A stretch of DNA of 63,789 nt, counting the filler, from Nitrospinota bacterium (lineage in GTDB: Bacteria; JAUXIQ01): assembly GCA_030620925.1 (NCBI GenBank). It is 11 parts of 11 records of this genome, joined end to end, with 100 filler letters (N's around TTAATTAATTAA, not from the genome) between each part and the next. Parts side by side here need not be neighbours in the genome. Positions count along the whole stretch, not along the records: positions 50,803 to 60,418 come from JAUXIQ010000047.1; 10 more parts are not named here. The stretch is one strand, 5' to 3'. Position numbers and translations under genes: made by a program. The notes under the pieces are model-generated. The model saw only the letters and a program-made list of their open reading frames with translations. It had not been told where the DNA came from and ran no database searches. This document shows positions 1 to 63,789 of the stretch, piece by piece. Each line of letters begins with the position of its first letter. The stretch's first letter is position 1.

Positions 1-263
1 GGTGATTTCCCTACATTTTGAATGACAAGTTTATTTGACAATTTATTTGAATCTTCATTAATATTGGTATTTATTTTTATAGTATTCACCCAGGGCCTCA
101 TATCTTTCTCAAACCGCTCTTTTGCTGCGTCAAAGCTTTTATCTGCCAATTTTTTTGTAGTTTTAAAGCTTCTATCTGCAAAAAGTAATGTGATTATCAA
201 ACATATCAAGATCCCAATATTAATAAACAATAGCCATTTATTTGTTCGATCCTTAGTTTCCAT
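1..263 (-). CDS. Hypothetical membrane-anchored protein, runs off the window start
   Basis: Hand translation METKDRTNKWLLFINIGILICLIITLLFADRSF...RPWV...QNVGKSP, open to position 1; GGGGGA RBS upstream; N-terminal TM helix; AT-rich. Confidence 0.6.
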   Translation of the reverse strand, partial: METKDRTNKWLLFINIGILICLIITLLFADRSFKTTKKLADKSFDAAKERFEKDMRPWVNTIKINTNINEDSNKLSNKLVIQNVGKS

Positions 264-342
264 ATCTGGTCCCCCAGCTTTATGATAGGTGTGAATTTCC
301 TGCCCGTCCTGGTAGTATATCCTCCCAACAAATTCGTGTGGT

Positions 343-1065
343 CTATTCTGGCGGTGCTTTCCAGATAACTTTCCCTTCCTTATCAAAAAGGACAAGGGAT
401 GATGGACTTCTTTTTATGACCGTACCCGTTTTAGGGACCTTCAAATCAGTGCTTCCAAGGACAGCACGAGTATTGTGTTCTTCATCGTTAAGTGTTATAT
501 AGTCCCTCCCAATAAAGGTGCGCGCATAGCCATCTTTATCATCAAGCGAAATATGAGAACTCCAAATTGAGGTGCTGGGATAGCCTGCCCCACCGTCAAG
601 CGATATATGAGAACTCCTAATAGTGGTGCCTAAATTGCCTTCCTCTATAATCAAAAGCGCGTTTCCTTTACCCTGAAGCGTTATATGAGAACCGCTAATA
701 TAGGTGCTATGGCCTCCTTCCTTGAACAAATAAATATAAGAATCCCCAAAAGAAATCGTTTCTTGGCCGTTGTTATCATTAAATGACATGCCTGGGTTAC
801 CAGCAGGCGCAAGACCAAAATTGAACCGATTTGTCCCTTCTTTATCATATAATACTAATTGTGGAGAATCGTGAACACCTAAGTAAAATGATGCTCTAAT
901 TTTATTATTTTGACCAACAAGATGAATCGCTTTTGTATTTATTTCCTTGCTGAAGGTGGCCTCGCCCGGTTTATCTTTTGCCTGTGTCTGCCCCAGGTCG
1001 GTAAATGTTGCCACTACCAACACTGCGAGCAGTGTGTAGATAATAAGTCTCTCTGCCTTACCCAT
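343..1065 (-). CDS. Exported hypothetical protein with internal beta-type repeats
   Basis: Signal peptide; repeated TxIxSSHISL-like units; C-terminal SSLVLFDKEGKVIWKAP; GGGGGAAAGGG RBS. Confidence 0.7.
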   Translation of the reverse strand: MGKAERLIIYTLLAVLVVATFTDLGQTQAKDKPGEATFSKEINTKAIHLVGQNNKIRASFYLGVHDSPQLVLYDKEGTNRFNFGLAPAGNPGMSFNDNNGQETISFGDSYIYLFKEGGHSTYISGSHITLQGKGNALLIIEEGNLGTTIRSSHISLDGGAGYPSTSIWSSHISLDDKDGYARTFIGRDYITLNDEEHNTRAVLGSTDLKVPKTGTVIKRSPSSLVLFDKEGKVIWKAPPE

Positions 1066-1118
1066 GATCCCTTTCCCCCCTCAGTTATGGAGCGGGCTTA
1101 TTCCGCTTGGTTTTAGAG

Positions 1119-1379
1119 TTAAGGCCTGGCCTCGATGTTGTCCAGGTTCTCCCTCACGATTCTGTTTGCCAATGAGCCATTATCCTCCGGTAGGATGTCG
1201 GCGTAAAGAGCCGTCATTGTGATGGAACTATGGCCTAATTGCTTTTGAGTGTAGCGGAGGTTGCCGGTGTCATGCAGCAGAAACGTAGCGTAAGTGTGGC
1301 GGGCGGAGTGGATGGAATAGTGAGCGGGTAAGCCAGCCTCCTCGCAGGCTCGTTTAAAGGATTTCTCCAGGGTATTTAC
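1119..1379 (-). pseudogene. Tyrosine recombinase/integrase C-terminal remnant
   Basis: Frame reads VNTLEKSFKRACEEAGLPAHYSIHSARHTYAT...KQLGHSSITMTALYAD...*, i.e. HxxRH, LGH and catalytic Tyr; no start codon and no N-terminal half. Confidence 0.85.
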
Positions 1380-1918
1380 CTTGGGATGACGGCCGCTGCG
1401 CCCGCTTCGAAGGCCCGGGCGTTTATCTTCAGTGCGGCGGCGCGCTTTTCTCCGAAAAACTTTTTCAGGGCCTTTTTGAGCGCGTCCAGAGAGACCGCCC
1501 CGCTGGCCTCCGCGTATCCCCCCAGCAAGATCATGTTTACCACCCGCTCGTCGCCCAGCTCACGGGCGATTTCTCCGGCCGGGATGTAGAAGGCTTTCAG
1601 GTCCACACGGTCCGGTTTTCTGTCTATCAGGGAGCTGTTGAGCAGCAGGAGGCCATTCTTCATGACTACGGCTTCGAACCTCTCCAGCGAAGGGTTGTTG
1701 AAGACCATCGCCGCCCCCGGTTCGGAAGTCACCGGTGAGTCTATGCGCTTGTCTGAGACTATCACCGTGCAGTTGGCCGTTCCACCCCGTATCTCGGCGC
1801 CGTAGGAGGGGAAGAAGGTGGTGTATTTGTTCTCGAACACCGCCGCCTGGGCCAGTATCTTGCCGGCCAGAAGAACGCCCTGTCCCCCGAAACCGGCTAT
1901 TATTACCTCGCTCTGCAT
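1376..1918 (-). CDS. 2-oxoacid:ferredoxin oxidoreductase gamma subunit (copy 2)
   Basis: AGFGGQG, PSYGAEIRGGTANC and VNMILLG motifs. Confidence 0.92.
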   Translation of the reverse strand: MQSEVIIAGFGGQGVLLAGKILAQAAVFENKYTTFFPSYGAEIRGGTANCTVIVSDKRIDSPVTSEPGAAMVFNNPSLERFEAVVMKNGLLLLNSSLIDRKPDRVDLKAFYIPAGEIARELGDERVVNMILLGGYAEASGAVSLDALKKALKKFFGEKRAAALKINARAFEAGAAAVIPR

Positions 1919-2001
1919 CTAAAGTCTCCTTGAGCTGACCTCGGCCATGCCCGCGAAACCGGATTTTTACCGACAGACAGCGATATCTGAGCTGAACGAC
2001 C

Positions 2002-2538
2002 TTATGACGACGCGCTCGCTCCCGCATCGAGAGCGCGCTCGTTCATTTCGATGATTGAAGCGCGTTTTTCACCGAAAAATTTGAGCAGGGCCTGCTTGAG
2101 CGAATCCAGGGAGACAGCGCCGCAGGTCTGAGCGTAACCGCCCAGCATTATCATGTTCACCACCCGCTCGTCGCCCAGCTCGTGCGCCATGTCGTTGGCC
2201 GGTAAGTATATGACCCGGAGGTCGGTCCTCTCCGTGTTTCTGTTCACCATGGAGCTGTTCACCAGGAGAAGACCTTCAGGAGCTATCGCCGCCTCGTATT
2301 TGTCCAGGGAAGGGTTGTTGAAGACCACCGCCGCTTCGGGTCGGGAAGTCACCGGCGAGTCTATGCGCTTATCTGAAACTATCACCGTGCAGTTGGCCGT
2401 CCCACCCCGTATCTCCCCGCCGTAAGAGGGGAAGAAGGTGACGTTCTTTTCCTCCGTCACCGCCGCCTGGGCAAGCACCCTCCCCGCCAGGAGGATACCC
2501 TGCCCGCCGAATCCTGCGAATACGACTTCGCCGCTCAT
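2002..2538 (-). CDS. 2-oxoacid:ferredoxin oxidoreductase gamma subunit (copy 1)
   Basis: AGFGGQG and PSYGGEIRGGTANC; ATG at 2538 with GGAGG RBS just after the beta-subunit stop. Confidence 0.92.
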   Translation of the reverse strand: MSGEVVFAGFGGQGILLAGRVLAQAAVTEEKNVTFFPSYGGEIRGGTANCTVIVSDKRIDSPVTSRPEAAVVFNNPSLDKYEAAIAPEGLLLVNSSMVNRNTERTDLRVIYLPANDMAHELGDERVVNMIMLGGYAQTCGAVSLDSLKQALLKFFGEKRASIIEMNERALDAGASASS

Positions 2539-2539
2539 C

Positions 2540-3298
2540 TCAGCCTCCACTTTCGTCTTTGAGTATCCCCAGGGGGAACACCGGCATCATGTTCTCCTCG
2601 ATCCAGGCGCAACTGTCCACCGGCTCAATCTTCCAGTTGGTGGGGCATTGAGAAAGAATTTCGACGATGGAGAACCCTTCTCCGGCGAGCTGCACCTCGA
2701 AGGCTTTTTTGATGGATTTCCGGGTGGCCACCAGGCTCTTGTAGTCGTGCACCGACTGGCGGGCGACGTATTTCGCCCCGTCGATGGTGGCCAGCATTTC
2801 GGATATTTTGAGTGGCGAGCCGCAATGAGCGGGGTCGCGCCCTTCGGGGGTGGTGGTGGTGATCTGGCCTTCGAGCGTGGTGGGGGCCATCTGCCCGCCG
2901 GTCATGCCGTAGTTGGCGTTGTTCACGAAGATGGTGGTGAATTTCTCCCCCCGGTGGGCGGCGTGGATTATCTCCGCGATGCCTATGGAGCCCAGGTCGC
3001 CGTCGCCCTGATAGGTGAACACCAGGGTGTCGGGCATGGACCGCTTGAAGCCGGTGGCCACCGCCGGAGCCCGTCCGTGCAGCGTGTATATCCAGTCCAG
3101 GTTGAAAAAGGGATAGGAGACGCAGGAGCACCCCACGCCGAAAATGGCCACGGTGTCGCCCGCCATCCCGAATTCGTCTATGACCTCACAGACCAGCCGG
3201 TGTATCAGGCTATGGCCGCAGCCGGGGCAGTAGTAGTATGGAACACCGGTGAGGGTGTCCGGCTTTCCGAAAACCTTGGTTTTTGCCGCCGCTTCCAA
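2540..3298 (-). CDS. 2-oxoacid:ferredoxin oxidoreductase beta (TPP-binding) subunit, Vor/Kor type
   Basis: YCPGCGH, GVGC, HGRA, YQGDGD, NNANYGMTGGQMAPTT, CPTNW. Confidence 0.95.
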   Translation of the reverse strand: MEAAAKTKVFGKPDTLTGVPYYYCPGCGHSLIHRLVCEVIDEFGMAGDTVAIFGVGCSCVSYPFFNLDWIYTLHGRAPAVATGFKRSMPDTLVFTYQGDGDLGSIGIAEIIHAAHRGEKFTTIFVNNANYGMTGGQMAPTTLEGQITTTTPEGRDPAHCGSPLKISEMLATIDGAKYVARQSVHDYKSLVATRKSIKKAFEVQLAGEGFSIVEILSQCPTNWKIEPVDSCAWIEENMMPVFPLGILKDESGG

Positions 3299-3350
3299 TT
3301 TTCTCCCTCCTATATGGATAAACGTCGAGAGTTTTATACGGTTAAATGCA

Positions 3351-4421
3351 TCAGGATGCCAGTTTCACTATTTCGTCGTAGATGTCGATAGGGGTGAAGA
3401 CCGTCCCCACTTTGCCGTAAAAAGATATATCCCCCTGACCTTCGGCGGCGAGCCGGACGTCCTCTATCATCTGCCCCCCGCTGGCCTCTACCACCAGTGT
3501 CTTCCCTGCGGCGGAAACTAATTCCTTGGTCCTTTGGTAAGGGAAAGGGAAAAGGGTGATAGGCCGCATCATACCCACCTTTATCCCTTCGCCGCGGGCC
3601 TGCTCGATCGCCGAACGGGCTATCCGGGCAGTGGAGCCGTAGGCCACCAGGAGATACTCCGCGTCCTCCGTGGTGGTCTCCTCGAAGCGCAATTCCTCTT
3701 TCTGTAGCAGGCTGTTAAGCTCGGCCGCCTCGTCCTGGTAGGCTTGAAAATAGTTGATGGGAGTGTACCCTTTGAGGAGGATGGGGATCATGCGCGGCTC
3801 CCGCTGGTTCTTGTGGCCGGTGGTCGCCCAGTCCTTGGGCGGCAGGTCTCCCTCGGGGATGCGTTTCATTTCGATGGGTTCCAGCATCTGCCCCAGTATG
3901 GCGTCGGTGAGCATGAGGATCACCAGGCGGTACTTATCCGCCAGGTAGAAGCTGGTCTGCATGAGGTCGAATATCTCCTGCACCGTAGAGGGTGCAAGGA
4001 CCATTTTAATGTAGCCCCCGTGCCCGCCGCCTTTGGTGGCTTGCAGGTAGTCCAGTTGAGAGGGGCCGATACCTCCGCCGCCCGGCCCTTCACGCATCAC
4101 GTTCACCACCACGCAGGGAAGCTGGGCCGCCGCCAGGGCGGAAATGCCTTCCTGCATGAGGCTGATGCCAGTGCTGGATGAAGTGATGAGCGCCCGCTTC
4201 CCGGCACAGGCCGCGCCGTAGATCATGTTTATGGCCGCCACTTCACTCTCCGCCTGAACGAAGATGCCACCCGCTTTCGGCATCTCGCGGGACATGAACT
4301 CCGGCACTTCGTTCTGCGGCGTGATGGGGTAGCCGAAGTAATATTTGCAACCCGCCGTGATGGCGCCGTAGCCCAGCGCCTCGTTACCGCTTACAAGCTC
4401 GCTTTCCATCTTTAGCTCCAT
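3351..4421 (-). CDS. 2-oxoacid:ferredoxin oxidoreductase alpha subunit (2-ketoisovalerate/Vor-like)
   Basis: GNEA, GYPITPQ, QAESEVAA, TSSSTGISL; the start may be ATG 4409. Confidence 0.93.
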   Translation of the reverse strand: MELKMESELVSGNEALGYGAITAGCKYYFGYPITPQNEVPEFMSREMPKAGGIFVQAESEVAAINMIYGAACAGKRALITSSSTGISLMQEGISALAAAQLPCVVVNVMREGPGGGGIGPSQLDYLQATKGGGHGGYIKMVLAPSTVQEIFDLMQTSFYLADKYRLVILMLTDAILGQMLEPIEMKRIPEGDLPPKDWATTGHKNQREPRMIPILLKGYTPINYFQAYQDEAAELNSLLQKEELRFEETTTEDAEYLLVAYGSTARIARSAIEQARGEGIKVGMMRPITLFPFPYQRTKELVSAAGKTLVVEASGGQMIEDVRLAAEGQGDISFYGKVGTVFTPIDIYDEIVKLAS

Positions 4422-4629
4422 TAGTTTAAACAGTGTGTTCAGAGTTTGGAACTATCCTCCCTGTATAATAGCCTTTAGATTCTAAATCTTATATACTGAG
4501 GCGTCAAACTAAAAGCGCCTTGTGAAAACCCTTCTTTTCCGCCCCGAATGCTTCAATACGCGGGGTTTATCCGTGGTTTAAGGGAACCATCACGCCTACC
4601 GCGTGACGTTCCGCTGATAGACACAGATA

Positions 4630-5150
4630 ATAATACAAGGGCGACCAGCCCCGGCAGGCGGGGTCGTAGGGGCGTATTGCATACGCCCAATAGGGCGGGT
4701 TTGAAACCCGCCCCTACGCAGCATCATGTCATTCTGAGCGAAGCGAAGAATCTCGCCTGCCATGGCAAGCCCGCTTTCTTATGCTCTTTTCAAATCCCCC
4801 CTCCCCTTAATCCCCTCAACCGGAATGCCCCGCGGAAGGCTCGGTCCAAGGGAGGGGAAATTTGGCCACTTAAAAGATTTCTCAACGAAGAATCGTTGAA
4901 TGAATACGAAAAGGGAAGTATTAGGTCTCCTACCCCTTGACCCCGCCTCCCGCAGGGCAGGGATGAGGGGGTATACAAAAAACAGAAAAGAAAACAGGAT
5001 TTATACGTTCAGGCGAGATTTTTCATCCAGCGGCAGTGGGGACTGCGCCTCTTTCGGGCAGGGCAATCCCGCCACACGCGGGACTACCCCTACGGCCGTA
5101 GAATGTTTTGGGCAACGTCTCGTAGGGGCGGGTTTCAAACCCGCCCATTG
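4630..5150. repeat. Cluster of REP-like palindromes from several families
   Basis: GTAGGGGCGTATTGCATACGCCC (4666), GGGCGGGTTTGAAACCCGCCCCTAC (4693), TGTCATTCTGAGCGAAGCGAAGAATCT (4727), CCCCTTAATCCCCTC...GGAGGGG (~4800), GTAGGGGCGGGTTTCAAACCCGCCC (5122). Confidence 0.85.
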
Positions 5151-5354
5151 TATATTTAACTCGCATGTTATGTTACCCTGTATGTTGGTGTTATAGGCGT
5201 GACAGACCGTCCGCCCCTTGGGATGTAATAAGCCCGTATTGCAGCGGGATCGCCCCTATTGTTCAATTTCCTTCCGTTTCGAGTTACCTTTTCCCATGAG
5301 ATCCGGGGCGGAAGCAGGGAATGATTATATCTTTGACGGAGAACGGATAAAGGC

Positions 5355-6239
5355 ATGAGCGACACGAGAGAGGAGAAGAGTGAATCCCGGTCGGCGATCC
5401 TGCTGATCCACTGCCCGGATAAGAAGGGCCTGGTGGCTTCAGTTACCGAGTTTATATATAAAAACAACGGTAACATCATTTCCCTGGACGAGCATGTAGA
5501 CGCCCGGAAACAGGTCTTTTTCATGCGCGTCGAATGGGAATTAATGGATTTTGCCATACCGGCGGAGAAGATCGGTGAGGAATTTCAGGCCTCAATAGCC
5601 GATACATTCGGGATGGATTGGAGGCTGCACTTTTCGGATGAGACTCCCCGCGTCGCCATCTTCGTGTCCAAATTGCCCCACTGTTTGTATGACATTCTGT
5701 CCCGCAGCCAGTATGAGAAATGGAACGCCGAGGTGCCGCTGATCATAAGCAACCATCCGGACCTTGAGCCGGTTGCGGAGCGGTTCGGCATCGACTACCA
5801 CGTTTTCCCCGTCACCAAAGCCAACAAGCAGGAGCAGGAAGAAAAGCAACTGGCGCTTTTGAAAGAGCACGATATTGATTTTATCGTGCTGGCCCGCTAC
5901 ATGCAAGTATTGACCGATGAGTTCGTCGCCAACTATCCCAACCGGATAATCAACATCCATCATTCTTTTCTGCCCGCCTTCCCGGGGGCCAAGCCCTACC
6001 ACTCAGCTTACGAACGGGGAGTGAAGATCATCGGGGCCACCTGCCATTACGTTACCGCCGATCTGGATGCAGGCCCGATTATCGAGCAGGACGTTGTGCG
6101 CGTGAGCCATCAGGATGCGGTGGAAGACATGGTAAGGAAGGGGCAGGACCTGGAGAAGGTCGTCCTCTCGCGGGCGGTCTGGTATCACCTCAAACGGAAG
6201 GTCCTGGTCTACGACAACCGCACCATCGTTTTCACCTGA
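5355..6239 (+). CDS. purU: Formyltetrahydrofolate deformylase
   Basis: N-terminal ACT domain CPDKKGLVA; LARYMQVL; INIHHSFLPAFPGAKPY; DLDAGPIIEQ. Confidence 0.97.
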   Translation: MSDTREEKSESRSAILLIHCPDKKGLVASVTEFIYKNNGNIISLDEHVDARKQVFFMRVEWELMDFAIPAEKIGEEFQASIADTFGMDWRLHFSDETPRVAIFVSKLPHCLYDILSRSQYEKWNAEVPLIISNHPDLEPVAERFGIDYHVFPVTKANKQEQEEKQLALLKEHDIDFIVLARYMQVLTDEFVANYPNRIINIHHSFLPAFPGAKPYHSAYERGVKIIGATCHYVTADLDAGPIIEQDVVRVSHQDAVEDMVRKGQDLEKVVLSRAVWYHLKRKVLVYDNRTIVFT

Positions 6240-6522
6240 TGGGGAGGGCGGAAGCTCGGAAGAAAGAGATGCCCTCACTCATATCAGAAAGTAGAACCCG
6301 GAAAGGCCCTCTTCGGCAGACCTTCGGTGATTACCGGTTATCGTTAATGCACAATCCATGGTTCTCAACCGTCTGAAACCCCCTCATTTCAAGCAAATCA
6401 AAAAAAACCTTCCGGTTGTTAAAAAAAATTGCGCGAGGGTATTTACAAAACACATATATTGCATATATTAATAGTTGTAGTTAACAATAATTGTAAATAC
6501 ACAACACACGGGAGATAGAAAA

Positions 6523-6655
6523 ATGAGACGGTATTTAGGAATCGCAGCACTTTCACTAGCGCTGGCCTTTGGGTTCAGCATGGTCACTGCTAACATCGTA
6601 TCCGCCGAAGGTTTCGGCTACCCCGAAGAGCTTGAGATTGTGTCGGAAGAGGCTA
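6523..6655 (+). CDS. Secreted protein, N-terminus only (contig end)
   Basis: GGGAG RBS; signal peptide MRRYLGIAALSLALAFGFSMVTANIVSA. Confidence 0.65.
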
Positions 6656-6755
6656 NNNNNNNNNNNNNNNNNNNNNNNNNNNNNNNNNNNNNNNNNNNNT
6701 TAATTAATTAANNNNNNNNNNNNNNNNNNNNNNNNNNNNNNNNNNNNNNNNNNNN
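6656..6755. other. Artificial contig spacer (first of ten)
   Basis: N-run with a central TTAATTAATTAA six-frame stop linker; recurs at 12998, 19067, 23916, 27313, 38663, 43083, 46269, 50703 and 60419. Confidence 0.99.
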
Positions 6756-6800
6756 ATCCTCTCCAATCCCGAAATTCGGGCCCTTTACCTCGGCGGATAA
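6756..6800 (+). CDS. C-terminus of branched-chain amino acid ABC ATP-binding protein (LivF-like)
   Basis: ILSNPEIRALYLGG* is a typical LivF ending; lies upstream of livH/livM. Confidence 0.75.
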   Translation: MLSNPEIRALYLGG

Positions 6801-6869
6801 ACCAAAAACCCTTATCATGTTTGGTAGAAAGTATTACTTAGTGGGAGCGCCTTCCAAGATAAAGAAAAT

Positions 6870-7040
6870 CGGGGCACGGCAAGCAGTGCCCCTACAAAAA
6901 ATTGTCTATTAGAGCGGCTGTCATCTCCTCCCCCGTGAGGGGGGAGGATTTAAGGTGGGGGTGATCAGAATATTTGAGACACCCTCTCTCAATCCCTCCA
7001 GCGGAATGCCCCGCGGCAGGCGGGATCAAGGGAGGGATAA
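6870..7040. repeat. REP-like palindrome cluster
   Basis: GGGGCACGGCAAGCAGTGCCCCTAC; GGGGAGGATTTAAGGTGGGGGTGA; CCCTCCAGCGGAATGCCCCGCGGCAGGCGGGATCAAGGGAGGG. Confidence 0.8.
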
Positions 7041-7124
7041 TAAAAGGTGAACAGCCTGATTTATTGATTGAATCGATGTTCTTGTATTCTAATTGACATT
7101 TTCGGTTCAGTAAGGTTCAGGGCA

Positions 7125-7991
7125 ATGGCGCAACTGCTGGTAAAAGGTAGAGTTCTGGGCAGTATAATAGTCCTGGGGGCCATAGGGCTCTCCCTGGTCT
7201 ACGGCATCCTGAAATTCGCCAACTTCTCCCACGGCGACCTGATAGCCCTGGGGGCTTATCTGGCCTTCTTCTTTAAGTTCGCTCTGGGGCTGCCACTGCT
7301 GCCCGCCGCCGCGGCGGCGGTGGCTGCCACGGCGGCGGCCGCTCTGCTCATAGACAAAATTCTTTATCGCCCCCTGAGGCGCACGAGAAGCCCGGTAATA
7401 CTTCTCATATCCTCCGTGGGCGTGGCGCTCATCCTGAGGAACCTCATCCGCCTGTTCTGGGGTCCGCAGATACGCTACTACAGCCGAGAGATACAGATAG
7501 CGCTGACGCTTCCGGGCGGCGTAAAGATAAAGCCGGACCAGATATTGATACTGGCGGTGGCCGCGGCGCTGGTAGTGGGCGTGCATCTGTTCCTCACCAG
7601 GACTCGTACCGGTGTGGCCATGCGCGCCGCCTCGGATAACCTGGAGCTGGCCCTGGTTACCGGCATAGACATAAACAGAGTGGTGCTGTGGACCTGGCTT
7701 ATGGGTGTATCCCTGGCCGCGGTGGGCGGCGTGCTGCTGGGAATCGACGTGCAGCTCCGGCCGGTCATGGGCTGGAACCTGCTCCTGCCCATCTTCGCCG
7801 CCACCATCCTGGGGGGTATCGGCAGCCCTTACGGCGCCATGGCCGGGGGCATGATAATGGGTATTGCTCAGGAGCTCTCCACGGCTTTCCTATCCACTGC
7901 GTATAAACCGGCCTTCGCTTTTCTCATAATGCTGGTGGTGCTCCTGTTCAGGCCTTCGGGCATTTTCGGGGTGAGCAGCAAATGGAACTGA
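7125..7991 (+). CDS. livH: Branched-chain amino acid ABC transporter permease
   Basis: GLSLVYGILKFANFSHGD, TRTGVAMRA, ILGGIGS, LLFRPSG. Confidence 0.9.
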   Translation: MAQLLVKGRVLGSIIVLGAIGLSLVYGILKFANFSHGDLIALGAYLAFFFKFALGLPLLPAAAAAVAATAAAALLIDKILYRPLRRTRSPVILLISSVGVALILRNLIRLFWGPQIRYYSREIQIALTLPGGVKIKPDQILILAVAAALVVGVHLFLTRTRTGVAMRAASDNLELALVTGIDINRVVLWTWLMGVSLAAVGGVLLGIDVQLRPVMGWNLLLPIFAATILGGIGSPYGAMAGGMIMGIAQELSTAFLSTAYKPAFAFLIMLVVLLFRPSGIFGVSSKWN

Positions 7992-8926
7992 CGGGGATAC
8001 TGGCTTACACGACATTCTTCGCCATAACCGCGGGTATCTACGCCCTCCTCTGTCTGGGGCTCAACGTGCAGTGGGGGAACACCGGCCTGTTCAATATCGG
8101 TGTCGCCGGCTTTTTCGCAATCGGGGCCTATACCTCGGCCATCCTCACCAAAATTCCAGCGGCTGAGCATCTGGGCGGCCTGGGGATGCCATTTCTGCTG
8201 GGTTTGGCGGGTGCGGGGGCCGTATCCGGGTTCATAGCCTTTCTGCTGGCGTTCCCCACCCTGCGCCTCAAGGAGGACTACCTGGCCATCGCCACCATAG
8301 GCATCGCCGAGTCCATCCGCCTGGTGTTCAACAACGAAGACTGGCTCTCCAACGGCACCCGGGGCATACGGGCCATCCCCCAGCCCCTGCACGAAGCCAT
8401 CGGCTTCGACTACAACTACTTTTACCTGGTGGTGGTCTTCCTGACGGTGTTGCTGGTATATCTCGCCCTGGAACGCGCCCTCAAATCACCATGGGGCAGA
8501 GTGCTCAGGGCCATCCGGGAGGACGAGGTGGTGGCCGCCGCCGCCGGCAAGAACGTTTTCAATTTCAAGATGCAGTCACTGGTACTGGGGTCGGTCATCA
8601 TGGGTATGGCCGGCGCCCTCTACGCTCATCAGATAAAGTTCATAAGCCCCGAAGCCTTCGAACCCTGGCAGGCAACCTTCATCGTGTGGGTGATGCTCAT
8701 CGTCGGCGGAAGCGGAAACAACCGGGGCGCCGTCCTGGGCGCATTCGTGGTGTGGGGCGTGTGGACGGGTACTGAGTTCATCACAGATCTCTTACCCGCC
8801 GCACTGCAGGCGCGGGCGGGCGCCCTGAGGGTCATAATAATCGGGGTGCTCCTGGAAGTGATACTGCTGTGGCGGCCTGGGGGCATACTCGGCCGGCGCG
8901 CATCACCCGGGCAAGAAAACGAATAA
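7982..8926 (+). CDS. livM: Branched-chain amino acid ABC transporter permease
   Basis: LGLNVQWGNTGLFNIG, LRLKEDYLAIAT, SPWGRVLRAIREDE. Confidence 0.9.
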   Translation: MELTGILAYTTFFAITAGIYALLCLGLNVQWGNTGLFNIGVAGFFAIGAYTSAILTKIPAAEHLGGLGMPFLLGLAGAGAVSGFIAFLLAFPTLRLKEDYLAIATIGIAESIRLVFNNEDWLSNGTRGIRAIPQPLHEAIGFDYNYFYLVVVFLTVLLVYLALERALKSPWGRVLRAIREDEVVAAAAGKNVFNFKMQSLVLGSVIMGMAGALYAHQIKFISPEAFEPWQATFIVWVMLIVGGSGNNRGAVLGAFVVWGVWTGTEFITDLLPAALQARAGALRVIIIGVLLEVILLWRPGGILGRRASPGQENE

Positions 8927-9044
8927 AATGCTTTACCGCTGAGAAATCAGCAGTCTTTTTCAATTGCAAAGCGGTTTTATGGAGTATAATTTTAAGATAG
9001 CGCTATCTATTCCAAGCGTTTTTCTTGAATGTAAGGAGCCCGTA

Positions 9045-9251
9045 ATGGAAGGCACATTTACTGCCGTGTTTCAAAAGGTCGACGATTGGTACGTAGGGTA
9101 CGTGGAAGAACTGCCGGGCGCAAATACTCAGGGGAAAACCCTTGAAGAGGCACGTGAGAATCTCCATGAAGCGATACAGCTGGTTATAAAATCCAACAGA
9201 GAATTAACTGAGAAAGAATTGTCCGGCAAAGATATTATTCGCACGGAGTGA
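9045..9251 (+). CDS. hicB: HicB-family antitoxin, orphan, 3' end abutting a REP half
   Basis: GYVEELPGANTQGKTLEEARENLHEAI; AAGGAG RBS before ATG 9045. Confidence 0.8.
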   Translation: MEGTFTAVFQKVDDWYVGYVEELPGANTQGKTLEEARENLHEAIQLVIKSNRELTEKELSGKDIIRTE

Positions 9252-9355
9252 AGAATCTCGCCTACCCGTGCAAATCCTGCGTTCTTTTATCAACCTCTCC
9301 TTCATCCCCTCCAGCGGAACGCCCCGCGGAAGGCGGGGTCGAGGGAGGGAGACTC
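9245..9355. repeat. REP-like palindrome cluster
   Basis: GGAGTGAAGAATCTCGCC (half of the 4727 family) and CCCCTCCAGCGGAACGCCCCGCGGAAGGCGGGGTCGAGGGAGGG. Confidence 0.75.
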
Positions 9356-9447
9356 TAGTAACCTGTGAAATCCTGAATCGTTATGGGGCACACAAAATTG
9401 CGGACAACATAAGCTGTTAATAGGCGCGCGACCGCCCTCGAACGGGG

Positions 9448-12387
9448 CTAGAGGCCCAGGAGGATGCCCACCGCCCTGAAGGCATCACGCAGTGTCACCT
9501 CGTTGTTTTCATCCAGGTCCTGAGTGCAGCGCTGTTCCTCGGTCTGGGGCTGTGGATCGAGGTGGAAGCCTATACGAAACAGGTCGATGATGTCCGCTAT
9601 TTCCACGGAGCCGTCCCCATCGGCGTCTCCCTTCAGACACTGAAAAATCTCCACCGTTGACGCCACGGAGGGATCGCTGGCTAAGGAAGCGGTGATGGTT
9701 TCCCCTGCCCCCGCCCCCAGGCGAAAGAGGCTCCGGTCGGTAAAGGCGCCGACGGAGGCTTGATTCTCAGGGGTCTCCGCCGTGCGGTAGATGCCTGTCC
9801 CCCCTCCAGTTTCGTTGAGGTGCAGATATATTCCCCGGGAGTCCGTGTTGCTGCTTTTTATATGGACCAGGACCGAATTAACAGCCGGGTCGCCGCCCGT
9901 TCCTTCGAGCTGAACGTAGAGCATGGAATCGGCGGCTAAGGAGGAGACGGCGGCCTCGTAGGCGGAGTCTTTGAACGAAATGGCCGATGGAGAGAACGAC
10001 CGATCCAACGGGAAAGACATCTTGGGGACGATATTAACCGTTCCCTTCCGGGTTCCTGCGTCGGCTTTATTGCCTTTGAAAAAGTTATGGGGGGCGTTAA
10101 CCTGGTTTTTGAATGCGTATATACCCCATCCGGCAGGATGGTTCAAAAAATTGTTCCCGACAATTATCGGGTTCAGCTTGCCCACCCTGTCTTGCATGGA
10201 CAGGCCGATTTTGTCGTTACCTTCGAAGCTGTTGCCGATGATCCTGGGAACGGCGCTGTTACCGCAAACCACGCCCCAATCATTATCGGTAATGAGGTTG
10301 CCGGTTATCCGCGGCCTGGAGTTCTCCCAGCAGGAGACGCCGGTGAGGTTTCCGGTGAAGGTGTTTCCTTTAATTAACGGGGAAGAGTCGCCGAAAGATG
10401 TAACCCCGGTCTCGGAAAAGTTTCTGAAAGTCGATGCCGAAAGGGTGGGTGAGGCCGATGATAAGGTAATACCCCTGGTGCCGTTTTCCAGGACCGCATG
10501 AGATATTACCGACCGGTCGTCCGCATCTTCCGCAAACCGGATGGAGCCCCACTCTCCGGGGACCGCTCTTCCAGCGGAAGTGATGAGCACGGGATTTTTC
10601 TCGCCGCCCTGAATTTTCAGCAACCCTGAAACGATAATGTTCACCTGATCCGAATCGGCTGCCTTCTTAAACCTCACCACAGCCCCTTCGGTGATGGTCA
10701 ACGAGAGGTGGTTCTCTATGAAGAGGTCGCTGGTTATATAGTAGGGGTTCCCCGCAGCATCCCACACCGTATGACCGTCCAGTATAACCGCCGCGTTGGT
10801 GCCCCAGGGGTTGTCGATTACCGTGGGGTTGAACTGCAAGGGGGTGTAGCCGCTGTCGCTCTCGTTTTTCACGGTGAGCCTGTGTATTTCGCCGGTGACT
10901 ATGGGGGCGGCAAAGCGCAGCCGGACGGTAACACCGTCCTTCAGCCGCGTTGCCGCAGCGGGGTGCACCGGTTTGCCGTGCCTGATGGAAGACAACGTGT
11001 AATTGTCGGCTGCCGGGGCGGCGTTAACCGGCCTGTTGTATTCAACGTCCAGAGTCTTGTAATCCACCAGTAAAACGGACTTTACGTGGAACCCCAGAGA
11101 CAGGTTGAAGGTCATCCTTTCGCCGGGAGGGGAGATGTCCGCCACCGAAACGCCAGTGGCCTCTCCGGCGTCGTTGTTGCTGTCCACCAGAGCGCTGTCG
11201 GCGAAAGAACCGCCCTCGGAGAAAGGGTCTCCGGCGTCGCCTCTGTTGTGGGCAATGTCCAGGTCTACGAAACCGTCGGCGGCCTCCAGGTCTATATACT
11301 TGTGTCCTTCGTCGGTGTTGACTTCATTACAGACCCACCTGTTGTTCTTGCAGCCGGAATCGACGATGGTCTGCAGCCGCCCCACCTCTTCGTCGACGTG
11401 CCAGATGAGCAGTCCCTCGCCGGGCAGTGACCGGTCCCATGAGGTCTGGCGTCGGTATTCCAGCAGGAAGTATTCCGCCGAATCGGGATAGCCGCGGGCT
11501 TTCACCTTGACCACCTGGTTCCCCTCCGAGGCGGGAGGAAGCTGGAAGCCGATCCGATCCGAAGACTGGAGGGTCACCGAAGCCCAGCCCAGAAATATTT
11601 TCGACCAGGCAGTGGGTTCGGCTGGCATGGCTCCGTTGCCGCCCCAGCATCCGCTGCCCATGAGGCCCCAGCCGCCGATGCCGGATGAGGAGCCGTCCAC
11701 ATCGTAGAGGTCGGGCAGGCCCAGCTCGTGACCGATCTGATGTGCTATTACCCCCACGATGCCGCTCCCCGCAGCTTTTTCCTTTTCGGGAACCACCATG
11801 CCTCCCAGCACCTCAACGCCATCCACCTTTATGGTGGGAAAACCCACCCGCTGCGACCAGATTTCCGGTCCGTCGCCTTTCCCAAGGGATTCCTCACCCA
11901 CACCGGCGTGGATAATCATCAACGCGTCGAATTTAGAGAAGTCGATGCTTCTATCCGCGGCCCGCACGGCATCCATGACCAACGCCCGGGCTCCGCCGCG
12001 TTTCTCATCCCCGTAATGGCTCAGTGGCCGGTTCATGGTGTAGGCGCCGTCGGAGACTGTGAAGTTCAGTTTGAGCATCCCCTCGGAAACGTCCCGGTAA
12101 TAGTCCGTCACGGTGTTCAAGACGGACTTAAAGAAGGATTTGGTGCTGCCGGTTTCAAAGGAGACGTCAGAGAACTGCACGCCGAGGACGATGACGTTCA
12201 GTTTTCCACTACTGCCTCTTCCCGCAGAGGCGCCGGGGGGCGGCCCGGGCTTACGGATGGAGCGGCCGCCTGCGACGGAATGCTCACCGGTGGGCCCCCC
12301 TGCCCAGGGCGCGGGAGGTACCCCCCACGAGAGGCCGGGGAGCAGGATCGCAAGCAGAACAGCCACCACCAGACCCGCCGATCGCAT
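9448..12387 (-). CDS. Secreted M6-family (immune inhibitor A-like) metallopeptidase homolog with Ig-like, beta-helix and dockerin-like domains
   Basis: Signal peptide; IHAGVGEE, HQIGHELGLPDLYD, WGLMGSG, EYFLLEYR, GLLIWHVDE; parallel beta-helix repeats; C-terminal GDADGDG...DLDENNEV twin calcium loops. Confidence 0.88.
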   Translation of the reverse strand: MRSAGLVVAVLLAILLPGLSWGVPPAPWAGGPTGEHSVAGGRSIRKPGPPPGASAGRGSSGKLNVIVLGVQFSDVSFETGSTKSFFKSVLNTVTDYYRDVSEGMLKLNFTVSDGAYTMNRPLSHYGDEKRGGARALVMDAVRAADRSIDFSKFDALMIIHAGVGEESLGKGDGPEIWSQRVGFPTIKVDGVEVLGGMVVPEKEKAAGSGIVGVIAHQIGHELGLPDLYDVDGSSSGIGGWGLMGSGCWGGNGAMPAEPTAWSKIFLGWASVTLQSSDRIGFQLPPASEGNQVVKVKARGYPDSAEYFLLEYRRQTSWDRSLPGEGLLIWHVDEEVGRLQTIVDSGCKNNRWVCNEVNTDEGHKYIDLEAADGFVDLDIAHNRGDAGDPFSEGGSFADSALVDSNNDAGEATGVSVADISPPGERMTFNLSLGFHVKSVLLVDYKTLDVEYNRPVNAAPAADNYTLSSIRHGKPVHPAAATRLKDGVTVRLRFAAPIVTGEIHRLTVKNESDSGYTPLQFNPTVIDNPWGTNAAVILDGHTVWDAAGNPYYITSDLFIENHLSLTITEGAVVRFKKAADSDQVNIIVSGLLKIQGGEKNPVLITSAGRAVPGEWGSIRFAEDADDRSVISHAVLENGTRGITLSSASPTLSASTFRNFSETGVTSFGDSSPLIKGNTFTGNLTGVSCWENSRPRITGNLITDNDWGVVCGNSAVPRIIGNSFEGNDKIGLSMQDRVGKLNPIIVGNNFLNHPAGWGIYAFKNQVNAPHNFFKGNKADAGTRKGTVNIVPKMSFPLDRSFSPSAISFKDSAYEAAVSSLAADSMLYVQLEGTGGDPAVNSVLVHIKSSNTDSRGIYLHLNETGGGTGIYRTAETPENQASVGAFTDRSLFRLGAGAGETITASLASDPSVASTVEIFQCLKGDADGDGSVEIADIIDLFRIGFHLDPQPQTEEQRCTQDLDENNEVTLRDAFRAVGILLGL

Positions 12388-12652
12388 AAGTTTCTCCTAC
12401 GGACGTAACAGTGCGAGGAGTTAAATCAACATTTTACATGATTAGAAAAAAATAGGTTTTGAAATTGACGGGCCATTCTACCATTAAATCCATCTGGTGG
12501 GAAATCCTTTTGAAGACCTATGATTATAAGGGGAGTTGGAGCTTAATCATCGCCACAGTCGTATTTTATCAAGCAGAAACTACTCATGGGGCGAAGCGGA
12601 ATATCGGTGTGCGGGTAATTATAGAAAAATGTTATGCATCATGTTAGGGTTC

Positions 12653-12690
12653 TAAGAAAAGCCCCGCACAACTCTATACGGCTGCGGACA
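12653..12690 (-). terminator. Intrinsic terminator
   Basis: Minus-strand hairpin GTCCGCAGC...GTTGTGCGGGGC with G-U pairs, followed by TTTTCTT. Confidence 0.55.
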
Positions 12691-12755
12691 TCGACCTCCC
12701 TTAATCCTGGTAAAGCCTGAAGGGTTTCTAGCTATAACGTGTGGGTGAATCTGAC

Positions 12756-12915
12756 TCCGGTGCAGAGCCGTTATGCCGGGTCTATCAGACGCGGCGCACA
12801 CACAGCGATAGGCTGCTGTAGTAAACGGAGGGTGTCTTTGTGCGACGCGTCAGGCGGGAAAGAGTAGGGCCGCCGGCTGGCCGATTCTGGCTCTGAGCAC
12901 GGACTCCGGGCATAA
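12756..12915. ncRNA. Candidate structured RNA (multi-stem, pseudoknot topology), family unassigned
   Basis: Complementary segment pairs 12756-69/12889-903, 12771-80/12907-15, 12788-800/12839-51, 12802-06/12815-19 and 12853-57/12870-74 in non-coding DNA. Confidence 0.45.
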
Positions 12916-13097
12916 ATTTAAATGGTATAAAACATAATGGGGTGAGAGATGTGGCGGAGATTATGGAGTTTATGGATTTGTATGGTGTTGACACTCANNN
13001 NNNNNNNNNNNNNNNNNNNNNNNNNNNNNNNNNNNNNNNNNTTAATTAATTAANNNNNNNNNNNNNNNNNNNNNNNNNNNNNNNNNNNNNNNNNNNN

Positions 13098-13159
13098 ACA
13101 ACCTCCAGGATTTCGCCTTCCCAGCTTATGATTTTATCCGGATCGTAAAAGACAGGCAT
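13098..13159 (-). CDS. Start of an unidentified gene truncated by the contig end
   Basis: MPVFYDPDKIISWEGEILEV..., open to the gap. Confidence 0.4.
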
Positions 13160-13317
13160 GGTAGAACCATCCCAAAGGATTAAAAAGAATTTGAACGTTT
13201 TTCCTTTATATCAATAGCAGGTGTGCGGGTTTGAGTCAACGCAGTGGCAGAGTCGAAAGGGTCACTAACCTATGAGCCATGAGCCATCGGCGGGTATTTG
13301 GCGGGGGAAAGAGGATG

Positions 13318-13353
13318 AAAAAAGCGCAGGGTAAGAAGCCCCGCGCTTTTTTT
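13318..13353. terminator. Bidirectional intrinsic terminator
   Basis: AAAAAAGCGCAGGG...CCCCGCGCTTTTTTT downstream of the minus-strand hydrolase. Confidence 0.75.
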
Positions 13354-13365
13354 AAACCGATTACT

Positions 13366-14061
13366 TTAAAGTTCGCATTCCTCTCCGGGATTTAATGGTA
13401 CGACTTCCACCCCGGGGGCTTTTTCCTGCGCCAACTGGACGAAAGAAGAGGGGTCGGGAACCAGGAATGGAAAAGTCTTGTAATGCATGGGGATGACCTT
13501 CTTACACTTCAGCATCTTTGCCGCCACGGCAGCCTGCAGCGGGTCCATGGTGAACACGCTGCCGATGGGGAGCATGGCCAGGTCTATGCCGTATATATCT
13601 CCCAGAATCTCCATGCTGCTGAAAATGCCCGTATCCCCCGCGTGGTAGATGGTCTTACCATCCTCCAGTTTCACCACGTAACCGTTGGGGTTGGACGTGC
13701 CGGAGTGAAAAGCTTGAGTCATGGTGATGAAGACGCCGTCGACTTCGCTGGTGCCGCCCGTGTTCATACCGTAGCCGAAGTTGATGATATTATCGTCGGC
13801 TACGCCGGCCTCTTTAAGTTTGGCAACCGTCTCAGGCATACCCACCGCTGTGCCCCCGCACTTTTTAATTATATCCGGCGCGTCACCAAGGTGGTCGGCG
13901 TGGTCGTGGGTGATGAGCATTATGTCGCAGGCGTCGACTTGATCCAGGGTGATGGCGGCCGTGGGGTTCTGGCTCAGGAAGGGGTCTATATAGATTGTCT
14001 TTCCATTACTGGTGACAATAGAGAAAGCGGCATGCCCAAGGAATTTAATCTTATTAGCCAT
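13366..14061 (-). CDS. Metal-dependent hydrolase, MBL fold (UPF0173-like)
   Basis: FLGHAAF, IDPF, THDHADH, YHAGDT, IPMHY. Confidence 0.92.
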   Translation of the reverse strand: MANKIKFLGHAAFSIVTSNGKTIYIDPFLSQNPTAAITLDQVDACDIMLITHDHADHLGDAPDIIKKCGGTAVGMPETVAKLKEAGVADDNIINFGYGMNTGGTSEVDGVFITMTQAFHSGTSNPNGYVVKLEDGKTIYHAGDTGIFSSMEILGDIYGIDLAMLPIGSVFTMDPLQAAVAAKMLKCKKVIPMHYKTFPFLVPDPSSFVQLAQEKAPGVEVVPLNPGEECEL

Positions 14062-14309
14062 AGTTATCTCCTTTCGTGAAGTAAAGGGTCTTTTGATCCG
14101 GCTCCAGCAGCCGGTTCACACTCTTTTCAGCAAACGGTGCAGAGCAGATATTAGCAGATAGTTTAAAGACCTGTCAAACATTTTCGTTTTTCAGGGTGGG
14201 GTGTTAAGGCCGCCGTCTATTGAAGCGGGGCATTGAATTATGATATACCTATAAGATAAAATAAGTGAGTTAAAACGTTCTTTTACCTATTTTTAAGGAG
14301 GGGGCATAG

Positions 14310-15524
14310 GTGAGCAAAGACGATAAACATGAAGGGTCGATGCCGCTGGAAGGAATAAGGGTACTCGATCTCACTCACGTCATGGCGGGGCCTGCATGCA
14401 CTATGAGCATGGCCGATATGGGTGCGGAGGTCATCAAGGTCGAAGAGCCGGGCAAAGGGGATATCAGCCGGAACATCTACGACGCATATCAGGGCGGCGA
14501 GGGTGCGCTGTTCCTTAACCTCAACCGCAACAAGAAAGGCTTAACTCTGAACCTGAAGCAAGAGAAGGGGAGGGCGATCCTCTATCAGCTCGCCGAGCGG
14601 AGCGACGTGTTCATCGAGAATTTCCGCGGCGGCGTGGCGGAGAAGCTGAAGCTGGATTATGAGACCATATCCACCGTTAACCCGTCCATTATCTACTGCT
14701 CGCTGTCCGCCTTCGGCAGCAGCGGCCCTTACAAGACTAAGCCGGGAGTGGATGCGGTATTACAGGCCGTGGGCGGAGTAATGAGCTGCACGGGAGAGAT
14801 GGACGGCCCGCCGTGTTTATGCGGAGCCCCGGTGGTGGACATGATCGGGGCTCTGGTCGCTACCCAGGGGATCCTGACAGCGCTGCTATACAGGGAACGC
14901 ACAGGCGTGGGACAAAAAGTGGAGACTTCCCTGTTGAACGGCATCCTCTACGCTCAGATACCGCGCTTCTCAACCTATTTTGTGGCGGACAGGGATTACA
15001 GGCCCATGGGAAGCGGCCATGCAGAAATAGTCCCCTACCAGGCTTTTCAGACCAGGGAAGGAAAATACGTTTTCATGGGATTGTTTGATGAAAATGCCTG
15101 GGAGCGCTTCTGCCGGGCGATGGGCTTGGAACATCTTCAGAACGACCCCAGCTTTGCCCTGAATGAGCATCGGGTAAAAAACCGGAAAGAGCTCGTTTCC
15201 ATACTGGAGGAAGCCTTTTTAAAGCTTTCCGTCAGCGAAGCCCTGGACAGGTTAGAAGGGGGCGACATTCTTTGCGGACTCGTAAACACGCTGTCAGACT
15301 TGATGGAAAACCCCCAGGTCCGTGAGAACGATATGCTCATCACTCTCGAGCATCCCACCGCCGGCACGGTTGATAACGTGGGAATCCCCATCAAGCTGAG
15401 CAAGACGCCGGGACAGGTTAAAAGCCATCCGCCTCTGCTGGGAGAGCACAATAACCAGGTGCTCTCCTGGCTGGGATACTCACAGCAGGAGATCGAAATG
15501 CTGAAAGAGGAGAAAGTAATCTAA
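14310..15524 (+). CDS. Class III CoA-transferase (CaiB/BaiF family)
   Basis: PLEGIRVLDL, AGP, GAEVIKVE, NRNKKG, ENFR, PPLLGEH. Confidence 0.95.
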   Translation: MSKDDKHEGSMPLEGIRVLDLTHVMAGPACTMSMADMGAEVIKVEEPGKGDISRNIYDAYQGGEGALFLNLNRNKKGLTLNLKQEKGRAILYQLAERSDVFIENFRGGVAEKLKLDYETISTVNPSIIYCSLSAFGSSGPYKTKPGVDAVLQAVGGVMSCTGEMDGPPCLCGAPVVDMIGALVATQGILTALLYRERTGVGQKVETSLLNGILYAQIPRFSTYFVADRDYRPMGSGHAEIVPYQAFQTREGKYVFMGLFDENAWERFCRAMGLEHLQNDPSFALNEHRVKNRKELVSILEEAFLKLSVSEALDRLEGGDILCGLVNTLSDLMENPQVRENDMLITLEHPTAGTVDNVGIPIKLSKTPGQVKSHPPLLGEHNNQVLSWLGYSQQEIEMLKEEKVI

Positions 15525-15639
15525 ACATTTTTTTGTAAGCAAGGAAAGATTAGCACCATGAGCGACCCTGTAGGGTTCGGGCCGGGCAGGTCATAGGCTA
15601 TCCAGCTACAGGGAACATGTCCGAAGGGAGGAACTTAAC

Positions 15640-16380
15640 ATGGCGGAGGAAAAAGTAACGTTCATAGGACACTCCACACTGCTTATCGAAGCCGCAGGCA
15701 AGAAAATCCTAACCGACCCCTGGTTTCACGAGCCGGTGTATGGCGGCATTTACCATCGGAGGCCGCCGGGGATACCGTTGGAGAACCTGGCCGACGTCGA
15801 CATGATCCTCATTTCTCATGGCCATAAGGACCACTACGATGAGAAAGCCCTGGAGCGGCTGAACGATAATGCCCTGATAATTCTTCCGGACGATAAACTG
15901 GTCAAGAGGGCGGGGGAGTTGGGATTCTCAAGAGCTGAGAAGCTGGAGCCGTGGCAGAAAAAGACCGAGGGCGGGTTGACGGTGACCGCGGTCCCCGCTA
16001 AACACCCGACTTACCAGGTAGGATACGTAATAACGGGAGAGGGGAAAACTTACTATTTCGCGGGTGATACCAGGAACGTTCCCGAAATTTCCGCGATGGC
16101 GGAACAGTTTAAAATAGATGTAGCCCTGCTGCCAATTGCCGGGCTTAAGATGCTTTTCTTTATCCGTGCCGTGATGCGGCCCGAAGATGCGGCCGGAGCG
16201 GCCAAGGCCCTTGATGTGAAGGTTCTGATCCCCATTCACTACGATATGAATATAAAATCGACTGCTAAGCTCATGATCAGCCAAACGGCGAATAGCCTGG
16301 ATAAATTGAGAGAGGCCATGAAGAAGGAAGGTTGTTCAGCGGAACTGGTAGTCCTCAATGAGGGTGAGAGCTATTCCTAA
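15640..16380 (+). CDS. MBL-fold metallo-hydrolase
   Basis: GHSTLLI, LTDPWF, SHGHKDHYD, YFAGDT, IPIHY. Confidence 0.9.
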   Translation: MAEEKVTFIGHSTLLIEAAGKKILTDPWFHEPVYGGIYHRRPPGIPLENLADVDMILISHGHKDHYDEKALERLNDNALIILPDDKLVKRAGELGFSRAEKLEPWQKKTEGGLTVTAVPAKHPTYQVGYVITGEGKTYYFAGDTRNVPEISAMAEQFKIDVALLPIAGLKMLFFIRAVMRPEDAAGAAKALDVKVLIPIHYDMNIKSTAKLMISQTANSLDKLREAMKKEGCSAELVVLNEGESYS

Positions 16381-16419
16381 TTACCGTGACGATGTAGAGT
16401 TAAGGAAAAGGGGAAGGGA

Positions 16420-17301
16420 TCAGTTCAGGTAATCACGCAGTGGCTTAACGCGTGAGCGGGTGCGCAACTTGTTCTTGGCCTTTTTCTCTATTTGTCGTAT
16501 ACGTTCCCTGGAGAGCCCGAGTCGACCGCCTATTTCCTCCAGCGTCATGGGTTCACCCTCGAAACCGTATCTCATCTTGAGTATCTGCTGTTCCCTCGAT
16601 GTAAGCTCATCCAGTAATTCTTCTATTTCCTTACTCAGTGAAGCCCTGAGCAAGTTTTCTTCCACAGAGGGGGTATTACTTGCTTCCAGCAATTCCAGGT
16701 AACTGGTCTCCTCGCTGTCTTTTATGGGGGAATCCAGGGAAAGATGTGTGCGGTAGACTCTGAGGACGGATTCTATGTCTTCAGCCTCCAAATCGAGTGC
16801 CCTGGCCAGGTCTTGAGTACTCGGTTCCTGCCCTTTGGACTGCGCTAACTCCTTATATTTCTCTCCGATTTTGTAGAGCAGCCCCGCCTGTTTTATAGGA
16901 AGACGCACGGTTCCCGATTGTTCTGCCAGAGCGTGCATAATGGCCTGCCGTATCCACCACACGGCGTAGGTGATGAATTTGACTTCTCTATTGGGGTCGA
17001 AACGCTTGGCCGCCTGTATGAGGCCTACGTTTCCTTCACTGATTAAATCTGAAAGAGATAGGCCGCAGCCCTTATACTTATTGGCAACGCTCACCACATA
17101 GCGCAGATTTCGATTAACCAGCTCGTTTAGAGCTTTCTCATCTCTTTGATCCTGTATCCTGTGAGCGAGGCCGCCCTCTTCGTCGCGGGTGAGCAAAGGT
17201 ATCTTGCTAATCTTCTTAAGATATATGCTCAACGCGTCCTCACCGGACACATTATCTTCTTTTTCTTTTTCGATTTTCCTGTTCTTTTTCATAACCTTCA
17301 C
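16420..17301 (-). CDS. RNA polymerase sigma-70 factor, RpoD/RpoS-like, lacking region 1.1
   Basis: YLKKISKIPLLT, NLRYVVSVA, DLISEGNVGL, TYAVWWIRQAI, TLEEIG...SRERIRQIE. Confidence 0.93.
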   Translation of the reverse strand: MKVMKKNRKIEKEKEDNVSGEDALSIYLKKISKIPLLTRDEEGGLAHRIQDQRDEKALNELVNRNLRYVVSVANKYKGCGLSLSDLISEGNVGLIQAAKRFDPNREVKFITYAVWWIRQAIMHALAEQSGTVRLPIKQAGLLYKIGEKYKELAQSKGQEPSTQDLARALDLEAEDIESVLRVYRTHLSLDSPIKDSEETSYLELLEASNTPSVEENLLRASLSKEIEELLDELTSREQQILKMRYGFEGEPMTLEEIGGRLGLSRERIRQIEKKAKNKLRTRSRVKPLRDYLN

Positions 17302-17389
17302 ATAAAAAAAGCGACAAAATCCCTTGCACTAAAAGTGATAGCGAAAATTGACAAGCGAGCAGGTAATCGGGATGTCATCCTGGGCGTTT

Positions 17390-17782
17390 TTATTCGGTTT
17401 TAATATCAACTTTTATTATTTTGCCCGGAGAGTTCTTAACAAGAGCCTTCTCTGAATCGCTTTCCACTTGCTTAGATCGCTGCTCAGTTGCTTTAACTAC
17501 CTCTCTCTCGAGATTTTCTATCTGCTCTTGCATCTCTTTCATCTTTTCTCGCATCCCCAGGATTACTTCTACTCCAGCCAGATTTACGCCCAGTTCTCTG
17601 GTCAAGCGTAGAATTAATTGAAGCTTGTCGACATCCCGATGGGAATATAGCCTTGTATTTCCATCTGTTCTGGAGGGTTTTATGAGTCCTTCCCGCTCGT
17701 AAAGACGCAAAGTCTGCGGGTGAATGCTGAGCATTTGGGATACTATGCTGATCATATATAATGGTTCGTCTCTATTCCGCAT
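17390..17782 (-). CDS. hspR: MerR-family heat-shock repressor HspR
   Basis: PLYMISIVSQMLSIHPQTLRLYEREGL...RLYS...LGVNLAGV. Confidence 0.9.
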   Translation of the reverse strand: MRNRDEPLYMISIVSQMLSIHPQTLRLYEREGLIKPSRTDGNTRLYSHRDVDKLQLILRLTRELGVNLAGVEVILGMREKMKEMQEQIENLEREVVKATEQRSKQVESDSEKALVKNSPGKIIKVDIKTE

Positions 17783-17966
17783 AATCTTAACCCCATTTGT
17801 TGCCGTTCGCCCGGTAGAATTATTATCCTGAGGTCAGGGTGAAGGCAATATACTCCCCTCGAAGCCCAGTCAGTTTTGAAGAGAAGCAATAAGAAGATTA
17901 GACGTTTTACGCTGAAAAATTATTCATAATTTTTAACGCAAATCTAGAAATTATGCGTTTAACACT

Positions 17967-17996
17967 AATATAATTTATGAGTCTATAATTGTCAAA
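17967..17996 (-). promoter_or_regulatory. Sigma-70 promoter overlapped by a HAIR-like operator upstream of hspR
   Basis: TTGACA-17 nt-TATATT on the minus strand; TATGAGT-N7-TGTCAAA resembles HAIR CTTGAGT-N7-ACTCAAG. Confidence 0.6.
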
Positions 17997-18033
17997 TTAA
18001 TTTATCGAGCTGATAAGTACCATATCGGCCCTA

Positions 18034-18852
18034 TTACAGTTTTTTCTTGGCTTTTTTAGCCAACGAACTGTTGGGATAGTTGGTGTAGAGCTTTCTGTAT
18101 GCTCCCAACGCTTTACTTTTTTCACCCACCTTTTCGTAGGCATTACCCAGCGAAAACAGGATTCTGTCCGTTAAAACATCTTGAGAGTAATCCTTCAAAA
18201 GACTTTCATATCTATTGATGGCCGGACCATACGCTTTAGTTTTCATGTAATAATCCGCCACGTAAATCTCATGTTCAACCAGACGATGCCTTGCGAAACT
18301 TATCCTATTTTCAACATCGTCCCTGAATCGGCTTTTAGGATACTTTCTAAGAAAACTCCTCAGGTTTTTTATAGCATTAATGGTATGAGTCTGGTCTTTA
18401 TCGTAATTTAACATTCTGCTGAATTCGCAGAGGGCACTTCGGTAGGCAGCCTTTTCAGCCCATTCGTGAGCGGGATGAATTTCCATGAATTTGTTATAAT
18501 TAAACTCGGCTTCTTCATACTTTCTACGCAAAAACTGGCTCTCAGAGAGTATGAAAAGAGCCCTGGCTTTGTATTCGCTCTCGTAATACTCTTCAAGCAG
18601 TTCTTCCATTACTTTGGATGCTTTTCTGTATTTATGGTCGAGAAAAAGTTGTTCTCCGAGAAAGTAGAGCTCCTTATCCGATCTGATTCCTCTGGATGAA
18701 AATTTAGCGCAGCCGGCGCTATAAACCAGGGTCATAGCAACGGCAAGGAGCAGACAAAAAACAGCTCTCCCCGACACCTTGCGCGGAGAAATATATGGAG
18801 GCTTAAAAAGGGAAATAACCATTCGAGATCTGCTAAATGTTTTGGGAAGCAT
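18034..18852 (-). CDS. bamD: Outer membrane protein assembly factor BamD
   Basis: Lipobox SAGC; TPRs; DKDQT, YPKSRF, EHEIYVADYY, AINRYE; start codon uncertain. Confidence 0.88.
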   Translation of the reverse strand: MLPKTFSRSRMVISLFKPPYISPRKVSGRAVFCLLLAVAMTLVYSAGCAKFSSRGIRSDKELYFLGEQLFLDHKYRKASKVMEELLEEYYESEYKARALFILSESQFLRRKYEEAEFNYNKFMEIHPAHEWAEKAAYRSALCEFSRMLNYDKDQTHTINAIKNLRSFLRKYPKSRFRDDVENRISFARHRLVEHEIYVADYYMKTKAYGPAINRYESLLKDYSQDVLTDRILFSLGNAYEKVGEKSKALGAYRKLYTNYPNSSLAKKAKKKL

Positions 18853-19166
18853 ATACTCAACCACAGATTTTAAAAGAGTATTATTTTTAACATAATAATT
18901 AAATTGAGTCAAGCAGAAAGAGGGGCGAAGAGGATTAGAGCCAGACTATTGACAGGATGAGGGTTGTGTGTCATTATTATCAGTGATGTCGTGTACGCAT
19001 CTAATTATACACGCTGAACTTAGCCGTTCCCCCCTGTTTAAATTGACCAAAAAAGCGAGAATCAGGNNNNNNNNNNNNNNNNNNNNNNNNNNNNNNNNNN
19101 NNNNNNNNNNTTAATTAATTAANNNNNNNNNNNNNNNNNNNNNNNNNNNNNNNNNNNNNNNNNNNN

Positions 19167-20622
19167 CCCTGGGGTCCAATATCTCGTCGACCTTGTATGA
19201 CCCGGCGGCCGTATAGGGTCCCTCCATCTTTTTCAACTCACCTTCCAACTCCTTACGCGCTTTTTCCGGATCTTCTTCTTCGCCCACTTCGGTTTTGCGG
19301 GCTACCGTCGCGCTTCCCGCACTGGGCAATGAGCTGAAGGAGGCCGACGGCCATGCCGCCAAGAGGACATGCTCGTCTCCCATCATACCCATGGCGGCAC
19401 CGCCGAACCCGAAACATTTTCTGAGAATAATGGCTATGCTGGGTACCCTCACGAAGGCGGCGGCGTAGGAAACGGCCAACCCCGCCCTGAGGGTGCCGTC
19501 TACCTCCGCCTTTAGGCCGGGCATTATGCCGGGGCAATCGCACAGAAAAATAAGTGGGATGTGGAACGAGTTACATATATCTATGAACTGTCTGCCCTTG
19601 AAAGCCGCCTTGACGTCCACCGCTCCGGCCAGCACCATGGGCTGGTTTGCAATGATCCCCACCGGGTGGCCGTTCATCCGGGCCAGGACGGTAAGCAGGT
19701 TTTTGCCGTAGGTGGGCTTCCGCTCGAAGAAATAGCCGTCGTCGACGATATGGCGGATAATATCTTTCATATCGTAAGCGGAGTTGTCGTTGGGCGGGAG
19801 GATGTTCAATATTTCGTCATCCATCCTGTCAACAGGATCGTTGGTGGGGAGATGAGGCGGTTCCTCCCAGCAACTGGTGGGGAAGAAGGAGAGGTAGTCC
19901 CTGACCATCTGGAAACACTCCTCTTCGGTGTGGACTTCGTTGTCGGCCACACCGGTCTCATAGCAATGAATCTTTGAGCCCGCCAGGTCTTCTTTGGTGA
20001 TATCTTCCCTGGTGGCCGTCTTGATTATGGGCGGACCGGCGATGCCGAACTGGCTTATCCCTTTCACCATTATTATGAACTCGCAGAGTTGACCCATCAA
20101 CGACGAGCCGCCGAAACAGGGACCCAGCGCGCATCCTATCATGGGAACCAGCCCCGAAAGTCTCGCCAACGTAGTGAACTCCGGCGCCTTGGGCGGGCCT
20201 TGCACGGTTTCCTTTTCTGCGCGAGCACCCGACCCGTCAAGCAGGAAGATGAGGGGGACTTTATCCTTGGCTAACCTCTTCAGCATACGGTGTTTCTTGG
20301 CGATGTGGGTGTTCCCCTCCGAGCCACCCTGCACGGTGAAATCCTCGGCAATTATGCATACCGGTCGGTCGTCGATTTTTCCGAAACCCATTGCCACGCC
20401 GTCGGCGGCGGCATATTTCTCGGCTTCGGGGCTCAACCCGAAGAACGTGGCCAGTATGCCGTATTCGATGAAGCTGTCCGGGTCAAGGAGCAGGTCTATC
20501 CGCTCCCGGACACTCAGCTTTCCCAGCTTGTGCTGGCGCTCCACCCTCATCTCGCCGCCCATACCCAGGGCACGCTTCCGTGCGCGCTGGAGCCGCTCTA
20601 TTTCTTTACCCCATTCGACCAT
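19167..20622 (-). CDS. Acyl-CoA carboxylase carboxyltransferase subunit (copy 2, 3' truncated by the gap)
   Basis: GKLSVRERIDLLLD, DFTVQGGS, GPCFGG, GIIANQP, DCPGIMPG. Confidence 0.92.
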
Positions 20623-20657
20623 CGCCGTATTGCCCCCTATCCGATTTATATTGGAGG

Positions 20658-20835
20658 TTCACCCCCACCTTTAATCCTCCTCCCTATCGATCACGGTCTA
20701 TTTTATCCGACCTCCCCGCAGTGGCGTCCCGCGTGCCGCGGGACAAAACCCCCACCCCACGACTTTTGTGTGATATACACAAAAGTTTTTGGGGGGAGTT
20801 TGAGGGGGCCTTTTTTCAAAAAAGGCCCCCTCAAA
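20658..20835. repeat. REP-like hairpins between the carboxyltransferase genes
   Basis: TCACCCCCACCTTTAATCCTCC; GTCCCGCGTGCCGCGGGAC; TTTGAGGGGGCCTTTTTTCAAAAAAGGCCCCCTCAAA. Confidence 0.75.
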
Positions 20836-20852
20836 GAGTTTCTTAAAAAGCT

Positions 20853-22403
20853 CTACGGCATGATGCCGTGCTTCATGGCGGGGCCAAGGGTTTCTTTGCG
20901 GCGCGCTCTGGCGATTTCCAGGTGGCGTATGATAATGGGCCGGGTCTCCCTGGGGTCCAGTATCTCGTCTATCCTGTACGAGCCGGCGGCCATGTACGGC
21001 CCTTCCATCTCCTCGAACTGTTCCTCAAGCTCTTTGCGCGCCTTTTCGGGGTCTTCCTCGGAATCGACTTCGCTTTTGCGGGCCACGGCCGCACTTCCGG
21101 CGCTGGGCAGGGAGCTGAACTGGGCCGAAGGCCACGCCGCGGTCAGGATTTGATCCTGCCCGATGAAACCCATGGAAGTGCCCCCGAACCCGAATGCTTT
21201 TCTGAGCACGATGGTTAACAGAGGCACCCTGATGAATGCGGAGGCGTGGGCAATGGCGAGCCCCGCTCGCAGGGTCGCCTCCTGTTCGGCGATCCTGCCG
21301 GGCATGACGCCGGGGCAGTCTGCCAGGAAGACGAGAGGGATATGGAACGAGTTGCATATTTCAACGAACTGCCTCGCTTTGACCGCCGCCTTGTAATCCA
21401 CCGCTCCCGCAAGCACCAATGGCTGGTTGGCCACTATGCCCACCACGTGGCCGTCCATGCGGGCCAGGGCGGTGACAACGTTGGTGCCGTAGAAGGGTTT
21501 GCGCTCGAAGAAATAGCCGTCGTCCACTACGCAGCTTATGACCCGTTTAACGTCGTAGGGAGCATGGTAATCTTCCGGCACGATATCCAGCAGCTCTTCA
21601 TCCATGCGGTCCACGGGGTCGTTGGTGGGATAGTAGGGCGGCTCCTCCCAGCAGTTGGTGGGGAAATAGGAGAGGTACTCTTTTATTATGTCCAAGGCAT
21701 GGTCTTCGGAGAGGGCTTCGTTGTCGGCCACGCCGGTTTCGTAGCAGTGAATTTTTGAGCCCGCCAGGTCTTCTTTGGAGATTTCTTCCGAGGTCGCTGT
21801 TTTAACGATGGGCGGCCCGGCGATACCGAACTGGCCCGATTCCTTCACCACTATAATAAACTCGCCGATTTGGCCCAGGAGTGAGGAATCGCCGAAGCAG
21901 GGGCCCATTGCGCAACTTATTAAGGGCACCAACCCCGAGAGAGCGGCGAGCTGAGCATGATGGGGCGCTATGGGAGGACCTTCCACCGTCTCCTGCTCCG
22001 CCCGTGCGCCGCTGCCGTCCAGCAGCATGATGATGGGCACCTTGTCCTTTGCCACACGTCTGAGGATGCGCATCTTTTTGGCGAAATGGGAGTTACCCAA
22101 TGAGCCGCCCTGGACGGTAAAATCTTCGGCGATGACGCACACCGGCCGTCCGTTTACCTTCCCGAAGCCGGTCACCACGCCGTCGGCGGCGGCGAATTTC
22201 TCTGCCTCCGGGCTAAGCCCGAAGAAGGTTGCCAGCATACCGTATTCGATTAAGGAGCCCGGGTCCAACAGACGGTCGATCCTTTCACGCACGGTCAGTT
22301 TTCCCAGGTTATGCTGTCTATCTATCCTTCTCTGGCCGCCCATTCCCAGGGCACGCTTCCGTGCGCGCTGAAGCCGCTCAACTTCCTTTTCCCAATCGAC
22401 CAT
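20853..22403 (-). CDS. Acyl-CoA carboxylase carboxyltransferase subunit (copy 1)
   Basis: Same motifs as copy 2; C-terminal KHGIMP. Confidence 0.93.
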   Translation of the reverse strand: MVDWEKEVERLQRARKRALGMGGQRRIDRQHNLGKLTVRERIDRLLDPGSLIEYGMLATFFGLSPEAEKFAAADGVVTGFGKVNGRPVCVIAEDFTVQGGSLGNSHFAKKMRILRRVAKDKVPIIMLLDGSGARAEQETVEGPPIAPHHAQLAALSGLVPLISCAMGPCFGDSSLLGQIGEFIIVVKESGQFGIAGPPIVKTATSEEISKEDLAGSKIHCYETGVADNEALSEDHALDIIKEYLSYFPTNCWEEPPYYPTNDPVDRMDEELLDIVPEDYHAPYDVKRVISCVVDDGYFFERKPFYGTNVVTALARMDGHVVGIVANQPLVLAGAVDYKAAVKARQFVEICNSFHIPLVFLADCPGVMPGRIAEQEATLRAGLAIAHASAFIRVPLLTIVLRKAFGFGGTSMGFIGQDQILTAAWPSAQFSSLPSAGSAAVARKSEVDSEEDPEKARKELEEQFEEMEGPYMAAGSYRIDEILDPRETRPIIIRHLEIARARRKETLGPAMKHGIMP

Positions 22404-22439
22404 CGCCGTATTGCTCCCTGTCCGATTTATATTGGAGGT

Positions 22440-22502
22440 TCACCCCTACCTTTAATCCTCCCCATACCTGCCCCGCGGGAGGCGGGGTCAAGGGGGAGGG
22501 GA
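22440..22502. repeat. REP-like hairpin with nested CCCCGCGGGAGGCGGGG element
   Basis: TCACCCCTACCTTTAATCCTCCC-ATACCTGCCCCGCGGGAGGCGGGG-TCAAGGGGGAGGG. Confidence 0.75.
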
Positions 22503-22556
22503 TTAATGATTATTACAACAAACCCTCTTGAAGAGAGATTCATGGCTCAAAAAGGT

Positions 22557-23651
22557 TCAATCTCCGAAACAGATGCCCAGCGAACGGGCGGTTATTACGG
22601 TATCCAAATCCAGGGGGACCGTTTTCAGCTTGCTTATGGCGGCCTTGATGGGAACCGCCTTGACCGTCGGCGGGTCCAACGCCACCATGTACCCGAACTT
22701 CCCCTCAGCGAGGAACCGCACTGCCGCCGCCCCGAATCTGAGCGCCAGCAGCTTGTCGAAGGTTGTAGGATTACCCCCCCTCTGCAGATGGCCCAGGACC
22801 AGCGTGCGGGTTTCCTTCCCCGTGCACTTAGCGATCACCTCCGCCACTGCGTTGCCGATGCCTCCCAGGCGAACTTCCCTGCCTGCCTCCCTTTCGCCGA
22901 TGGTGTAAATGGTCCCTCCCACGACCCGGGCCCCTTCGGCGACCACCACTATGCTCCACTGATGACCCTGCGCCTCCCGTGTCATGATAGCGTCGCAGAC
23001 TTTCTTGATGTCGAAGGGTATCTCCGGTATGAGGATAACGTCCGCGGCGGCTGCAACGCCGGAGTTAAGAGCGATCCAGCCGGCGTATCTCCCCATGAGC
23101 TCCACTACCATGACCCTGTCGTGTGCCTTTGCCGTTGAATGAAGCTTCTCGATGGCTTCGGTGGCTGTGGACACCGCGGTGTCGAAACCGAAGGTTATCA
23201 CCGTTTCCGAAAGGTCATTATCGATGGTCTTGGGTACGCCTACGACCGGTATACCCTTCTCATAAAACTTCTGGGCGATGCTCAGGCTTCCATCCCCCCC
23301 TATGGCCACCAGTGCGTCCAACTTCATTTTGTGGAAATTTTCCACGACTTTGTCGGATATGTCCTTTGTCTTGAGGCAGCCGTTCTTTGTATCGGAAGGA
23401 TACTCGAAGGGGTTTCCCTTGCTGGCCGCACCGAGTATTGAACCGCCCAGGTTGGTGATCCCTTCCACATCGGCGGCGGTAAATCTGCGCAGACCGTCGA
23501 GATCGACCAAGCCCTGATAGCCGTGGATTATTCCGTAGACCTCCCAGCCCTTTTCCAGGCCGCAAAGGACCACGGCCCGTATCACCGCGTTGAGCCCGGG
23601 GGCGTCGCCGCCACCCGTGTTCACAGCTATGCGTTTGATTTTCTGTTCCAT
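22557..23651 (-). CDS. pfkA: 6-phosphofructokinase (group III type)
   Basis: TGGGDAPG, GGDGS, PKTIDND, ELMGRYAG, LGHLQRGG. Confidence 0.93.
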   Translation of the reverse strand: MEQKIKRIAVNTGGGDAPGLNAVIRAVVLCGLEKGWEVYGIIHGYQGLVDLDGLRRFTAADVEGITNLGGSILGAASKGNPFEYPSDTKNGCLKTKDISDKVVENFHKMKLDALVAIGGDGSLSIAQKFYEKGIPVVGVPKTIDNDLSETVITFGFDTAVSTATEAIEKLHSTAKAHDRVMVVELMGRYAGWIALNSGVAAAADVILIPEIPFDIKKVCDAIMTREAQGHQWSIVVVAEGARVVGGTIYTIGEREAGREVRLGGIGNAVAEVIAKCTGKETRTLVLGHLQRGGNPTTFDKLLALRFGAAAVRFLAEGKFGYMVALDPPTVKAVPIKAAISKLKTVPLDLDTVITARSLGICFGD

Positions 23652-23687
23652 AATGCCTGTTCAAACGGTCCCTTCGTTGATCGAAGT

Positions 23688-23915
23688 TTATATCGGTCCG
23701 GCCTCGTCCTGCGGATCTCGATTCTCAAAGTCCATAAATCGTTCCTCTTCCTCCCATTTGTGCCGGAGAGCGGCATCCTTCTGGCGGCGCCTAGCCATCG
23801 CTACCAACGCTAGCGCCGTAATTCCGAGCCAAAGGGTCGCCGAGCTCGAGATGATCGGCACCCATCTATACCAGAACGACTGCCGGCGCCAAAACTTATT
23901 CTCAGCGAATTCGAG
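23688..23915 (-). CDS. C-terminus of a membrane-anchored protein (peptidase MA-like tail)
   Basis: Hand translation ...WYRWVPIISSSATLWLGITALALVAMARRRQKD...WEEEE...GPI*. Confidence 0.55.
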   Translation of the reverse strand, partial: LEFAENKFWRRQSFWYRWVPIISSSATLWLGITALALVAMARRRQKDAALRHKWEEEERFMDFENRDPQDEAGPI

Positions 23916-24175
23916 NNNNNNNNNNNNNNNNNNNNNNNNNNNNNNNNNNNNNNNNNNNNTTAATTAATTAANNNNNNNNNNNNNNNNNNNNNNNNNNNNN
24001 NNNNNNNNNNNNNNNCATCCGCGCCTACTGATCTTTTGTACCCCTCCATCTATCAGGTCAAAAAATCCTTTGACAAAAGATAAAACTCTTCTAAAATACC
24101 CCCATAGAGTAACAGGCGGGTACCGGTTTCGATACTTGGCTTACATGCTTTGCATATAAAAGAGGAGAATGAGCC

Positions 24176-25348
24176 GTGGATTTCAGATTTACTCCGGAAC
24201 AGGAAGCATTGACAAAAGAGGTCACCGATTGGTGCGAAGAGGTAATGACCCCTGAGAGAATGGAGAAGATTGAATCTCAGGGAGAACTCATGAACGCTCA
24301 CGACCCCGAGCTCTACGAAGATATGGGCAAGAGGGGCTGGCTTGGGCTTCAGTGGCCCAAGGAATATGGCGGCTCCGGGTTCGGCCATATGGAGATGGGC
24401 ATATTCAATGAAGTCGTGGGCTATTACAGGGTGCCCATGGCCGGTTACGTCCTCACGGTGAACATCGTGGGCAACTCCATCATCACCTATGGTTCGGAAA
24501 AATTGAAGAAGGAATTTCTTCCCAGGATAGCGAGCGGAGAAATCCTTTTCTGCCAGGGTTTCAGCGAGCCCAACTCGGGCTCGGACCTGGCATCACTCCA
24601 GACCAAGGCCGTCCAGGACGGCGACGAATACGTAATCAACGGCCAGAAGATTTTTACCACCAACGCCCATTTCAGCGATTACATCTTCATGGCCACCAGG
24701 ACTGACTCCAACGTCCCCAAACACAAAGGTCTGAGCATATTCCTGCTTGACATGAAGTCTCCAGGTGTAAGCGTGAGGCCGTTATATACGCTGGGTGGCG
24801 GGCGAGTCAACGAGACCTTCTACGAAGACGTGAGGATTTCCGCGGACTACTGGCTGGGCGAGGAAAACAGGGGCTGGTACCACATGACCACCACCCTGGA
24901 CTTCGAGCGCTCCGGGCTGACCACGATAGGTGCTTGCCGCAGGGCCCTGGAGGAGATTGTAGAATACGCCAAAAAAACCAAGGTGAATGGTAAACCTCTC
25001 ACCAAGGACCCCCTCATCAGGCAGAAGCTGGCTCAACTGGAGACGGAGCTGTGCATGTCCAGGCTGCTCTCATACAGGGTCGCCTCCATGCAGCACCGCG
25101 GCCTCATCCCCAACCACGAGGCCTCCATGTGCAAGGCATACGGAGGGGAGCTGGTCCAGCGCGTCTCCCACGTGGGGACGCAGATAATGGGCCTCTACGG
25201 GCAACTACAGATGGGCTCCAAATACGTTCCCGCCAACGGCCGGATAGAGGCGATGTTCAGACAGACCGTCGCCAGCACCATCGCCGGAGGCACCAACGAA
25301 GTCCAACGGCTGATAATAGCCGGCCGGGGGCTCGGTCTGCCCAGATAA
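24176..25348 (+). CDS. Acyl-CoA dehydrogenase
   Basis: WPKEYGG, CQGFSEPNSGSDLASL, INGQKIFTT, TIAGGTNEVQR. Confidence 0.96.
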   Translation: MDFRFTPEQEALTKEVTDWCEEVMTPERMEKIESQGELMNAHDPELYEDMGKRGWLGLQWPKEYGGSGFGHMEMGIFNEVVGYYRVPMAGYVLTVNIVGNSIITYGSEKLKKEFLPRIASGEILFCQGFSEPNSGSDLASLQTKAVQDGDEYVINGQKIFTTNAHFSDYIFMATRTDSNVPKHKGLSIFLLDMKSPGVSVRPLYTLGGGRVNETFYEDVRISADYWLGEENRGWYHMTTTLDFERSGLTTIGACRRALEEIVEYAKKTKVNGKPLTKDPLIRQKLAQLETELCMSRLLSYRVASMQHRGLIPNHEASMCKAYGGELVQRVSHVGTQIMGLYGQLQMGSKYVPANGRIEAMFRQTVASTIAGGTNEVQRLIIAGRGLGLPR

Positions 25349-25560
25349 TAATCGGACAGGCCCTTTTTCTACTCCGCTAAGCTGCCGATACCTGGAATAG
25401 ACAGCCACAGGATATTTTTGCGCGCCTAATCCCTGGTAAAACTCATATATTAAAAGCTTCTACGGTTTGTCGTTTCGCTGTTAATCGGGGTCGGCGGAAT
25501 AGGTAGCAGGAGTGAGTCACCGATATACTGGGGAATTTCATAAGAAGAGGAGGTTGAGCC

Positions 25561-26004
25561 ATGGGTCTGCGGTCACGGATTATAGCTGTTGCTCTTGGAG
25601 CGTTTGTACTCATGTTTGCTGTGGATATATGTCTGGCAGGATCACCGGCAGAGGGGGATGGGGCTCCCACAGTAAAGATAGCGGAATTGAAGGGGGGGCA
25701 ACAAAAGTCTATAGCCCCGAAGCGCTCCGATTCCAGCATGCTCGCGCAACAAATCCAAAGCGAACTTGAAGCTATTCAGCGGACGATGGCTGAAATGAAG
25801 CGCCTGTCGGAACGGCTGAAGAACCATCAAAGAAGGCTGGCAGGATTAAACAGCAAGATGTCGTCCATGGGCGAACAGAATCAGATGATGCAGTTGCAGT
25901 TGCAGCAGGCAATGAATAGGCAAAGCCAGATGATGCAGACCATGAGTGCAATCATGAAATCCATGCACGATACCCAGAAGTCCATCATAAATAATATGAG
26001 ATAA
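25561..26004 (+). CDS. Secreted coiled-coil protein with a Met/Gln-rich C-terminal helix
   Basis: GGAGG RBS; Sec-type signal peptide; heptad-rich middle; ends QTMSAIMKSMHDTQKSIINNMR. Confidence 0.8.
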   Translation: MGLRSRIIAVALGAFVLMFAVDICLAGSPAEGDGAPTVKIAELKGGQQKSIAPKRSDSSMLAQQIQSELEAIQRTMAEMKRLSERLKNHQRRLAGLNSKMSSMGEQNQMMQLQLQQAMNRQSQMMQTMSAIMKSMHDTQKSIINNMR

Positions 26005-26179
26005 CAAGGGCTTTAGAGCGTTTAAGCCGGGGGAAATATATGCCGGCCGTTTAGCGTTAGGCGGCGAAGGTTTGCTTGTAAATTCTGTCGCCAAGCAGGC
26101 GCGGCGGGCGCTCAACGAGACTTTTCCCTCTTTGTAAGCTATTGTATTTCAGATACGTTACTTCTTTTTTCTCCGGCCC

Positions 26180-26596
26180 ATGAATTTACAGAGGGCCGAA
26201 TTAGAACGTACGGAAGAGATGTTGCGTGAAGAAAAAGAACTGCTCGATACTACTTTATACAGTATCGGCGACGGTGGAATCAGTACGGATTTATCGGGCA
26301 GGGTTATTATGATAAATCACGTTGCAGAAACACTGACCGGATGAACTCAAGGGGAGGCGGAGGGCAGACCTCTCGAAGAAGTCTTTCATATAGTAAATGC
26401 AAAGACGCGTGAGCCTTGTAATAATCCTGCAATGAAGGCCATGGAAACGGGGGCAGTCGTCGAGCTTGCTAATGATACGGTGCTTATTGCCAAAGACTGC
26501 ATTGAGCGCTTTGTAGCCGACAGCGGCGCTGCTATCTGTAATAGCGAGGGCGAAATCTACGGTACGATTCTCGTGTTTCGTGATATCACTGAATGA
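26180..26596 (+). pseudogene. PAS-domain sensor fragment with an internal stop
   Basis: TTLYSIGDG...[23 protein letters not shown]...LVFRDITE*; TGA at 26342-44 where Trp (LTGW) is expected. Confidence 0.8.
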
Positions 26597-26925
26597 TATT
26601 TTATTACCCGAATTTCATCTCACAGGTTTTCCCTGGTTATCCATGAAGTTGAGATATTGTCCTAATATCTTGACTTTTAGCCTGTCCCCTCTGACCACTA
26701 TTATGTTGTGTCTTCCCTATTCCGCCAGGAAAAGAAGACCTCCCTTTATCCTTACCATAGACCTCGAAAAAGTAAGGTTGAGCCTCTTTGAGGTTTAAGT
26801 GTAAAGAGTGCCCCAGGGATTATTTTGTTAACATAATAACAGGATTTTGCTAAGGTATTGAACTGCTAGAAAGGTGACTCGATAAAATAGAGAGTATCTA
26901 CACCAGTTCTGGAGGGCAATCATAG

Positions 26926-27312
26926 ATGAAATGCCCTAGCTGCGGTTTTGATAATCCTGAAGACATGGGATTCTGCGGTAAATGTGGAGCCAAATTAGAA
27001 AAGATTTGTCCACAGTGCAATTTTTCCAATCCGCTACAATTTGAATTCTGCGGTAAGTGCGGCACTAGTTTTACAGGCCAAACACCAAGCTCAAAGCCCC
27101 AAGCCGTAACCCCCTTTCCTCAAACACCTTTGAGCTATACCCCTTCACATCTGGCCGAGCGCATCCTGGCCGAGAAGGAAGATTTTGAGGCCCGTTCTTC
27201 TCCCGAGGGCGAGCGGAAGACCATCACCGCCCTATTCGCTGACATCAAGGGCTCCATGGAGCTTATAGAAGACCTCGATCCCGAAGAAGCCCGCTCCATC
27301 ATCGATCCCGCC
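26926..27312 (+). CDS. Double zinc-ribbon adenylate/guanylate cyclase family protein (truncated)
   Basis: CPSCG...FCGKCG twice; GERKTITALFADIKGS. Confidence 0.9.
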
Positions 27313-27412
27313 NNNNNNNNNNNNNNNNNNNNNNNNNNNNNNNNNNNNNNNNNNNNTTAATTAATTAANNNNNNNNNNNNNNNNNNNNNNNNNNNNNNNN
27401 NNNNNNNNNNNN

Positions 27413-27495
27413 AGTTTTTACGGGTGGTCTCCCCCCGCTGGGCGGGAGAGGAGCAGGGTATCCATCTTCTGGTTTTTAAAAAAGGACTGTTTTAA
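27413..27495 (+). CDS. C-terminus of the gene upstream of parA (rsmG expected by synteny)
   Basis: ...FLRVVSPRWAGEEQGIHLLVFKKGLF*; identity inferred only from position. Confidence 0.35.
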
Positions 27496-27596
27496 ACATT
27501 TCCTTGAATGATCCGACCCTTTAAGATATACTGAAAATTCAATGATATTCCGACGGTGAGCCGTTGCGTTCTGAGCGTTTTAATTTCGGTGGTGGC

Positions 27597-28382
27597 ATGG
27601 GGAAGGTGGTCAGCGTTTCAAATCAGAAAGGTGGCGTAGGCAAAACGACCACCGCGGTTAACCTTGCCGCCTGCCTGGCCGCCGCCGAGCGGAAGACCCT
27701 TCTCATAGACTTCGATCCCCAGGGTAATGCCTGCAGCGGCCTGGGAGTGCAGAGAAACGGTGTCGAGGGCCATATCTACCAGGTAATCATCGGGAACAAG
27801 GCCCTCAGCGAAGTCACCGTCAGCACGGAAATGCCCTGGCTCGAGCTGATACCATCCACCATAGACCTCATCGGGGCCGAGATAGAGCTGGTAAACATGG
27901 AGGGGCGGGAAACCCGCCTTAAGGAAGCTCTGAGACCGGCCCGCGAGAATTACGATTTCATAATAGTCGACTGCCCGCCCTCGTTGGGGCTCCTTACGCT
28001 TAACTCACTTGCCGCCGCGGACACCGTCCTGATCCCCATCCAGTGTGAATATTACGCCCTGGAAGGATTGAGCATGCTTTTAAGGACGATCCAGCAAGTG
28101 CGGCGCAGTTTTAACCCCGACCTCGCCATAGAGGGGATACTGTTGACCATGCACGATGGCCGGACGTTGCTCTCACAGCAGGTGGTGCGGGAGATTCAGG
28201 TCCATTTCGGTGAACGGGTTTTAAGAACGGTTATCCCGCGGAACGTCCGTCTCGGCGAGGCGCCCAGTTTCGGTAAGCCGATCATACTATACGACGTCCG
28301 CTCCAGCGGGGCGGAGGCCTACCTCAACCTTACCAGAGAAGTGATATCCAATGCAGAGAGAGGTTCTCGGGAGGGGAATTAA
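27597..28382 (+). CDS. parA: Chromosome partitioning ATPase ParA/Soj
   Basis: NQKGGVGKTTT, DPQGN, DCPPSLG, IPRNVRLGEAPSFG. Confidence 0.97.
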   Translation: MGKVVSVSNQKGGVGKTTTAVNLAACLAAAERKTLLIDFDPQGNACSGLGVQRNGVEGHIYQVIIGNKALSEVTVSTEMPWLELIPSTIDLIGAEIELVNMEGRETRLKEALRPARENYDFIIVDCPPSLGLLTLNSLAAADTVLIPIQCEYYALEGLSMLLRTIQQVRRSFNPDLAIEGILLTMHDGRTLLSQQVVREIQVHFGERVLRTVIPRNVRLGEAPSFGKPIILYDVRSSGAEAYLNLTREVISNAERGSREGN

Positions 28383-29205
28383 AGCCCTCATACCTGACAT
28401 CGATGAGGAAGCCCAGGAGCAGGTTTCCATGCTACCGGTGGAGAGAATAAGGCCGGGAAGCAGCCAGCCCCGGGAGAAGATAGACCCTCAGGCGCTGGAC
28501 GAGCTCGCCCGCTCGCTGAAGGACAATGGCCTGGTGCAGCCTTTGGTGGTGCGGGCTTCCGGAGACGGATACGAGCTTATAGTGGGGGAGCGCAGGTGGC
28601 GCGCGGCGCAGATCGCCGGATATAAGGCCGTACCCGCACTCATAAAAAATGTGGGGGATCTCGAAGCCCTGGAGATCGCCCTGGTGGAAAACACGCAACG
28701 GCAAGACCTCAACCCCCTGGAAGAGGCAAATGCATACCAGCGCCTGACTCGGGAGTACAGCCTCACCCATGACCAGATCGCTTCCAAGCTGGGGAAAGAC
28801 AGGAGCTATGTGAGCAACATACTTCGCCTGCAAAAGCTCCCTGATCTTATCAAGGAAGACCTGGTGGAAGCCAGGATAACCATGGGGCACGCCAAGGCCA
28901 TCCTCTCCGCCAGGGAAGATGATTGGCTGAAGCTGCGCGATATTATCTTGAAGCGGGGACTCTCGGTGAGGGAGTCCGAAGAGCTGGTCAGGGGGGGCAA
29001 GGCTAGGAAAAAGACCGGGAAGAAGGGAAAGACAAGGGCCGCCGAGTCGCCTTTCGTATCCTCTCTGCAAGAGGACCTGCAGCGGGTTTTAGGAACCAAA
29101 GTCAGGCTGCGGCCGGGAAAACGGGGGGGCAGACTGGAGATATATTTTTACAGCCAGGAAGAGCTCGAGCGCTTGATTGAACTGCTGAAAGCAGGCACCG
29201 CTTAG
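28351..29205 (+). CDS. parB: Chromosome partitioning protein ParB/Spo0J
   Basis: QPR, GERRWRAA, ENTQRQDLNPLEEA, HTH. Confidence 0.97.
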   Translation: MQREVLGRGIKALIPDIDEEAQEQVSMLPVERIRPGSSQPREKIDPQALDELARSLKDNGLVQPLVVRASGDGYELIVGERRWRAAQIAGYKAVPALIKNVGDLEALEIALVENTQRQDLNPLEEANAYQRLTREYSLTHDQIASKLGKDRSYVSNILRLQKLPDLIKEDLVEARITMGHAKAILSAREDDWLKLRDIILKRGLSVRESEELVRGGKARKKTGKKGKTRAAESPFVSSLQEDLQRVLGTKVRLRPGKRGGRLEIYFYSQEELERLIELLKAGTA

Positions 29206-29253
29206 ACAAGCTAAACGTTGTTAAGCAGTTGATTTAATTGGCTAATTTGGTAA

Positions 29254-29269
29254 AGTTTCACGTGGAACG
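29254..29269. promoter_or_regulatory. parS: parS centromere site
   Basis: AGTTTCACGTGGAACG versus consensus TGTTTCACGTGAAACA, directly after parB. Confidence 0.8.
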
Positions 29270-29312
29270 GGCCATTGGGCCGCGTTCCAAAGCACGAAGC
29301 AGGGGAGGAGTT

Positions 29313-29732
29313 ATGGCTAAAGAGAAGTCCACAAAAGTCAAGGGAGGAGATTTTAAGGCTTTCCTGGGCGAAGGCTCTGAGTTCAGCGGAGTTCTCACCT
29401 TCGAAGGGGCGGTGCGCATATACGGCAAGTTCCAGGGGGAGATAATGACCAAAGGCACCCTCATTGTAGGTGAGACGGCTGTTCTCAACGCGGACATTTC
29501 GGCGGGTGTCGTGAAAATTAGCGGCAAGGTACAGGGCAACGTCACCGCTTCCAATCGTCTGGAGATGCTCGACGGCGGACAGTTGCATGGAGACGTCAGG
29601 GCTCCCGTGCTGGTGGTACAGGAAGGCGCTGTTCTGGACGGAGCGCTGGAAATGACCCGGCAGGGAGTTAAAGCCGAGGGGCCCATAGAGCCGAAAAAAG
29701 CTGAAACAAAACCCGAAAACGTAGAGCTTTAA
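29313..29732 (+). CDS. Bactofilin (polymer-forming cytoskeletal protein)
   Basis: FLGEGSEFSGVLTFEGAVRIYGKFQGEI...GDV...GAVLDG; GGAGGAG RBS. Confidence 0.92.
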   Translation: MAKEKSTKVKGGDFKAFLGEGSEFSGVLTFEGAVRIYGKFQGEIMTKGTLIVGETAVLNADISAGVVKISGKVQGNVTASNRLEMLDGGQLHGDVRAPVLVVQEGAVLDGALEMTRQGVKAEGPIEPKKAETKPENVEL

Positions 29733-29952
29733 AGGCATATATATTATCTGAAAATCCTCTTTGTTAAATCGGATTTTCTCGACCAATAGTATTCTCAACC
29801 CTGATTATGGCCGTGAGGTTATCTGTGCGTTCGCTCACACCTGTCAGTGTGGAATTTTGCTGGTTTTGTTCCCGATTTAGAGTGCCGTCTGCTTTCGTTT
29901 TACAATCTACGGATTGTGTGGTTCATTATGGAACAAAAGGGTCAAAAACAGG

Positions 29953-29981
29953 TTGACATTGTGGCGGTGTTGAGGTAATCT
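29953..29981 (+). promoter_or_regulatory. Sigma-70 promoter for the antiporter-atp operon
   Basis: TTGACA-17 nt-TAATCT. Confidence 0.6.
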
Positions 29982-30063
29982 TTTCAAGCTTTTAACTCGC
30001 GTGATGCACACCGACACGATAAAACCCACTTGTTTTATTTAATCTTTTGCTTCGGACAAAAAA

Positions 30064-31362
30064 TTGGAGCACGGAATAACTGCGGTAATAACCAAGCTGG
30101 TTTTTCAGCTTTTTATTATAATTTTTTTGGCCAAGCTCGCGGGCGAAGCCTGCGAGAGGTATTTAAAACAGCCCAGTGTGTTGGGGGAACTGGGCGTAGG
30201 TATGGTCATCGGGCCCTATGCTCTGGGGGGGCTCATTACCCTGCCCATGATAGGAGTGCTGTTCGGCGTGCCTCATGGAGCCGAGACGTCCAGCATACCC
30301 GTCAGCATAGAGCTTTACGCAGTGGCCCAGATCGCTGCGGTTATCCTGCTGTTTGTGGCCGGACTGGAAACCGACCTGAAGAAATTCATCCGTTACGCCG
30401 GGCCTGCGGCGGTCATAGCGATAGGGGGGGTGGTATTCCCCTTTCTATTGGGCGCCTGGGCCGCCGTTTTGTTCGGTGTGGCAGAGAGTTTTAAGGACCC
30501 CCTGGCGCTGTTCATGGGGGCCATCATGACCGCCACCTCGGTGGGTATTACCGCCAGGGTGCTAACTGACATCGGGAAGCTGGACACTCCGGAAGGGGTG
30601 ACCATACTCGGCGCAGCGGTGGTAGACGATGTAGTAGGTATTCTGATCCTGGCCATCGTGGTGAGCATGGCCCATAGCGGGAGCTTCTCGCTGGCCAAAG
30701 TGGGGATGATAGCCGTTAAGGCCGTGGGCTTCTGGCTGGGTCTCACGGTGATCGGGATACTGCTCTCGAAGAAGATATCTAAATTCCTGCTCGGCTTTAA
30801 GAGCAGTGGAGCTATAGTGGCCATCGCCCTGGCCCTGGCCTTTTTCGCTTCGGCGCTGGCGGAGATGTTCGGGCTGGCCATGATAATCGGGGCCTACAGC
30901 ATGGGTTTGGCCCTTTCGAATAGCCCCATAGCGGAGACCCTCGAGGAGAAGATGGCTCCGGTCTATCATGCTCTGGTGCCCGTCTTTTTCGTGGTCATGG
31001 GCATGCTGGTGGATTTCGCGGCCATGAGGTCTTTGCTGACCTTCGGCCTGGTGGTAAGCGGCCTGGCGATTGTCTCGAAGGTTTTCGGCTGCGGGGTGCC
31101 GGCCATGGGTGTGGGCTTCAATACCCGGGGGTCTTTCAGGGTCGGAATAGGCATGCTGCCCAGAGGAGAAGTGGCACTGATAGTGGCCGGCGTCGGCCTC
31201 ACCACCGGTGTCATCGGAACTGACATTTTCGGTGTCTCGATCATGATGACGCTGATAACCACTATTATGGCGCCCATGATCCTGGTGCCCCTGTTCAGCA
31301 AAGGGGGCGAGGGAAGACGGAGAAAAGGTATCGGGTCCAACGAAGGGTTGACCGGGGGGTGA
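30064..31362 (+). CDS. Cation:proton antiporter (CPA2, NapA-like)
   Basis: LLFVAGLETD, ATSVGIT, AAVVDDVVG, GMLPRGEV; about 12-13 TM helices. Confidence 0.93.
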   Translation: MEHGITAVITKLVFQLFIIIFLAKLAGEACERYLKQPSVLGELGVGMVIGPYALGGLITLPMIGVLFGVPHGAETSSIPVSIELYAVAQIAAVILLFVAGLETDLKKFIRYAGPAAVIAIGGVVFPFLLGAWAAVLFGVAESFKDPLALFMGAIMTATSVGITARVLTDIGKLDTPEGVTILGAAVVDDVVGILILAIVVSMAHSGSFSLAKVGMIAVKAVGFWLGLTVIGILLSKKISKFLLGFKSSGAIVAIALALAFFASALAEMFGLAMIIGAYSMGLALSNSPIAETLEEKMAPVYHALVPVFFVVMGMLVDFAAMRSLLTFGLVVSGLAIVSKVFGCGVPAMGVGFNTRGSFRVGIGMLPRGEVALIVAGVGLTTGVIGTDIFGVSIMMTLITTIMAPMILVPLFSKGGEGRRRKGIGSNEGLTGG

Positions 31363-31444
31363 AAGGTCCTGTTTTGATCCGGTCCGCCGGCGGGAAAGCT
31401 AGCTGCGCAATATGCAACTTTGAAGGCTGAAGAGGTAGGAGAAT

Positions 31445-31888
31445 ATGTCTAGCTTGGTGGAAATCAGTATTGGCAAATCGCTGCTGATACAGGTGGGGAA
31501 CTTCCTGCTTCTCATGTTCTTGCTGAATACCTTTCTCTTCAAACCCATCATAAGATTTCTCGAGAGCCGAGGCGGGACCATCCAGGGCAACCACGAGGCG
31601 GCAGAGCAGAAAGAGCAGGAAGCCCAGGGACTTCTCAATAATTATCTGGAAGCGATAAACAGTGCCAACCGTGAGGCCGCCGAGGCGTTGGCCGGGATCA
31701 GACGGGAAGCCGAGCTTAAGCAGCGGGAGATGCTGGAAGAGGCCAGAGAACAGGCGGGACAGATGATCTCCCAGGCCACTGAGGAGATCAAAGGGACCGC
31801 CGAAGACGCCCGCGGCCGATTGAGGGAGGAAACCCGGAGAATTTCCAGGAGTATCGCCGAAAAGCTGCTGGGCAGGACGCTGGTTTAA
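31445..31888 (+). CDS. atpF: ATP synthase F0 subunit b'
   Basis: IQVGNFLLLMFLLNTFLFKPI plus charged coiled coil. Confidence 0.88.
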   Translation: MSSLVEISIGKSLLIQVGNFLLLMFLLNTFLFKPIIRFLESRGGTIQGNHEAAEQKEQEAQGLLNNYLEAINSANREAAEALAGIRREAELKQREMLEEAREQAGQMISQATEEIKGTAEDARGRLREETRRISRSIAEKLLGRTLV

Positions 31889-31893
31889 TAATC

Positions 31894-32514
31894 ATGAAAG
31901 GTTACCCTGTTATGAAGCGAACCGCACGAAGAAAGGCCGTTCTTTTTCTGGCATGTGCGGTTTTGTTTTCCATGCTTTTCCCCGTCATGGCCGTTAGCGC
32001 CGAAGAAGGAGCCGCGCATGGCGAGGAGGGCTGGGACGCCCGGTCTGAAGTTCCGCGCATGGTAAATTTCGTTATCATCGTTGTGCTGCTCTGGTTTTTC
32101 CTGCGCAAACCCATAGCCAGGTATTTCGCCAACCGGCGGGAGGAAATTCAGCGCCAGCTCGAGGAGGCCATTCGGGCCCGGGATGAGGCAGAGGCCAAGC
32201 TCGAGGAGTATCAAGGTAAGGTGGGCAACCTGGAAAAGGAATTGGCCTCCATGCGGACTGAATCGGAGGAGGCGCGTGAGCGCCTTCGGCAGGTGCTGCT
32301 GGAAGAGGCCCGAAAATCGACCGACAGGGTATTAGAACAGGCGAGGTTAAATATAGAGCTGGAAAGAAAACGAGCGGTGGATTCCCTTAAAACCGAGGCC
32401 TCGCTCCTGGCCCTTGAGCTCGCCGAGGGGTTACTCAAAGAGAACATAAGTCCCGAGGACAGGGAACGCATTAACAGGGAATGTATAGAGGGGCTGGAAG
32501 GGGATCGATCTTGA
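31894..32514 (+). CDS. atpF: ATP synthase F0 subunit b
   Basis: N-terminal extension AEEGAAHG; RMVNFVII...KPIARYFANRREEI. Confidence 0.88.
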   Translation: MKGYPVMKRTARRKAVLFLACAVLFSMLFPVMAVSAEEGAAHGEEGWDARSEVPRMVNFVIIVVLLWFFLRKPIARYFANRREEIQRQLEEAIRARDEAEAKLEEYQGKVGNLEKELASMRTESEEARERLRQVLLEEARKSTDRVLEQARLNIELERKRAVDSLKTEASLLALELAEGLLKENISPEDRERINRECIEGLEGDRS

Positions 32515-32578
32515 GCGGCAGTGGAGAGCTGCACGCCGGTAGAAGAGATAGAAACCGCTTCCGGGAGGTAGAATAAAA

Positions 32579-33121
32579 GTGGTGGGGAACGTAGTTTCAA
32601 GACGGTATGCCAAGGCCCTGGTGGAGATGGTCAAGCATGACGGCCGCCTGGATGAAGTCGGGGAAGAGCTAAAGCTCATCAACGACATTATTCAAAGGGA
32701 GCCGGGCCTGTTCAGCTTCCTGTGCAATCCTGCGGTGAACATAGACACCAAGCGGGAGGTGCTCAGCACCATAGTCCAGAAAGTAGAAGCATCAGACCTC
32801 ATCGCCAGGTTCCTCGACCTGCTCTTGGAGAAGGATAGACTCCGGTTTTTGGAAACGTTGCTCTCCTTTTATGGGGAACTTTCATACCAGATCCAGAACC
32901 GGCTGAGGGCAAAGGTTATTTCCGCCGAGCCGCTCGTCGATTCCGTGAGGGAAGAGATAACCAGAAAGTTGTCGGAGATAACCGGAAAGCAGGTTGAGCT
33001 TACTGTTGAGACCGATTCGGACCTCATCGGGGGGATGGTGGCCCAGGTGGGGAGCACCATATACGATGGCAGCCTGAGGAATCAGCTGTCAAGAATTAAA
33101 GAAGAGCTCCTGAAGGGTTGA
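32579..33121 (+). CDS. atpH: ATP synthase F1 delta
   Basis: VSRRYAKAL; LIGGMVAQVGSTIYDGSL. Confidence 0.95.
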   Translation: MVGNVVSRRYAKALVEMVKHDGRLDEVGEELKLINDIIQREPGLFSFLCNPAVNIDTKREVLSTIVQKVEASDLIARFLDLLLEKDRLRFLETLLSFYGELSYQIQNRLRAKVISAEPLVDSVREEITRKLSEITGKQVELTVETDSDLIGGMVAQVGSTIYDGSLRNQLSRIKEELLKG

Positions 33122-33295
33122 GAGAGTTTTTCGCTTTTTGTTCGTTAGGTTCGGAAGCGGCGACGTGCTCTCAGAAAGGATTGGCCCGGGAGTGACTTCT
33201 TTGGAAAATATAAGAATCAGGGTGAATGGGAGGGAGCAACCTTACAACGAAAGATTTTGTGAAAGGAAACGGAAAGATCAGGGGGTGATGGAGTA

Positions 33296-34843
33296 ATGGA
33301 GATCAGGGCGGAAGAGATAAGCGAAATCATAAAGCAGAAGATAGAAGGTTTCGATAAAGGGGTAGAGCTTTCTGAGGTAGGCTATATCGTCGCCGTTGGA
33401 GACGGCATCGCCCGTATCTACGGTCTGGAAAAGGCCATGGCCGGGGAGCTGCTCGGATTTCCCGGGGACGTGATGGGGATGGTGCTCAACCTGGAGGAGG
33501 ACAACGTGGGAGCCGTGCTCCTCGGCGAGGGAACCCACATAAAAGAAGGGGACGTGGTAAAACGCACGGGCACAGTAGTGGAAGTCCCCGTGGGGGAGGC
33601 CATGCTGGGGCGGGTGGTGAACGCCCTGGGCCAGCCGGTGGACGGGCTGGGACCCATTGAAACCAGCGAACAGCAACCCGTCGAGCGGCTGGCCCCCGGC
33701 GTGGTGGACAGGATGCCCGTCAGCCAACCGCTGCAGACCGGCCTTAAACCCATCGACTCCATGATCCCCATAGGGCGCGGACAGCGGGAGCTGATCATCG
33801 GCGACCGCCAGACCGGAAAAACGGCGTTGGCCGTGGATACCATCATCAACCAGCGCGATACAGACGTCTATTGCATCTACGTGGCCATAGGTCAGAAACG
33901 ATCAACCGTGGCCCAGGTGGTGAAAACCCTCAGGGATTATGGAGCCTTGGACTATACAATCGTCGTCACCGCCACCGCCTCCGAGCCGGCGCCCCTACAG
34001 TATATAGCTCCCTATTCGGGATGCGCCATGGGTGAATATTTCAGGGACAACGGGATGCACGCCCTGATCATATACGACGACCTCTCCAAGCAGGCCGCCT
34101 CCTATCGACAGCTCTCCCTGTTGCTGAGGCGACCGCCGGGAAGGGAGGCCTTCCCGGGGGATATCTTCTACCTCCACTCCAGGCTCCTGGAGCGCGCCGC
34201 TAAACTGAACGACGACCTGGGCGGCGGTTCGCTTACCGCTCTCCCAGTTATAGAAACGCAGGCGGGGGACGTATCGGCCTATATCCCCACCAACGTCATA
34301 TCCATCACCGACGGACAGATATATCTGGAGACCGAGCTCTTCTACTCTGGGGTGCGGCCGGCCATCAACGTGGGCCTCTCCGTTTCCAGGGTGGGTGGTG
34401 CGGCCCAGAACAAGGCGATGAAGGCCGTTGCCGGTCGGTTGAGGCTTGACCTGGCGCAGTACCGTGAAATGGCCGCCTTCGCCCAGTTCGGCAGCGAGTT
34501 GGACGCCGCCACCCAGGCGCAGCTCAGCAGGGGTGAGTGCATGGTGGAGGTGCTCAAGCAGGGTCAGTACGAGCCCCTCCCCGTGGAAAGGCAGGTAGCC
34601 ATCATCTTCTTAGGCGTCAACGGGTATCTGGATGATATTCCGGTAGACCAGATAAAGGCGCTGGAGGAAAAATATTTTCAGTTCCTGGAGGCCAAACACG
34701 CGGATATCCTCAATACGCTTAAAGAGAAAAAAGAGATAGACGACCAGATGGACCAGAAGTTGCGTCAGGCCATCGAGGAGTTCAAGAAAGAGTTCAAGGC
34801 CGAAATCGGTCTTAAGGATGAGCCCGCCGCCGAAGCGGGATGA
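33296..34843 (+). CDS. atpA: ATP synthase F1 alpha
   Basis: [20 protein letters not shown]. Confidence 0.99.
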
Positions 34844-34906
34844 TACCGGAGCTGAATACGACCGGATAGCTTGCAAACATGTCTACTAAGATGGAGTTAA
34901 GTACGA

Positions 34907-35767
34907 ATGGCCAGTCTTCGCCATATAAGAAGGCGTATCGCAAGCGTTAAGAACACCCAGCAGATAACCAGGGCCATGAAGATGGTGGCCGCGGCCCGGC
35001 TGCGCAGGGCTCAGGAGAACGCGCTCTCCTCCCGGCCCTATTCCGATAAGATGATGGACGTTATCAACAGCCTGGCCATGAGGGCTGATCCCGGCGCCCA
35101 TCCACTTCTGGCCCAGCGCCAGGTGAGTAAGGAGCTATTGGTGGTGATAACCGCGGACCGCGGACTGTGCGGGGGGTTCAACACCAACATAATCCGCGAT
35201 GCCCATATCATCGCCCAGCGTCAGGACGACGTCCAGAGGACCATGCTAATCATCGGCAGGAAAGGGAGGGATTTCTTCCGGCGGCGCGACGTGGACATCT
35301 TCATGGAGAAGATAAACATCTTTCGGCAGCTCACCTATGAGGACGCCAAAGAATTAGCCGATTCCATCATCGAAGCGTATCTCGAAGAACAGGTGGACAG
35401 GGTTTCCTTGATCTACAACCGTTTCATTTCAGCAGTGTCGCAGGAGGTGGTGGCCACCACCCTGCTTCCTGTCCATACCGAACCCCCCGAGGGGGACGCT
35501 CAGCCGGTGGATTATATCTATGAGCCTTCCGTGGACGAGGTGCTGGACCTGCTTCTCAAGAGACACATAGAGGTACAGATGTATCGGGCGCTTCTGGAGT
35601 CACTGGCCAGCGAACACGCGGCGCGCATGACCGCCATGGACAGCGCCACCAAAAACGCCGAGGAGATGATCGAGAAGCTGACGCTCACTTATAATAAGGC
35701 CCGCCAGGCCAGCATCACCAGGGAACTCATAGAGGTGGTGAGCGGGGCCGACGCCCTCAGGGGTTAA
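34907..35767 (+). CDS. atpG: ATP synthase F1 gamma
   Basis: ITRAMKMVAA, DRGLCGGFN, NKARQASITREL. Confidence 0.98.
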   Translation: MASLRHIRRRIASVKNTQQITRAMKMVAAARLRRAQENALSSRPYSDKMMDVINSLAMRADPGAHPLLAQRQVSKELLVVITADRGLCGGFNTNIIRDAHIIAQRQDDVQRTMLIIGRKGRDFFRRRDVDIFMEKINIFRQLTYEDAKELADSIIEAYLEEQVDRVSLIYNRFISAVSQEVVATTLLPVHTEPPEGDAQPVDYIYEPSVDEVLDLLLKRHIEVQMYRALLESLASEHAARMTAMDSATKNAEEMIEKLTLTYNKARQASITRELIEVVSGADALRG

Positions 35768-35831
35768 ACGGGGAACGGGAAAGACGTAGTATATCACTGA
35801 AATCGAATATACTGGATTACAGGAGGTATAA

Positions 35832-37256
<1,425 letters not shown>

Positions 37257-37303
37257 ATTAACATTAGGACGTTGAATTTTATAAATACTTAAACGGGTTG
37301 GAT

Positions 37304-37717
37304 ATGGACGGCAAGCTGACGTTAGAAGTAGTGGTGCCTCAGAGAAAGCTGCTCAGGGAAGAGGTGGACTCAGTCACCGCACCGGGCGCCATGGGGTGCT
37401 TCGGTGTGCTCCCAGGGCACACGCCTTTCTTGACCGCCCTGGAGGCCGGGGAACTGAGCTACCGGATCAATGGTGATACTCGATACCTGGCAACCAGCGG
37501 GGGCTACGCCGAGGTGGGGCCGGACACAGTCACCATCCTGGCAGAGACCGCCGAACCGGCCCACGAGATAGACCTGGAGCGCGCCCAGCAGGCAAAAGAG
37601 AGGGCCGAGGAGCGACTCCGCCAGCGTGATGATGAAGAAATAGATTTCTCTCGCGCACAGGTGGCCCTTCAGCGCGCACTGGCCCGCATCCAGGTGACGG
37701 CCAGGTCCACGAGCTGA
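37304..37717 (+). CDS. atpC: ATP synthase F1 epsilon
   Basis: LEVVVP, GVLPGHTP, SGGYAEV, ALQRALARI. Confidence 0.96.
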   Translation: MDGKLTLEVVVPQRKLLREEVDSVTAPGAMGCFGVLPGHTPFLTALEAGELSYRINGDTRYLATSGGYAEVGPDTVTILAETAEPAHEIDLERAQQAKERAEERLRQRDDEEIDFSRAQVALQRALARIQVTARSTS

Positions 37718-38045
37718 TAGCGGATATTTAAGCCCGATCAGGCAAGACTTAACAACCCTCCACGAGAAAGTTTCCGAAAGTAGCTTATCTCAGCAATGAC
37801 TGAAAAGCGCCTGCCATAGGTTTATTCCAATACTTCAATCCTGCCCTCCCCACTATTCTATCAGCTCAGTACCGACCCCGTGCTCACGAGTTCATTGAGA
37901 ATACGGCACTGCGGCGCTGACATTCCTGTGTTCCCCTTTATCCGGTTATGATATCTTCTATTTCAGAGAAGATTACCGTGTCCGCTTATACGCAGGTAGA
38001 ATGCCGCTCATTGTCAAAAACCGATCGGGAGATGTGGTCATGCAT

Positions 38046-38662
38046 ATGGAAGAGACAAAGGGGAGAAGCCGCTACGGGTTGGAGAACCACGGCCTCGATA
38101 ACCTGGGCAACGTCCACTGGAACTTGTCCACCGCAGCTCTCTGCGAGGAAGCGGTGCGACGACGGGAAGGTATGATGGCCCATCTGGGGCCTCTGGTGGT
38201 GAGGACCGGCCACCATACGGGGCGCTCACCTGAAGACAGGTTCATCGTCCGCGAGCCGTCCAGCCAGGATAAGGTCTGGTGGGGTGAAATGAACCATCCT
38301 TTCCCCCCGGAAAAGTTTGAGGCTCTTCAGAACCGCCTCCTCGCATATCTTCAGGGGAAGGACGTTTTCGTGCAGGACTGCTATGCCGGAAACGACCCCC
38401 GGTATCGTGTTCCCATCCGCATCATCACCGAGGACGCCTGGCATAACTTTTTCGCCCGCAACATGTTCGTGCGGATACACGACAGGAAGGAGCTTGCGGA
38501 GCACGTCCCATCCTTCACTGTCATCAATACACCCCGTTTTAACGCTTTCCCCGAAGTGGACGGCACCAATTCGGAGGCTTTTGTGATCATCAACTTCGGC
38601 GCAAAGCTCATCCTCATAGGGGGCACGAGCTATGCGGGTGAAATCAAGAAGTCGATTTTCAC
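38046..38662 (+). CDS. pckA: Phosphoenolpyruvate carboxykinase (ATP), truncated by the gap
   Basis: TGRSPEDRFIV, AWHNFFARNMF, GTSYAGEIKKSIF. Confidence 0.95.
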
Positions 38663-38762
38663 NNNNNNNNNNNNNNNNNNNNNNNNNNNNNNNNNNNNNN
38701 NNNNNNTTAATTAATTAANNNNNNNNNNNNNNNNNNNNNNNNNNNNNNNNNNNNNNNNNNNN

Positions 38763-39330
38763 ATTCCGCTTCCAGCTCGAACCGTATGGTATCGCCCTTG
38801 GAGCTGACCTGCGCGTTCAGAACGTTCCGGATGGGGTTCCTATCGCTGCTGGATACCGCCCTGAAGGACGAAAAATCCTTTTTCCCGATGATGATAGGCA
38901 GGGCGGAGGCCATGGCCTCCAGGTCCAGAGCGTAGGGTATATGCCAGGCGTAATTTCTATAAAATGCCGAGGGCTCCTCTCTGTTCAATATTAGATAGCA
39001 ATAAATTTTACTCAGCGCCGAATAGCGGGCATGGAAATCGGGGGGCGCGTCCTCGGCCTTCCTGATGGCGATGTCGTCGGGCAGCAGACTGTTGGTGCCT
39101 CTGACCAGGGATGCGTTGTCGATAGCGGAAGAGGTCTTGAAGTTGACCACCTGGCCCAGCGCATGGGTTCCGGCGTCGGTCCTGCCGGAGGCGATGGTGC
39201 TGACCGGGGAGTCGGTAATACGGGACAGGGCGGCTTCCAGTTCGCTCTGTACGGTGAGCTGGTCGGGCTGCACCTGCCACCCGAAATATCCGCTACCATC
39301 GTATTCAACCGTCAGCTTTACGTTCCTCAT
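38763..39330 (-). CDS. truA: tRNA pseudouridine(38-40) synthase, truncated by the gap
   Basis: EYDGSGYFGWQ, SGRTDAGTHA, FHARYSA. Confidence 0.96.
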
Positions 39331-39348
39331 CCCACCTCACGCCTCAAT

Positions 39349-41934
39349 TCAGGAGGCCACCGCATCGGCTTTCACCTCATGAACGGCGGGACTTTCCTCC
39401 TGAAAAAGGGCCTGGCTGAGGAAATGTCCGGTGTACGAATCAGGGTTTTCGGCCACTTCTTCAGGGGTGCCTGTCGCCACCACCCAGCCGCCATTTTCGC
39501 CTCCCTCCGGCCCGAGATCGATTATATAGTCGGCGGTCTTGACGACCTCCATGTTGTGCTCTATGACCATGATGGTATTGCCTGCGTCGGTGAGACGGTT
39601 GAGCACTTCCAGAAGTTTCTTTATGTCATCGAAGTGGAGACCGGTAGTGGGCTCGTCGAGGATGTAGAGGGTTCGTCCCGTGCTCCTCTTGCTGAGCTCT
39701 TTTGCCAGCTTCACCCGCTGGGCTTCACCGCCGGAGAGGGTGGTGGCCGGCTGACCTAACCTGATGTATCCCAGGCCCACTTCGTGCATGGTCTTGAGCT
39801 TGCCCTGAATCCGGGGGATGTTGGTGAAAAATTCCAGGGCCTGGGTAATGGACATCTCCAGCACATCTGCGATGTTCTTTCCCTTGTAGCGTACGTCCAG
39901 GGTCTCGCGGTTGAATCGCAACCCCTTGCACAGATCACACTTGACGTAAATGTCGGGCAGGAAGTGCATCTCTATCTTGATGGTGCCGTCGCCCCGGCAG
40001 GCCTCACATCGCCCGCCCTTGACGTTGAAGCTGAACCTGCCCGGCCGATAGCCCCTGGCCCGCGCTTCGGGCACCTGGGAGTAGAGCTCCCGGATAATAG
40101 TAAACAAGCCGGTATAGGTGGCCGAGTTGGAGCGGGGGGTCCGGCCGATGGGGGACTGGTCGATGTCGATGACCTTGTCTATCTGCTCTATTCCGCGAAT
40201 TTCCCCGGAGCGGCCCGGCTTTCGCCTGGAGCGGTATAGCTTCCGCATTAAGGCCCGGTATAGAATGTCTATGAGCAGGGTGCTTTTACCGGAACCGGAT
40301 ACGCCGGTGATGCAGGTGAACAGCCCCAGGGGTATCTTTACGTCTATGTTCTTGAGGTTGTTGTGCGAGCAGTCGAGGAGCTTAAGAAACTTTCCGTTGT
40401 GTTTCCGGCGGCGAGGGGGAACCTCGATACTCAGTTTCCCCGCCAGGTACTTGCCGGTGAGGGAATTCCTGCTCCTTATAATTCCCTGCGGCGGACCTCC
40501 GGCCACCAGGTACCCGCCCCGCTCGCCTGCGCCGGGGCCCAGGTCTATCACGTAGTCGGCGGAGAGTATGGTGTCCCTGTCGTGTTCCACCACGATGACC
40601 GTGTTTCCCAGATCCCGCAACCGTTTGAGGGTGGTCAGGAGTCGCTGGTTATCCCTCTGGTGCAGGCCGATGGTAGGCTCATCGAGGATGTAGAGAACGC
40701 CTACAAGGCTTGAGCCTATCTGGGTGGCTAATTTAATGCGCTGCCCTTCCCCGCCGGAAAGGGTGGCGGCGGGTCTGTCCAGGGTGAGATAATCGAGGCC
40801 CACGTCGACCAGAAAGCGGAGCCTGTCTCGCACTTCCTTCATTATCCGCCTGGCGATCTCTTCTTCCCGGGAGGGGAGGGACAGGTTCTCGAAGAAATCG
40901 AGCGAATTTTTTACCGACAGCTGAGTCAATCGGCCGATATGCATTCCCTCCACTTTGATGGACAGGCTCTCCGGCCTCAGCCTGGCGCCGCCGCACGCCT
41001 TGCATGGCCGCTCGCTCACGTAATCTCCTATCCGGGCCCGGTAAGAGCCGGGCATAATCAAATCGTGGTCCATCTCAAGGGTGCTGCCCAGGCCGTTGCA
41101 CGTCGTGCAAGCTCCGTGGGGGCTGTTGAAGGAGAACATGCGGGGCGATATTTCAGGATAGCTGACGCCGCATTCTATGCAGGCGAACCTCTCGCTGAAC
41201 ATTATCTCTTCGCCGCCCTGAACGTCTATGAGCGCCAGACCGTCGCTCAGCTCAAGGGCCGTTTCCAGTGAATCGGCGAGCCTGCTGTGCAGGGAGGGCT
41301 TCATGATCAGCCGGTCCACCACCACCTCTATGTCGTGCTTCCTCCTCTTATCCAGGACTATTTCTTCCTCCAGGTCTTTCACCTCGCCGTCCACGCGGAC
41401 CCGCACGTAGCCCCTCCGGAGCAGATCGTTGAGCTCTTTGCGGTATTCCCCCTTGCGGCCGCGCACGATGGGGGCCAGAACCTGTATCCCGGCCCCTTCA
41501 GGCAGCTCCATGATCCGGTCAACCATCTGGTGGATGGTCTGGGAGGATATCGCCTTGCCGCATCTGTAGCAGTGCGGGGTTCCCGCTCGGGCGAAGAGGA
41601 GGCGGAGGTAATCGTATATCTCGGTGACGGTGCCCACGGTGGACCTGGGATTCTTGCTTATGCTCTTCTGCTCGATGGATATGGCTGGCGATAGACCCTC
41701 TATGGAGTCCACGTCGGGCTTGTCCATCTGCTCCAGAAACTGCCTGGCATAGGCCGATAGGGACTCCACGTAGCGGCGTTGACCTTCGGCATATATGGTG
41801 TCGAAGGCCAGGGAGGACTTTCCGGAACCGCTGAGGCCGGTAATGACCACCAACCTGTTTCGAGGAATTTCGAGGTCTATGTCTTTAAGGTTGTGCTCCC
41901 TCGCGCCGCGTATGACGATCTTTCCAGAGCGCAT
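39349..41934 (-). CDS. uvrA: Excinuclease ABC subunit A (short form)
   Basis: [13 protein letters not shown] twice, GVSGSGKS, zinc modules. Confidence 0.97.
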
Positions 41935-42051
41935 GTATATCCTCTATTTTCGGGAAAAGGAAATTTCAATAATCCATCAAAATAGCATCGGGAAAAATGA
42001 AAGTAAAGGCGATAATAAGAAGGCAGGCCAGCGGCCAAGGCGGCTTCCGGT

Positions 42052-42537
42052 TCAGCCCACGAGCTTCTTTACCAGTTGCGCCACTTCTTTTCCTAATCGT
42101 TTGCTGGAGCCATCGTAAAGAACGGTGCTTCGCCCTTCCTCGTCGACCATTTCCACGCTGAGGGCGCCGTAGTGGTCTTCCTCCACCATTCCTTTTACGA
42201 TCATACCGTGAATGAGCATCGCCTGAAGGAGGTTGAGGTTGGTTGTCTCGTTGCCTCCGCCGACATGGGATGAAGAAGAAAAAACGCCTCCCACTTTGCC
42301 GTTGAGTGATCCTTGGAAATCCACCGTATCGTCCAGAAACCTTTTCATGGGAGCGGATATGTTGCCCAGTCTGGACATGGAACCCAGAATGATTCCGTCT
42401 GCCTTCAAAAGCTCTTCGGGATGCGTCTCCGAAACCGGTTTGGCCTCGGCGTCGACACCCTCTTCTTCCACCCCTTCTTTAACCATCATGGCCATTCTTT
42501 CGGTGACCGTGTCGTAAATGATGAGAACGTAACTCAT
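42052..42537 (-). CDS. Flavodoxin/WrbA-like NAD(P)H oxidoreductase
   Basis: [18 protein letters not shown]...GGNETT, HGMIV, HYG; GGAGGAGG RBS. Confidence 0.85.
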
Positions 42538-42662
42538 CGCATGCCCTCCTCCATCAATAAAGTCTCCTGGAAGCCAGTCAGGGTTAAACACTCCTGCCTT
42601 AACCATGAATATAAAGGTGATCGCGGACTTTCGTCAAAGAAAAACTTCCGAGGGGAAAGGGC

Positions 42663-42716
42663 TTGACTAAGCACCGATCATAAACTAAATTCAATGTAAA
42701 TTTATAATTACACTAA
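42663..42716 (+). promoter_or_regulatory. Promoter and Per-box-like operator upstream of the Fur-family gene
   Basis: TTGACT-17 nt-TAAATT; TTATAATTACACTAA resembles TTATAATNATTATAA. Confidence 0.45.
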
Positions 42717-42735
42717 AATAGTATCGAGGAATGTA

Positions 42736-43082
42736 ATGCCACTTATCGAACAGAAGGCACTGTATAGATTCAAGGAAGCCGGACTAAAAATCACCCCCCA
42801 GCGGATGGCCATATTCCGGATTCTGGAAGGCAATACTTCCCACCCTGCCGCAGACGATATCCATCGGGAGATAGTGAAGAGCTTCCCCAACACTTCCCTG
42901 GCCACCGTTTACAACACCCTGGCATCACTCCAGGAACTGGGGCTTATTAGAGAACTCACCATTGAAGCGGACCGCAGACACTTCGATCCGGATGCTACCC
43001 CCCACCACCATATAATCTGCTCCATCTGCCGCCGAATAGAGGATATCTCTGAAGAACTCCCTCAAATGACCGGCCTTCCCGG
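42736..43082 (+). CDS. Fur-family regulator (PerR-like), truncated
   Basis: GLKITPQR, HPAA, SLATVYNTL, HHHIICSIC. Confidence 0.9.
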
Positions 43083-43183
43083 NNNNNNNNNNNNNNNNNN
43101 NNNNNNNNNNNNNNNNNNNNNNNNNNTTAATTAATTAANNNNNNNNNNNNNNNNNNNNNNNNNNNNNNNNNNNNNNNNNNNNC

Positions 43184-43696
43184 GAGATACTGAACTACGC
43201 CCGTCAATCCATTCCCGTCTATTATCCGAGGCACCGGTTGAACCCGGGGGCTTTCGGCTGCATCGGCGTGGGCCTGCCTTTCGGGGTGGCCGCCAAGCTG
43301 GCCCGACCCGACGGCCAGGTAGTGGTGCTTACCGGTGACGGCTCGTTTGGTCTCAACGGATTTGAGATGGACACCGCTATACGCAACAACCTCCCCATTA
43401 TGGTGGTTATAAGTAACAACGGGGGATGGACTGCAGGCGGGGAGGGACGCTGGGATATACCGGGCAGGGAGCTCGGCTTCGGCCGCTACGAAAAGATGGT
43501 GGAGGCTTTCGGAGGACACGCCGAATACGTCACCGACCCGCGAGAGATCAGGCCCGCCCTGGAAAGGGCGAAAGCTTCGGGCGGGTTTTCCTGCGTAAAC
43601 GTGATAACCGACCAGGAGGCGAGGTCAGTCACCCAACCCTTCTCTTCTTTCAAGACAGTGGCCGGAAAAACCAGAGACAGCAGTCAATCAGGATAA
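43184..43696 (+). CDS. TPP-dependent enzyme C-terminus (acetolactate synthase/2-hydroxyacyl-CoA lyase-like)
   Basis: EILNYARQSIP...GCIGVGLP, GDGSFG...NN. Confidence 0.88.
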   Translation, partial: EILNYARQSIPVYYPRHRLNPGAFGCIGVGLPFGVAAKLARPDGQVVVLTGDGSFGLNGFEMDTAIRNNLPIMVVISNNGGWTAGGEGRWDIPGRELGFGRYEKMVEAFGGHAEYVTDPREIRPALERAKASGGFSCVNVITDQEARSVTQPFSSFKTVAGKTRDSSQSG

Positions 43697-43843
43697 ATTT
43701 TCGCTTTTATTTTTTCTTCTCGCTGTGTTATATTTATCTTGAATTAAGAGTGGTTGGTGCGTTTGTTTGTTATTTGTTAGATGACGGTTATTCCTCGCCT
43801 GTTTAAGGCTGACAATTCAAAAGTACAGGGAGGGTAAAAAGGG

Positions 43844-44758
43844 ATGGTCGAAGAATCCAAATACATATGGATGGACGGGGAATTCGTGCCCTGGGCGGAT
43901 GCTAAGATTCACATTCTCACCCATACGCTCCACTACGGCCTCGGAGCCTTCGAGGGAATAAGGTGTTATAAGACGTCCCGCGGCTCGGCCATATTCAGAT
44001 TGCACGAACATAACGAGAGGTTTTTCCATTCAGCGCTGATAGCAGGCATCAAGCTCCCTTTTCCCAAGGAAGAGATAGCCAGTGCTTGTATCGAGACCAT
44101 TAAGGTCAACGAGCTGGATGAATGCTATATCAGACCCCTCTGGCATATCGGTGCGGGGGAGATGGGCATAAACAACAAGAACAATCCCGTGCATATGTCT
44201 ATCGCCGTCTGGCCCTGGGGGGCTTACCTGGGAGATGAAGGGCTTCAGAACGGTGTGCGCTTAAAGGTCTCCTCCATAACCAGGCACCATGTCAATATAA
44301 CCATGACCAAGGCCAAACTTTGCGGGAACTACGTCAACTCGCAGCTTGCCAAAGCCGAAGCCATCGAATTGGGTTACGACGAGGCGCTCATGCTGGATAG
44401 CGCCGGCTACGTGGCGGAGTGCACCGGCGAAAACGTGTTCATAGTCAGGGATGATCTCATAAAAACGCCTCCGCTCTCCTCCATACTGGAGGGCATCACC
44501 AGGGATTCGGTGATGAAGATAGCCGCCGATCAGGGTATGCGGGTGAGGGAAGAGCTTTTCACCAGAGACCATCTTTATACCTCAGACGAAGCCTTTCTTA
44601 CCGGCACCGCTGCAGAGCTGACTCCCATCAGAGAAGTCGATAACAGGCTGGTCGGAGAAGGGAAACCCGGGCCCACCACCACGGAACTGCAAAAGCTTTT
44701 CTTCGAGGTGGTGCAGGGAGAGTATCCAAAGTTCACAGGGTGGCTTACTTATATTTAG
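43844..44758 (+). CDS. ilvE: Branched-chain amino acid aminotransferase
   Basis: [33 protein letters not shown]. Confidence 0.97.
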
Positions 44759-44941
44759 GCCTGCCGATAACGGCTGGTCCCGGCCCTCAGGGGGTGTTTG
44801 GAACCTCATCTAAGCAGATGCCGACTCCTATCCATGGAACTATTTCCCCGGCGTGCATAGATAAGCTCGCCAAGACGAATCCCAAAAATCGCTGCGAATA
44901 AACGTTGTGGGCCTCAAGTGCCCACATATTTTTTTGGTGCC

Positions 44942-46039
44942 ATGGCCGGTCGTCCTACAAACAGTGAGTGGTTTTTCAAGAACATTCTGGACAGCCTCAA
45001 GGACGGGGTGATTACCCTGGATGAGAGGCGAAAGATTGTAGCGTTTAATCCGGCCATGGAGTCCATAGCGGGCGTATCTGCGGGGCAGGTAATGCAGAGG
45101 GATTTCGATGCCGCACTGCCTGAGCTGGCCTTCTTCGGGGAGAAGATCGACCAGGTCTATCGCACCGGGGAGGCATTCTTCGATTCCAACGCATGCCTGC
45201 GTATGAGGGACGGACGCGAGGTATCCGTGAGTCTGGTGGTATCACCTGTTACCGATGATGAGGGTGGAAGCCGGGGCGTGGTCATAGCGGTCAGGGATAT
45301 AAGCTATGTTGAAGATCTGCAGAGGGCCGACCGGTATGCCGAAGTAGTGAACGCTTTCAGGTTCATCTCGTCCAGCATCGCCCATGAGATTAAAAACCCC
45401 ATGGGAGGCATAAAGGGGGCCGCTCAGCTTCTCCTGGAAGAGCTCACCGACTCTCAGCTCAAGGAGTACGCGAGGGTAATCGTCAGTGAGGTAAACAGGG
45501 TGTCCGGTCTCCTTGAGAACCTGTCTGATCTCTGCCAGCCGGCGGAGCTTAGACTAGAAAAGGTGAATATCCATCAGGTGCTCGACGATGTGATCATGCT
45601 TGAGACCAACAGGGCGAGGGAAAAGGGGGTGAGCGTCTTGATGGACTACGACCCCAGCATACCCGAAATCCCTGCCGATCCCCAGAAGCTGATGCAACTG
45701 TTCATCAACATCGTCAGGAACGGCGTGGAAGCCATGCCTGAGGGCGGCACACTCTCCTTCAGCACCAAGGTCTCCGACCAGTTTAAGGTGACCCGCTCCG
45801 CCGAGCATCAGACCGCATCCCGCATGCTCATGGTGGCCGTGGAGGACACAGGCATGGGCATCGCTCCCGAAGACCTGGATAGAGCCTTTACCCCCTATTT
45901 TACCACCAAAGAAGGGGGAAGCGGTCTGGGCCTGGCGGTATCCATGAACATCGTTGAGCAGCACGGGGGACGCATAAAACTGGAAAGCCGACCCGGGGAA
46001 GGGACGGTGGTCAAGGTGTTTCTACCCCTTGGTAAATGA
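44942..46039 (+). CDS. PAS sensor histidine kinase (NtrB-like)
   Basis: PAS; AHEIKNPMGGIKGAAQLL; YDPSIP; N, G1, F and G2 boxes. Confidence 0.88.
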   Translation: MAGRPTNSEWFFKNILDSLKDGVITLDERRKIVAFNPAMESIAGVSAGQVMQRDFDAALPELAFFGEKIDQVYRTGEAFFDSNACLRMRDGREVSVSLVVSPVTDDEGGSRGVVIAVRDISYVEDLQRADRYAEVVNAFRFISSSIAHEIKNPMGGIKGAAQLLLEELTDSQLKEYARVIVSEVNRVSGLLENLSDLCQPAELRLEKVNIHQVLDDVIMLETNRAREKGVSVLMDYDPSIPEIPADPQKLMQLFINIVRNGVEAMPEGGTLSFSTKVSDQFKVTRSAEHQTASRMLMVAVEDTGMGIAPEDLDRAFTPYFTTKEGGSGLGLAVSMNIVEQHGGRIKLESRPGEGTVVKVFLPLGK

Positions 46040-46068
46040 AAAGCAATAAGCGGGGATGAATAGGATAA

Positions 46069-46268
46069 ATGTCCGGAGAACCCATTCTGATAGCCGATGA
46101 TGAAGAGAGCATAAGGCTGGTCCTCGAGCGGGGTCTGGAGAAGAGAGGGTACCAGGTGCACACCGCTTCCGATGGAAATGAGGCCCTGGCCAAGGGGCTG
46201 GAAAGAAACTATGCCCTGATCCTGCTCGATATAAAGATGCCCGGGCTGAGCGGTCTGGAGGTGCTGGA
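46069..46268 (+). CDS. Response regulator (NtrC-like), truncated
   Basis: ILIADDEESIR, LDIKMPG. Confidence 0.85.
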
Positions 46269-46369
46269 NNNNNNNNNNNNNNNNNNNNNNNNNNNNNNNN
46301 NNNNNNNNNNNNTTAATTAATTAANNNNNNNNNNNNNNNNNNNNNNNNNNNNNNNNNNNNNNNNNNNNA

Positions 46370-46495
46370 TCCTGGTCGGCAACTACGTTCATAGCCAGGG
46401 CCACCGGTAACATAGACGGCGATGCCACCATCGATGCGTGGAGTATGAACGAAAACAACACATTGACCCATGTGACAGACGACGTCAAAAACTAA
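46370..46495 (+). CDS. C-terminus of an upstream type IV pilin paralog
   Basis: [41 protein letters not shown] aligns without gaps to the next pilin's C-terminus. Confidence 0.85.
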   Translation, partial: SWSATTFIARATGNIDGDATIDAWSMNENNTLTHVTDDVKN

Positions 46496-46521
46496 TTGCC
46501 GTCGTCCCCTTTCCGAAGCGC

Positions 46522-46563
46522 GGAGCGGTGGTGGGTCAAACCCTGTCACCGCTCCTTTTTTTT
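46522..46563 (+). terminator. Intrinsic terminator after the first pilin
   Basis: GGAGCGGTG...CACCGCTCC followed by an 8-T run. Confidence 0.85.
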
Positions 46564-46686
46564 GAACGACAGTAAAGTTATTTAACTAATATAATAGAGA
46601 AGCAAGGTTTCACACGCAGTAAGCATCCCTAATATATGCCCAGTGGTAAACCGCCCGGGGAAAAGAAGTTAAAGGAGGAGGCTCCT

Positions 46687-47085
46687 GTGAGGCGTTTCAG
46701 AAAGAATCGTAATCGAGAGGGAGGATTTACCCTCATCGAGCTGATGATAGTGGTCGCCATTATAGGGATTCTCGCCGCTATTGCCATTCCCAGTTTTTTA
46801 ACTTATCAAAAGAAAGCCATCGCCACAGAGGCCAGGGAGCAGTTGCGCCACATCCTGACCCTCGAACATACCTATTTCAGTATAAACGTTACTTACGGCA
46901 CTTTAACAAACGCTCACTGGATGGGCCCCACGGGTAAAACCCGGTACCAGTACAGCCTCTCCTACAGCCAGTCCACTTTCGCCGCCCACGCTACCGGCAA
47001 CATAGATGGAGACGCCACCATAGACCAATGGCGCATCACCAGCGGCAACACGCTGGCGCACGTAGTCGATGACATAAAGAACTGA
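46687..47085 (+). CDS. pilA: Type IVa pilin
   Basis: AAGGAGGAGG RBS, GTG start, basic leader, [23 protein letters not shown]. Confidence 0.92.
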
Positions 47086-47157
47086 TGAGTTTAATATCAG
47101 CTATCTGCGGGCCTTCACCTTCCCGTCTACTTGCAAGAACCTCTCGTAAGCAGGAAC

Positions 47158-49344
47158 ATGACTGACCATACTCCTCAAAACAGTACCTCACAGAGCTATC
47201 TCCTGGGATTGCTGACCATACTGATATCATGGTTCGTCTATATCTTTCACATCTGTCCCACCATCTACTGGCGCGATTCAGCAGAATTCGTCACCACGGG
47301 ATACACCCTGGCCGTCCCTCACCCGGCCGGATCGCCCGCCTATTCGCTCATAGCCAAGCTATTTACCTTTATTCCCGCCGGCAGCATCGCTTTTCGCGTA
47401 AACCTGGTGTCCGCCGTTTTCGGGACTCTTTCGGTCTACCTGCTCTACCGGGTCATCAAAACCCTCATACTCAAAATATGGCCGGAGGAAAACATCCGGA
47501 TCGCAGAGTACAGCTCTTTCGCCGCCGCCATGCTTTTTCTTTTTTCGGCTGCGTTCTGGAAGTTCTCCGAGGTGGCCGAAGTTTACACGCAGCAGGTCTT
47601 CTGGATGCTGCTGGTGATCCTTTTGCTGCTCAGGGCGGAAGATAAAGAGTCGGAGAGGGGGAAGCTCCTCATGCTGGCCGCCCTCTTCTACGGCCTTAGC
47701 ATCGGCACGCACGCAGTCATGGTGCTTTACCTGCCCGCCATGCTAATATATATATTTCTGCTGGACAGGAGCCAGCTGACATCGGCAAGAAAACTCTGCC
47801 CACTCATTTTTTTCCTTTTCCTGGGGTTGGCGGTTTACATGTATGTTCCCATCCGCTCCCTGGCCGACCCCTGGCTCGACTGGGGGAACCCACAGACCGC
47901 CAAGAAACTCATCTATCACCTTACGGACAAGAAAGACGTCTCTACCCATTTCGCGCTTCGCATAAATAAACTGACTTTCCAACTGAAAACCTACGCCTCC
48001 ATGCTGCCCATGCAGCTCTCCTATTTCGGCCTGCTGCTAGCCGCCACAGGCTTCATCACCAGTCTGAAAAAAATGAAAAGCTGGTGCCTGCTCTTCCTCA
48101 TATTCTTTATCCATCTGGCCTTTTTCGTGCGGACCTGGAGGGCCGACTTCGGGTTCATACCTACTTTCACCATAATGGCCCTCTGGGCCGGGGTGGGCTT
48201 GCACAAACTCGCTGTTTTTTTGAATGAGAGATTCGCGGAAGCCAAAGTTTCGACGACTGCGCCCCGGGCGACCGCGGCTCGTCTGTCGAGACCCGCCGTC
48301 CTGCTCTACCTGCTGTTGGGGGCGACGGTGGTCTTTCTGGCAGTGGCCAACAGGCCCTATGCGGATAAATCGGGTTACCGCTCGACCCATCGCCTCGGAA
48401 AGTACCTTATGGAGAGCGTAGAATATAAAGGCTTCCTGCTGGATCAGTACGCCTGGTTCCAGACACTCTACTTCCAGGCCGTTGAGAACAGTCGGCCGGA
48501 CGTTTCTCCCGTCCTCAGAAACGCTTTCGCCTTTCCGGAGGTTTTTTATCGGGTGGATAACGACAAATTTCCTCTTCTCCTCATACCCGACAGGAACGAT
48601 AAAGGTTCGCCCTACGACTTCATGATAGACACCATAGAAAGCAACATTAACAGGCTGCCCGTCTACTGGTATCAGGTAGACAAGCTGGCCCCGTTGGAAC
48701 AGATGGTGCCCAGGGGAATAGTCTTCCAGATTCTCCCGAAAAAAACAGAAGTGAAAGAGGCGGACATGAACGAGCATGTGGAAAAGCTCTACCAGTTCAT
48801 GGAAACGGAATTCGACGACCCTTATTTCTGGAAAGACGAGGAGGGCCGCAAGGTCTACTCGCTCAACATTACCGGTCTGGCCATGTACTTCCTGGAAAAG
48901 AGGTTTATCCCCCATGCAGAGCTGATGCAGCGGTTGGCGTTCCAGATAGACCCTGATTCGTCATCCGTGGTCAACAACTACGGCGTTCTGCACGAATACC
49001 TGGGGCGTATGGCGGAAGCGGAGGAGATGTACCGCAAGGGCGTGGAGCTAGAGCCGGGAGACATCGCCATCAGGTCCAACCTGGGAGTTGTGCTATACAA
49101 ACAGGAAAAAGACGAGGAGGCTGTGGAACAGTTCGAGCTGGTCCTGAAGGCCGACCCCTACGACCAGGCGGCTAACTATCATATGGGCCTCCTGGCTATC
49201 GAAAAAGGGAATGAAAGCGAATTCACCAGGCGAATGGCGAGGGTTATCCAGGATACGCCGAACAGCAGGCTGGGCCTGAGGGCGAGAAAAATGCTGTACA
49301 AGTTCCGCAAGGGAGAGCTGGAATTACCGGCCAAAAAACAGTGA
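47158..49344 (+). CDS. DUF2723/TMEM260-like membrane glycosyltransferase with C-terminal TPRs
   Basis: PTIYWRDSAEF...VPHPAGSPAY, FRVNLVSA, AEVY, WGNP; about 12 TM helices; TPR tail. Confidence 0.82.
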   Translation: MTDHTPQNSTSQSYLLGLLTILISWFVYIFHICPTIYWRDSAEFVTTGYTLAVPHPAGSPAYSLIAKLFTFIPAGSIAFRVNLVSAVFGTLSVYLLYRVIKTLILKIWPEENIRIAEYSSFAAAMLFLFSAAFWKFSEVAEVYTQQVFWMLLVILLLLRAEDKESERGKLLMLAALFYGLSIGTHAVMVLYLPAMLIYIFLLDRSQLTSARKLCPLIFFLFLGLAVYMYVPIRSLADPWLDWGNPQTAKKLIYHLTDKKDVSTHFALRINKLTFQLKTYASMLPMQLSYFGLLLAATGFITSLKKMKSWCLLFLIFFIHLAFFVRTWRADFGFIPTFTIMALWAGVGLHKLAVFLNERFAEAKVSTTAPRATAARLSRPAVLLYLLLGATVVFLAVANRPYADKSGYRSTHRLGKYLMESVEYKGFLLDQYAWFQTLYFQAVENSRPDVSPVLRNAFAFPEVFYRVDNDKFPLLLIPDRNDKGSPYDFMIDTIESNINRLPVYWYQVDKLAPLEQMVPRGIVFQILPKKTEVKEADMNEHVEKLYQFMETEFDDPYFWKDEEGRKVYSLNITGLAMYFLEKRFIPHAELMQRLAFQIDPDSSSVVNNYGVLHEYLGRMAEAEEMYRKGVELEPGDIAIRSNLGVVLYKQEKDEEAVEQFELVLKADPYDQAANYHMGLLAIEKGNESEFTRRMARVIQDTPNSRLGLRARKMLYKFRKGELELPAKKQ

Positions 49345-49482
49345 GCAGTCGGGGCTCGGCCCGAACAGGCTTTACTAGATTACCTGTCGGACGCAGTTCT
49401 GATATAATAGTTATGTGAGAAGCGATACAGGCAAAGTAATGATTACAATGTGAGCGCATTAAATTAAAGGGTCAGGATGATA

Positions 49483-50376
49483 ATGGAGGGGAAGAAAACA
49501 TCGGTAATCATCCCTGTTTTTAATGAGGAGAAGAGCATAGGCGAGGTGGTGGAGAGCGTACTCGCCGCTCTGGGGGATGATGTGCAGGTGGTGGTTGTGG
49601 ACGACGGCTCCACAGACGATTCCGCCGCGGTGGCCCGGGAAAAGGGTGCCCTGGTAATCCGGCACCCGTACAACATGGGCAACGGGGCAGCCGTTAAAAC
49701 GGGTATAAGGAACTCTCAGGGAGACGTCCTGATCATGTTGGACGCCGACGGGCAGCACCAGCCGAAAGATATTGAGAAGTTGCTCCAATATATTCCGGAA
49801 TACGACATGGTTGTCGGCGCCCGGGGGAAAAATTCCCACGCAGGTTTCCACCGAAAGCTGGCTAACAGGGTATACAACTCACTTGCATCATACGTCGCAT
49901 CCTTCAAGGTGCAAGACCTCACTTCGGGTTTCAGGGCGGTGAAGAGGGAATGCGCCACACGGTGCGTCCACATGCTGCCCAACGGGTTTTCCTATCCGAC
50001 CACCATCACCCTCTCCCTGCTTAAGCTGGGCCGCAGCATTAAGTATGTTCCCATAGAGAGTCCGTCGAGGAAGGGGAAAAGCAAGATCAAGCTGACCAGG
50101 GACGGCGTTAATTTCTTCCTGATAATCGTAAAAATCGCGACGCTGTTTTCGCCGCTGCGCGTTTTCCTCCCCGTAAGCGTAAGCTTCTTCGTCCTTGGCC
50201 TGGCCTATTATATTTACACTTTCCTCCTGTACCACCGATTTACCCATATGTCGGTGCTCCTGTTCGTCACCTCAGTGACACTCTTCATGCTGGGTCTGGT
50301 GGCCGAACAGGTCGCACAACTGCGCATCGACCTCGGTTACACGAGGGAAGGGCAAGAAAGCGTTGACCGCCATTAG
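49483..50376 (+). CDS. GT2 glycosyltransferase, polyprenol-phosphate sugar synthase-like
   Basis: IIPVFNEE, DDGSTD, DADGQH, DLTSGFR; two C-terminal TM helices. Confidence 0.92.
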   Translation: MEGKKTSVIIPVFNEEKSIGEVVESVLAALGDDVQVVVVDDGSTDDSAAVAREKGALVIRHPYNMGNGAAVKTGIRNSQGDVLIMLDADGQHQPKDIEKLLQYIPEYDMVVGARGKNSHAGFHRKLANRVYNSLASYVASFKVQDLTSGFRAVKRECATRCVHMLPNGFSYPTTITLSLLKLGRSIKYVPIESPSRKGKSKIKLTRDGVNFFLIIVKIATLFSPLRVFLPVSVSFFVLGLAYYIYTFLLYHRFTHMSVLLFVTSVTLFMLGLVAEQVAQLRIDLGYTREGQESVDRH

Positions 50377-50595
50377 AGCTTCAACAGGGGCACCAGGCTC
50401 AGGGGAACCCTTCCAGGCTCCGCCGAATCCCATGACAGTCTGTGCCAGGCCCCCTTCCCAAGACTTGTAAGAGAGATAAACAGTTCATGACCGAAACATG
50501 CGGATCCGCAACACATATTTCGCGCAGAATCATCGGAGAGACCCTCCCCTGCGGTGAAAAGAGAGCGGGGCTTCTCAAAACCGGCGGCATCCATA

Positions 50596-50702
50596 ATGGA
50601 TAGAAAAATCCTTATCATCCTGGCTGCGGGCGTGTCTTTGCGGCTGATCTTCTTTACAGGCCTTATCGGAAGCGATGACCTGATATACAGCAAAGCAGCC
50701 TA
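50596..50702 (+). CDS. Probable GT-C (ArnT/PMT-like) membrane glycosyltransferase, N-terminus only
   Basis: TM helix then LRLIFFTGLIGSDDLIY (DD-x-x-Y loop); start may lie further upstream. Confidence 0.55.
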
Positions 50703-50802
50703 NNNNNNNNNNNNNNNNNNNNNNNNNNNNNNNNNNNNNNNNNNNNTTAATTAATTAANNNNNNNNNNNNNNNNNNNNNNNNNNNNNNNNNNNNNNNNNN
50801 NN

Positions 50803-51031
50803 CGAAGGAGCCGCTGGCGATAGGTGCGTTCATATCCTCCACGTGGTGATAGCTGCCGGCCAGCCGCTGCAGCTCCTCCAGTTTTCGCCCCGTTTCCTGC
50901 TCGATGATACCCACTGCGTTACCGGTCACCGTGAGGTGCGTCTCCACAGACGTATTGGATGCCAGCACCTCCAGCAGACGGACGCCGTAAACGGCCCCAC
51001 TGGCTCCTGAAATTCCTATTACTAATCTCAT
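50803..51031 (-). CDS. ubiX: Flavin prenyltransferase, truncated
   Basis: VIGISGASGAVYG...APIASGSF. Confidence 0.93.
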
Positions 51032-51066
51032 GCTCCGCCTTTACAATAACAAAAATCATGCGCCGT

Positions 51067-52428
51067 TCACGCCGAGCCTGTCAACTCTGAGAGGTCCACT
51101 TTTTCCAGGCCCACCGTCCGGCGGCGGGCGAACTTCTCCTGCATCAAGGGGTCGATAGTGGCGTCGAAGCCGATCTTGGTAAGCGTATCGCCCGGCTGTT
51201 CGATAAACGGGTCCAAGTTCAGGGCCGCAGCCCCTTTTACCAGCAATATGTCATTATCGTAATCGACGCGGGTGGTTATGGCCCATAGTATATCGTTGGG
51301 GTCGTCTATATCCACATCGTCGTTGATGATCACAGCCATCTTGGTCCAGGGATGGGAGAGGGCCGTGGTGAGCACGTTCTTGGTTATCCCCCGCATGCTC
51401 AGGGGCACGTCGGCAATCTGCACCACGCATCTGAATATGAAGGGGAGCATGCGAACGTTTTTCACCAGGGGACAGACCCGTTTCAGCCTTTTCATAAGGT
51501 CTGCTTCCGTGGGTACTCCCAGAAGCGCATGCTCTTCGATGGTTCCTCCCAGGATGGTCTGAAAAATGGGGTTTTCCCTATGATAGAGGGCCTTAACCTC
51601 GATAACCTGTTTGGGCGATTCCCCCCCGTAATATTCCAGCACTTCGGCCATGGGGCCCTCCGGCTCACGCACCCCCGGCGGTATGACCCCCTCCATAACT
51701 ATCTCTGTGTTGGCCGGAACTTCCAGGTCCACGGTCAGGCACTTGACCAGCTCCAACGGCTTCCCTTTGAGCGTCCCCGCATATTCGTATTCATCAACGT
51801 CCATGGGGACTTTTGAGGTGGAGGCCATGAACAGGTAGGGGTCCGTACCGTCCAGTATGGCCACTTCCAGGGGCATCCCCCGCTGCTCACATTTTTCCTG
51901 GATAAGCGTAAGATGCTGATTGGAGACAAGCTGTATACCCAGCCTGTTACCCTCTTTCAACTGAATGCGGTGTATGCTGGTATTATATAATCCCGTGTCG
52001 GGGTCCTTGGCCACCACCACTGGGGAGGTGAAAAATGGCGCCGCGTCCTTCTCATAGCTAAAGGGTACCGGTAACAGCTCGCCTATGTTCGGCTTTTCCC
52101 GGTAGACCTTAAACGGCTCCACCCTCTCGCTGGAGACTACCGGTTTGACAGGCGCTCCCGCCCCTCGATCGCCCAGGGTGAAGGCTACCTCTTCAGGGGA
52201 AACACCGAACAGGTTGGCTAACTTGTCCCGACCGCCGTAGAGGTTCGCCACCGCGCCCATCTTCCCGTCCACGTCCTCGAAAAGGACGGCCTGGCCCGTT
52301 GTATCCTGGACCTTCTTGATAATGGCTGCCAGCTCGAATTTTGCGCTGACCCGCTTCTTTATCCGCACCAGATCGCCACGGTCTTCGAGCAGCTCTATGA
52401 GTCCCCTCATATCCGAAAGGGCTTCCAC
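51067..52428 (-). CDS. UbiD-family prFMN-dependent (de)carboxylase
   Basis: NTSIHR, VPANTEIVMEG, EGPMAE, DDVDIDDP...WAITTR, KIGFDAT. Confidence 0.93.
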   Translation of the reverse strand: MEALSDMRGLIELLEDRGDLVRIKKRVSAKFELAAIIKKVQDTTGQAVLFEDVDGKMGAVANLYGGRDKLANLFGVSPEEVAFTLGDRGAGAPVKPVVSSERVEPFKVYREKPNIGELLPVPFSYEKDAAPFFTSPVVVAKDPDTGLYNTSIHRIQLKEGNRLGIQLVSNQHLTLIQEKCEQRGMPLEVAILDGTDPYLFMASTSKVPMDVDEYEYAGTLKGKPLELVKCLTVDLEVPANTEIVMEGVIPPGVREPEGPMAEVLEYYGGESPKQVIEVKALYHRENPIFQTILGGTIEEHALLGVPTEADLMKRLKRVCPLVKNVRMLPFIFRCVVQIADVPLSMRGITKNVLTTALSHPWTKMAVIINDDVDIDDPNDILWAITTRVDYDNDILLVKGAAALNLDPFIEQPGDTLTKIGFDATIDPLMQEKFARRRTVGLEKVDLSELTGSA

Positions 52429-52616
52429 AGGTCATCCCCCCTGCTAATTATCGGCAGCCGGGCTGCAGGCAACGAAAATACCCGTCGTCAATAAAAGAGC
52501 CCGCTACCTCAATAACGGGATTTTTCGTTTAAGTAAAGGTATTCTTATTAGATTAAGCTACGAGATGTCAACAGGATTTTGAGCTTGAGGATATCTTATA
52601 AGGGAATGGGCACCGA

Positions 52617-52943
52617 TTATTTGCCTTCCAGCGGGTATTCCGCCTCCGCCCAGGCGTTGAATCCGCCCTTCAGGGCACAAACATTCCGGAAACCCAGCGT
52701 CCGCATCTCCGCCGCCGCACCGACGGCCGAGCCCTCGCTCGGTCACGTTCAGTAAAAAACGAGCTTCCCTTCGGCCGACAGCTCATTGTGGGCGGCCGCT
52801 ATCGTGTCTTTGGTTATGTTTATAGCTCCCGATATGTGCGCCGAATCGTAGGCCTCGCTGGACCTCACGTCTATTACCGTAACATTTTCACCATCGTCCA
52901 GCATGGTTTTGAGCTCATGGGGGGTTATGCGTTCTATATCCAT
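52617..52943 (-). CDS. Rhodanese-domain selenoprotein candidate with two in-frame UGA codons (UxU)
   Basis: IDVRS...HISGAINI...LVFY-TGA-ACG-TGA-PSEGSAVGAAAEMRTLGFRNVCALKGGFNAWAEAEYPLEGK-TAA; GGAGGTG RBS. Confidence 0.85.
52711..52742 (-). promoter_or_regulatory. SECIS-like hairpins
   Basis: CCGAGC-GAGG-GCTCGG right after the second UGA, then GCCGTCG-GTG-CGGCGGC. Confidence 0.6.
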
Positions 52944-53005
52944 GAAAAACACCTCCTGATCCAATTATTAATATAAATATATACCGCCAGGAGGCCCGGA
53001 ACGCT

Positions 53006-53725
53006 CTATCTGATCAGCAAAATCGACCCCAGGGCAAGCAAACCTATATAAATGCACTTCCGGTACATCGCGGTGTCCATTCTTTCATAGGCCCGAAGGC
53101 CCAGGAAGTAGCCCAGTGCTACAGAAGGTATAAAATAGATACAGTAGAGCAGCACGCCCTTGGTGACCATGTGCGAGGCGGCATAGAGGGACAGCCGGGT
53201 GCTGCAACTGATGATGAAAAAAAACTGCAGCGAACCCTTCAACTCGTCCTTTTCCCAGTTCTTCAACGTTACGAAAACGATGGCCGGCGGTCCCCCGATG
53301 TTGAAAGCGCCTCCCAGGTTGCCGCTGACGAATCCCAGCAGGTAACCCCAGCCCCCGCGTATCGCCTGCTTCACCCGGGTAACTCCCAGCAGGGACCACC
53401 CTCCGTACAGGATGAGCATCACACCCAGACCCGTGATTATGTTCTCCTCCGGCACATACTTCAGTATCAGCACGCCGACCGGCGTTCCGGCTACGGCTCC
53501 CACGATAAGAGGCAACATCTGCCGCCCTTGAACCTTCCCCCTGTGCCGGAGGAAAAGAATAACTGTCAGAGACAGGGCGTAAATGGCTACAAAGGGTATC
53601 GAAAACTTAACCCCCAGCACCAGAGGAAGGACGCCCATAGAGACCAGCCCGAAACCAAACCCCGTTACGCTCTGAGTAAACGCCGCCGCAACGAGAATAG
53701 CGGCTATTCCTGCAATTTGGCCCAT
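53006..53725 (-). CDS. TauE/SafE (TSUP) family sulfur-compound transporter
   Basis: QSVTGFGFGLV, GTPVG, GGAFNIGGPP; about 8 TM helices. Confidence 0.9.
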   Translation of the reverse strand: MGQIAGIAAILVAAAFTQSVTGFGFGLVSMGVLPLVLGVKFSIPFVAIYALSLTVILFLRHRGKVQGRQMLPLIVGAVAGTPVGVLILKYVPEENIITGLGVMLILYGGWSLLGVTRVKQAIRGGWGYLLGFVSGNLGGAFNIGGPPAIVFVTLKNWEKDELKGSLQFFFIISCSTRLSLYAASHMVTKGVLLYCIYFIPSVALGYFLGLRAYERMDTAMYRKCIYIGLLALGSILLIR

Positions 53726-53896
53726 GGCGTTACCTTTTTATGAGTAGGAGAATCCTTCATCCGATTATGCCTGAGTATTTGTTCACAATTTCCGGCAAAT
53801 CCCGCGCCGCCGTCCATTATAAAAAATTCTCATGGTGAAAGTCCATCTTATGGTAGTATTATCTGCAAATCCAATCGACCGGAAGGAGGGGTATTG

Positions 53897-54853
53897 ATGT
53901 TTCGCACCGTCGTATGCGACATGCTGGGGATAGAATATCCGATCATCCAGGGGGGCATGGCCTGGGCTTCGGATCACAGGTTGACAGCGGCTGTCTCCAA
54001 TGCCGGAGGGTTGGGCCTCATCGCCGCAGGCAACATTCCCGACGAAGACCTTATTCACGAGATACGAGAAACGCGCAAACTCACCGATAAACCCTTCGGC
54101 GTAAATATCGTGCCCATCGCCGGAGTGCAACTGATGGACCGCATAAAGGTCCTGGTCGACGAAGGTATCAACATCGCCGCCACCGCTTTCTCCGACCCCA
54201 CGATGCCCGTCATCTCCGAGCTGCACAAGCACCCAATGAAGGTCCTCTGCGTGGTCCCTTCAGTGCGCCTGGCCAAAAGGGTGGAAGCTGAAGGGGCGGA
54301 TCTAATCGTCGCCTCGGGCACCGAGGCCGGCGGGCACGTTGGCAGGATAGCCACCCTTCCCCTGGTGCCTCAGGTGGTCGACGCGGTGAACGCGCCCGTG
54401 CTGGCCGCAGGCGGTATAGGCGACGGGCGGGGATTGCTGGCCGCCCTCTCCCTGGGGGCAAGCGGGGTACAGATGGGCACCCGCTTCCTGGCCACCAAAG
54501 AGTGCATAATACATCAGAGCTTGAAAGCCCTCCTGGTGGAGGCCACCGAGGAGGATACGGTAGTCACCGGAAGCGTAACCGGCTCTCCCGCCCGCTGTTT
54601 GAGAAACGAGTTCACCGATTACTGGCTTACCAAAGAAAAAGAGAAAGGCCACATGGCCAAGGATGAGCTTCAGCGAGAAGGGCTGGGAAGACTATATAAG
54701 GGGATGATCGAAGGAGACATGGAAAACGGGACGCTCCCCGGAGGACAGGTCTGCGGCCTCATCCGGGAGATAAAGAGCGTTAAGGAAATAATCGAGGGTA
54801 TCATGGCGGAAGCAGAGGCCATCTATAAGAGTATGGGCAAAGCGCAGGCATGA
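53897..54853 (+). CDS. Nitronate monooxygenase / FabK-like flavoenzyme
   Basis: PIIQGGMAW, AVSNAGGLG, EAGGH, AAGGIGDGRG, QMGTRF. Confidence 0.92.
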   Translation: MFRTVVCDMLGIEYPIIQGGMAWASDHRLTAAVSNAGGLGLIAAGNIPDEDLIHEIRETRKLTDKPFGVNIVPIAGVQLMDRIKVLVDEGINIAATAFSDPTMPVISELHKHPMKVLCVVPSVRLAKRVEAEGADLIVASGTEAGGHVGRIATLPLVPQVVDAVNAPVLAAGGIGDGRGLLAALSLGASGVQMGTRFLATKECIIHQSLKALLVEATEEDTVVTGSVTGSPARCLRNEFTDYWLTKEKEKGHMAKDELQREGLGRLYKGMIEGDMENGTLPGGQVCGLIREIKSVKEIIEGIMAEAEAIYKSMGKAQA

Positions 54854-54952
54854 GGTTTACGCGGCCTCTAATGACCATCATTTTTTATTGAATCCGACTG
54901 AAAGCAGGATACACCAGACACCTTAACGCAGACGCAGGGAAAGGAAACCGAA

Positions 54953-55525
54953 ATGGCCAGGAAATCGCTCAAACCCGACACCATGCTTGCCCCCACACCA
55001 GTGGTAATGGTGAGCTGCCAGAGGGAAGGGGAAAAACCGAACATAATAACCATAGCCTGGATAGGCGTGGTCTGCTCGGACCCCCCCATGGTCAGTATCA
55101 GCATCCGCCCCAGCAGGTATTCATACGAGATGATCAAGGAAGCGGGGGAGTTCGTGGTTAACATTCCCACCCGTGAATTGTGCCAGGTTACCGACTACTG
55201 CGGCATCGTCTCCGGGAGGGATGTGGATAAATTCAAGGAGACCGGCCTCTCCCCGGAACCCTCTACCGTAATCAAAACACCCTCCATCAGCGAATGCCCC
55301 TTGAGCCTGGAATGCCGGCTAAAAGAAGTGATACACCTGGGCGCTCACGATCTGTTCCTGGGGGAGGTGGTGGCAGTTACGGCCGATGAGTCCGTCTTGA
55401 ACGGGGATCGGATTCAGGTCTCAAACCTGAACGCCATTTCCTATATGCCTCCCACGAGCGAATATTGGTCGCTTAACGAAACCATGGGCCGCTTCGGCTA
55501 CTCCAAAAAGAAGATGGCCAAATAA
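54953..55525 (+). CDS. Flavin reductase-like FMN-binding protein
   Basis: PVVMVSC, NIITIAW, SGRDVDKF, ECPLSLEC, HDLFLGEV. Confidence 0.92.
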   Translation: MARKSLKPDTMLAPTPVVMVSCQREGEKPNIITIAWIGVVCSDPPMVSISIRPSRYSYEMIKEAGEFVVNIPTRELCQVTDYCGIVSGRDVDKFKETGLSPEPSTVIKTPSISECPLSLECRLKEVIHLGAHDLFLGEVVAVTADESVLNGDRIQVSNLNAISYMPPTSEYWSLNETMGRFGYSKKKMAK

Positions 55526-55539
55526 CAAAAGCAGGGCAG

Positions 55540-55605
55540 CCCCGCGTACGGCGGGATTATCCCCGCCCTGTGGAGTCAGGGCGAAATCCATCCCGTGGGG
55601 CAACA
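55540..55605. repeat. Short GC palindromes of the CCCGC...GCGGG family
   Basis: CCCGCGTACGGCGGGA; CGCCCTG...CAGGGCG. Confidence 0.45.
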
Positions 55606-55812
55606 AGATAACAGTGGAAAAACCGACTCATTAGTTTTATAATACCCATTTGATTGAAGCTCCACAAAGATCGGTATTAAGTAATCCGCCGACCTCTAGC
55701 CATCAACCCCTTCCGACAATATGGATGCAATATCGACATTGGACTCTGGTGGCCCGGGACGAAAATAGTCAAATCTGCTTTTCGCCGACGGCAAATTTAT
55801 TGAGGTAGCATC

Positions 55813-56769
55813 TTGGAAAAATGTTTAATCACAGGCATCACGGGATTTGCCGGAAGCCACCTGACCGATTACCTCCTCACCTTGTCCGACGTGGAGGTTC
55901 ACGGCGTCCTCAGGTGGCGCAGCCGCACCGAACATATCAGCCATTTCGCGGGCAACGTCGTTATGCACGAGTGTGATGTCAGGGACCTCTCTTCGGTCAT
56001 CAGGGTGCTAAAGACAGTAAAACCGGATAAAATCTTTCATCTTGCGGCACAGAGCTACGTTCCCACATCATGGTCAGCGCCCTCGGAATCCATCACCACT
56101 AACGTAATCGGAACCCTCAACATATTTGAGGCCTCACGCCACCTGGACCTGAACCCCCGAATACAACTGGCCTGTTCCAGCGAAGAATACGGCATGGTCT
56201 ACGAGGATGAGGTACCCGTTAAAGAAACCAACCTCCTGCGGCCGCTGAGCCCATACGCAGTCAGCAAAGTGGGTGAAGACCTTCTGGGCTACCAGTATTT
56301 CCATAGTTACGGCCTGCATATCATCAGGACGCGCGCCTTCAATCACACCGGTCCCAGGAGGGGCGACGTCTTCGTCTGTTCGAATTTCGCCAAACAGATA
56401 GCCCTCATGGAAAAAGGGGCCGTCGAGCCGGTGCTGCACGTGGGAAATTTAGAGGCCAAAAGGGACTTCACAGACGTCAGGGACATCGTAAGGGGATACT
56501 ACCTGGCCCTTGAAAAAGGAGAACCCGGGGAGGCTTACAACATCTGTACGGGGGAAGCATACTCCATCAAAGATATAATCGATATGCTGCTGGAGATGAC
56601 CTCAATCAAGGTGGAATTCAAAGTCGACCAGGAGAGGATCAGACCCTCGGACGTCCCCCTGCTCATTGGTGACAATACGAAGTTCAAAAAAGCCACAGGA
56701 TGGTCCCCCTCTATCTCTTTCAGCAAAACCCTGAAAGACGTCCTGACTTACTGGAGGGAGACAGTCTGA
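55813..56769 (+). CDS. GDP-mannose 4,6-dehydratase / Rmd-like NDP-sugar SDR
   Basis: GITGFAG, HLAAQS, SSEEYG, YAVSK, FNHTGPRR, GNLEAKRDF. Confidence 0.9.
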   Translation: MEKCLITGITGFAGSHLTDYLLTLSDVEVHGVLRWRSRTEHISHFAGNVVMHECDVRDLSSVIRVLKTVKPDKIFHLAAQSYVPTSWSAPSESITTNVIGTLNIFEASRHLDLNPRIQLACSSEEYGMVYEDEVPVKETNLLRPLSPYAVSKVGEDLLGYQYFHSYGLHIIRTRAFNHTGPRRGDVFVCSNFAKQIALMEKGAVEPVLHVGNLEAKRDFTDVRDIVRGYYLALEKGEPGEAYNICTGEAYSIKDIIDMLLEMTSIKVEFKVDQERIRPSDVPLLIGDNTKFKKATGWSPSISFSKTLKDVLTYWRETV

Positions 56770-56831
56770 TCAGCGCTGCCCCCTTTTAGAATCGCCATCC
56801 CTTGCTTTCTTGTTGTCCTCTGAAGGAAGGG

Positions 56832-57050
56832 TCATTTACCGGTGAGGTCTTTCAGCTCTCTTTTTGCTCCCTCTATCTCCTTTTCAAGCTCTTTTATATA
56901 TCCCTCCAACTCCTCAGCATCTTCCTCAACCGTACTGAATTGCCTCTGGAATCCGGACCCGCAGGAGCACGGGCTGCAACCACAAGAACAGCACGCCCCC
57001 CTTTGGGAACCCCTACCACAACCGCACCTATCAAAAGACTGTCTGCACAT
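56832..57050 (-). CDS. Small Cys-rich protein with a C-terminal coiled coil (DUF5320-like)
   Basis: CGC...CCSCGCSPCSCG...RQFST...LEGYIKELEKEIEG; AAAGGAGG RBS. Confidence 0.8.
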   Translation of the reverse strand: MCRQSFDRCGCGRGSQRGACCSCGCSPCSCGSGFQRQFSTVEEDAEELEGYIKELEKEIEGAKRELKDLTGK

Positions 57051-57074
57051 GTTCGCCTCCTTTCAGGTATAAGG

Positions 57075-57239
57075 TTAGGTTATACCTATGATCATTTTTC
57101 CGAGGGCATCTTTTAGAACTTCGGTAGTGTTTACATGAAGGGTGATGCCCCGTGCGTCCCTGAAATGTTTTTCAAGGGAAAATTCCTCCGTATAACCATG
57201 ACCACCGTGTATCTGCAGGAACTTCGCATTGCCTGAGTA
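57075..57239 (-). pseudogene. Acyl-CoA dehydrogenase C-terminal remnant
   Basis: LQIHGGHGYTEEFSLEKHFRDARGITLHVNTTEVLKDALGKMIIGIT*; no start, in-frame stop upstream. Confidence 0.8.
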
Positions 57240-57371
57240 TTAACTCACCTTCGTATGAACCTCTAAGGCCGAGCATTTCATTTTTTCTTCCTATTGTAAG
57301 CCCCGCTCCTTAGTTCAATAATTTCTTTAGTGTTGATTAAGCAAGAGGTCCGCCCGGTGCGGGTGATCAGA

Positions 57372-57437
57372 CTACTTAGTGCCTAAACAACCGCAGTCAC
57401 AGGATTTTTTCTTAGCTTTCTTCTTCTTTTCAGCCAT
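57372..57437 (-). CDS. 21-aa Lys/Cys-rich small peptide
   Basis: MAEKKKKAKKKSCDCGCLGTK* with AAAGGGGGTGA RBS 6 nt upstream. Confidence 0.6.
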   Translation of the reverse strand: MAEKKKKAKKKSCDCGCLGTK

Positions 57438-57509
57438 ACTCGATCACCCCCTTTCCTGGGTTGATGGTTTTTGCTACCGTCATGCCGGGCGGACCAATCG
57501 CCAGAACAT

Positions 57510-57540
57510 TTAAGTATATTAGTAAGTCCTTATATATACG
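57510..57540. promoter_or_regulatory. Second ArsR-type operator copy
   Basis: TTAAGTATATTAGT is identical to the half-site at 57923. Confidence 0.65.
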
Positions 57541-57551
57541 GGCAAAAAAAA

Positions 57552-57911
57552 CTACTCCGCTTCGGCTATTTTCTTTTCCACCTCTTCGAGCTCTCTTTTA
57601 AGCGCTTCACGATACCTCTGCAGCGAAGGCAGGCTGCCTTCACAACCACAGGTGCAGATCTGTTCCATTTTGTCCCGGCATTTAACGAGCGCCTCTTCGT
57701 TGATACTGTAGTGAACCCAGTAGCCATCCCTCTTATTCCTCACTATGTCCGCGCTCTTTAATATCCTCAACTGCTGAGACACGGCGGACTGGCTGACGCC
57801 AAGCTCTTCGGCCAGGGCGTTTACAGTCATGGGGCCCTTCTTCAGCAGCTCAACAATGTTAATCCTGGTGTCCACTGAGAGCACTTTGAATAGTTCAGCA
57901 ATTTCGTTCAT
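57552..57911 (-). CDS. ArsR/SmtB-family repressor with C-terminal CxCGC and coiled coil
   Basis: FKVLSVDTRINI, SQSAVSQQLRILK, RDGYWVHYSIN, CTCGC. Confidence 0.92.
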   Translation of the reverse strand: MNEIAELFKVLSVDTRINIVELLKKGPMTVNALAEELGVSQSAVSQQLRILKSADIVRNKRDGYWVHYSINEEALVKCRDKMEQICTCGCEGSLPSLQRYREALKRELEEVEKKIAEAE

Positions 57912-57922
57912 CTATTGTCTCC

Positions 57923-57954
57923 TTAAGTATATTAGTTATTACTAATATGCTTAA
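57923..57954. promoter_or_regulatory. ArsR operator inverted repeat
   Basis: TTAAGTATATTAGT-TATT-ACTAATATGCTTAA (14-4-14, one mismatch), overlapping a minus-strand promoter (TTGACT at 57966-71). Confidence 0.8.
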
Positions 57955-58074
57955 TCGTATCTAAAAGTCAAGTGCTTTTTTAAGATCAAGGGAAAATAAT
58001 TGGTAATAACTAATGCTTTGGTACTGTTTTGACTGATAATTTAGCTATTTAGATGAGCAAACACAAAAATTTAG

Positions 58075-58365
58075 GGGGAGCGCTCCCCGCGGAAGACGGG
58101 GTCAAAGGTGAGGGGAAATTTGTTGCTGGCAGAATCGCGGCAAGATGCCGCTCTTACGATGGTGGGTAGTCCCGCTTGCCGCGGGCCCTTCGCTCCGCTC
58201 GAGGGCAAGACTCAGAATGACACGATGCGGAGTGGCAGGTTCACGGCACGCCGTGCTCGAGTTCCTCTCCCTTGACGGGAAGGGATTGGGGAGGGTGATA
58301 CTATTAAATTCACCCCCACCCTATCCCTCCCCTGGTCCCGCTAACCGCGGGACTCAGAATGACAG
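58075..58365. repeat. REP-like palindrome mosaic
   Basis: CCCCGCGGAAGACGGGGTCAA; GTCCCGC...GCGGG twice; CTCAGAATGACA twice; TCACCCCCACCCTATCCCTCC. Confidence 0.8.
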
Positions 58366-58559
58366 AGAGAGCGCTTTTGCCATAGCCAAAAACAGAAAGA
58401 GAATATCCTGCACATACTCCACGCAAATGACAAGTCATGTCGCAAACATTAAAAAAAATGACTGAGTATCTGAAACACGTTTCCAAAGAGAGTAAACTTC
58501 GCCCCGTCAAACAGCCCGCGCGGTATGGAGCACCTTCCGGGCGCGACTAGATGTTGTAG

Positions 58560-58860
58560 CAGAGGCATTAGTCCCCTATAAATCTGGTGGAAATTCCGGG
58601 TTATCCACGATTTGAAAATATAAAATGCAATTATTCAGATTAAAATAGTCGTAACCTGTGGAAAATAATTAAACCAACTTAAATATTTATCGCATCTACC
58701 CACGCAAGGGGACTAAAAAGGGATAAACTATTGATAATATGGATATTTAATGGTTGCCTAATTTTTGTGCAATCCGTTACAAATCCTTTTATTTTTGCCA
58801 TAAATAGGGGTTTCCCCCAGCGTTTTCCACAACTTTTCCACCATTTTTGTTAATAAAGTA
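58560..58860. promoter_or_regulatory. AT-rich DnaA-box cluster with IHF site (oriC/datA/DARS-like)
   Basis: TTATCCACG 58601, TGTGGAAAA 58657, TTTTCCACA 58823, TTTTCCACC 58834, TGTTAATAA 58848; IHF consensus match 58724-36. Confidence 0.5.
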
Positions 58861-58926
58861 TTACAACTTTAGCAAGGCTCAATAAATTTAGGGTGTTACG
58901 GCAATTTTACTATTGACAGTTCGACC

Positions 58927-58956
58927 ATTGTATGCAATATTAGTTGTATAATACAA
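58927..58956. promoter_or_regulatory. MarR-type operator palindromes
   Basis: ATTGTATGCAAT and TTGTATAATACAA just upstream of the MarR gene, after TTGACA. Confidence 0.6.
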
Positions 58957-58977
58957 TATTAATGGAGGCAATCACAC

Positions 58978-59490
58978 ATGCAAGAGAAAAACGAAGGACA
59001 ATTCATCAGTGACCTTCAGGAGCTTACCGACGATGTCATCCGGGTTTTCCAACTCATGGATCGGGAGGAAAAGAGCCGTTTCGGCGTCACAATGACCCAG
59101 AGCTACGCCCTGCAGAGCATCTACTGCTGCGAAAAGCTTACCATGAATCAGCTCAGCGAGCGGATGGGTCTGGCCACAAGCACCATGACCCGCATAGTGG
59201 ACAACCTAGTTCGCGACGGCTACATCGGAAGGATCAGAGACGATACGGACAGGCGGCTGGTATATGTAACGCTTACCGAAGATGGGCTCAAGCTTGCCGA
59301 ACAGTTGCGTGCCTGCACCACGGAATGTTTTAATAACATTGCGAAAAATATTCCCTCGGGAAACAGGACGACCGTGGTAAACGGCATCAGGGCTTTCCTG
59401 GAGGCCCTGAAATGCGCCTATGCCGAATCATGTGAAGATGTATCCACCGACAAGAAAGTTGAGGAGAAGGTCGGCCAGTCTTCATCCTAG
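58978..59490 (+). CDS. MarR-family regulator, Cys-rich
   Basis: LTMNQLSERMGLATSTMTRIVDNLV, DRRLVYVTLT. Confidence 0.92.
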   Translation: MQEKNEGQFISDLQELTDDVIRVFQLMDREEKSRFGVTMTQSYALQSIYCCEKLTMNQLSERMGLATSTMTRIVDNLVRDGYIGRIRDDTDRRLVYVTLTEDGLKLAEQLRACTTECFNNIAKNIPSGNRTTVVNGIRAFLEALKCAYAESCEDVSTDKKVEEKVGQSSS

Positions 59491-59931
59491 AAGGCGCTTG
59501 ACCGTCTCGTTGACCATCTTGCCGTCAGCCTTACCTTTAACCTCTGCCATAACCGTTCTCATGACATCGCCGAATTTCGGCTCCGCGCCCCCTTCAGACA
59601 GTTCTTCCATTTTCTTCTTGACCAGTTCCTCAACTTCCTCCCCGGATAGCTGTTTGGGCAGGAACTTCTGCACCACTTCTATCTCTTCAAGCAATGATGA
59701 TGTATCACGCCCGGCGGATTCCATCCCTTCCAGGGCTTCATGAAGCCGCTTGCGGTAGGATGCAATGATGGGGACAACCTCGTCTTCCTCCAGCTCGCCC
59801 TCGCGGTGCTTTTCCTTTTCCTTCATCTGGATGGCGCTGAGCATCATGCGCACCGCGTTCAGCCCCACCTGATTCTTCTCCTTCATATAGGTTTTCATGG
59901 CCTCCCTCAGCCGCTCTTTGGTCTCGCTCAA
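59482..59931 (-). CDS. GatB/YqeY domain protein
   Basis: MKTYMKEKN, KFLPKQLS, VKGKADGKMVN. Confidence 0.9.
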   Translation of the reverse strand: MSETKERLREAMKTYMKEKNQVGLNAVRMMLSAIQMKEKEKHREGELEEDEVVPIIASYRKRLHEALEGMESAGRDTSSLLEEIEVVQKFLPKQLSGEEVEELVKKKMEELSEGGAEPKFGDVMRTVMAEVKGKADGKMVNETVKRLLG

Positions 59932-60177
59932 CTCTTCACACTCCTTTCTTATGCAAAATACCTGCAGAGCCCGGTTAGCCCGGGTTATGAAAACAGGGGC
60001 CGAACCGTCATACCCTCCCCCGCATAACCCTCAACCTTATAATATTAACACCTGCAACTCCGCCTCCGCAAGGCAGCAGGGGCCTAATCCTTGACTAATG
60101 TCGCCGGCGCGGATACAATCTGTCAAAATGCGAAGTCCGGTTAAATCATATACCAACTTTGAATCAGGGAGGACGAA

Positions 60178-60396
60178 ATGTCACCTGCCCAAGGCCCCGC
60201 CGACGAATGCCCGAGACTCGAAGAGAATCTCAGCTCATGCAGCTGCACGTATACCTCCTGCCCCAGGAGGGGGCAATGCTGCCTGTGTGTGGTCCATCAC
60301 CGGGAGCAGAACCAGTTGCCCGGCTGTTTCTTCCCGCCGGAAATTGAAAAAACCTACGACCGCTCCTACGAGCGGTTCGCTCAACTATACAGCTAA
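60178..60396 (+). CDS. Small Cys-rich protein (DUF6485-like)
   Basis: CSCTYTSCPRRGQCCLCVVHH...LPGCFFP...TYDRS; GGGAGG RBS. Confidence 0.75.
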   Translation: MSPAQGPADECPRLEENLSSCSCTYTSCPRRGQCCLCVVHHREQNQLPGCFFPPEIEKTYDRSYERFAQLYS

Positions 60397-60518
60397 AAAG
60401 AACGGAGAAACCAGTGAGNNNNNNNNNNNNNNNNNNNNNNNNNNNNNNNNNNNNNNNNNNNNTTAATTAATTAANNNNNNNNNNNNNNNNNNNNNNNNNN
60501 NNNNNNNNNNNNNNNNNN

Positions 60519-60739
60519 CTGAGTCAGCCGCCGGCTGGCGACGAATCTCGGCCCGTTCCAGGTATTGTTGGGTGAGCGAGCGTTACGGCTACGAGATTCT
60601 TCGCTTCGCTCAGAATGACAAACTCCGGGGTTGTAGTAGCAGTCCCGCGTTTCGAGGGACCGCTTCCTGGCTGAAAATAGTTTTATATATTCAGTATTTA
60701 TTACCGAATTTGTAGAGACAATTCATGAATTGTCTCTAC
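60519..60739. repeat. Paired REP-like elements and a perfect GTAG palindrome
   Basis: CTGAG...GAATCTC and inverted GAGATTCTTCGCTTCGCTCAGAATGACA; GTAGAGACAATTCATGAATTGTCTCTAC (60712-39). Confidence 0.8.
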
Positions 60740-61272
60740 GAGTGAACAGGAACGAAATAGACGTCCGTGGGCTTAAACTTTGAGTTGCGTCTGAATTTCG
60801 CCTTCACATTCATGCCCACCCAGTCCATAGTAGCTTTTGCCGGATCAACGCCCACCAATCGGGAGAGAAAGAGTGTGTCGACATCATCCCATTCCACAAG
60901 GATGAGAATGAATGGAGTCTCGTTGAGGAACTCCTCGCTGCCGTAATGGCACACGGTAAAGGTGTGTAAGCGTCCTTCCAGGGGAAGCTCAATCCAGTCG
61001 CAATCGCCGCCGCATTCCATGCAAGACATCTTAGGAGTGCCGTAGGTGTAGCCGCAGGTCTGGCATCGCGTCCCCAGCAGTTTGCCGTTGGCCAGTCCGG
61101 CGAAGAAGGGGGAATCCTGTCCGTAGCTGTGAATGTAATCTATGTAATAGGGCTGTTTCAATATGATGGGAGCCATTTCTTTGAGCTGGGACAGGTCTTT
61201 CGGGAAAGGGACATTAAATATTGTGCTTCCCTCCTCTGTCTCCGGGATGGAAGCTGGATATTCTTCGTTCAT
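60736..61272 (-). CDS. Zn-ribbon/OB-fold (DUF35) thiolase partner protein
   Basis: FFAGLANGKLLGTRCQTCG...PKMSCMECG; OB fold. Confidence 0.9.
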   Translation of the reverse strand: MNEEYPASIPETEEGSTIFNVPFPKDLSQLKEMAPIILKQPYYIDYIHSYGQDSPFFAGLANGKLLGTRCQTCGYTYGTPKMSCMECGGDCDWIELPLEGRLHTFTVCHYGSEEFLNETPFILILVEWDDVDTLFLSRLVGVDPAKATMDWVGMNVKAKFRRNSKFKPTDVYFVPVHS

Positions 61273-61275
61273 TTC

Positions 61276-62556
61276 TCACTCCTCCTTTTCCAGTATGGTC
61301 ACTGTAATGTAGGTGCCCGTGCCGGCATGGCTGTGGATGAGGCCCCGCCTGGCCTCCCGGACCTGAAGGGTATCGTCGTCGAAATGTTTCCCGATGGTGC
61401 CCTGAAGCTGCCATATAGCGAAGACCGCCTGCATGAGGCCCGTGGCTCCCACGGGGTGGCCGCAGGCGATCAGGCCACCCGAAGGGTTGACCGGACATCG
61501 GCCGCCTATTTCCGGCTTATCCGAGACGGCAAAAGGACCTCCTTCCCCGTACTTGCAGAGACCAATATCCTCGTAAGTCTGTATCTCGGAGGACGTGTAA
61601 GCATCGTGCAGCTCTACGAAATCAAGCTCGTCCAGTGGATCGGTTATTCCAGCATGCTCGTAGGCCTGCTTGGCGGCCATACGCCCCCCCCTGAAAGAAT
61701 GCACGCCCGGATATTTGAGATGTTTGTAATCTTCAGGGTTTTCGTTGGGAAGCAAAATGACGTCTTTATGAGGCCGGTCGGCCATGCGCATGGCGTCCGT
61801 GCCCCGGCCTATGCCGGTGATTTTCACTCTGGGCACGGTCTTGCCCGAAGCGGCCTCGATCTTTTCTACCCCCTCCTCGCTCGCCAGTATGCAGGCGGCG
61901 GCGCCGTCGGACATGACGCAGATGTCCAGCATGGTGAGCGGCCAGGCCACCAGTGGCGAGCTTCGCACATCCTGAATGGTAAGCTTGCGGCGCTTCTGAG
62001 CGTAAGGGTTATGGAAAGCGTTGCCGTGATTCTTGACGGAGACGGCGGCCATCTGCTCCACCGTGGTGCCGAATTCTTTCATGTGGCGCACCACCATCAT
62101 GGCGTAATAGCCGGAGTAAAAACCTCCAACGGGATAATCGAAGCTCACGTCCGATGCCAGGGCGATGAACTCGTTACCCTTCCAGGTATTGACGTGAGAC
62201 ATGGTCTCGAAGCCGTAGGCCGCGCATACGTCCATGTAGCCGGAAGCGACGGCTTTCCACGCTTCCTGGAAACAGAGGCCGCCCGTAGCCCCTCCGCCTT
62301 CAACCCTGTGGCTGGGCTTGGGGCACAGGCCCAGGTAGTCCTGAACCATTATGCCCGACATTAGCTGACGCTGAAAATGGTCTGAAAAATAGGAGGCCAC
62401 AGAGCCGTCTATGAGCTCGCGGGCTTTGCCGCGCTCGAGGTCCAAATCATTAAGGGCGTATTCATAGGCCTCCTTGACCAGGGCCTGGAAGGTCTTGTCA
62501 GGCCTGGCTTTAGCGAATTTGCTCACTCCGCCTGAGACGGCGTATACCGGTCGCAT
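61276..62556 (-). CDS. Thiolase-fold protein (SCP-x/archaeal type) lacking the N-terminal catalytic Cys
   Basis: RVEGGGATGG, KNHGNA.NPYAQ, SDGAAA, VELHDAY, NPSGGL..GHPVGATG. Confidence 0.9.
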   Translation of the reverse strand: MRPVYAVSGGVSKFAKARPDKTFQALVKEAYEYALNDLDLERGKARELIDGSVASYFSDHFQRQLMSGIMVQDYLGLCPKPSHRVEGGGATGGLCFQEAWKAVASGYMDVCAAYGFETMSHVNTWKGNEFIALASDVSFDYPVGGFYSGYYAMMVVRHMKEFGTTVEQMAAVSVKNHGNAFHNPYAQKRRKLTIQDVRSSPLVAWPLTMLDICVMSDGAAACILASEEGVEKIEAASGKTVPRVKITGIGRGTDAMRMADRPHKDVILLPNENPEDYKHLKYPGVHSFRGGRMAAKQAYEHAGITDPLDELDFVELHDAYTSSEIQTYEDIGLCKYGEGGPFAVSDKPEIGGRCPVNPSGGLIACGHPVGATGLMQAVFAIWQLQGTIGKHFDDDTLQVREARRGLIHSHAGTGTYITVTILEKEE

Positions 62557-62712
62557 GATGCTCTCCTGGTCATGAATGATATATGCGGTGCAGGATTTCA
62601 GCATATTGATAAAGACAGCGTTATACCTGCGAAACTAAATCTTAATATATACCATGAATAAAGCAGGTGGTTAAACGGGAGTGGAGCTGGACGGAAAGGT
62701 TTGAGAAGAGCC

Positions 62713-62748
62713 TTGCGGGAACCTCTGCGATATATAGGGTTCCCGCAA
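62713..62748 (-). terminator. Hairpin, probable terminator
   Basis: TTGCGGGAACC...GGTTCCCGCAA downstream of the E1-beta gene. Confidence 0.6.
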
Positions 62749-62763
62749 AGTAAACCGATGGTG

Positions 62764-63780
62764 TCAGCCTTTTATCTCTTTGACCGCGGCAACGACATTA
62801 TCCACGTCGGGCAGATAAAACTTCTCCAGTGGCGGGCTGAAGGGGACGGGCGTATGGGGTGGAGTGACCATCTTTACGGGTGCATCCAGATAATCGAAGC
62901 CCTTATCAGCCACCAATGCAGAGATGTCGGTGGCAATGGAGCATCTGGGGGAATCTTCGTCCACCACCACCAGACATCCGGTCTTGGATACAGATTCGAG
63001 AATAGACTGTTCATCGAGAGGCGACAGAGAGCGGAGGTCAAGCACTTCGGCGCTTATACCTTCCGGTTCCAGTTTCTGTGCGGCTTCCAGACAAACATGC
63101 ACCATCCTGGATATACCCACCAGCGTCACACCATCCCCCGACCGCTTAATATCGGTCTGACCCAGTGGAATCGAATAGCTTTCTTCTGGAACGTCCCCTT
63201 TGACTCCCAGGAGACCTTTATGCTGGAAGACTATTATCGGGTCGTCGTCGCGTATGGCGCTGGTCAGCAGCCCTTTCATATCGTAAGGAACCGCCGGGGC
63301 GATGCACTTCAAACCCGGGATATGCGTGAAAAGCGAGTAAAGCACCTGCGAATGCTGGGCGGCGGCGTTCACTCCTCCGCCTATGGAACAGCATATAGTC
63401 ATGGGAATTTTTGCTTTTCCGCCGAACATGTAGCGCAGTTTCGCTGCCTGGTTCATTATCTGATCGAAGGCGACTCCCGCAAAGTCCACGAACATCAGCT
63501 CCACGATAGGTCTCAGGCCGGTAGCGGCGGCACCGATGGCGGCGCCGACGAACCCCGATTCGGTTATGGGAGCGTCTATCACACGATTAGCGCCGAACTT
63601 GGTGACAAGCCCTTTAGTGGTTCCAAAGGCGCCTCCCCAGACGTCTTCAATTCCCTGTTCTTTGCGGCCTGCGCCGCCGGCGATATCTTCGCCGATGATT
63701 ATCACGTCGTCGTCCCTTGCCATTTCCTGGGAAATGGCTTCGTTTATAGCCTGTTGATATGTAATTATTCTTTCGGCCAC
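62764..63780 (-). CDS. TPP-dependent dehydrogenase E1 beta subunit (acetoin/pyruvate dehydrogenase-like)
   Basis: GEDI, DAPITESG, ELMFVDF, AAQHSQ, DLRSLSPLD, PVPFSPPLE. Confidence 0.93.
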   Translation of the reverse strand: MAERIITYQQAINEAISQEMARDDDVIIIGEDIAGGAGRKEQGIEDVWGGAFGTTKGLVTKFGANRVIDAPITESGFVGAAIGAAATGLRPIVELMFVDFAGVAFDQIMNQAAKLRYMFGGKAKIPMTICCSIGGGVNAAAQHSQVLYSLFTHIPGLKCIAPAVPYDMKGLLTSAIRDDDPIIVFQHKGLLGVKGDVPEESYSIPLGQTDIKRSGDGVTLVGISRMVHVCLEAAQKLEPEGISAEVLDLRSLSPLDEQSILESVSKTGCLVVVDEDSPRCSIATDISALVADKGFDYLDAPVKMVTPPHTPVPFSPPLEKFYLPDVDNVVAAVKEIKG

Positions 63781-63789
63781 CTTCCTATC

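Follow-up and report, generated by a model that had tools for sequence, protein, structure and literature searches.

Two in-frame UGA codons upstream of one conserved SECIS hairpin in a rhodanese gene of a Nitrospinota bacterium: a probable UxU selenoprotein

The DNA analysed here (the window) is a stretch of 63,789 nucleotides, filler included, from the Nitrospinota bacterium assembly GCA_030620925.1. Its parts are joined by 44 N's, 12 bases and a further 44 N's, with 20 N-runs of 44 in all (e.g. 50703-50746/50759-50802 and 60419-60462/60475-60518), and some genes are cut at these joints (UbiX, 50747-51031; a PEPCK fragment, 38001-38714). The rhodanese gene described below lies on the 9616-base piece 50803-60418.

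The gene occupies 52617-52943 on the minus strand and consists of 108 codons and TAA; codons 65 and 67 are in-frame TGAs (Sec65 and Sec67 if read as selenocysteine). An AGGAGG resembling a Shine-Dalgarno sequence was read from the sequence at 52952-52957 (minus strand), 8 nt upstream of the ATG at 52943. From this ATG the standard ORF runs to ...GKLVFY and is followed in frame by TGA (52751-52749), ACG and TGA (52745-52743), then by 41 sense codons (PSEGSAVGAAAEMRTLGFRNVCALKGGFNAWAEAEYPLEGK) and TAA (52619-52617), giving a total of 108 aa. With read-through, the stretch across both sites is LVFY-U-T-U-PSEGSAVGAAAEMR and the active-site loop is FY-U-T-U-PSEGSA; without read-through, the product consists of the first 64 residues only. 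When both TGAs were read through, the Pfam model PF00581 (Rhodanese) matched residues 7-100 over profile positions 1-101 of 102 (E 1.7e-19; 70.6 bits, gathering cut-off 22.2), so that the rhodanese domain is complete only with read-through. An earlier examination of the DNA, referred to below as the sequence-only reading, had claimed that the frame stopping at LVFY continues through TGA-ACG-TGA and that the 41 downstream codons complete a rhodanese fold of 108 aa. Translation confirmed the layout, and the near full-length PF00581 match bore out the fold. Neither a signal peptide nor a membrane anchor is present. As judged from sequence, the gene is most likely intact and codes for a selenoprotein, a single-domain rhodanese of the cytoplasm.

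A TauE/SafE-family (TSUP) permease gene (53006-53725, minus strand; PF01925, E 4.8e-27) was identified as an ORF 62 nt upstream of the rhodanese start. By consensus match only, a promoter-like site was located before the permease gene (53845-53816, minus strand), and behind the rhodanese gene a consensus scan alone gave a stem-loop and T-run like those of a terminator (52500-52519, minus strand). The common orientation of the two genes, with the promoter-like site before and the terminator-like hairpin after them, suggests a two-gene unit. Permease and rhodanese are probably in one transcription unit, from which the downstream UbiD and UbiX genes are probably separate. For UbiD, identity to the nearest named homologues is only 47-48%. 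In close relatives, TauE and rhodanese genes were found on the same short contigs.

The read-through protein matched 16 NCBIfam models, of which NF041203 ("rhodanese_LYCAU, rhodanese-related (seleno)protein") scored best (91.7 bits, below the 115-bit cut-off). For codon-level comparison a gap-free alignment, A3, was built from the window and 29 metagenomic loci (28 with the CxU motif, and one further locus, L023), comprising 30 sequences, 28 of them distinct. The second UGA (52743-52745, minus strand) aligned with the TGA that all 29 loci have at the Sec position of NF041203 (the second of C-x-U), and this site is TGA in 30/30 sequences of A3. The first UGA (52749-52751, minus strand) aligned both with the catalytic Cys of solved rhodaneses and with TGC or TGT in the 28 CxU loci. 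The first-position Cys of NF041203 is thus absent in the window, where TGA replaces TGC/TGT; of the other 29 aligned sequences only L023 has this replacement too. With the canonical catalytic Cys aligned at the first TGA, this codon stands in place of that residue, and the second TGA marks the site where Sec is known in the family.

Homologues were collected by profile search and sorted by script on the active-site motif. Cys at both sites (Y/F-C-x-C) was found in 39 of the 120 homologues listed (e.g. FYCDCINE in P0132), which agrees with the earlier claim that both UGAs fall on the Cys sites of a YCxCPxE loop. Another 45 of the 120 listed are truncated just before the second site (...YCx), and 24 are truncated just before the first (...FY or ...LY), the latter corresponding to 24 of the 69 truncated clusters listed. 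The remaining sequences are four with C-x-W at the sites and eight other rhodaneses, again among the 120 listed. The four C-x-W sequences, "full-length" relatives with Y-C-[TA]-W-P (P0127, P0153, P0154 and P0155), lie on short contigs of 764-1177 nt. Their W is probably a TGA rendered as Trp by a gene caller, which would make them selenoproteins translated wrongly. The cluster at 90% to which the window belongs contains six distinct 64-aa sequences, each ending in LVFY; the 64-aa database relatives begin with MDIERI, as does the window rhodanese. Other search modes gave less: a word-based homologue search returned 2 proteins only, an exhaustive HMMER search was dominated by multi-domain rhodaneses, and a genome-contig scan with a single protein as query found distant loci only (26-37% identical).

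A metagenome scan yielded 471 confirmed loci, and the best 80 were considered. Among these 80, 28 carry Y-C-x-TGA, and L023 carries LY-TGA-ACT-TGA followed by an open, family-like frame (...GGFAAWETAGLPVEG). Beyond the window and its strain variants, L023 is the only occurrence of UxU at the DNA level in the best 80 of the 471 loci. Its protein shares only 37% identity with that of the window and carries a membrane anchor at the N-terminus, so that L023 provides an independent example of UxU. Many NF041203-type relatives are likewise lipoproteins or membrane-anchored. The family was also searched for in a sample of 401 Acidobacteriota genomes, which includes two unpublished genomes. Matches to NF041203 at E <= 1e-12 were obtained in 174 genomes, and most of the 150 matches listed, out of 274, have one in-frame TGA. 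None of these 150 has two, from which the UxU form appears to be rare in Acidobacteriota.

Two further observations were made on individual loci. On a single 1716-base contig, L049 (Ga0070670_100204541) has two rows with the CxU motif, each with its own SECIS-like hairpin, which suggests two tandem CxU rhodanese genes. L070:3001-3294 belongs to another Sec-rhodanese form, with the TGA at the canonical catalytic position (...PIVTI-U-RTEKRSS...), and is not a member of the CxU family.

In the flanks of 33 Sec-form loci (51 of 90 flanking ORFs scanned with Pfam) no TauE neighbour was found, so the pairing with TauE seems lineage-specific. Metal-related genes often flank CxU loci. These include P-type ATPases (L012, L017, L044), PCu(A)C (L012), a CDF transporter (L013), an ABC-3 transporter (L014) and MerR regulators (L095, L096), and there are hints here of a possible metal or metalloid role for the CxU rhodanese family. 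At three loci (L102-L104) the match coincides with an ORF of the Na+/H+-exchanger family, with open frames of 567-574 aa, suggesting a putative rhodanese-exchanger fusion.

Two hairpins fold downstream of the UGAs on the minus strand. The first, CCGAGC-GAGG-GCUCGG (52727-52742), directly follows the second UGA and is specific to the window. The second, GCCGUCG-GUG-CGGCGGC (52711-52727), was identified as the SECIS by folding and covariation; it has a 7-bp stem, a GUG apical loop at 52720-52718 and a free energy of -10.1 kcal/mol. Its loop begins 22 nt past the second UGA and 28 nt past the first, and counting on the sequence confirmed the distances of about 22 and 28 nt given in the sequence-only reading. 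Bacterial SECIS limits are given in the Fig. 2 legend of a 2026 review of the prokaryotic selenoproteome (PMC13188914) as an apical loop of 3-9 nt, an upper stem of 4-16 bp, a loop starting with GG or GU, a spacing of 16-37 nt and a minimum free energy of <= -7.5 kcal/mol. By that legend, the 52727-52711 hairpin lies within 4/4 of the published constraints for both UGAs. The first hairpin (52742-52727) stands 6 and 12 nt from the second and first UGA, outside the SECIS spacing range. Neither L023 nor any of the 28 CxU loci has it, and it is probably an incidental fold or an extension of the lower stem. Of the two downstream GC hairpins that had been proposed, both are therefore present as folds, but only the second is a conserved SECIS, the first being unconserved and too close.

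All Sec-form loci were folded after the second TGA and share a common hairpin, typically with a GCGCC/GGCGC stem and a (C)GUG(C) loop, the loop G-U being at nucleotides +23 and +24 after the second UGA in every sequence. This family feature, a (C)GUG(C) loop at 22 nt from the Sec codon, comes from the present analysis and not from published criteria. In the 28 distinct sequences of A3 the five core pairs always hold, and changes on both sides occur in 5 of the 7 pairs. In 500 shuffles the observed pairing and covariation were never reached. When the 3' arm was displaced by 1-3 columns, 34-57% of cells were paired versus 82% observed, and RNAalifold run on A3 independently gave the same five core pairs. 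In the window all 7 pairs form, and at two of them both partners differ from those of the family (A-U to G-C and G-C to C-G). The hairpin was found at this register in 36 of 36 Sec-form rows scanned (-6.2 to -11.8 kcal/mol) and was absent in 5 of 5 CxC homologues (0 to -4.0 kcal/mol at the register); being present in all Sec-form and absent in all CxC sequences, it tracks the TGA and not merely the fold. It sits in a conserved S-A-R/V/G-A-A coding stretch, so that part of the conservation could be at the protein level, although Cys-form homologues are without both the peptide and the hairpin. The recurrence of the codon positions and of the hairpin register in 29 independent metagenomic loci is not due to chance.

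Metagenome runs of 11 studies, marine and sediment, contain near-identical sequence. Contigs of four runs were aligned to 52550-53010; only those of X1 and X6 bridge the UGA site, and X2 and X3 cover the stretch in part. The support for variants given here comes from low-depth assembled contigs (depths 3.65-15) and not from raw reads. The X1 contig spans 52550-52850 with 10 differences and the X6 contig 52674-52863 with 8 differences; in both, which are from two studies, the two TGAs are kept and there is no indel. Support for the TGAs in sequencing data, on which the sequence-only reading had made its case depend, was accordingly found in these strain contigs. Variants upstream of the TGAs are H36 synonymous, I43 synonymous, I48V, H52R and V62 synonymous; those downstream are V74A, E79 synonymous, R81 synonymous, R81Q, T82K, L91 synonymous and L105M. 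The V74A change is U-to-C at 52723, by which a U.G pair of the SECIS stem becomes C-G and the stem is strengthened. No decay past the TGAs was seen in the strain contigs, with neither frameshift nor further stop. As strain diversity is small, the downstream pattern (3 synonymous, 4 non-synonymous) is weak evidence for selection. A piece of 52 nt (52711-52762), made up of just the UxU codons and the SECIS, recurs at an identity of at least 85% in X3 and X6 contigs whose flanks do not resemble the window, with no change listed at the TGAs. Across organisms no part of the gene is better conserved, as would be expected where constraints on protein and RNA coincide.

TGA ends 20 of the 45 Pfam-supported ORFs in the window and is the commonest normal stop there, hence it is not reassigned and the standard code applies. 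Other TGA-interrupted genes were looked for in the window and none was convincing. A PAS-like ORF at 26180-26665 (plus strand) has in-frame TGAs, one of them in ...AETLTG-TGA-TQGEAEG..., and may be a pseudogene. PAS domains usually have an aromatic residue at the site of that TGA.

The 63.8-kb window contains no detectable tRNA genes, and a search of the whole window against Rfam at gathering score gave no match; a permissive Rfam scan of 52400-53100 gave two chance-level matches only. SelA, SelB and SelD domains were not found among the 51 window ORFs scanned. Given the conserved SECIS and TGAs, selA, selB, selC and selD are presumed to be encoded by this organism. An AIRS-domain neighbour in L104, suspected to be SelD, was rejected because it proved to be ThiL.

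We estimate a probability of about 0.8 that both UGAs encode Sec. The proposal of a two-Sec transferase loop made by two recoding events, with which the locus had originally been put forward, is supported by the match to the CxU family, the covarying SECIS, the existence of L023 and the persistence of the TGAs in divergent strains. An alternative is that the first UGA mostly terminates translation, the gene being a CxU gene with a recent nonsense mutation at the catalytic Cys, or one attenuated by selenium, that makes mainly the 64-aa fragment and the full-length protein seldom if at all. In favour of termination, the gap of 28 nt from the first UGA to the loop exceeds by 6 nt the spacing found in all 28 CxU loci, and the first UGA is followed by A, whereas C follows the second UGA in most family members. 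However, 28 nt is within the 16-37 nt range in the legend of PMC13188914, and the same stop is present in six close relatives, in strain contigs of two studies and in the 37%-identical L023. A stop at the first site also recurs in 24 of the 69 truncated homologue clusters listed, and downstream of it there are no indels or decay. We consider predominant termination at the first UGA unlikely.

A decaying pseudogene, in which both TGAs are inactivating and the downstream frame is a relic, would agree with the truncated annotated product and with an NF041203 score under the cut-off. Against decay, the two stops coincide with the family's two Cys/Sec positions and the SECIS is intact with compensatory changes. 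The 41 downstream codons, moreover, are open and keep the family consensus GGFxAWxxAxYP, and the strain variants introduce no frameshift or extra stop; an inactivated gene is thus a very improbable explanation. An assembly or sequencing error, or a code in which TGA means Trp or Gly organism-wide, was rated as the least probable of all, with hardly any weight. The window is stitched from about 11 contigs and W stands at the second site in P0127 and P0153-P0155, as an artefact or another code might lead one to expect. Both TGAs are nevertheless kept in independent contigs from other studies, TGA closes 20 of the 45 Pfam-supported ORFs, and homologues without TGA align Cys there, not Trp or Gly. 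The W forms themselves, from contigs of 764-1177 nt, probably reflect TGA translated as Trp.

A UxU form of a "rhodanese-related sulfurtransferase" was predicted in deltaproteobacterial symbionts of Olavius algarvensis by Zhang and Gladyshev in 2007 (PMC1976440). As far as the text description in that paper goes, the UxU form had already been predicted and the window gene is a further example, not a new kind. Both are members of the rhodanese family with a second Sec giving UxU, both are associated with marine sediment and both are computational predictions, as described there. The two may correspond in subfamily, residue positions and SECIS; a shared SECIS and a TauE neighbour, features of the window gene, are not described in that text for the 2007 form. 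New here are the shared, covarying SECIS with two spacings, the control provided by the Cys form, the persistence of the TGAs at strain level and the frequency of first-site stops. Within the passages available from the literature searched, no experimental test of a UxU motif was found.

In Table 1 of the 2026 review (PMC13188914), NF041203 corresponds to "rhodanese-like form 3", with CxU and one Sec; the catalogue given there has five rhodanese selenoprotein forms, none of them UxU. A 2022 review (PMC9312934) lists "COG0607 form 2 (CxU)". The NF041203 CxU family resembles the window gene in its second-site Sec, the P-x-E...S-A loop context, the hairpin register and the GUG loop. It differs in that the Cys of CxU is also TGA in the window gene, which scores 91.7 bits against a cut-off of 115 and is unanchored. 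According to the catalogue entries of PMC13188914, rhodanese forms 1, 2 and 4 have UxxS or UxxG motifs and resemble the window gene in having Sec at the canonical catalytic position, but motif and architecture differ. The same applies to TsoB, a rhodanese/DsbD fusion with UxxxxU and 2 Sec, which by its entry there shares with the window gene two Sec a few positions apart and differs in motif and architecture; its model gave 26.8 bits with the window protein (cut-off 805). Compared with the bacterial SECIS model in the legend of PMC13188914, the 7-bp stem, the 3-nt loop led by G-U, the distances of 22 and 28 nt and the energy of -10.1 kcal/mol are all within limits. The difference is that one hairpin stands behind two UGAs 6 nt apart, a case that the account of the model there does not discuss.

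In the mechanism proposed, the loop would be Sec65-Thr-Sec67, where Sec65 would replace the catalytic Cys and Sec67 would be the Sec of the CxU (NF041203) family. Both UGAs would be recoded co-translationally by SelB with Sec-tRNA(Sec), and the one in-frame SECIS (52727-52711) would direct both events, at a distance of 28 nt and then of 22 nt. A single hairpin serving both UGAs would have to act twice in the course of two elongation steps. The pair of selenols, at residues 65 and 67, might act as a persulfide or perselenide carrier or undergo intraloop diselenide cycling. From our reading of the alignments, the C/U-x-U-P-x-E loop is without the basic residues of thiosulfate-type rhodaneses, by which a redox or chalcogen-carrier role would be favoured. 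The protein may also act on a sulfur or selenium oxyanion in partnership with the TauE/TSUP permease of the probable two-gene unit. A broader and more tentative reading, to which we give somewhat less than even odds, is that UxU forms a branch of the CxU family that is widespread and for the most part unannotated. One SECIS would there be used twice, and the two selenols would form an intraloop diselenide with a very low-potential redox or selenium-carrier site, which in this organism would work with the co-transcribed TauE/TSUP permease.

Public databases list the window gene and its relatives as fragments of 64 aa, and the curated model is named for CxU only. As first-site stops are common (24 of the 69 truncated clusters listed), a two-Sec subfamily has probably been missed systematically. 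Two UGAs 6 nt apart with one SECIS constitute a natural test of the spacing tolerance between SelB and SECIS, and the same arrangement would test how fast a second SelB complex reloads. If the reading is true, a rhodanese with a Sec-x-Sec catalytic loop would offer a diselenide-capable site of a kind seldom found in nature.
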